A stretch of DNA of 63,934 nt, filler included, from Octopus bimaculoides (GCF_001194135.2; 4 parts of 3 records of this genome joined end to end with filler, not necessarily neighbours in it), one strand, 5' to 3'. Counted from the first letter of the whole stretch, positions 1-63,934 are shown. Made by a program: numbers and translations. Notes: a model not told the origin generated them from the sequence alone.

Positions 1-24
1 TATATATAGACACACGCACGCACA

Positions 25-215
25 CAATTCAGGATCACAACACACAAATACATTGCAGCACAATTTCTTTCCCTCAACAGGCCCTGCCCTATTTAGGAAA
101 AGGATCCCATTACCTTTGAACGGAATTTGGACAAATTTCTTCAAGGAATACCAGATAAGCCACCTGTACCTGGATACAACTCACTCAACAAGAACTCCCT
201 ACTCGAATGGACCAT
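25..215 (+). mobile_element. 3' end remnant of a CR1-clade LINE (RT C-terminus)
   Basis: Translation ...PITFERNLDKFLQGIPDKPPVPGYNSLNKNSLLEW resembles the FKxxLDKFLxxIPDxPxxxGY...NSL C-terminus of CR1-like ORF2; followed by a (TATC)n tract. Confidence 0.65.
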
Positions 216-221
216 GATACC

Positions 222-292
<71 letters not shown>
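222..292. repeat. (TATC)n microsatellite
   Basis: About 17 perfect TATC units, seen directly. Confidence 0.98.
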
Positions 293-295
<3 letters not shown>

Positions 296-615
296 TCATA
301 AATTCATAAATGCGCGCGCTTATATATATATTGCGTATTTCCATGTATATACATACATACGTACACATACAAATACATATATATGAGTGTGCGCGCGTGT
401 GCGTGTATGTGTATGTGTATGTCAGTGCACACGGGGTGTGTGCGTGCGTAGTTTTGTATATCTATTTATAGTTATAACAACATATGTATATTTACTTGAG
501 TATATTCAGTTGTTTGAGCACAATGCAAACATTGGTATAGACAGAAGTTATATATATATATATATATATATCCATATAACAATAATATTAGGGATAAATT
601 CTATCTTTTCTCTAA

Positions 616-653
<38 letters not shown>

Positions 654-662
654 TCTTTTACA

Positions 663-866
663 CTTTTACTTGTTTCAGTCTTTTTTGACTGTGGCCATGC
701 TGGAGCACGGCCTTTAGTCGAGCAAATCGACCCCAGGACTTATTCTTTGGAAGCCTAGTACCTATTCTATCGGTCTCTTTTGCCGAACCGCTAAGTTACG
801 GGGACATAAACACACCAGCATCGGTTGTCAAGCGATGTTGGGGGGACAAACACAGACATACAAACA
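663..866 (-). mobile_element. SINE family A, 3' half (head presumably lost in the adjacent N-gap)
   Basis: Near-identical to the 3' halves at 5172-5375 and 61388-61590 (cttttacttgtttcagtc...gacaaacacagaca), followed by a CA/TA microsatellite and a gap. Confidence 0.85.
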
Positions 867-1513
867 CATACACACATACATATATATATATACATATNNN
901 NNNNNNNNNNNNNNNNNNNNNNNNNNNNNNNNNNNNNNNNNNNNNNNNNNNNNNNNNNNNNNNNNNNNNNNNNNNNNNNNNNNNNNNNNNNNNNNNNNNN
1001 NNNNNNNNNNNNNNNNNNNNNNNNNNNNNNNNNNNNNNNNNNNNNNNNNNNNNNNNNNNNNNNNNNNNNNNNNNNNNNNNNNNNNNNNNNNNNNNNNNNN
1101 NNNNNNNNNNNNNNNNNNNNNNNNNNNNNNNNNNNNNNNNNNNNNNNNNNNNNNNNNNNNNNNNNNNNNNNNNNNNNNNNNNNNNNNNNNNNNNNNNNNN
1201 NNNNNNNNNNNNNNNNNNNNNNNNNNNNNNNNNNNNNNNNNNNNNNNNNNNNNNNNNNNNNNNNNNNNNNNNNNNNNNNNNNNNNNNNNNNNNNNNNNNN
1301 NNNNNNNNNNNNNNNNNNNNNNNNNNNNNNNNNNNNNNNNNNNNNNNNNNNNNNNNNNNNNNNNNNNNNNNNNNNNNNNNNNNNNNNNNNNNNNNNNNNN
1401 NNNNNNNNNNNNNNNNNNNNNNNNNNNNNNNNNNNNNNNNNNNNNNNNNNNNNNNNNNNNNNNNNNNNNNNNNNNNNNNNNNNNNNNNNNNNNNNNNNNN
1501 NNNNNNNNNNNNN

Positions 1514-1596
<83 letters not shown>

Positions 1597-1683
1597 TACA
1601 TATACATATATATATATATACATGTATATATATACATATATGTATACAAATACATATATGTACATAAATATATATGTACACAT

Positions 1684-1747
<64 letters not shown>

Positions 1748-2808
1748 AGAGAGAGAATGAAAACTCAGGAGAGAGAAAGAGAGAAAGAGAGCGGAGAGGG
1801 CATGAAAATGGGATACGGAAGAGCAACAAAAAGGAGAGAGAGGGAGCTAAGAGGAGGATAGATGGCGATAAGAAAACCAAGTAACAGCAAAAACCGAAAG
1901 TGTTGCTGTTGAAGATAAACACATCCAGCTTGGTTATATATGCATACGCGCATGCGCGCACGCACACGCGCACGCACACGCGCACGCACACGCGCACGCA
2001 CATACGCACACACACACACATACATATGCGCATGTACATATACACGTATTATGTAAAATTTGCTCGCACGCACACATACATGCGTACACACTTTTATTCA
2101 TACATACACACGTACACTCATATACATATAAGCATACAAATATGCAATACATATATAATGCATACATGCATGCATGTATACATACATACATACATACATA
2201 TATACATACAAACAAAACTGCCACGAGAATTCTTCAAGAACAAGAATGTAAAAAATGTAAATTTTTTTTTTTGTTTTTGCTAAAACTCACAATAAGTACA
2301 ACTTGATGATGTATCCATTCATAAGAGACCTGAAAACAAGACATATTAGGGCAGGCTTCGCTCGAGCTGCTAGAAATAGCAGTCAAATCTCCATCACATT
2401 CAAACATCCTACTGTTTAAAAAAGGAGAGAATACATTAAATAAATGTAACACTTGATAAATTATGTTTAAAAAAAAACAAGAAAAACAGGCTGGGCGGTC
2501 ATGAGAGGATACCTCTGATTATAGAGATCATTATGATCAGGAGTAACATGCTACTGAACAACAATATCAGGAAGTTAAACCTTGTTGCATTACTACTAAA
2601 CCGACACTCATCACTGTCTTAAAAGTTTTAGCCATAAGATTTCACTTTCTCTACTCCCAAACAACACGCAGTTAAATCTCTTTCTTGACGGTCCAGCAAT
2701 TTATAAAATTGCATTCCAAAGTTTATCCTCTTACTTTTGGACTAGAAAATACTTCAGATCTGATCAGTTACGCATTCTAGAGAGTTCAAGAAAGACGCAT
2801 AATGTAGT

Positions 2809-3175
2809 TGGCACTCCGTCGCTTACGACGTCGAGGGTTCCAGTTGATCCTATCAACGGAACAGCCTGCTCGTGAAATTAACGTGCAAGTGGCTGAGCAC
2901 TCCACAGACACGTGTACTCTTAACGTAGTTCTCGGGGATATTCAGTGTGACAAGGCTGACCCTTTGAATTACAGGCACAACAGAAACAGGAAGTAAGAGT
3001 GAGAGAAAGTTGTGGTGAAAGAGTACAGCAGGGTTCACCACCATCCCCTGCCGGAGCCTCGTGGAGTTTTAGGTGTTTTCTCTCAATAAGCACTCACAAC
3101 GCCCGGTCTGGGAATCGAAACCGCGATCCTATGACCACGAGTCCGCTGCCCTAACCACCGAGCCATTGTGCCTCC
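2809..3175 (-). mobile_element. SINE family B, full length, tRNA-derived, with 14-bp TSD
   Basis: Reverse complement begins GGAGGCACAATGGCTCGGTGGTTAGGGCAGCGGACTC...GGTTTCGATTCCC (A/B-box-like). Aligns over its whole length to 59976-60354. ACGCATAATGTAGT is duplicated at 2795-2808 and 3176-3189. Confidence 0.9.
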
Positions 3176-4334
3176 ACGCATAATGTAGTACTGTTCTGAT
3201 ATCTGACTCGACACTTTTGTTACATGCATAGATATTAATATTATAGACCAGTGATAGCGAAACTATGACACGCAGTAAGAGTTTGAAAAAAATTGTCCGC
3301 AAACTAAAATACATATGTAGAACTTAAGTGAGACTTCGACAACAGAATTATTAATGGAGTGTCGACACGCCAAGCTAAAAGTTTCGCCATCGCTGCCTAA
3401 CCGAATTCAAAACGTGATGAAGGTCACTCTTTGCCATCCACATTTTCTCATCATTCATATCTTTGACGGTGTTGCAGTTCTGGGTCAAGGCAAGACGAAA
3501 AGTGGGCACTTGCATCCGAAATGTTGTTAGACACTCGCAACCCCCTGGTAGTCAGGCAATACTACTGGTGGAACTTCAGTAATGGTATTCTAGTGGTAGG
3601 AACTTTCTCAGGGAAACTCTAGGCATCGATGCAAATCAACTTGGTATATCTCCAAGGACTTTTGGCCCGGAGACTGGATAAATTCGAGAAATATCTGGTT
3701 TGACAGTGCTGTCAAGAGACTTTGCCGGTTCGGAACAAATTTTCTGGCCTGGATGTGACGTCAACTTGGCCTGCTCGTGATGTGCGCTGAGCAATGAAAC
3801 TGTTTTGAACGCAGTCGTTCAGTATTCGAACAGTTGATTTGTTTTGTCAAATAGCTGCTAGCGCGTGTAGGATGGTATCTGCTAAGCTAACAGGCGAGAC
3901 GATCGTGGAAGACCACCCATTGCCTTTTTGGCCAGGGATATGTGGGAGTTTTCTTTTGTTTGGAGGCTCCAGCGAAAGTCTCCAGTGTGGTGGCATGACT
4001 GAAAAGATTGAAGACAGACCCTTCTTCCTTTAAATCCTTATTGATTTTGTTTTCAAATATCATTTGAAGAGGAAAGTAAAGGTAGAGACGGAGAAGTCTG
4101 AAACGAAGGTGGAGACAGGGTAGATCTTTTCTGATTTAGGTGGAGATCTTGGTGTTATTGCCTCAGAGGTTCTTCTTGCTGTTGCATGTCACTGTTGTTA
4201 GTTCTGCTGTTTCTTTGTTTGCTTACTTTTGTTGCTGCTATTGTTTTTATTGCTGTTGCTATTGTTTTTGTTGGTGCGGCTTTCTGGTTGCTGTTGCGCT
4301 ACTGTTGTTGGTTCTGCTGAATTTTCAATCATAT

Positions 4335-4440
4335 AGGCGCAGGTATTGCGGCGTTGTTAAGAAGTCAGCTTCTCAACCACATGATTTCCAGTTTAGTCCC
4401 ACTGTACAGCACCTTGGGCAAGTGTCTTCTGCAACAGGTA
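4335..4440 (+). mobile_element. SINE family A, tRNA-like head fragment
   Basis: aggcgcagg...agtcccactg...gcaccttgggcaagtgtcttct matches the head at 57160-57324. Confidence 0.75.
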
Positions 4441-4480
4441 GTTGGAAACTGGAAGGGTTAGGGTTATCTATCATTACTTG

Positions 4481-4818
4481 TTTTACTTGTTTTAGTCATT
4501 GGACTGTGGTCATGCTGGGGCACAGCCTTGAAGGGTTTAGTCGAACATATTCATTCTAGGAGTTATTTTTTAAAGCTTAGTGCGGATTCTATTGGTTTTT
4601 TGCGGGACCGTTACGTTACGGGGACGAAAACAAACCAGCAGTTTCCGTCTTTCTTACAATTTCCGTCTTCCTAACAGTTTCACCCTTCCAAATCCACCCA
4701 CAAGGCATTGGTCAGTTCGAGGCTATAACTGAAGAAGATACTTGCTCAGTGTACCGTGCAATGGGACTGAACCTGAAATAACGAGGTTGAAGAACAAACT
4801 TCCTACCTGCGCAGCTAT
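4481..4818 (-). mobile_element. SINE family A, diverged near-full copy
   Basis: Aligns to 5172-5572 without the internal microsatellite. Confidence 0.75.
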
Positions 4819-5171
4819 TTGTTGAATTAATTCCTTAATCATACTCGTGTACTACAAGATATTGGAAAGCATATTTTAAATAATAAGCGACAAAATTATG
4901 AATAACAATCCCTTGGTTGTTTTCGTCGTGAATAGCACAATGCGAGGTGAAACGCAGAGTAGAATGTCAACTACGATGTAATACATATATTCTATTCACT
5001 CTATCCGTCGTATTGAGCTCTATATCAGATAACGCTCGAATTACGTTAAAATATATTTTGGTATAATTTAGAACTCTTACATCATGATGATGTAATAAAT
5101 ATTCTTAAAACAACTCACCTGTTCAAAGATTAATACCAATCAAAAATCTGGGAAAAAATAACGATTAATAC

Positions 5172-5374
5172 TTTTATTCTTTTATTCGTTTCAGTCATTT
5201 GACTGCGGCCAGGCTGGAGCACCACCTTTAGTCGAATAAATCGACCCCAGAACTTATTCTTTGTAAGCCTAGTATTTATTCTATCGGTCTCTTTTTCAAA
5301 ACCGCTAAGTTATGGAGACATAAACACACCAACATCGGTTGTCAAGCGATGTTGAGGGGACAAACAGACACACA

Positions 5375-5409
<35 letters not shown>

Positions 5410-5572
5410 GACAGGTTTCTTTCAGTTTCTGTCTACCAAATCCACTCACAAGGCTTTGGCTGGCCCAAGGCTATAATAGAAGACACTTGCCCACGGTGCC
5501 ACGCAGTGGGACTGAACTCGGAACCATGTGGCTGGTAAGCAAGCTACTTACCACACAGCCACTCCTGCGCCT
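5172..5572 (-). mobile_element. SINE family A, full length with internal (TA)n tract
   Basis: tRNA-like head (reverse complement aggcgcaggagtggctgtgtggtaag...gagttcagtccc), internal (TA)n at about 5375-5408, and 3' body ending gactgaaacgaataaa. Confidence 0.9.
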
Positions 5573-5744
5573 TAAAATTTAGACATACAAGAATTAAATA
5601 TGGGGTTTAAGCATTGAATAACTGTTGCATTGTCTCAGTCGAACTAGCACTATGGGATTATATATGTGTGGAGAGAGGACACTTAAATATTGGTATATTT
5701 CACTCTTCAAATCCATTGAAACATAAAAATTTTTTTTGAAGTCC

Positions 5745-6440
5745 CCTATAGCAGAAAAATGCTAATACAAGAAATGAAAAGGCATAGTCATTGATGCCTT
5801 TTATGCAGAACCTAGCGATTAAAAAATTGCCAACTTTCTAAATGCTGCAAGATCTTTTGTACACGAAGTTCGGATGGAAGTGAAAGCCACGAGTGGGAAT
5901 GTTTCAGTTTATCGAAGAGAAAAAAAAATACATTCTAAACATGCGAATACTATAAGGAGCCCGTAATTCATTCAACAGGTTCAAAACGTTATCGGTGATG
6001 ATCTCAGAAAACCAAAGAACTTCAGGTATTGGAGTGGTCTGTCAGAACTGTGGTGCTCGAGGAAATTCGATACAAGTCGTATGTATTGAAGAGAGACCAA
6101 ATTCATACCTGCAAAGACACGGAGAAACTATTTGATCAGTTTCAAGCCTCGCGAACATGGCATGCTTTAGTTCTTTGACGAGAAAAACTTCAACCAACAC
6201 CAAAAGTCTAACGGAAGAAATGACAGAAAGTGATGCGAAAACCCTTCTAATGTCTCCAGAGTGATGCACACTAAACTTCCAGCAACTTTGATGGGTTTTA
6301 GAAGTGGTTGGTCACGAAGGTCATGTCATGCCACCTCACATCTTTCCATAGGATCTTAGAATTGATGCGTTGAGGTTTTGGAGACAATTGTTAAGCCTTG
6401 GATGGATGGAATACGTAGTATAAGGTTATATACTTCCTAC
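5745..6440 (+). mobile_element. Decayed maT (DD37D-type Tc1/mariner) transposase
   Basis: Frameshifted translation gives QEMKRH...KIANFLNAARSFVHEVR, IRYKSY, FDEKNFNQHQKSNGRNDR, VMHTKLPATLM, EGHVMPPHIFP, LETIVKPWMD, all typical maT motifs. Homologous to 51090-51580. Confidence 0.8.
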
Positions 6441-6651
6441 TATATCCATATATAAGTCATGTATACACTCAAAGAAACCGTGTTGCTGAAATGAAATAGC
6501 GAAGGCCACTTGGAGGAGATGTACCTTGATTTATCCCTAGTAAAATATATACCCTCCTTTGTTATTGAGGTTGTTATACCTAGTATTACTCACATACATT
6601 TATAGATGGTAAAAGCAAATCAAGTAATTGAGAATAATTCTTTTAAATTTT

Positions 6652-6845
6652 AACAAAAGGCTAGCAATTTTGAGGGGGAAGGGTAAGTCAATTGTATCGA
6701 CCCCTGTACCTGACTGGTACTTATTTTATCGACACCAAAAGGCTGAAAGGTAAAGTCAATCTTAGCGGAATTCGAGCCTAGAGCGGCAGAGGAAATGCCC
6801 TTAAGCAACTTGTCTGGCGTGCTAAAGATTCTGCCAGCTCTCCGC
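6652..6845 (-). mobile_element. SINE family C
   Basis: Reverse complement gagctggcagaatctttagcacgcc...tcgataaaataagtaccagtc...gtcgatacaattgac; same family as 31240-31446. Confidence 0.85.
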
Positions 6846-7214
6846 ACCCCGGTAGAGAATAACATATATATTGAATAATGGAATTATTTTCCAGTTATAT
6901 TAAAAAAAAAATAAAAGGAAAAAGCTACTGTTTTCAGATCTACAGGAATTTCGGTTCAACAGTTAATTCAGAAAAAAAAAAAAAGACAAGAAAGTTATCT
7001 TGATTTTGAGTCTAGCATTTTAATATGCTTGAAGAAGTAAATTTGATTTCATTATCTGAAGATCTGGAAAATTTTAGTTCTTATGTAATTGAGGGATAAC
7101 GCAGGTATTAAGTTTACACACGCACACAAGCGTGTGCACATACACGAGCGTGTGCACATACACAGGCGTGTGCACACACAAGCGTGTGCGCACACACACA
7201 TGCATACGCGTGCG

Positions 7215-7215
<1 letters not shown>

Positions 7216-7281
<66 letters not shown>
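7216..7281. repeat. (CA)n microsatellite
   Basis: Long perfect CA run, seen directly. Confidence 0.98.
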
Positions 7282-7283
<2 letters not shown>

Positions 7284-7644
7284 GCACACATCTAGCATGA
7301 TCTCTTTGAGAATATACATGAATTGTTTATGGATATAGTTGGAAGTATAAATGAATTATATATGACGTAGCAGCCAGTGTAAATGGATTTTATATAACGT
7401 AGCAGGGTGTACCAAAGAAATATACATCCTGTAGAAGTACTAGTGTTGAAGTATCCTCGTGGTTCAACGAAGAGGATTCAGTTGTTCAATTAACTGAATT
7501 ATCTGCTCCTGAATTGAGGTGTAAGTGACCGAGAATATGACAAACACAACTACTCTTAACGTAATTCTCTAGTATAATCATAATCTGAATGACACAGTAT
7601 AGGACAAAGCTGTACGTTACGAATTACAAGTACAAACCATCCTA

Positions 7645-7808
7645 CGGGCTTCTACTCAGTTTCCGTCTGCCCAATTTCTGTCACAAAGTATGGGCTGACT
7701 AGAAGCTATAGAAACTGACACCTCTCCAAGCTGCCACCCAGCGATATCGAACCCAGGGTTGCATGGTTAGGAAGCGATCTTCTTAACCATTCGGCCATAC
7801 TGCGTCTG
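7645..7808 (-). mobile_element. SINE family A head, diverged
   Basis: acgggcttctactcagtttccgtctg...gaacccagggttgcatggtt aligns to family A heads. Confidence 0.65.
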
Positions 7809-7899
7809 CGTATATTATGCAGTAGGGAGTATAAAGCAATTGCACATAATGTAGCAGGAGGGATAAAAGGATATTATATGATGCAGTTGGGAGTATGAA

Positions 7900-8092
7900 G
7901 GTGGCGAGCTGGTATAATCGTCTGAGGGTCGAACAAAATTATTTGGTGGCGTTTCTTCCTGCCTTTTACGCTCTGAGTTCAAATTCTGCTGCAATTAACT
8001 TTGTCTTTTATTCCTTCGAAAATCGATAAAATAAAGTACCAGTCAAGTACTGAGGTCGATGTAATCAACATGTCCCCCTCCTCTCAAAAATG
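7900..8092 (+). mobile_element. SINE family C
   Basis: ggcgagctggtataatcg...ctgagttcaaattc...tcgataaaataaagtaccagtcaagtactgaggtcgatgtaatc. Confidence 0.85.
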
Positions 8093-8735
8093 ACTCGTTT
8101 TGAGCTTTGCAACGGACTGGCGTCCTGTTCAGGGAGACTGCTGTGATCTCGGTCATGGAAACAAGATGACCGACATTATGAGTTCTAAGGTTCGACGAAA
8201 AAAAAAAATAAAAACATGAAACTAGGGGGTATAACGGGATTCTACATCTATTGGCAGGGAACATAAATAAATTGTAGATGAAATAGTAATGAGAGCAAAG
8301 GGATCTAAAGGGATCTAAAGGGATTGTTTGTATATTATGTAGTTGGGAGTAAAGATATGCAAAAGCCTGCTGGAGACCCACTCCTGTCCATCTGTCACCA
8401 GAGTTGAACATCATATCCTGACCGTTTGTGCTTTTAGTGGAGCCCACTATGTTGCAAGCATTCGGGATTAAAGATCTTTCAGCTTTTTACCACCAATCTA
8501 GGCGGCCCAGCAAGGGGCCATGGTGATAGACAAACCATAAAAAGGAACGAAATTTTGCTTGTTCACACAGCAACTTTAATTTGGTGTTGTGCCATGCAAT
8601 GCCTGTCTTGCAATAACGTATATATGCATACATATACACACACACACACACACACATATATACGTGTACATATATGTACGTGAAAATATTTATGCATGTC
8701 TTTAATTGCCTGTAAATATGTATGCGTTGTGCGCG

Positions 8736-8788
<53 letters not shown>

Positions 8789-10172
8789 ATATATACACAC
8801 ACACATACATACACCCCACTACACCACATATATATTTGTATGTGCATGTATGTGTGTGTTATGTGTGCACGTGTGTGTCAGCATATGTGAGTGTGCACAA
8901 GTGATATCAGGTTACAACTAAATTCATGTAGTCTCGTTTCAGACAAGCTTATTATCTGAGTCAATTTGTCGCTTGGTTTTTCTCTCTCTCTCTCTCGTCT
9001 CCACACTTTCTGACATTTAGTTGATTAGTAACTAGATTTTATCAGCTACTCGATTGCTGTCCTCGTATCTTTCATTCTTAGCTCTCCCTCCTTCTCCACC
9101 ACCCTCGTCAAAACCCTTACTACAACTTCTGTCCATGCCATATCGTACCATGCATTAACTATTATCAACTTCATTTTAGCAGCTGAAAAATACAGGTGGA
9201 TTAAACTATACGTCGTCGGTTTGTGCAAAATGCTTCATTGATATGTAATTGTTTTTCGGCATTCACCCTGCATTGATGAACGTATATAAGCGCTGAATAA
9301 AAAAACAGAAAACAAAAGAAAGCCAAAGAAAAAGAAAAGACAACCAAGAAAATAAATAAATAAACGATGGATGTGCATGCTGTAAGGAAAAGAGAGAAAA
9401 ATAAAAATAAAAAAAATAAAGAAAAAATGAAGGAGAACCAAAATAGAGAAAAAAAAGAAAAGAAAAGAAAACGAAAGAACAAATGGAAAGAAGACAACGT
9501 AATAAAAGAATAGATAACTGTGGGCGTCTATAAAATACAAATATAAGAAAAGATGGATGGTGGAGGGGGAAAAAGTTTGCGTATTCTCTCATTCACACAA
9601 ACCAACTAATTTCTCTGTTGGGATACTCATGCTGATATGGAATAAATAGTATGCACACATATTTACAATATTATCTGAAAAACAAAAAAAGCAAAGCAAA
9701 GCAAACAAACAAACAAAAAAAAAAAAAAAAATTGTACCAGTCCTACTAACGACCACTTTTAAAGAATTCTTGACGCGAACACAACTCCGCCAATAAGCGA
9801 ATTCTGCTTACTGATATTCGCAACATCAATCTGGTAAGACAAATAATCTTTATCTTCACCATAAATCCCATTTGCAGTGTTACATATTTGTATATATTCA
9901 TCTGTAAATGTTTCCATTCATAATTTTTTCATTCATATTTTTTATTATTACGTTTGTAGAAATAAATAATCTTGTATTTTTCTATTATTCAATTGATCTT
10001 TAATCATAATTAAATAAACGTCTTTAGCTTTAAATAGTATAGCTTTAACTATTACACCGGTTAAATATGTACTAATTTTATCTTCATTATTATTTTAAAC
10101 TTAAACTTCGTTCAACTTGTATTTAANNNNNNNNNNNNNNNNNNNNNNNNNNNNNNNNNNNNNNNNNNNNNN

Positions 10173-10209
<37 letters not shown>

Positions 10210-10369
10210 TTTTTTGCCTTGTCCCTTTTAACGGGTCTCGCTTTTAAGAAAATGTCTCTCTGTCTTACTCCCTCTCCCCCTCCCTCATTCTGGGAGTATG
10301 TGTGTGTGAATGTTATGTCAGGCTGGCAGAAATACAAGGTGTTTCAAGAGGTGTGTTACCTCACCTGTC

Positions 10370-10576
10370 GTTAGAGCCCCTCATTTTGGGTGGGAATTTA
10401 GGTTCTACGATTACCATACTAGTTTACTGTATATTGGCACAGACTGGTAGACGATTAAATCGACCCCGGAGAAGGAAATACATCGGTAGGATTTGAATTC
10501 AGAACATAAAGAAGCCAAAACGAAAACTTCATGACATTTAACTGAAGCTCTAACCATACTGCCAATCTACGGCCCT
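10370..10576 (-). mobile_element. SINE family C, diverged
   Basis: aatcgaccccgg...ggatttgaattcagaac...actgccaatc matches the reverse of family C. Confidence 0.55.
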
Positions 10577-10965
10577 TTGTGTGTAGTTATTTAATATACC
10601 CATCATTACTATTTTTTTTGTAAATAATCATTGTCGAATTTGAAAATGTTTTGTTTTGCGGACGCATCAACACATTCTCAACTTTTTCAATAAATTTAAG
10701 ATGGCGTCAGATTGGGAATTACTTTCAGCATATACTGAAACGACACCTACTTTATTGTCAACCTGTCATCCAATTGATTACAAGATGCAGTTCATATTTC
10801 AAAGTTCTACCCTTGGCTGCATACAGTTGCGAAATGAAAGCGTGGAAGATATGAAAAAAGAGGTGGGAGTGATGGAAAGGTGGTTGAGAATTAATGAGAT
10901 TACACTTTTTGTTTTCGCTCATACAAACTTGAACTGTTCATTGACTTTTGATATTCATGTATGTG

Positions 10966-10999
<34 letters not shown>

Positions 11000-11094
11000 C
11001 CTATCTATCTATTTATAAGTGTTTCTTTTATTTTGTTATTTTATAAAGCGAAAAGTTATAAGAAATAATACAATGGTTTGTACTCTTATCTCGT

Positions 11095-11134
11095 ATTTCA
11101 ATATTTCGGGGTTAAGACCGCTTCCTCAGGGAAC
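11095..11134 (-). ncRNA. Minimal Penelope-type hammerhead ribozyme-like motif (imperfect)
   Basis: Minus strand: GTTCC-CTGAGGA-AGCGGTCTTAACCCC-GAA-ATAT-T-GAAAT. Core boxes are present, stem III is the palindrome ATAT, and stems I and II each carry one mismatch. Confidence 0.45.
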
Positions 11135-11428
11135 CTTTGGAGAAATGGTGCTGTGAGCTGTCTTCTCTGTCCTACCATTTCTCCGGAGATTTCTTTAGGA
11201 AAGGGTTCTAACTCTGAAACTTTGAAATACAAGAAAAAGTTACAAACCACCGGCTTGTTTCATTGCATTGTTTTGGTTTGATAAAATAAAAAAATTAAAC
11301 ACACATGCACACACATACACACACACATATATATTTTAAAATGTATATATATATTTCAAAATGTAACCATATGTGAATCGTTGGCGATTTTTTTTCCTCC
11401 GTCTTCCTTTTCTATTGGACTTTCCTCT

Positions 11429-11460
11429 GTTTCTGAAGAGCTTTGCTCGAAACGTAAAAC
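11429..11460 (+). ncRNA. Minimal Penelope-type hammerhead ribozyme motif
   Basis: GTTT-CTGAAGA-GCTTTGCTC-GAA-ACGT-A-AAAC: 4-bp stem I (GTTT/AAAC), intact CUGANGA and GAAA, palindromic ACGT stem III, GUA cleavage triplet. Confidence 0.6.
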
Positions 11461-12113
11461 CACCTTTCTTTCCTTCCTTGAGCGTCTGCTAATACTTTAC
11501 ATGTACCACGTCCTCGCGTTGTTGTTTTTTTTGTGTTTGTTCTTCGTTTTTTTTTGGGGGGGGGGATTTATATATATATACATATATACACACAACAAAC
11601 CAACAATGTTTCATGCAAACTATACTACTTTAATATTCTATATGAGATTGTAGTTCAAAGAAAAGTAAGTTTAAGAGAAAAGAGAATTTATAAAATACAT
11701 GTTTTGTTTGCTATGGAAGTAAAATAATTTTGATTGGGAATAGAAACTTGTAGGTATTGCGATTTACCCAAAGCAGTATCATAGCGTGCGTCAGTTTCTG
11801 ATATAACTACTATATGGACTTACTATCATTATTACTGATATAAAGCTACATAGCATTGTACACATAGAGAAGTGGATGTTAGAATTACTAGCGGATCGCG
11901 AAAATACCTTGTGTTATTTAGGTACATCCTGTTCTGGGTTCATATCATATCCAGGTTGAATTAACTTTCGTTCTTTGCAGAAAGAAAGAAAAGTAATGTG
12001 CCCCGAGGTACGGTCTGATAAAAAAGGCACAAACCAAAACACATAAACCGATTTTATAGACGTATGAACTTGTACTTATTACTGTTATTATAAATTATTA
12101 TTATTATTACTCA

Positions 12114-12250
12114 TTCAAATACCGCCGAAGTTATCTTTGCATTTTATCCTTTCAGTGTCGATAAAATAAGTACCAGTTAAGTACTGGGGATGACGTAACC
12201 AACAAGCCCCCTATCCCCAAATTTTAGGCCTTCTGTCAATACCTGAAAGG

Positions 12251-12291
<41 letters not shown>

Positions 12292-12305
12292 CATTATTAT
12301 TATTA
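12114..12305 (+). mobile_element. SINE family C 3' portion with (ATT)n tail
   Basis: ttcaaataccgccgaag...gtcgataaaataagtaccagttaagtactgggg followed by (ATT)n at 12251-12305. Confidence 0.8.
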
Positions 12306-12391
12306 TACAAGCATCAGACCATTAAGTGTTTATATTTCCCGTTAGATTCTGATTTAATATATTTTTGATACCAACTTCATATTTTCTTTAA

Positions 12392-12422
<31 letters not shown>

Positions 12423-37818: not shown

Positions 37819-38900
37819 GAGCGTTTCACACCTAGTTTGTCTTTGGGGATATGTTAGTCCGGGGTTATACGATAGGCTGTAGTAAGAGAGTACTTCCTAG
37901 GGGTTCAATGCCGGTACGAAGAGTTTTGTTCTCTTCGTTTTTAAGTTAGGTTTATATATTTATTGCTGCAGCTGTTCTGTAGCAAGTGTCGTCTGAGTGA
38001 GATTACTCGACGTTTGAAGGCTGTCTGCTCTAAGCTGACCTATCTACTTTTTTTAATCTCTTCTTAGGTCGAACCTGTCTCTATCACTATTGGTGTGGAA
38101 ATTTATATTTGATGTCAAGTTCTTGACGATTTTAATGTCAATAGTCTGGATGTCTTCTACAGATCAGTTAAGTATCCTAAACTTATTTAAAGAGGAGAGC
38201 TTCAAATGCCATGTTTTTATAACTCTGGCATAATATTCTTGAGTCACATTATTTCTGATTACAGCCCCTTAATACGACATATTTTCGTCGATGCCTACGT
38301 ATTTATAGCATTCCTAATGTGGAGCAGTATTTTTAACGTGATCGTTGATGGACAATTTTGGGGTTTTGGCGGAGTTGATTTTTCACGTTGAACAAACAAA
38401 TACGAACATTATTTAGAAAAATTCCATTCGTATGTCAGCCTTAAGCATTGTTATTAATTGAATATGTGTTTTGGTATTGCGAGCAATTATGGCATAGATC
38501 TTCAGTTCATCCACAAAAAGAAAATATGTGTTACATTCGTATCTCTAGTAATTGTAAACCCAAACATGTAGTCAAGATCCTTGTAAAAACCGTGATAACA
38601 GATTTAATGCCAAAATATACTACGGAAAAACTATATTCTTGGAATATTCCCTTTGAAATAATTATGAGAGCAGATGCGGCTATTCTGGTCTTAAGTGTAA
38701 GCACGAGGATTGTTGTCCGAGATCTTTGTGAGCCTCTCAATGATAGCGAAGAAGGTAAAAGTTATTTTTGTCAAAATATTCAGTAGCCGTGAATGGGACA
38801 TAAAATGGAATGATTTTCCATAATGAAAGCACACTCTCTGTAGGTTTCTATCAGGTCTCCATACTTTGGACAGCTCAGCTTTGTTTATCAAATATTCTTC
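37819..38900 (-). mobile_element. Decayed Penelope-like element (RT C-terminus, GIY-YIG region, pLTR remnant)
   Basis: Minus strand: KSVITVFTRILTTC (KxSLIxxLxxRAxxIC-like), KYKFPH (VYKFxC-like), RHLLQNSCSNKY (HLLxNxxC-like), then a decayed hammerhead-like CCAAAGA...GAAACGCTC at 37819-37848. Confidence 0.5.
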
Positions 38901-40528
38901 GGCATATCTTTTCTCTCCTTTCTTTCAACGTGAACGCTCCTCTGTAACATTGTTGCGTGACTCACAATGTTCATGGACGAATTGTTTGAGATAGTTTGTG
39001 TAAAGCTTGTATACTGTTTAAGAAAGCAATAGGTCTATATTTTACTGCCAACTAGGATGTTTCATTCTTGGCTACAAACCAATTTGCTATTTCAGTTCGA
39101 ATTTTCATTGTTCTTTTGACTGAATATATTAATGGCTTTCTCACGAAGGTCAGTTTTTTTTGTATGCAAGTGATCGGCATAATTGTCCAGGAAAACGTTA
39201 AAAAGGCATTCTTAAACTGTCGTCTGCGCCTGCACGTCTGATATTGATGGCACCATGTAGCATGTATATATGTATGTATCTGTATGTTTATATGCTTGTA
39301 AGCATGTAGTATGTGTGTGTTTAGCATGTGTGAGCATGTAATATATGTGTATGCCTGAAATGCATGTGTGTGGGTGTAGTGCCTGAGTGTTTCTGAACAT
39401 TTGAGTTGAGTTAGTGTTTATATCGATAGAGTAAAACTGATATCACAAACAAAAGCAATATGGCAAACTTGGATCGATGAAAGACACATTTACTCTTGCT
39501 ACAGGCACAATGTCTACCCCTCGCTCGTGATTAAGCATTACCTGCCTGAAACATAAAATATTTTCGCGTGTGAAGCAAATTAAAAATATTCCTTCGTGCA
39601 TAAAAGCGCGCACACACACACACTCCTCCGCACATATACACATATATGCGTACTCATATAATATATATATGTATGTATGTATGTATGTATATATATATAC
39701 ATATATATATACATATACGCATACATATGTATAACATATGTACATATACACATTCACGTATATATATTCATATACACATACACGTATATATATATATATA
39801 TACATTTGTATATATATACATGACATACATGTATTGTATATATATATATAAATACACACAATATAAGATGTATCTAAATCCATGCATACACATATATATG
39901 AAAATATTTGCTTAGTTATATAATGCTATTGCGCTGTACACAAGTGTTGATTGTTCTGTGTTGCGTAACACAATAAATTATATAATCTAATAAAAAAATT
40001 ATGAATTTATTCATATATTTATGCATTCACAGTGACGTAGTTAAAGACTTGTAGACAACGTGTCGCGCATATTAACATTACGAAATACTTTTCGCTTTAT
40101 CCTTTCTCTTTCTCTTTCTCTCTTTCTTTCTCCACACACATGCACGCACGCACTCACATATCCCTAGGTATTGATTTCTATTTTATATACTGTTGTACAC
40201 AAATAAAAGTGACATTAAAGCATTAATAGAGCAAGTGCAGATCCAGCGTATAAAATTTGTGCGTGTAAATTTTATATTCTTCATACGCACTTGCACAATG
40301 TATATACATATAATGTTATCCTTTTACTATCTTCAACACAAGGGAGTCAGCCTTTATAGAGCTTCATATAATTATCTATCTCTCTATGTATGTATGTATG
40401 TATGTATGTATGTATGTATGTATATATATGTATATATATATATATTGATAGAAAGGACAACAAAAGAAAGAAAGAGACCTCGATATTATGTAAATAGAGG
40501 AATTTATCTGTAAAAATATGTGACTCGG

Positions 40529-40602
40529 TAGCCATGATAAAACTCCGAGTTTCGGATGCCGGGGTGGGAACCCACGCCAACATCTCTTCAGTTGTCCGGC
40601 TA
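40529..40602 (-). ncRNA. Type-I hammerhead ribozyme (left arm)
   Basis: Minus strand: TAGCC-G-GACAA-CTGAAGA-GATGTTGG-C-GTGG-GTTC-CCAC-C-CCGGCATC-C-GAA-ACT-CGG-AGT-T-TTATC-AT-GGCTA. Core, 8+4-bp stem II, 3-bp stem III and stem I (one mismatch) are all present. Confidence 0.75.
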
Positions 40603-40853
40603 TTGAAAATTCCTGGGAAAAATGACCGTTAAACAAAGGGAAATTACTGTGTGGTTGACCGTTATTAAGGCAAAAGATCTATAGACCCTTAAGTAAGGGG
40701 AGGGGGTAAACGCAATGGAACACTATAGACTCTTTTACTCCCTTACTTTTACCCACCCCTTACTTAGGGGTCTATAGCTCTTTTGTCTTAATAACGGTCA
40801 ACCACACAGTAATTTCCCTTTGTTTAACGGTCATTTTTCACAGGAATTTTCAA

Positions 40854-40927
40854 TGGCCGGATAACTGAAGAGATGTTGGCGTGGGTTCCCACCCCGACAT
40901 TCGAAACTCGGAGTTTTATCATGGCTA
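40854..40927 (+). ncRNA. Type-I hammerhead ribozyme (right arm)
   Basis: CTGAAGA at 40865-40871 and GAAA at 40903-40906. Stem I GATAA/TTATC (40860-64/40916-20) extends with TGGCC/GGCTA; stem III ACT/AGT; long stem II; predicted cleavage 3' of U40915 (GUU). Confidence 0.78.
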
Positions 40928-40949
40928 CCGAATAAGTGTCACATATTTT

Positions 40950-41001
<52 letters not shown>

Positions 41002-41738
41002 CATACATACACAAGCTCACATCCATATGCAAGTACATGCAAATTTACATATCAGTTTGTCACACGAACCGAAAGTGGCTGACAGTCATATTCAGGCACA
41101 TCCTACCATAAATCTTCACATGTTATCAGCGATCATAAAGGAAAGAGAGAATAAATCGCGTTTCTTTCTGTATTTACGTACGACCGTACATCTATTATCA
41201 TGTCATATATTTACATTCTCGTTATAGCTCCTATTATAAATATGCAAAATTTTCCTAACCGTCTTACAGTCATATATGGGAATCCAAATACCAAATTATG
41301 TATAATTCGGCACTTGGTTTCTCATATTCACTATATAATTAACACCTACTCACATGTTCCATAATAATTTAATGTGACTGAATTGAATATCGCGCAGTAA
41401 TTCCTCCAGCAATGGCATGAGAGTGAAGATATACCATGACGATATTTGAATATAAAGCTGTACGATTTTCGTACACTAATACTATAAAAGATTTGCCAAC
41501 TTACCCCTTACAAATTCCATGTTTACGAACCAATAATTTCTGCGCTTATTTACACGTGTGTGTGTGTATGTGTCTGTGTGTATGTGTGTGCGCGTGTGTG
41601 AGTATATAGGTTTGTATTTAATCGGATGTAAAGTGAAAAATTTCTTCCTTTCACCTCTCTCTCTCTTTTTATCTACATACACGTAGAGTGTTCTCTTTCT
41701 ACTGCCCTTCTCACTAAATCTATATCTATATCTAAACA

Positions 41739-42049
41739 TGGAGGCGCAATGGCCCAGTGGTTAGGGAAGCGGACTCGCGGTCGGAGGATCGTTGTTTCGA
41801 TTCTCAGAGCGGGCGTTGTGTGTGTTTATTGAGCGAAAACACCTAAAGCTCCACGAGACTCCGGCAGCGGGTGGTGGCGACTCCTGTTGTACTCTTTCGG
41901 CCCCAACTTTCTCTCACTCTTCATATTTTTTGAGTAACGCTGCGATGGACTGGTGTCCCGTTCAGCTGGGAGGTGGGAACATCCACCATAGAAACCGGGA
42001 AACAGGGCCCATGAGCCTAGCTAGGCTTTTAAAGGGCGCATAAAAAGAA
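41739..42049 (+). mobile_element. SINE family B variant (same head, different 3' half) with 11-bp TSD
   Basis: First ~175 nt match 59976-60160, then diverge to gtaacgctgcgatggactggtgtcccgttcag...; atatctaaa(c/t)a at 41728-41738 and 42050-42060. Confidence 0.88.
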
Positions 42050-42111
42050 ATATCTAAATATGCTTACATGCACAAATTCACGCATCCCCCACCCAAATTA
42101 TAGCTTAAAAT

Positions 42112-42318
42112 TATGGCACCAGGCTAACAATTTCTGGAAAGGTATAGGTCGATCACATAGACCTCAATGTTCAATTGGTTCTTATTTTATCCATACCGAA
42201 AGGATGAAAGCAATGTCGTTCTCGGCGGAATTTGAACTCTGAGCGTAATTACAGACGGACGAAATGCTACAAAACATTTTTCCCGGTCTGAAAACGATTG
42301 TGCCAGTTCGCCACCTTA
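42112..42318 (-). mobile_element. SINE family C, full length
   Basis: Aligns to 31240-31446. Confidence 0.85.
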
Positions 42319-44839
42319 TAGTAGTTTAAATATTGAAGATATTGAGAAGAGTTTCCCAAATGAATGAAAATTGTCCTGTTAATTTAAGCTAGTAATTTTC
42401 TCGTTTTAGGAAAGAACTCTTGGACGCAAAAACTTTATAACTCCTGAATACTATGCATATAAAACATATACGTATATTGTAAATATTTGAATATAATATA
42501 ACTAATAGCTAGATTATCAATCCATAAGTTTGTAACTTTTTGCTTCACAGCAGCCGGTTATTCCGTTAATGAATATAAACAACCTGAATTGCAATCTAGA
42601 AATAACATACATACGAACAAACGTATACATGCATACATACATACATACATACATACATACATACATACATACATGCATACATATTTACATGCAAGCCGCT
42701 ATCAGCAACAGATACGGTGCAGAAGCGTGTGTAAAATATCTTTCTTTTCCGAAATTTTCTGTAGATATGTGCTTGTTTTGGATCAGTAAATTGTTCTTTA
42801 TTCTCTTACCAATAAGAGAAGCACATTTTATCCACCAATTTAACGTTAGTCATAACAAATTTCATAAAATTTTTTTCCAATAAGTTAATCTTTATTAGAT
42901 CGCAGCTGACATTGTTAAGAAAAACATCGCGCATCTCCGTACTTTTACATATGTGATCTATCTTAGAAGACCTATGTATTATTTTTACTCCATTTGGTTT
43001 GTATTTAAATAAAGATATGATCAGGCAAAAGTACAACAAGTCTCCGATCGGTTATATGAAGTTGTTTAAAAAATACTTGGACGAAACTCCCCCAAAACTA
43101 AGCCACTTCATAGCTAAATTGCTACAGTAACAGTTATCTTTCTAAGAGAAATTTGATAGCAATCAATATTCCGACTATATTCAAAATCAGCTAAAAACTG
43201 CCAGAGAGATTGATTAGAAGTATAAGCAAACCGACATCATCAGCACCAACATTATACTGGTCTGTCAGATCGGTATATCCGTATATATATACGATAGAAA
43301 GATATGTGAAATGTAAATACAGCTGAAAAACATTTTAAAGTACCGTTTGAAATATCTTCGTAACATATTCTCTAAAGTATCGTTAAATAACATGTGTTTC
43401 TTGACGAGAGTACGGAAGAAAACCAACCCTTCTCACTGAAATTTATGTAAAAATATTACATCTAGCCAATACATGACACAAATTTGTTCCTGCTTAGCGG
43501 TATATATGAAGAGAAACAATATCGCAGTAAAAAGGAGTACCTTCGCAAGACCGAAAATCATTCTGATTTAAGGTCTGGAAGGAGATGAAAGATTTTAATT
43601 TGAGTGCAACTTTGGTAGACAATAAAGAAAAATATTTTACTAGCACCAAAGACAAAACGTACACGAACGAAGTTTAAACTTTCACCAAAGCTGTAAAAAT
43701 GCGATATAATAGGATGACACGAGGAAGAGGTGGTTACTATTACACGCGTTGATTTTGTTTTTAATTGAAATTCACTGATAAATGTATGTGAAAGAACTAT
43801 CGGAAGTGGGATTAACTAACTGAACTCGTTCAGCCTTGCATGAAAAATACTACGTAGCGAAAATGAAATTACTAACCTTTATAGAAAATTATAGGAATAT
43901 AATCTGTCTTAACATGGTGCACAAACTGCTCACAGACGGCTTGAAATAATTCATCTAAAACCATTGCGAGTTTAGTGACACAGATACTGGTGAGCTGGCA
44001 TGTGTAAAGTTGCGTGGGGATACTTTCAGAAAATAATGCTGCGTGTCTGAAGTAAGAACACACCAGAGAAACCTGTGACAGGACAAATTAGTTATAAAAG
44101 CATTCAACTCTATTTACCAAATATGGTTGCTGTAGTCAGGATAGCTTTCAAGTGTACCAACCTTTAAATTTTAGCCCTTGGAGATACTCGTAGCCAAATT
44201 GTGCATTAAACGTTGATTTCTTTCTAAACGTCATTGATTAAGTTTCTACACTTAAGAGAAGAAAACTGATGAATGGAATAAGGTTTGTACAGATGCTGAG
44301 ATGATTGTAATAATTATTTGGTCACAAGAACGAATTTACAGGGCAGATTCTCAGACTTATAATTTTTTAAGGTACTCATTTGTACGGCCTGTATCATTAT
44401 GATTTTCCTGTTTCAATGAATGCATACAAAATTACAATGTGCATTAGTTCTTTTACCATAATTATCATCGACACAAGTGTAAAATAGTTGTTTTTTAAAC
44501 TCATTCTTTCATTTTGCGGCGGAAATGAAAATAGAGAATTCCCTCATATTGAAATTCGTAGGATGTGTCACATTTACCACTGGCCAACAGTTTATATATA
44601 CAGGTGGCATCTGAGTTCTTTTGTCACAACTGTCAGAAAAAACCCAAACCAGACAACGCACACAACATCGTTGAACAAACTTTTAAGTTATTCTTTCATC
44701 AAGTTTACACTTTCTGGCATTGATAATGAATCATTCTTAACGCTTTTATCATATTATGTACGTAGTTTAAGACAGCTCAATCCTACTCATCTAGTATTCC
44801 TTTCTACTTTAAAGTACAATGCATAAAATTTCATCGGGA

Positions 44840-44996
44840 GAGGTTAGTCGGGGCTAGTGCTCAACTGGTTCATATTTTATTGACTAGAAAGTATGAAAAG
44901 CAAAGTCGAACTCGACAGAATTTGAACTCAGAAAATAAAGATGGATGAAAAGCTGTTAAGTACTTTGTTCGGTGTGCTAACCCGCTAGATCGCCAC
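44840..44996 (-). mobile_element. SINE family C, partial
   Basis: ctagtgctcaactgg...aatttgaactcagaa...gtgtgctaac. Confidence 0.75.
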
Positions 44997-45090
44997 TTTT
45001 TTTTGCACTTATCTTATAGCACTGTTGATTGTGTAAAGCGTAGTCAGTGTAACGTGTAAAAATTTTGTATTAATCACGCGGTCTTTAAAA

Positions 45091-45932
45091 TAAGATTCTG
45101 ATCAATAAGTATCTGGACTGTTACCATAGTAACGAAGCTAGAGCACGTAAATTGAAGTCGCTAGGTAAAAATTGACCTTGAACTCTGCTGTGCATGCGAA
45201 CTAAGTTTTGATGTTCTAGCTCACTTCCGCTGTTTACAGCAGTACTTGGAAGGAACATGTGTAGCGTGTAATCGTCGCGTTGACCATGAATCTGCATCAA
45301 ATTTTGTCAAAATCATGGCGATACCTACACAGAAAGTGCATTGAGAGGAGTATATGAGAAAAAAATGCAGATAGTGACGAACGTTCTGGGAGACTCGAAA
45401 CGAATAGAACTGAGAAAACACATCGAAGATGTGCGTGCATCTGTGAGAGTAAATCGTTGACTCACCATCCATGAGTTACCAGAGGACGTGCAGATTAGTT
45501 ACGGTTCAATTCAGTCCATTATCATTGAAGATTTGAGTATGAGACACGTGTTTGCCTAGTTTGTGTGAAAACTGCTTTCAGCTGACAACGCATCAGTCCA
45601 TTCAACGCAGCTTGTGCAGCGGCTTTTGGCTATGCACAGCATTCCGCATGTCCGACAACCAGATCCCGCCCCTTGTGACTGTTTCTAAACATTAAATCCC
45701 GCCTGAAAGGAAGATTTCAGCACGTCGAGGAAATCAAGTTAGTGTGATGAAGCAGCTGCTGATTATCCCATATAACGAGTTCCAGGAATGCTTCCATCAA
45801 TAGAAACAGCACTGGATTAAGTATGTGGCTTCCGAAGTGGACTACTTTGAAGGAGATTAAATGCCAAATTGGTGCCTGTTGTAGTATTGTTTTTATTACA
45901 CCAGCCCGGATACGTATTGATCAGACCTCGTA
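45091..45932 (+). mobile_element. Internally deleted, non-autonomous mariner with both TIRs
   Basis: Left TIR taagattctgatcaataagtatctggactg (45091-45120); right TIR reverse complement tacgaggtctgatcaatacgtatccgggctgg (45901-45932). Remnants include DERSGR, RVNRxLTIHEL, IIIEDLSMRHV, DNASVHST, APCD, YFEGD*. Confidence 0.88.
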
Positions 45933-46801
45933 TATTTGTGAAATTCAGTTTAACGTGATTCGTATTTGTAAATTCATTAGAGTAATTCAGTGCAAGTTAA
46001 TTCATTTATATTCCCACAATGAACCTCCTGATATAAAACATGTGAATATAAATTTAATTTCAATAGTTTAAAGGTAAATATGAATAAATTTGAGTGTATG
46101 TTAATTGTATATAATCTAAGGGTTGAAAAATATAAATACCTTTAAGAAACGCCTGAAACAAACATGAGAATTGAAATCTGATATTATCTCGTTAAGAGAA
46201 AAGTTGTCTGTATTAATTCTGTCTCATAAAATTCACAACTCGAAATTTTATTAATATAATTTAAAAGTTAATTGAATGTTTTACTAAAAACAATTTTATA
46301 TTACGAAAAAATAATATGGATTGATTAAATATCATTTGACTTTTAGATATTGAAAAAGAAACTATGTTTCTTTTGATCTTTGCGAAGAAATGACGATGTG
46401 TTATTGGCAGTAATAAAAAAAAAATCAGTAAAAATATGATTTTAGTATAAAACGTGTAAAAACACTTAATGTTATTAGATGATATTAACAGAACTGAATC
46501 ACAGCTTTTTTCGGTTGTCTGGGAATGTAAAGCCCCCACCTCACACACAAACGGAGGGAAGGATTGAGAAAGATAAATGCGCACCATGTTATTGGTACTA
46601 ATCATTGCTGTTCAACAAATTGTTTCATTTATTTAATATTTACAGTTTATTATGTTGCGAACCCGAATTATTTAGAATGGCGTAAAATTATTTGTTGAGT
46701 ACAATGAACGACATACTTTCCAATTAAGATGAATTAAGGTGTAGTCCGTTGCATTCACATCAGTCTTGTTGACACACCTAAACACAACTGCAACACATAT
46801 A

Positions 46802-46864
<63 letters not shown>

Positions 46865-47129
46865 TATAAATATGCATATGTGTGCATATACACATATATA
46901 TTTATAAATGCATATATGTATATGAGTGTGTGTGCGATTATATGTATGTTTGTATATAGGCATATATAAATACAGATGGAATGACCGAGTTATTGTTCTG
47001 TCATTATTTATACAATCTATGAAATCTTCAGTTTCTACTCGAAGGAAAGTGTTATAAAACTTTATTCCATTCCACGAATGCAAGAAGTTTCATAAGAATT
47101 TATCCGGTGAAGAAGAGAAGAGGACAGAC

Positions 47130-47250
47130 TAAGGAATATTGTTAAATATTTACCAGTGCATAAGAGAGGGGACAAATAGACAGGAAAGAATTATGAAATT
47201 ACTAAATGCAGTGATCAAAGAAGAGGGGGGAAATTATGAAGATCATAAAA
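47130..47250 (+). mobile_element. Possible Tc1/mariner transposase C-terminal remnant
   Basis: RIMKLLNAVIKEEGGNYE resembles the terminal RLxAVIxxxGGxxE motif; short and isolated. Confidence 0.3.
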
Positions 47251-48310
47251 CAGTATTCGTTTGTATCTATAATGATAAGTTCACAGGATCATGTAGCATC
47301 AAGTTTGCAGAGAAAACAAAGTGTTGACTTTCTCCAATAAAGAAAAAGGGGAAAATTACTTGCATCCTCTGAATAACAATCGATTAGTAGTGCAATGAAT
47401 GCCCATTTGTCTTCTCTAGAATTAATATAAAAACGCGACTGCAACGGCCTACAACACACTCACTCGTATAGATAAAGGGTAATGAAACATGTATTTGTGT
47501 AATAAAAAGACATGCTCAACCATGACATGAGTGGAAGTATATCCAAAAATATATATACGTATACATAAACAATAATTCTCACATATTTACAAATCCCAGG
47601 GACATTCTTAACTCAAAATGCTTCGCTCTCAATTGTGTAAACGGAGAACACACGAAGCACTAAAACAGAGAGGCACAAACGTACACAAACATATACACTC
47701 AAATATATTCGTGCACGCACACAAATATATGCTTTACAAAAGGCAATACTGTGAGATTTGAACATTTTTAGAATTGTCATAGTCCTTGCTTACTCCTTGA
47801 AGATTAGTTTCAAACGCTAATGTTCCCAACTTCATTAACTTTTTAAGATAGCTCAAACCCCGTCGCATGAATTATGAGAGTAAGTTATTATTGTACATTT
47901 GACGAAAACACAAAAATGTTGTAAATGATAAAATCGTTCTTTTCGTAGTTTATTTCACACGTGATGTGTCACTTCACTGGTTTTATTATTGATGTATATT
48001 TTCCAATTAATAAATCTGTCATGTTTAATGTATCTTGGTTAAATTCAAATTCTGCCTCAGGATATACTCTTATCTAATATTGTGGCACTATTTAATCTTG
48101 ATATTTTTCCCCATTATATTTCAATGTTGAAAATGCAGGCCGAACTGCCGAAAATTTAAGACCAAGAGCATCAAGTAACGTTCGTGGATATAAGTAGACT
48201 TGCATTTTTGTTCCAAACTAAATGCAAAGATAAATCAATATTAAAAACTTAAATAGAATGATTAACCAAGACTTCAACCGTATTATGAATGCATGCATAT
48301 ATTCACAAAC

Positions 48311-48352
<42 letters not shown>

Positions 48353-48661
48353 ATCTATAGGTATGTATCAAACTATCTAACTATCTATCTATATATAATT
48401 ACACACAATTATGTAAATAGCTTGATAGAAAATTCGATAGATACATATAAAAAATATAATTATCGCAAACCGCGTGTAGCTGCTAATATGCGACAACATG
48501 GCTTTATAATCGTAGAGGTAATGTAACTTCTTTTTATATTTCGTTTTTGTAGCACTTCATGTACCATTTCTGTGGTAAAATGTTTTTGGTTGACGCCACT
48601 AGATTACGTATCAATGTCTTGTCATATACATGCATATTTGCATATGTACCAGTAATGCGTG

Positions 48662-48783
<122 letters not shown>

Positions 48784-49337
48784 ATGCGGGGTTTAGTTGA
48801 CTGGTGATCTAAACGAATAGGTACGCTGAGTAAGTGCTATAACTGATCATCCTTTAGGTTCGAAGTTCACAGCTGAGGCTGGAGTCAGGGATCCGTATTA
48901 AGCTTGTGTTTGAAGGTATATAGTATATTAGGGTAAACAGGACAACAAAAACCAAAGCGGGACGAGTTTCTCAAGATATATAGAATAATTTAACTAGGGT
49001 AAATTTGAAGTGTTACAGCTGTTTCTGAAATATCCCAAGTGATAGGCTAGAATGTTTATACACTAGGTATTCCGTCATGAGAGACAAGGTGAGCATGTAT
49101 GAAAGTTCTAGACGAGGATTTTCACAGTCTATAAGGAATAAAATAGAAGAATAAAGAGTAAAGTAGAGTGAACAATACAGTCAGGAGAATAAAGTTCACA
49201 GCTCATCTTTTTCCAGAGGGTACGGAGATTGGTCCGTACTTCCGTGAAGGTATTGGTTCTAGGGTACAATCGCAGGTTAATCCAGGCAGTATTTTAAATG
49301 ATTAGCTACTATGTAAATAGTTCACATGTAAATGGTC

Positions 49338-49434
<97 letters not shown>

Positions 49435-49445
49435 GTATATATGAC

Positions 49446-49672
49446 TCCATGGTTAGAGAGTCGGGCTTACAATCATTAGGTAGTGAGTTCGATTCCCGGA
49501 CCGGGCTGTGTGATGTGTTCTTCAGCAAGACACTATTTTACGTTGGTCCAGTTCACTCAGCTGCAGAAATGAGTTCCGACGTCACTAGTCCCAAGCTGTA
49601 TCGGACTTTACCTTTCCCTTGGATAACATCAGTGGTGAGGAGAGGGGATGATGCTGTGCATGGGTGACTGGG
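49446..49672 (+). mobile_element. SINE family D, tRNA-derived
   Basis: ccatggttagagagtcgggc...gagttcgattcccggacc (A/B-box-like), then cagcaagacact...ccagttcactcagctgcagaaatgag; homologous to 51646-51859. Confidence 0.85.
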
Positions 49673-49679
49673 GAATAAA

Positions 49680-50644
49680 TTGGGTGGGGAAAATCTATGT
49701 TCCTTGAGCTTCTGGAACATCATTAGTGAAATGTGTGGTCGAGCATCGTCATGAAGAATGACTGGCCCTCTTCAGCTGGGACGGAGGAGTAGCTGTTTTT
49801 CGTTCGTTTTAGCAATTTCGTGGCAATATGTTTCTGAAGTGATGGTTTTTCTGGGTTTTAAGAAGTTGTAGTGGATGAGTCCAGTAGTACACCACCAAAC
49901 AGTTACTATAACCTTCTTTTTGAAGAGCTCGGATTTAGGAAATGTTTTCGGTGCTTCATTTTGCAAAGAACGTTTTTTTTTTATTATTGTACAGAATCCA
50001 CTTTTTATCGCAACTTACAATACGGTCGAGAAATCGGTCTGGATACGGAAAAGAAGTGACGAGCAAATTTCATATCTGCGCATCTTCTGATTTTCGTTCG
50101 AATCGTGTGACACGCATTTGTCGAGGTATTTGGATTTTCCGATTGCATGCAAATAGATGCAGGCAGTTTTCTGGCTAAATTGAAGTTCTTTTGCCTGTTT
50201 TCGAGTGGTTTTATGTGGATCTTTCTCCATGATGGTCTTTAATTGACAGTCATCGATGACACATAGATTCCACAATGTTCACGATCTACAAAGCTCAGGT
50301 CTCCACTGCGAAATCGTTTAAACCATTTTCGAGCTGATCACTCATTGGTCGTTTCCTCAGCAAATTTTTCGTTGATACTGCGGGCTGTTTCAGCTGCTTG
50401 CCGTCCTTTTTTTAAAGTTCAATAGCAAAATTGCTCGAATATCGCACTTTGACAAGTCCATTTTAGATGATTGTTAGAACCGCGAAAAAAATATCAATGT
50501 TATTCTATTGATGCATTTGGGCAAGTTTATGTCTGTATTATTACACAATTGCGAAAAAATGTTTAAGAAATTCAAAACTCTACAAAAATTCGCTACAGAT
50601 TCTTCATGATTCAAAACGTTGCTTACTTGTTACTCAATCTGATA
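49680..50644 (-). mobile_element. Decayed mariner (Hsmar1-like DD34D) element: 5' TIR and most of the transposase
   Basis: ATG at 50461: MDLSKCDIRAILLLNFKK/GRQAAETARSINEKF, KWFKRFRSGD, KVIVTVWW, TITSETYC, GPVILHDDARPH. TIR-like tatcagattgagtaacaagtaagcaacgttttga at 50611-50644. Truncated before the third catalytic Asp. Confidence 0.9.
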
Positions 50645-50659
50645 TATAAATATATATAT

Positions 50660-63059: not shown

Positions 63060-63306
63060 NNNNNNNNNNCACACAGACATACACACACGCATGCACATAC
63101 AAGTAGACTCATACACACACACGCGCGCATACACACACATACACACATGCAAACACACACACATACACACACACGTACTCACATACGTACGCATACACAC
63201 ACACACACACATACATATGCGTAAATATGCACAAAAGCTAATACATACGAACACTGAGACACGCATATAGACACATTCATAAACACCCATAAACACATAC
63301 ACACAC
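62665..63306. repeat. ~237-bp exact duplication of a CA-rich segment around a 10-N gap
   Basis: 62665-62901 is repeated at 63070-63306, between gaps at 63060-63069 and 63307-63316. Confidence 0.9.
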
Positions 63307-63934
63307 NNNNNNNNNNTGTGCGGTTATACTTGCATGCATATATATATATATGTATATACATATTTATAAATGTATATATCCACACATACATACATATATA
63401 TGAACACACACACACACACACACACACTATACATACACACACACACATATAGAAATATGTGTAGATATATATTATATTTCTGTCGACGCATTTATCTGCC
63501 GATGTATCAAGCTATCGATCCACGTACCCAAAGAATAGTCACTCAAATATTTATGCCTAGCAGTGACGTTGTTTTGATGTGATTAATTTAAGGTCCGTTC
63601 TCTTGCATTTGTGTAAATCACATTCACCATAAAGTCATAGCACCGACCACTTGAATTCTGGTTTTCACTCAGGGATTGAATCCCTCATATCAAGCAGATC
63701 TGTAGTAGAGAGGGAATGTCATTTGGGTGGTCGCAAATGACGATAAAAGAACTTTCACAAACTTTATCCACTAACTGACCGAACGATTAATCAGGCAGTC
63801 GATTATCTAATTCATTAAATAGTTTTCCAATTATGAAAAAAAAAAAACCCCAAAAAACAAAGGAGTGAAATACCACCAGTGCGTGTGTTAATTATTGGTA
63901 TAATTACTCTTCCTAAATACAATAATATATATGT

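What the first reader, a model, noticed from the sequence alone, without database searches (positions are those of the whole stretch)
40509..40953. Palindromic element carrying two outward-facing hammerhead ribozymes, one per strand
Seen in sequence: ~200-bp inverted arms around a 37-bp spacer. Each arm holds a complete type-I hammerhead: CUGAAGA core, long stem II (GATGTTGG/CCGGCATC plus GTGG-GTTC-CCAC), GAAA, 3-bp stem III (ACT-CGG-AGT) and a 5-bp stem I extended across an internal loop (consensus TAGCC-G-GATAA / TTATC-AT-GGCTA). Established knowledge: hammerheads occur in Penelope pLTRs and in retrozymes, but retrozymes carry them in direct repeats. Inference: an ORF-less inverted-dimer element in which either strand can be transcribed into a self-cleaving RNA could be an undescribed ribozyme-bearing foldback family, for example an inverted Penelope pLTR dimer or a retrozyme-like element targeting (TA)n.
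Basis: partly seen in the sequence, partly recalled or inferred. Interest (0 to 1): 0.9.

Follow-up and report, generated by a model that had tools for sequence, protein, structure and literature searches.

The report
Inverted pair of truncated Penelope-like retroelement ends
The palindrome and its hammerhead ribozyme motifs are real, but they look like a dead, head-to-head pair of truncated Penelope-like retrotransposon ends inserted into a (TA)n microsatellite, which is a documented insertion form rather than a new kind of element.

Summary
Bases 40509-40953 form a palindrome, with 180-nt gapless arms that are 95% complementary. Each arm carries, facing outward, a type-I hammerhead with a complete catalytic core.

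The right-arm copy passes a structural descriptor (helices I/II/III = 5/8/3 bp). Chance would give about 0.005 such hits per Mb. It is also the only Rfam family matched, but far below threshold (RF00163, 15.3 bits against a gathering score of 34). The left-arm copy has an A·C mismatch in helix I and gets no Rfam match.

The anatomy fits published Penelope-like elements (PLEs):
- PLE-type ribozyme: long helix II, short helix I, unpaired base at the foot of helix II, tiny helix III.
- The ribozyme lies near the 3' end of each arm.
- An ATG sits at the base of helix II, as in Poseidon.
- (TA)n lies directly outside both ends.
- A 63-nt extension is present at one end only.
- The two copies are 5'-truncated and joined head-to-head.

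The piece contains no reverse transcriptase or GIY-YIG gene, and no other copy could be found in any collection. Family membership is therefore inferred from anatomy, not shown by homology. I rate it a new member of a known kind, of low-to-moderate interest.

The parts
40385..40445 (.). Left flank: compound microsatellite (TATG)n(TA)n, which ends directly at the insertion
   Evidence: TRF row 40385-40445, period 4; sequence; outward-reading alignment
40446..40508 (-). 63-nt unique extension present only outside the left arm; candidate PLE 'tail' (a longer 3' end of the left copy)
   Evidence: Absent from the right side in the arm alignment. Unique in the piece. The frame opened by the ATG at 40583 stays open through it. 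The literature describes a one-sided tail of 30-40 bp. Assigning this stretch to the element is inference.
40509..40713 (-). Left arm: a 5'-truncated copy of the ribozyme-bearing terminal region, read outward on the minus strand
   Evidence: the repeat finder I1; blastn of the arm against the piece, 92.5% over 199 nt; gapped alignment
40527..40603 (-). Left-arm hammerhead motif: C3 at 40591, predicted cleavage after 40541, core intact, helix I weakened by an A·C mismatch
   Evidence: Sequence and pair list. It fails the descriptor requirement of at least 4 contiguous helix I pairs. No Rfam hammerhead match.
40714..40742 (.). Asymmetric central junction between the two truncated 5' ends; it contains a partial third copy of an arm motif (CTATAGACTCTT)
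   Evidence: Alignment; direct repeat 40679-40690 / 40723-40734
40743..40953 (+). Right arm: a 5'-truncated copy of the same terminal region, read outward on the plus strand; it has a 6-nt insertion (ATAAGT, 40932-40937)
40853..40929 (+). Right-arm type-I hammerhead: helix I 5 bp, then an internal loop, then 5 bp; CUGAAGA at 40865-40871; helix II 8 bp with one bulge, a C·C mismatch, 4 more bp and a GUUC loop; GAAA; helix III ACU-CGG-AGU; U17 at 40915
   Evidence: Descriptor hit; false-positive rate; RF00163 at 15.3 bits, 40859-40921; helices I and II appear in the MFE/centroid folds
40873..40875 (+). ATG at the base of helix II (its left-arm equivalent is 40583-40581 on the minus strand). It opens the frame MLAWVPTP..ETRSF... 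reading outward
   Evidence: It starts 8 nt after C3, against 6 nt in Poseidon PAc, and both frames read GAA-ACN through the core. On its own this is weak: 10.8% of ATGs in the piece have at least 46 open codons, and no homologue was found.
40954..41009 (.). Right flank: (TA)n(TACA)n microsatellite abutting the right arm
   Evidence: TRF row 40953-41009

Best explanation
Bases 40446-40953 are a dead, ORF-less retrotransposon insertion. It consists of two severely 5'-truncated copies of the ribozyme-bearing terminal (pLTR) region of a Penelope-like element, or of a pLTR-derived non-autonomous relative, joined head-to-head with their 3' ends facing outward.

Proposed mechanism (inferred from published PLE biochemistry, not shown at this locus):
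1. The PLE RT/GIY-YIG protein cut both strands of the (TA)n core of a (TATG)n(TA)n(TACA)n microsatellite.
2. Reverse transcription of element RNA was primed on each cut strand, starting at internal sites a short way downstream of the hammerhead.
3. One copy started 63 nt further out than the other, which produced the one-sided extension.
4. The two cDNAs stopped after about 200-270 nt and were joined in the middle.

Each arm therefore keeps the element's own type-I hammerhead in the sense orientation. The two ribozymes are relics of the element's RNA and do not form a designed pair. They lie on opposite strands and cannot form the dimeric hammerhead proposed for metazoan PLE ribozymes. A read-through transcript would instead fold into a ~210-bp hairpin, at most a possible small-RNA precursor.
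For: Shown here:
- Palindrome with diverged arms (9 substitutions plus a 6-nt indel) and an asymmetric centre.
- A hammerhead far beyond chance in the right arm, with RF00163 as the only Rfam family matched.
- The ribozyme lies 38 nt (right) and 33 or 95 nt (left, without or with the extension) from the outer ends.
- (TA)n lies immediately outside both ends once the extension is counted.
- No target-site duplication at the palindrome's own ends.
- A 63-nt extension at one end only.
- An ATG at the base of helix II with an outward frame that is open for 46 codons in the left copy.

Matched to the literature:
- PLE ribozymes have helix II of 7-8 bp, helix I of 4-5 bp, an unpaired base at the foot of helix II and a small helix III (PMC4209133).
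- PLEs carry the hammerhead near the 3' end, are highly 5'-truncated, often have an inverted 5'-truncated copy adjacent, prefer (TA)n, and have a tail at one end (PMC8557442).
- The Poseidon protein cleaves and extends both strands, RT starts internally at two sites which generates the tail, and the ORF starts at the base of helix II (PMC11167929).
- Animal retrozymes derive from PLE pLTRs (bioRxiv 10.64898/2026.07.22.740005).
Against: - No reverse transcriptase or GIY-YIG coding remnant in the Pfam scan of the piece's stop-to-stop segments of at least 45 aa that passed a low-complexity filter.
- No second copy in the piece.
- No related DNA or protein found in any collection searched, so homology to a full-length PLE was never shown.
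- The hammerhead is well below Rfam's gathering score, and the left copy does not match at all.
- The extension is 63 nt, not the 30-40 bp described for PLE tails.
- Helix III (ACUCGGAGU) is only nearly palindromic: a dimer would have a central G·G mismatch.
- The ribozyme is no better conserved between the arms (4 of 77 positions differ) than the rest of the arms (5 of about 125).
- The open frame alone is weak evidence.
- The source organism is unidentified.
Confidence: 0.6

Rival explanations
1. A single solo copy of the ribozyme-bearing element inserted here and was later duplicated in inverted orientation at the DNA level, for example by replication template switching or fold-back repair in this hairpin-prone microsatellite. 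The palindrome would then be a secondary rearrangement, not a product of retrotransposition on both strands.
For: The outward flanks are also mirror-symmetric: (TA)n then (TACA)n on both sides, 59 nt at 90% complementarity (pair I9). The region is full of palindromic compound microsatellites, for example 39661-39800, which has no insertion.
Against: The two outer ends differ: a 63-nt extension on one side only and a 6-nt indel. A DNA-level inverted duplication that included the flanks should copy both ends alike. The same mirror-symmetric microsatellite arrangement occurs nearby without any insertion, so symmetric flanks are expected in this DNA anyway. A published PLE mechanism already explains inverted pairs.
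Confidence: 0.15
2. The palindrome is the unit of transposition. It would be a self-standing foldback or MITE-like family whose arms each encode a hammerhead.
For: The element is compact (445 bp), ORF-less and has perfect terminal inverted repeats by construction. No PLE coding sequence is nearby.
Against: There is no target-site duplication at the palindrome boundaries. The centre is asymmetric and the outer ends are unequal. There is no other copy in 22 kb. Every feature has a counterpart in described PLE insertions. The two ribozymes cannot cooperate, and the hairpin would out-compete the ribozyme fold.
Confidence: 0.1
3. The hammerhead-like motif is a chance match inside an ordinary inverted repeat or hairpin-RNA locus, and no ribozyme is involved.
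For: No Rfam gathering-level hit. The hammerhead fold is not the MFE structure in the single-arm transcript, z = -0.98. The only other Rfam matches on the hairpin are generic sub-threshold miRNA-precursor models.
Against: A descriptor hit of this quality is expected about 1e-4 times in 22 kb. None of 38 chance matches to core plus helix III in public contigs formed helices I and II. RF00163 is the only family matched out of 4227, and it matches in the correct register. The architecture also matches PLE-type peculiarities that the descriptor did not require.
Confidence: 0.04

Closest known systems
Canonical endonuclease-positive Penelope-like elements (Penelope/Poseidon, Neptune and related clades): their pLTR and 3'-terminal region, and their inverted, 5'-truncated insertion forms
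   Same: - A type-I hammerhead near the 3' end, in the sense orientation.
- PLE-type ribozyme shape: long helix II, short helix I, an unpaired base at the foot of helix II, minimal helix III.
- An ATG at the base of helix II, as in Poseidon from Anolis.
- Extreme 5' truncation and a head-to-head inverted partner.
- An AT-rich (TA)n target and a one-sided terminal extension.
   Different: - No RT/GIY-YIG ORF at this locus, and no demonstrated homology to a full-length element.
- Helix II is unusually long: 8 bp, a C·C mismatch, then 4 more bp.
- Helix III has 3 bp and a non-palindromic triloop.
- The extension is 63 nt rather than 30-40 bp.
- Both copies are truncated down to about the pLTR, so the result is a compact 445-bp palindrome.
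Metazoan non-LTR retrozymes (Cervera and de la Pena 2020, PMC7229834)
   Same: Small (about 200 bp per unit), AT-rich, ORF-less units carrying a type-I hammerhead. They are reported to be related to PLE pLTRs.
   Different: Retrozymes are direct tandem repeats, from dimers to multimers, that yield circular RNAs. They carry canonical hammerheads with helix I of 6 bp, helix II of 4 bp and loop-loop contacts. Here the two units are inverted, so no transcript carries two sense ribozymes, and the ribozyme is of the atypical PLE kind.
Rfam RF00163 Hammerhead_1 (type I)
   Same: The complete catalytic core and the three-helix topology. The full-length model aligns to 40859-40921.
   Different: The score is 15.3 bits against a gathering score of 34. 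Helix II spans 27 nt where the model expects 10. The left-arm copy does not match.
Foldback elements and MITEs (DNA transposons)
   Same: A short, ORF-less palindrome that folds into a long hairpin.
   Different: No target-site duplication at the palindrome ends, unequal ends, an asymmetric centre, and arms whose content looks like a retroelement terminus.

Membership tests
Penelope-like element (PLE) insertion | An ORF encoding a PLE-type reverse transcriptase with a GIY-YIG endonuclease, or demonstrable homology of the fragment to such an element | tested here: not met
   Pfam scans of the stop-to-stop segments of at least 45 aa that passed a low-complexity filter, across the whole piece, found only a mariner transposase domain.
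Penelope-like element (PLE) insertion | A hammerhead motif in the terminal repeat, near the 3' end, in the sense orientation | tested here: met
   Predicted cleavage sites lie 38 nt (right) and 33 or 95 nt (left) from the outer ends, with both motifs reading outward.
Penelope-like element (PLE) insertion | PLE-type ribozyme architecture: helix II of 6-8 bp, helix I of 4-5 bp, an unpaired base at the foot of helix II, and a small palindromic helix III that implies action as a dimer | tested here: met
   Helix II is 8 bp with one unpaired base beside the closing pair, helix I is 5 bp, and helix III is 3 bp with a triloop, compared with PMC4209133. Caveat: ACUCGGAGU is only nearly palindromic, with a central G·G mismatch in a dimer.
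Penelope-like element (PLE) insertion | 5' truncation with an inverted 5'-truncated copy abutting, so that the 3' ends face outward | tested here: met
   Two arms of about 205-211 nt (about 268 nt for the left copy if the 63-nt extension is counted) meet head-to-head at an asymmetric junction of about 29 nt. This form is described in PMC8557442.
Penelope-like element (PLE) insertion | Insertion into AT-rich or (TA)n DNA | tested here: met
   (TA)n lies directly outside 40446 and 40953. A target-site duplication cannot be resolved inside the microsatellite.
Penelope-like element (PLE) insertion | An optional 30-40 bp 'tail' at one end, produced by two alternative RT start sites | tested here: inconclusive
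   There is a one-sided 63-nt extension at 40446-40508, unique in the piece. The position is right but the length is not, and other copies are needed to decide.
Penelope-like element (PLE) insertion | The ORF starts at the base of helix II (shown for Poseidon PAc) | tested here: inconclusive
   The ATG starts 8 nt after C3, against 6 nt in PAc, and both frames read GAA-ACN. The frame is open for 46 codons in the left copy. However, 10.8% of ATGs in the piece do as well, and the peptide has no homologue.
Hammerhead ribozyme, type I | Conserved core (C3 U4 G5 A6 N7 G8 A9, G12 A13 A14, A15.1-U16.1, H17) at a three-helix junction with helix I open | tested here: met
   The core is present in both arms. 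The right arm passes the descriptor. The left arm has one A·C mismatch in helix I.
Hammerhead ribozyme, type I | A score at or above the Rfam RF00163 gathering threshold | tested here: not met
   No hits at gathering score. The right arm scores 15.3 bits against 34. The left arm gets no match.
Hammerhead ribozyme, type I | Covariation of the helices among copies, and self-cleavage | not testable with these tools
   Only two copies exist here. Three differences fall in paired positions: two keep pairing through transitions and one breaks it. No cleavage assay is possible.
Metazoan non-LTR retrozyme | Two or more direct tandem repeats of 150-450 bp, each with a hammerhead | tested here: not met
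   The two units are inverted, not direct, and there are no further copies in the piece.
Metazoan non-LTR retrozyme | A canonical type-I hammerhead with helix I of 6 bp, helix II of 4 bp and loop 1-loop 2 contacts | tested here: not met
   Helix II is 8+4 bp and helix I is 5 bp followed by an internal loop, compared with the definitions.
Foldback / MITE DNA transposon | A target-site duplication flanking the terminal inverted repeats | tested here: not met
   No direct repeat flanks 40509-40953. Only a trivial 2-nt AT appears if the boundary is shifted by one base.

The most novel reading that the evidence does not exclude
The palindrome itself is the mobile unit. It would be a ribozyme-bearing foldback family, possibly derived from PLE pLTRs, that spreads as an inverted dimer. 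Its outward transcripts would self-cleave and its read-through hairpin would feed small-RNA pathways.
Probability: 0.08. Interest if true: 0.7.

Novelty: new member of a known kind. Interest (0 to 1): 0.25.

Why it matters
As an instance of a described PLE insertion form, it matters mainly for annotation. PLE-type hammerheads with a long helix II fall far below Rfam's threshold, so such loci are missed or mislabelled as foldback elements or MITEs.

The locus is also a clean, compact example of the inverted pair that would be expected if a PLE protein primes reverse transcription on both strands of an AT-rich target, with two different 3' ends side by side.

If the minority reading were true (a foldback family that carries ribozymes), it would be a new class of self-cleaving mobile element.

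Tried and rejected
- **Rfam.** Gathering scores on the whole piece gave nothing. E<=10 on 551 nt gave only generic hairpin and low-complexity matches, with no hammerhead.
- **Exact and degenerate DNA patterns** in the metagenome, GTDB genome and viral contig collections. The strict helix II pattern gave 0 hits. The looser pattern (core, gap, GAAA plus helix III) gave 17 and 21 hits in prokaryote-like contigs and 0 viral. None folds as a hammerhead or resembles the element, so they are chance matches.
- **Six-frame concatenated translation of the element** against 5.8 billion proteins, meant to catch spurious ORFs called on other copies: no hit.
- **Exact look-up of two window ORFs** to find the source assembly: not on record.
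- **Organism identification** through the mariner and retroelement remnants: only 39-43% identical mariner relatives, some named as Hydra.
- **The 46-aa peptide from the helix II ATG** against 1.84 billion representative proteins: no hit.
- **Literature string searches** for the ribozyme and the SINE head: none found. Supplements of the two key papers are not held.
- **ARAGORN:** no tRNA genes.
- **Rejected ideas.** An assembly artefact, because the arms differ at 9 positions plus indels and sit in unique flanks. A retrozyme, because the repeats are not direct. A cis-dimeric hammerhead, because the two copies are on opposite strands.

Full report
**Context.** The piece (28332-50659) is 35% G+C and dense in (TA)n, (TATG)n, (TG)n and (TC)n microsatellites. 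It has no long ORFs and no tRNA or Rfam gathering-level hits. Its only Pfam domain is a decayed mariner transposase (PF01359, E = 2.4e-15). This is animal-type nuclear DNA. The organism could not be identified. A tRNA-derived SINE-like head at about 41740 reminded me of cephalopod SINEs, but that is memory, not a test.

**The observation.** The repeat finder reports arms 40525-40704 and 40752-40931: 180 nt, 95% complementary, 47 nt apart. A gapped alignment of the two arms read outward extends them to 40509 and 40953 on the outside and to about 40713 / 40743 on the inside. That leaves an asymmetric centre of about 29 nt containing a partial third copy of an arm motif. The arms differ by 9 substitutions and a 6-nt indel, so the palindrome is genomic and not a technical artefact. 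No other copy exists in the 22-kb piece. The whole element folds into one hairpin of -355.8 kcal/mol.

**The ribozyme motif.**
- Both arms carry, reading outward, CUGAAGA, a long helix II, GAAA, a 3-bp helix III (ACU-CGG-AGU), U17, and a helix I of 5 bp extended by 5 more pairs across a 1x2 internal loop. Helix II is G-C, one unpaired base, 7 bp, a C·C mismatch, 4 bp and a GUUC loop.
- A descriptor I wrote (core, helices I/II/III, one bulge allowed in helix II) finds exactly one hit in the piece, the right-arm copy, with 5/8/3 bp.
- In 400 Mb of simulated sequence of the same composition, hits of that quality occurred once, about 0.005 per Mb of double-stranded genome. The loosest descriptor gave about 1 hit per Mb.
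- The left-arm copy fails because a C replaces U in helix I, giving an A·C mismatch.
- Rfam is much less favourable. There is nothing at gathering score and nothing at E<=10 on 551 nt. The alignment places 27 nt where the model's helix II has 10. The left arm gives no hammerhead match.
- The explicit hammerhead fold is worth -21.1 kcal/mol (right) and -16.6 kcal/mol (left), against MFEs of -27.4 and -26.1. In a 225-nt single-arm transcript helix II forms, but helix I is out-competed.
- Of the four arm-to-arm differences inside the ribozyme, two keep pairing through transitions, one lies in the bulge and one breaks helix I. The ribozyme (4 of 77 positions) is no better conserved than the rest of the arm (5 of about 125).
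- Conclusion: the motif is a real hammerhead sequence motif, probably intact in one arm. There is no sign that it has been maintained at this locus.

- Read outward, the right arm runs straight into (TA)n(TACA)n at 40954. The left arm is followed first by 63 unique nucleotides (40446-40508) and only then by the mirror-image (TA)n(TACA)n. With that extension counted, the insertion sits in the (TA)n core of a (TATG)n(TA)n(TACA)n compound microsatellite. A similar mirror-symmetric microsatellite lies at 39661-39800 without any insertion.
- No target-site duplication flanks the palindrome proper. Inside (TA)n none can be resolved.
- Helix II begins G-AUG. That ATG (40873, or 40583 on the minus strand) opens a frame, MLAWVPTP(A/T)(S/F)ETRSFIMATE..., that reads outward. 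In the left copy it stays open for 46 codons, through the extension and into the microsatellite. In the right copy the in-frame 6-nt insertion supplies a TAA stop.

**Comparison with what is known.**
[quoted passage not shown] They are thought to act as dimers, with low activity in vitro. [quoted passage not shown]
- Craig et al. 2021 (PMC8557442) state that PLE insertions are highly 5'-truncated. [quoted passage not shown] A 30-40-bp tail is often present at only one end. Hammerheads lie near the 3' ends, and (TA)n is a preferred target.
- The Poseidon study (PMC11167929) reports three relevant things. The purified protein cleaves and extends both target strands at AT-rich sites. Reverse transcription starts at two internal sites, 111-118 nt into the ORF and further on, which generates the tail. 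[quoted passage not shown] In the printed template the ATG starts 6 nt after C3 and the frame reads GAA-ACG through the core. Here the ATG starts 8 nt after C3 and the frame reads GAA-ACU.
- Metazoan retrozymes, by contrast, are direct tandem repeats with canonical hammerheads (PMC7229834). A 2026 preprint derives them from PLE pLTRs.

**Interpretation.** Every structural feature of the locus has a described PLE counterpart. The most economical account is a double, head-to-head, abortive retrotransposition of a PLE or of a pLTR-only derivative into (TA)n. The palindrome is a by-product of priming on both strands. The two ribozymes are on opposite strands, so they cannot form a dimeric hammerhead, and read-through RNA would be a long hairpin.

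This reading is anatomical. I could not show homology to a full-length PLE, because no related sequence was retrievable from any collection:
- DNA patterns: (the 38 pattern matches are chance).
- Six-frame translation of the element.
- The N-terminal peptide.

The extension is also longer than the published tail, and the open frame alone is weak evidence, since 10.8% of ATGs in this DNA do as well. I put the PLE-type reading at about 0.6.

**Rivals.**
- A later DNA-level inverted duplication of a solo copy (0.15). It is favoured by the symmetric flanks and disfavoured by the unequal ends.
- A genuine foldback family that carries ribozymes (0.1). It is disfavoured by the lack of a target-site duplication, the asymmetric centre and the unequal ends.
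- A chance motif (0.04). It is disfavoured by the false-positive rate and by the PLE-specific details.

**Verdict.** I rate it a new member of a known kind, with interest 0.25. The decisive step is a copy census in the source genome.

Noticed in passing
window 41740-42040 (+): A G+C-richer patch (about 52%) beginning GGAGGCGCAATGGCCCAGTGGTTAGGG...GTTTCGATTC, with A-box and B-box-like motifs. It is probably a tRNA-derived SINE. ARAGORN and Rfam do not call it. From memory it resembles cephalopod SINEs, which would hint at the source organism, but this is unverified.
   Followed up: partly
window 49556-50278 (-): A decayed mariner/Tc1-type transposase spread over three reading frames (PF01359, E = 2.4e-15). 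The closest proteins found are only 39-43% identical; those with a name are 'SETMAR-like' from Hydra.
   Followed up: partly
window 34242-34991 (+): Several consecutive stop-to-stop segments that look by eye like the C-terminal part of a retroelement ORF (for example ...ILIWDTKEKSYVIIEVSCRADMN...). There is no Pfam hit and no homologue at E<=1e-5, so their identity is unknown.
   Followed up: partly
window 39656-39854: A mirror-symmetric compound microsatellite, (TA)n(TGTA)n(TA)n...(TACA)-like, that is itself an imperfect palindrome and carries no insertion. It shows that symmetric microsatellite flanks are normal in this DNA.
   Followed up: partly
window ~32740-32880: A run of 135 N (an assembly gap) flanked by (TG)n/(CA)n microsatellites.
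   Followed up: no
window 40873-40935 (+) and 40583-40446 (-): The ATG at the foot of hammerhead helix II opens the frame MLAWVPTP..ETRSFIMATE. The right copy is closed by an in-frame 6-nt insertion carrying TAA, while the left copy stays open for 46 codons. This could be the start of the parent element's ORF, but no homologue was found.
   Followed up: yes
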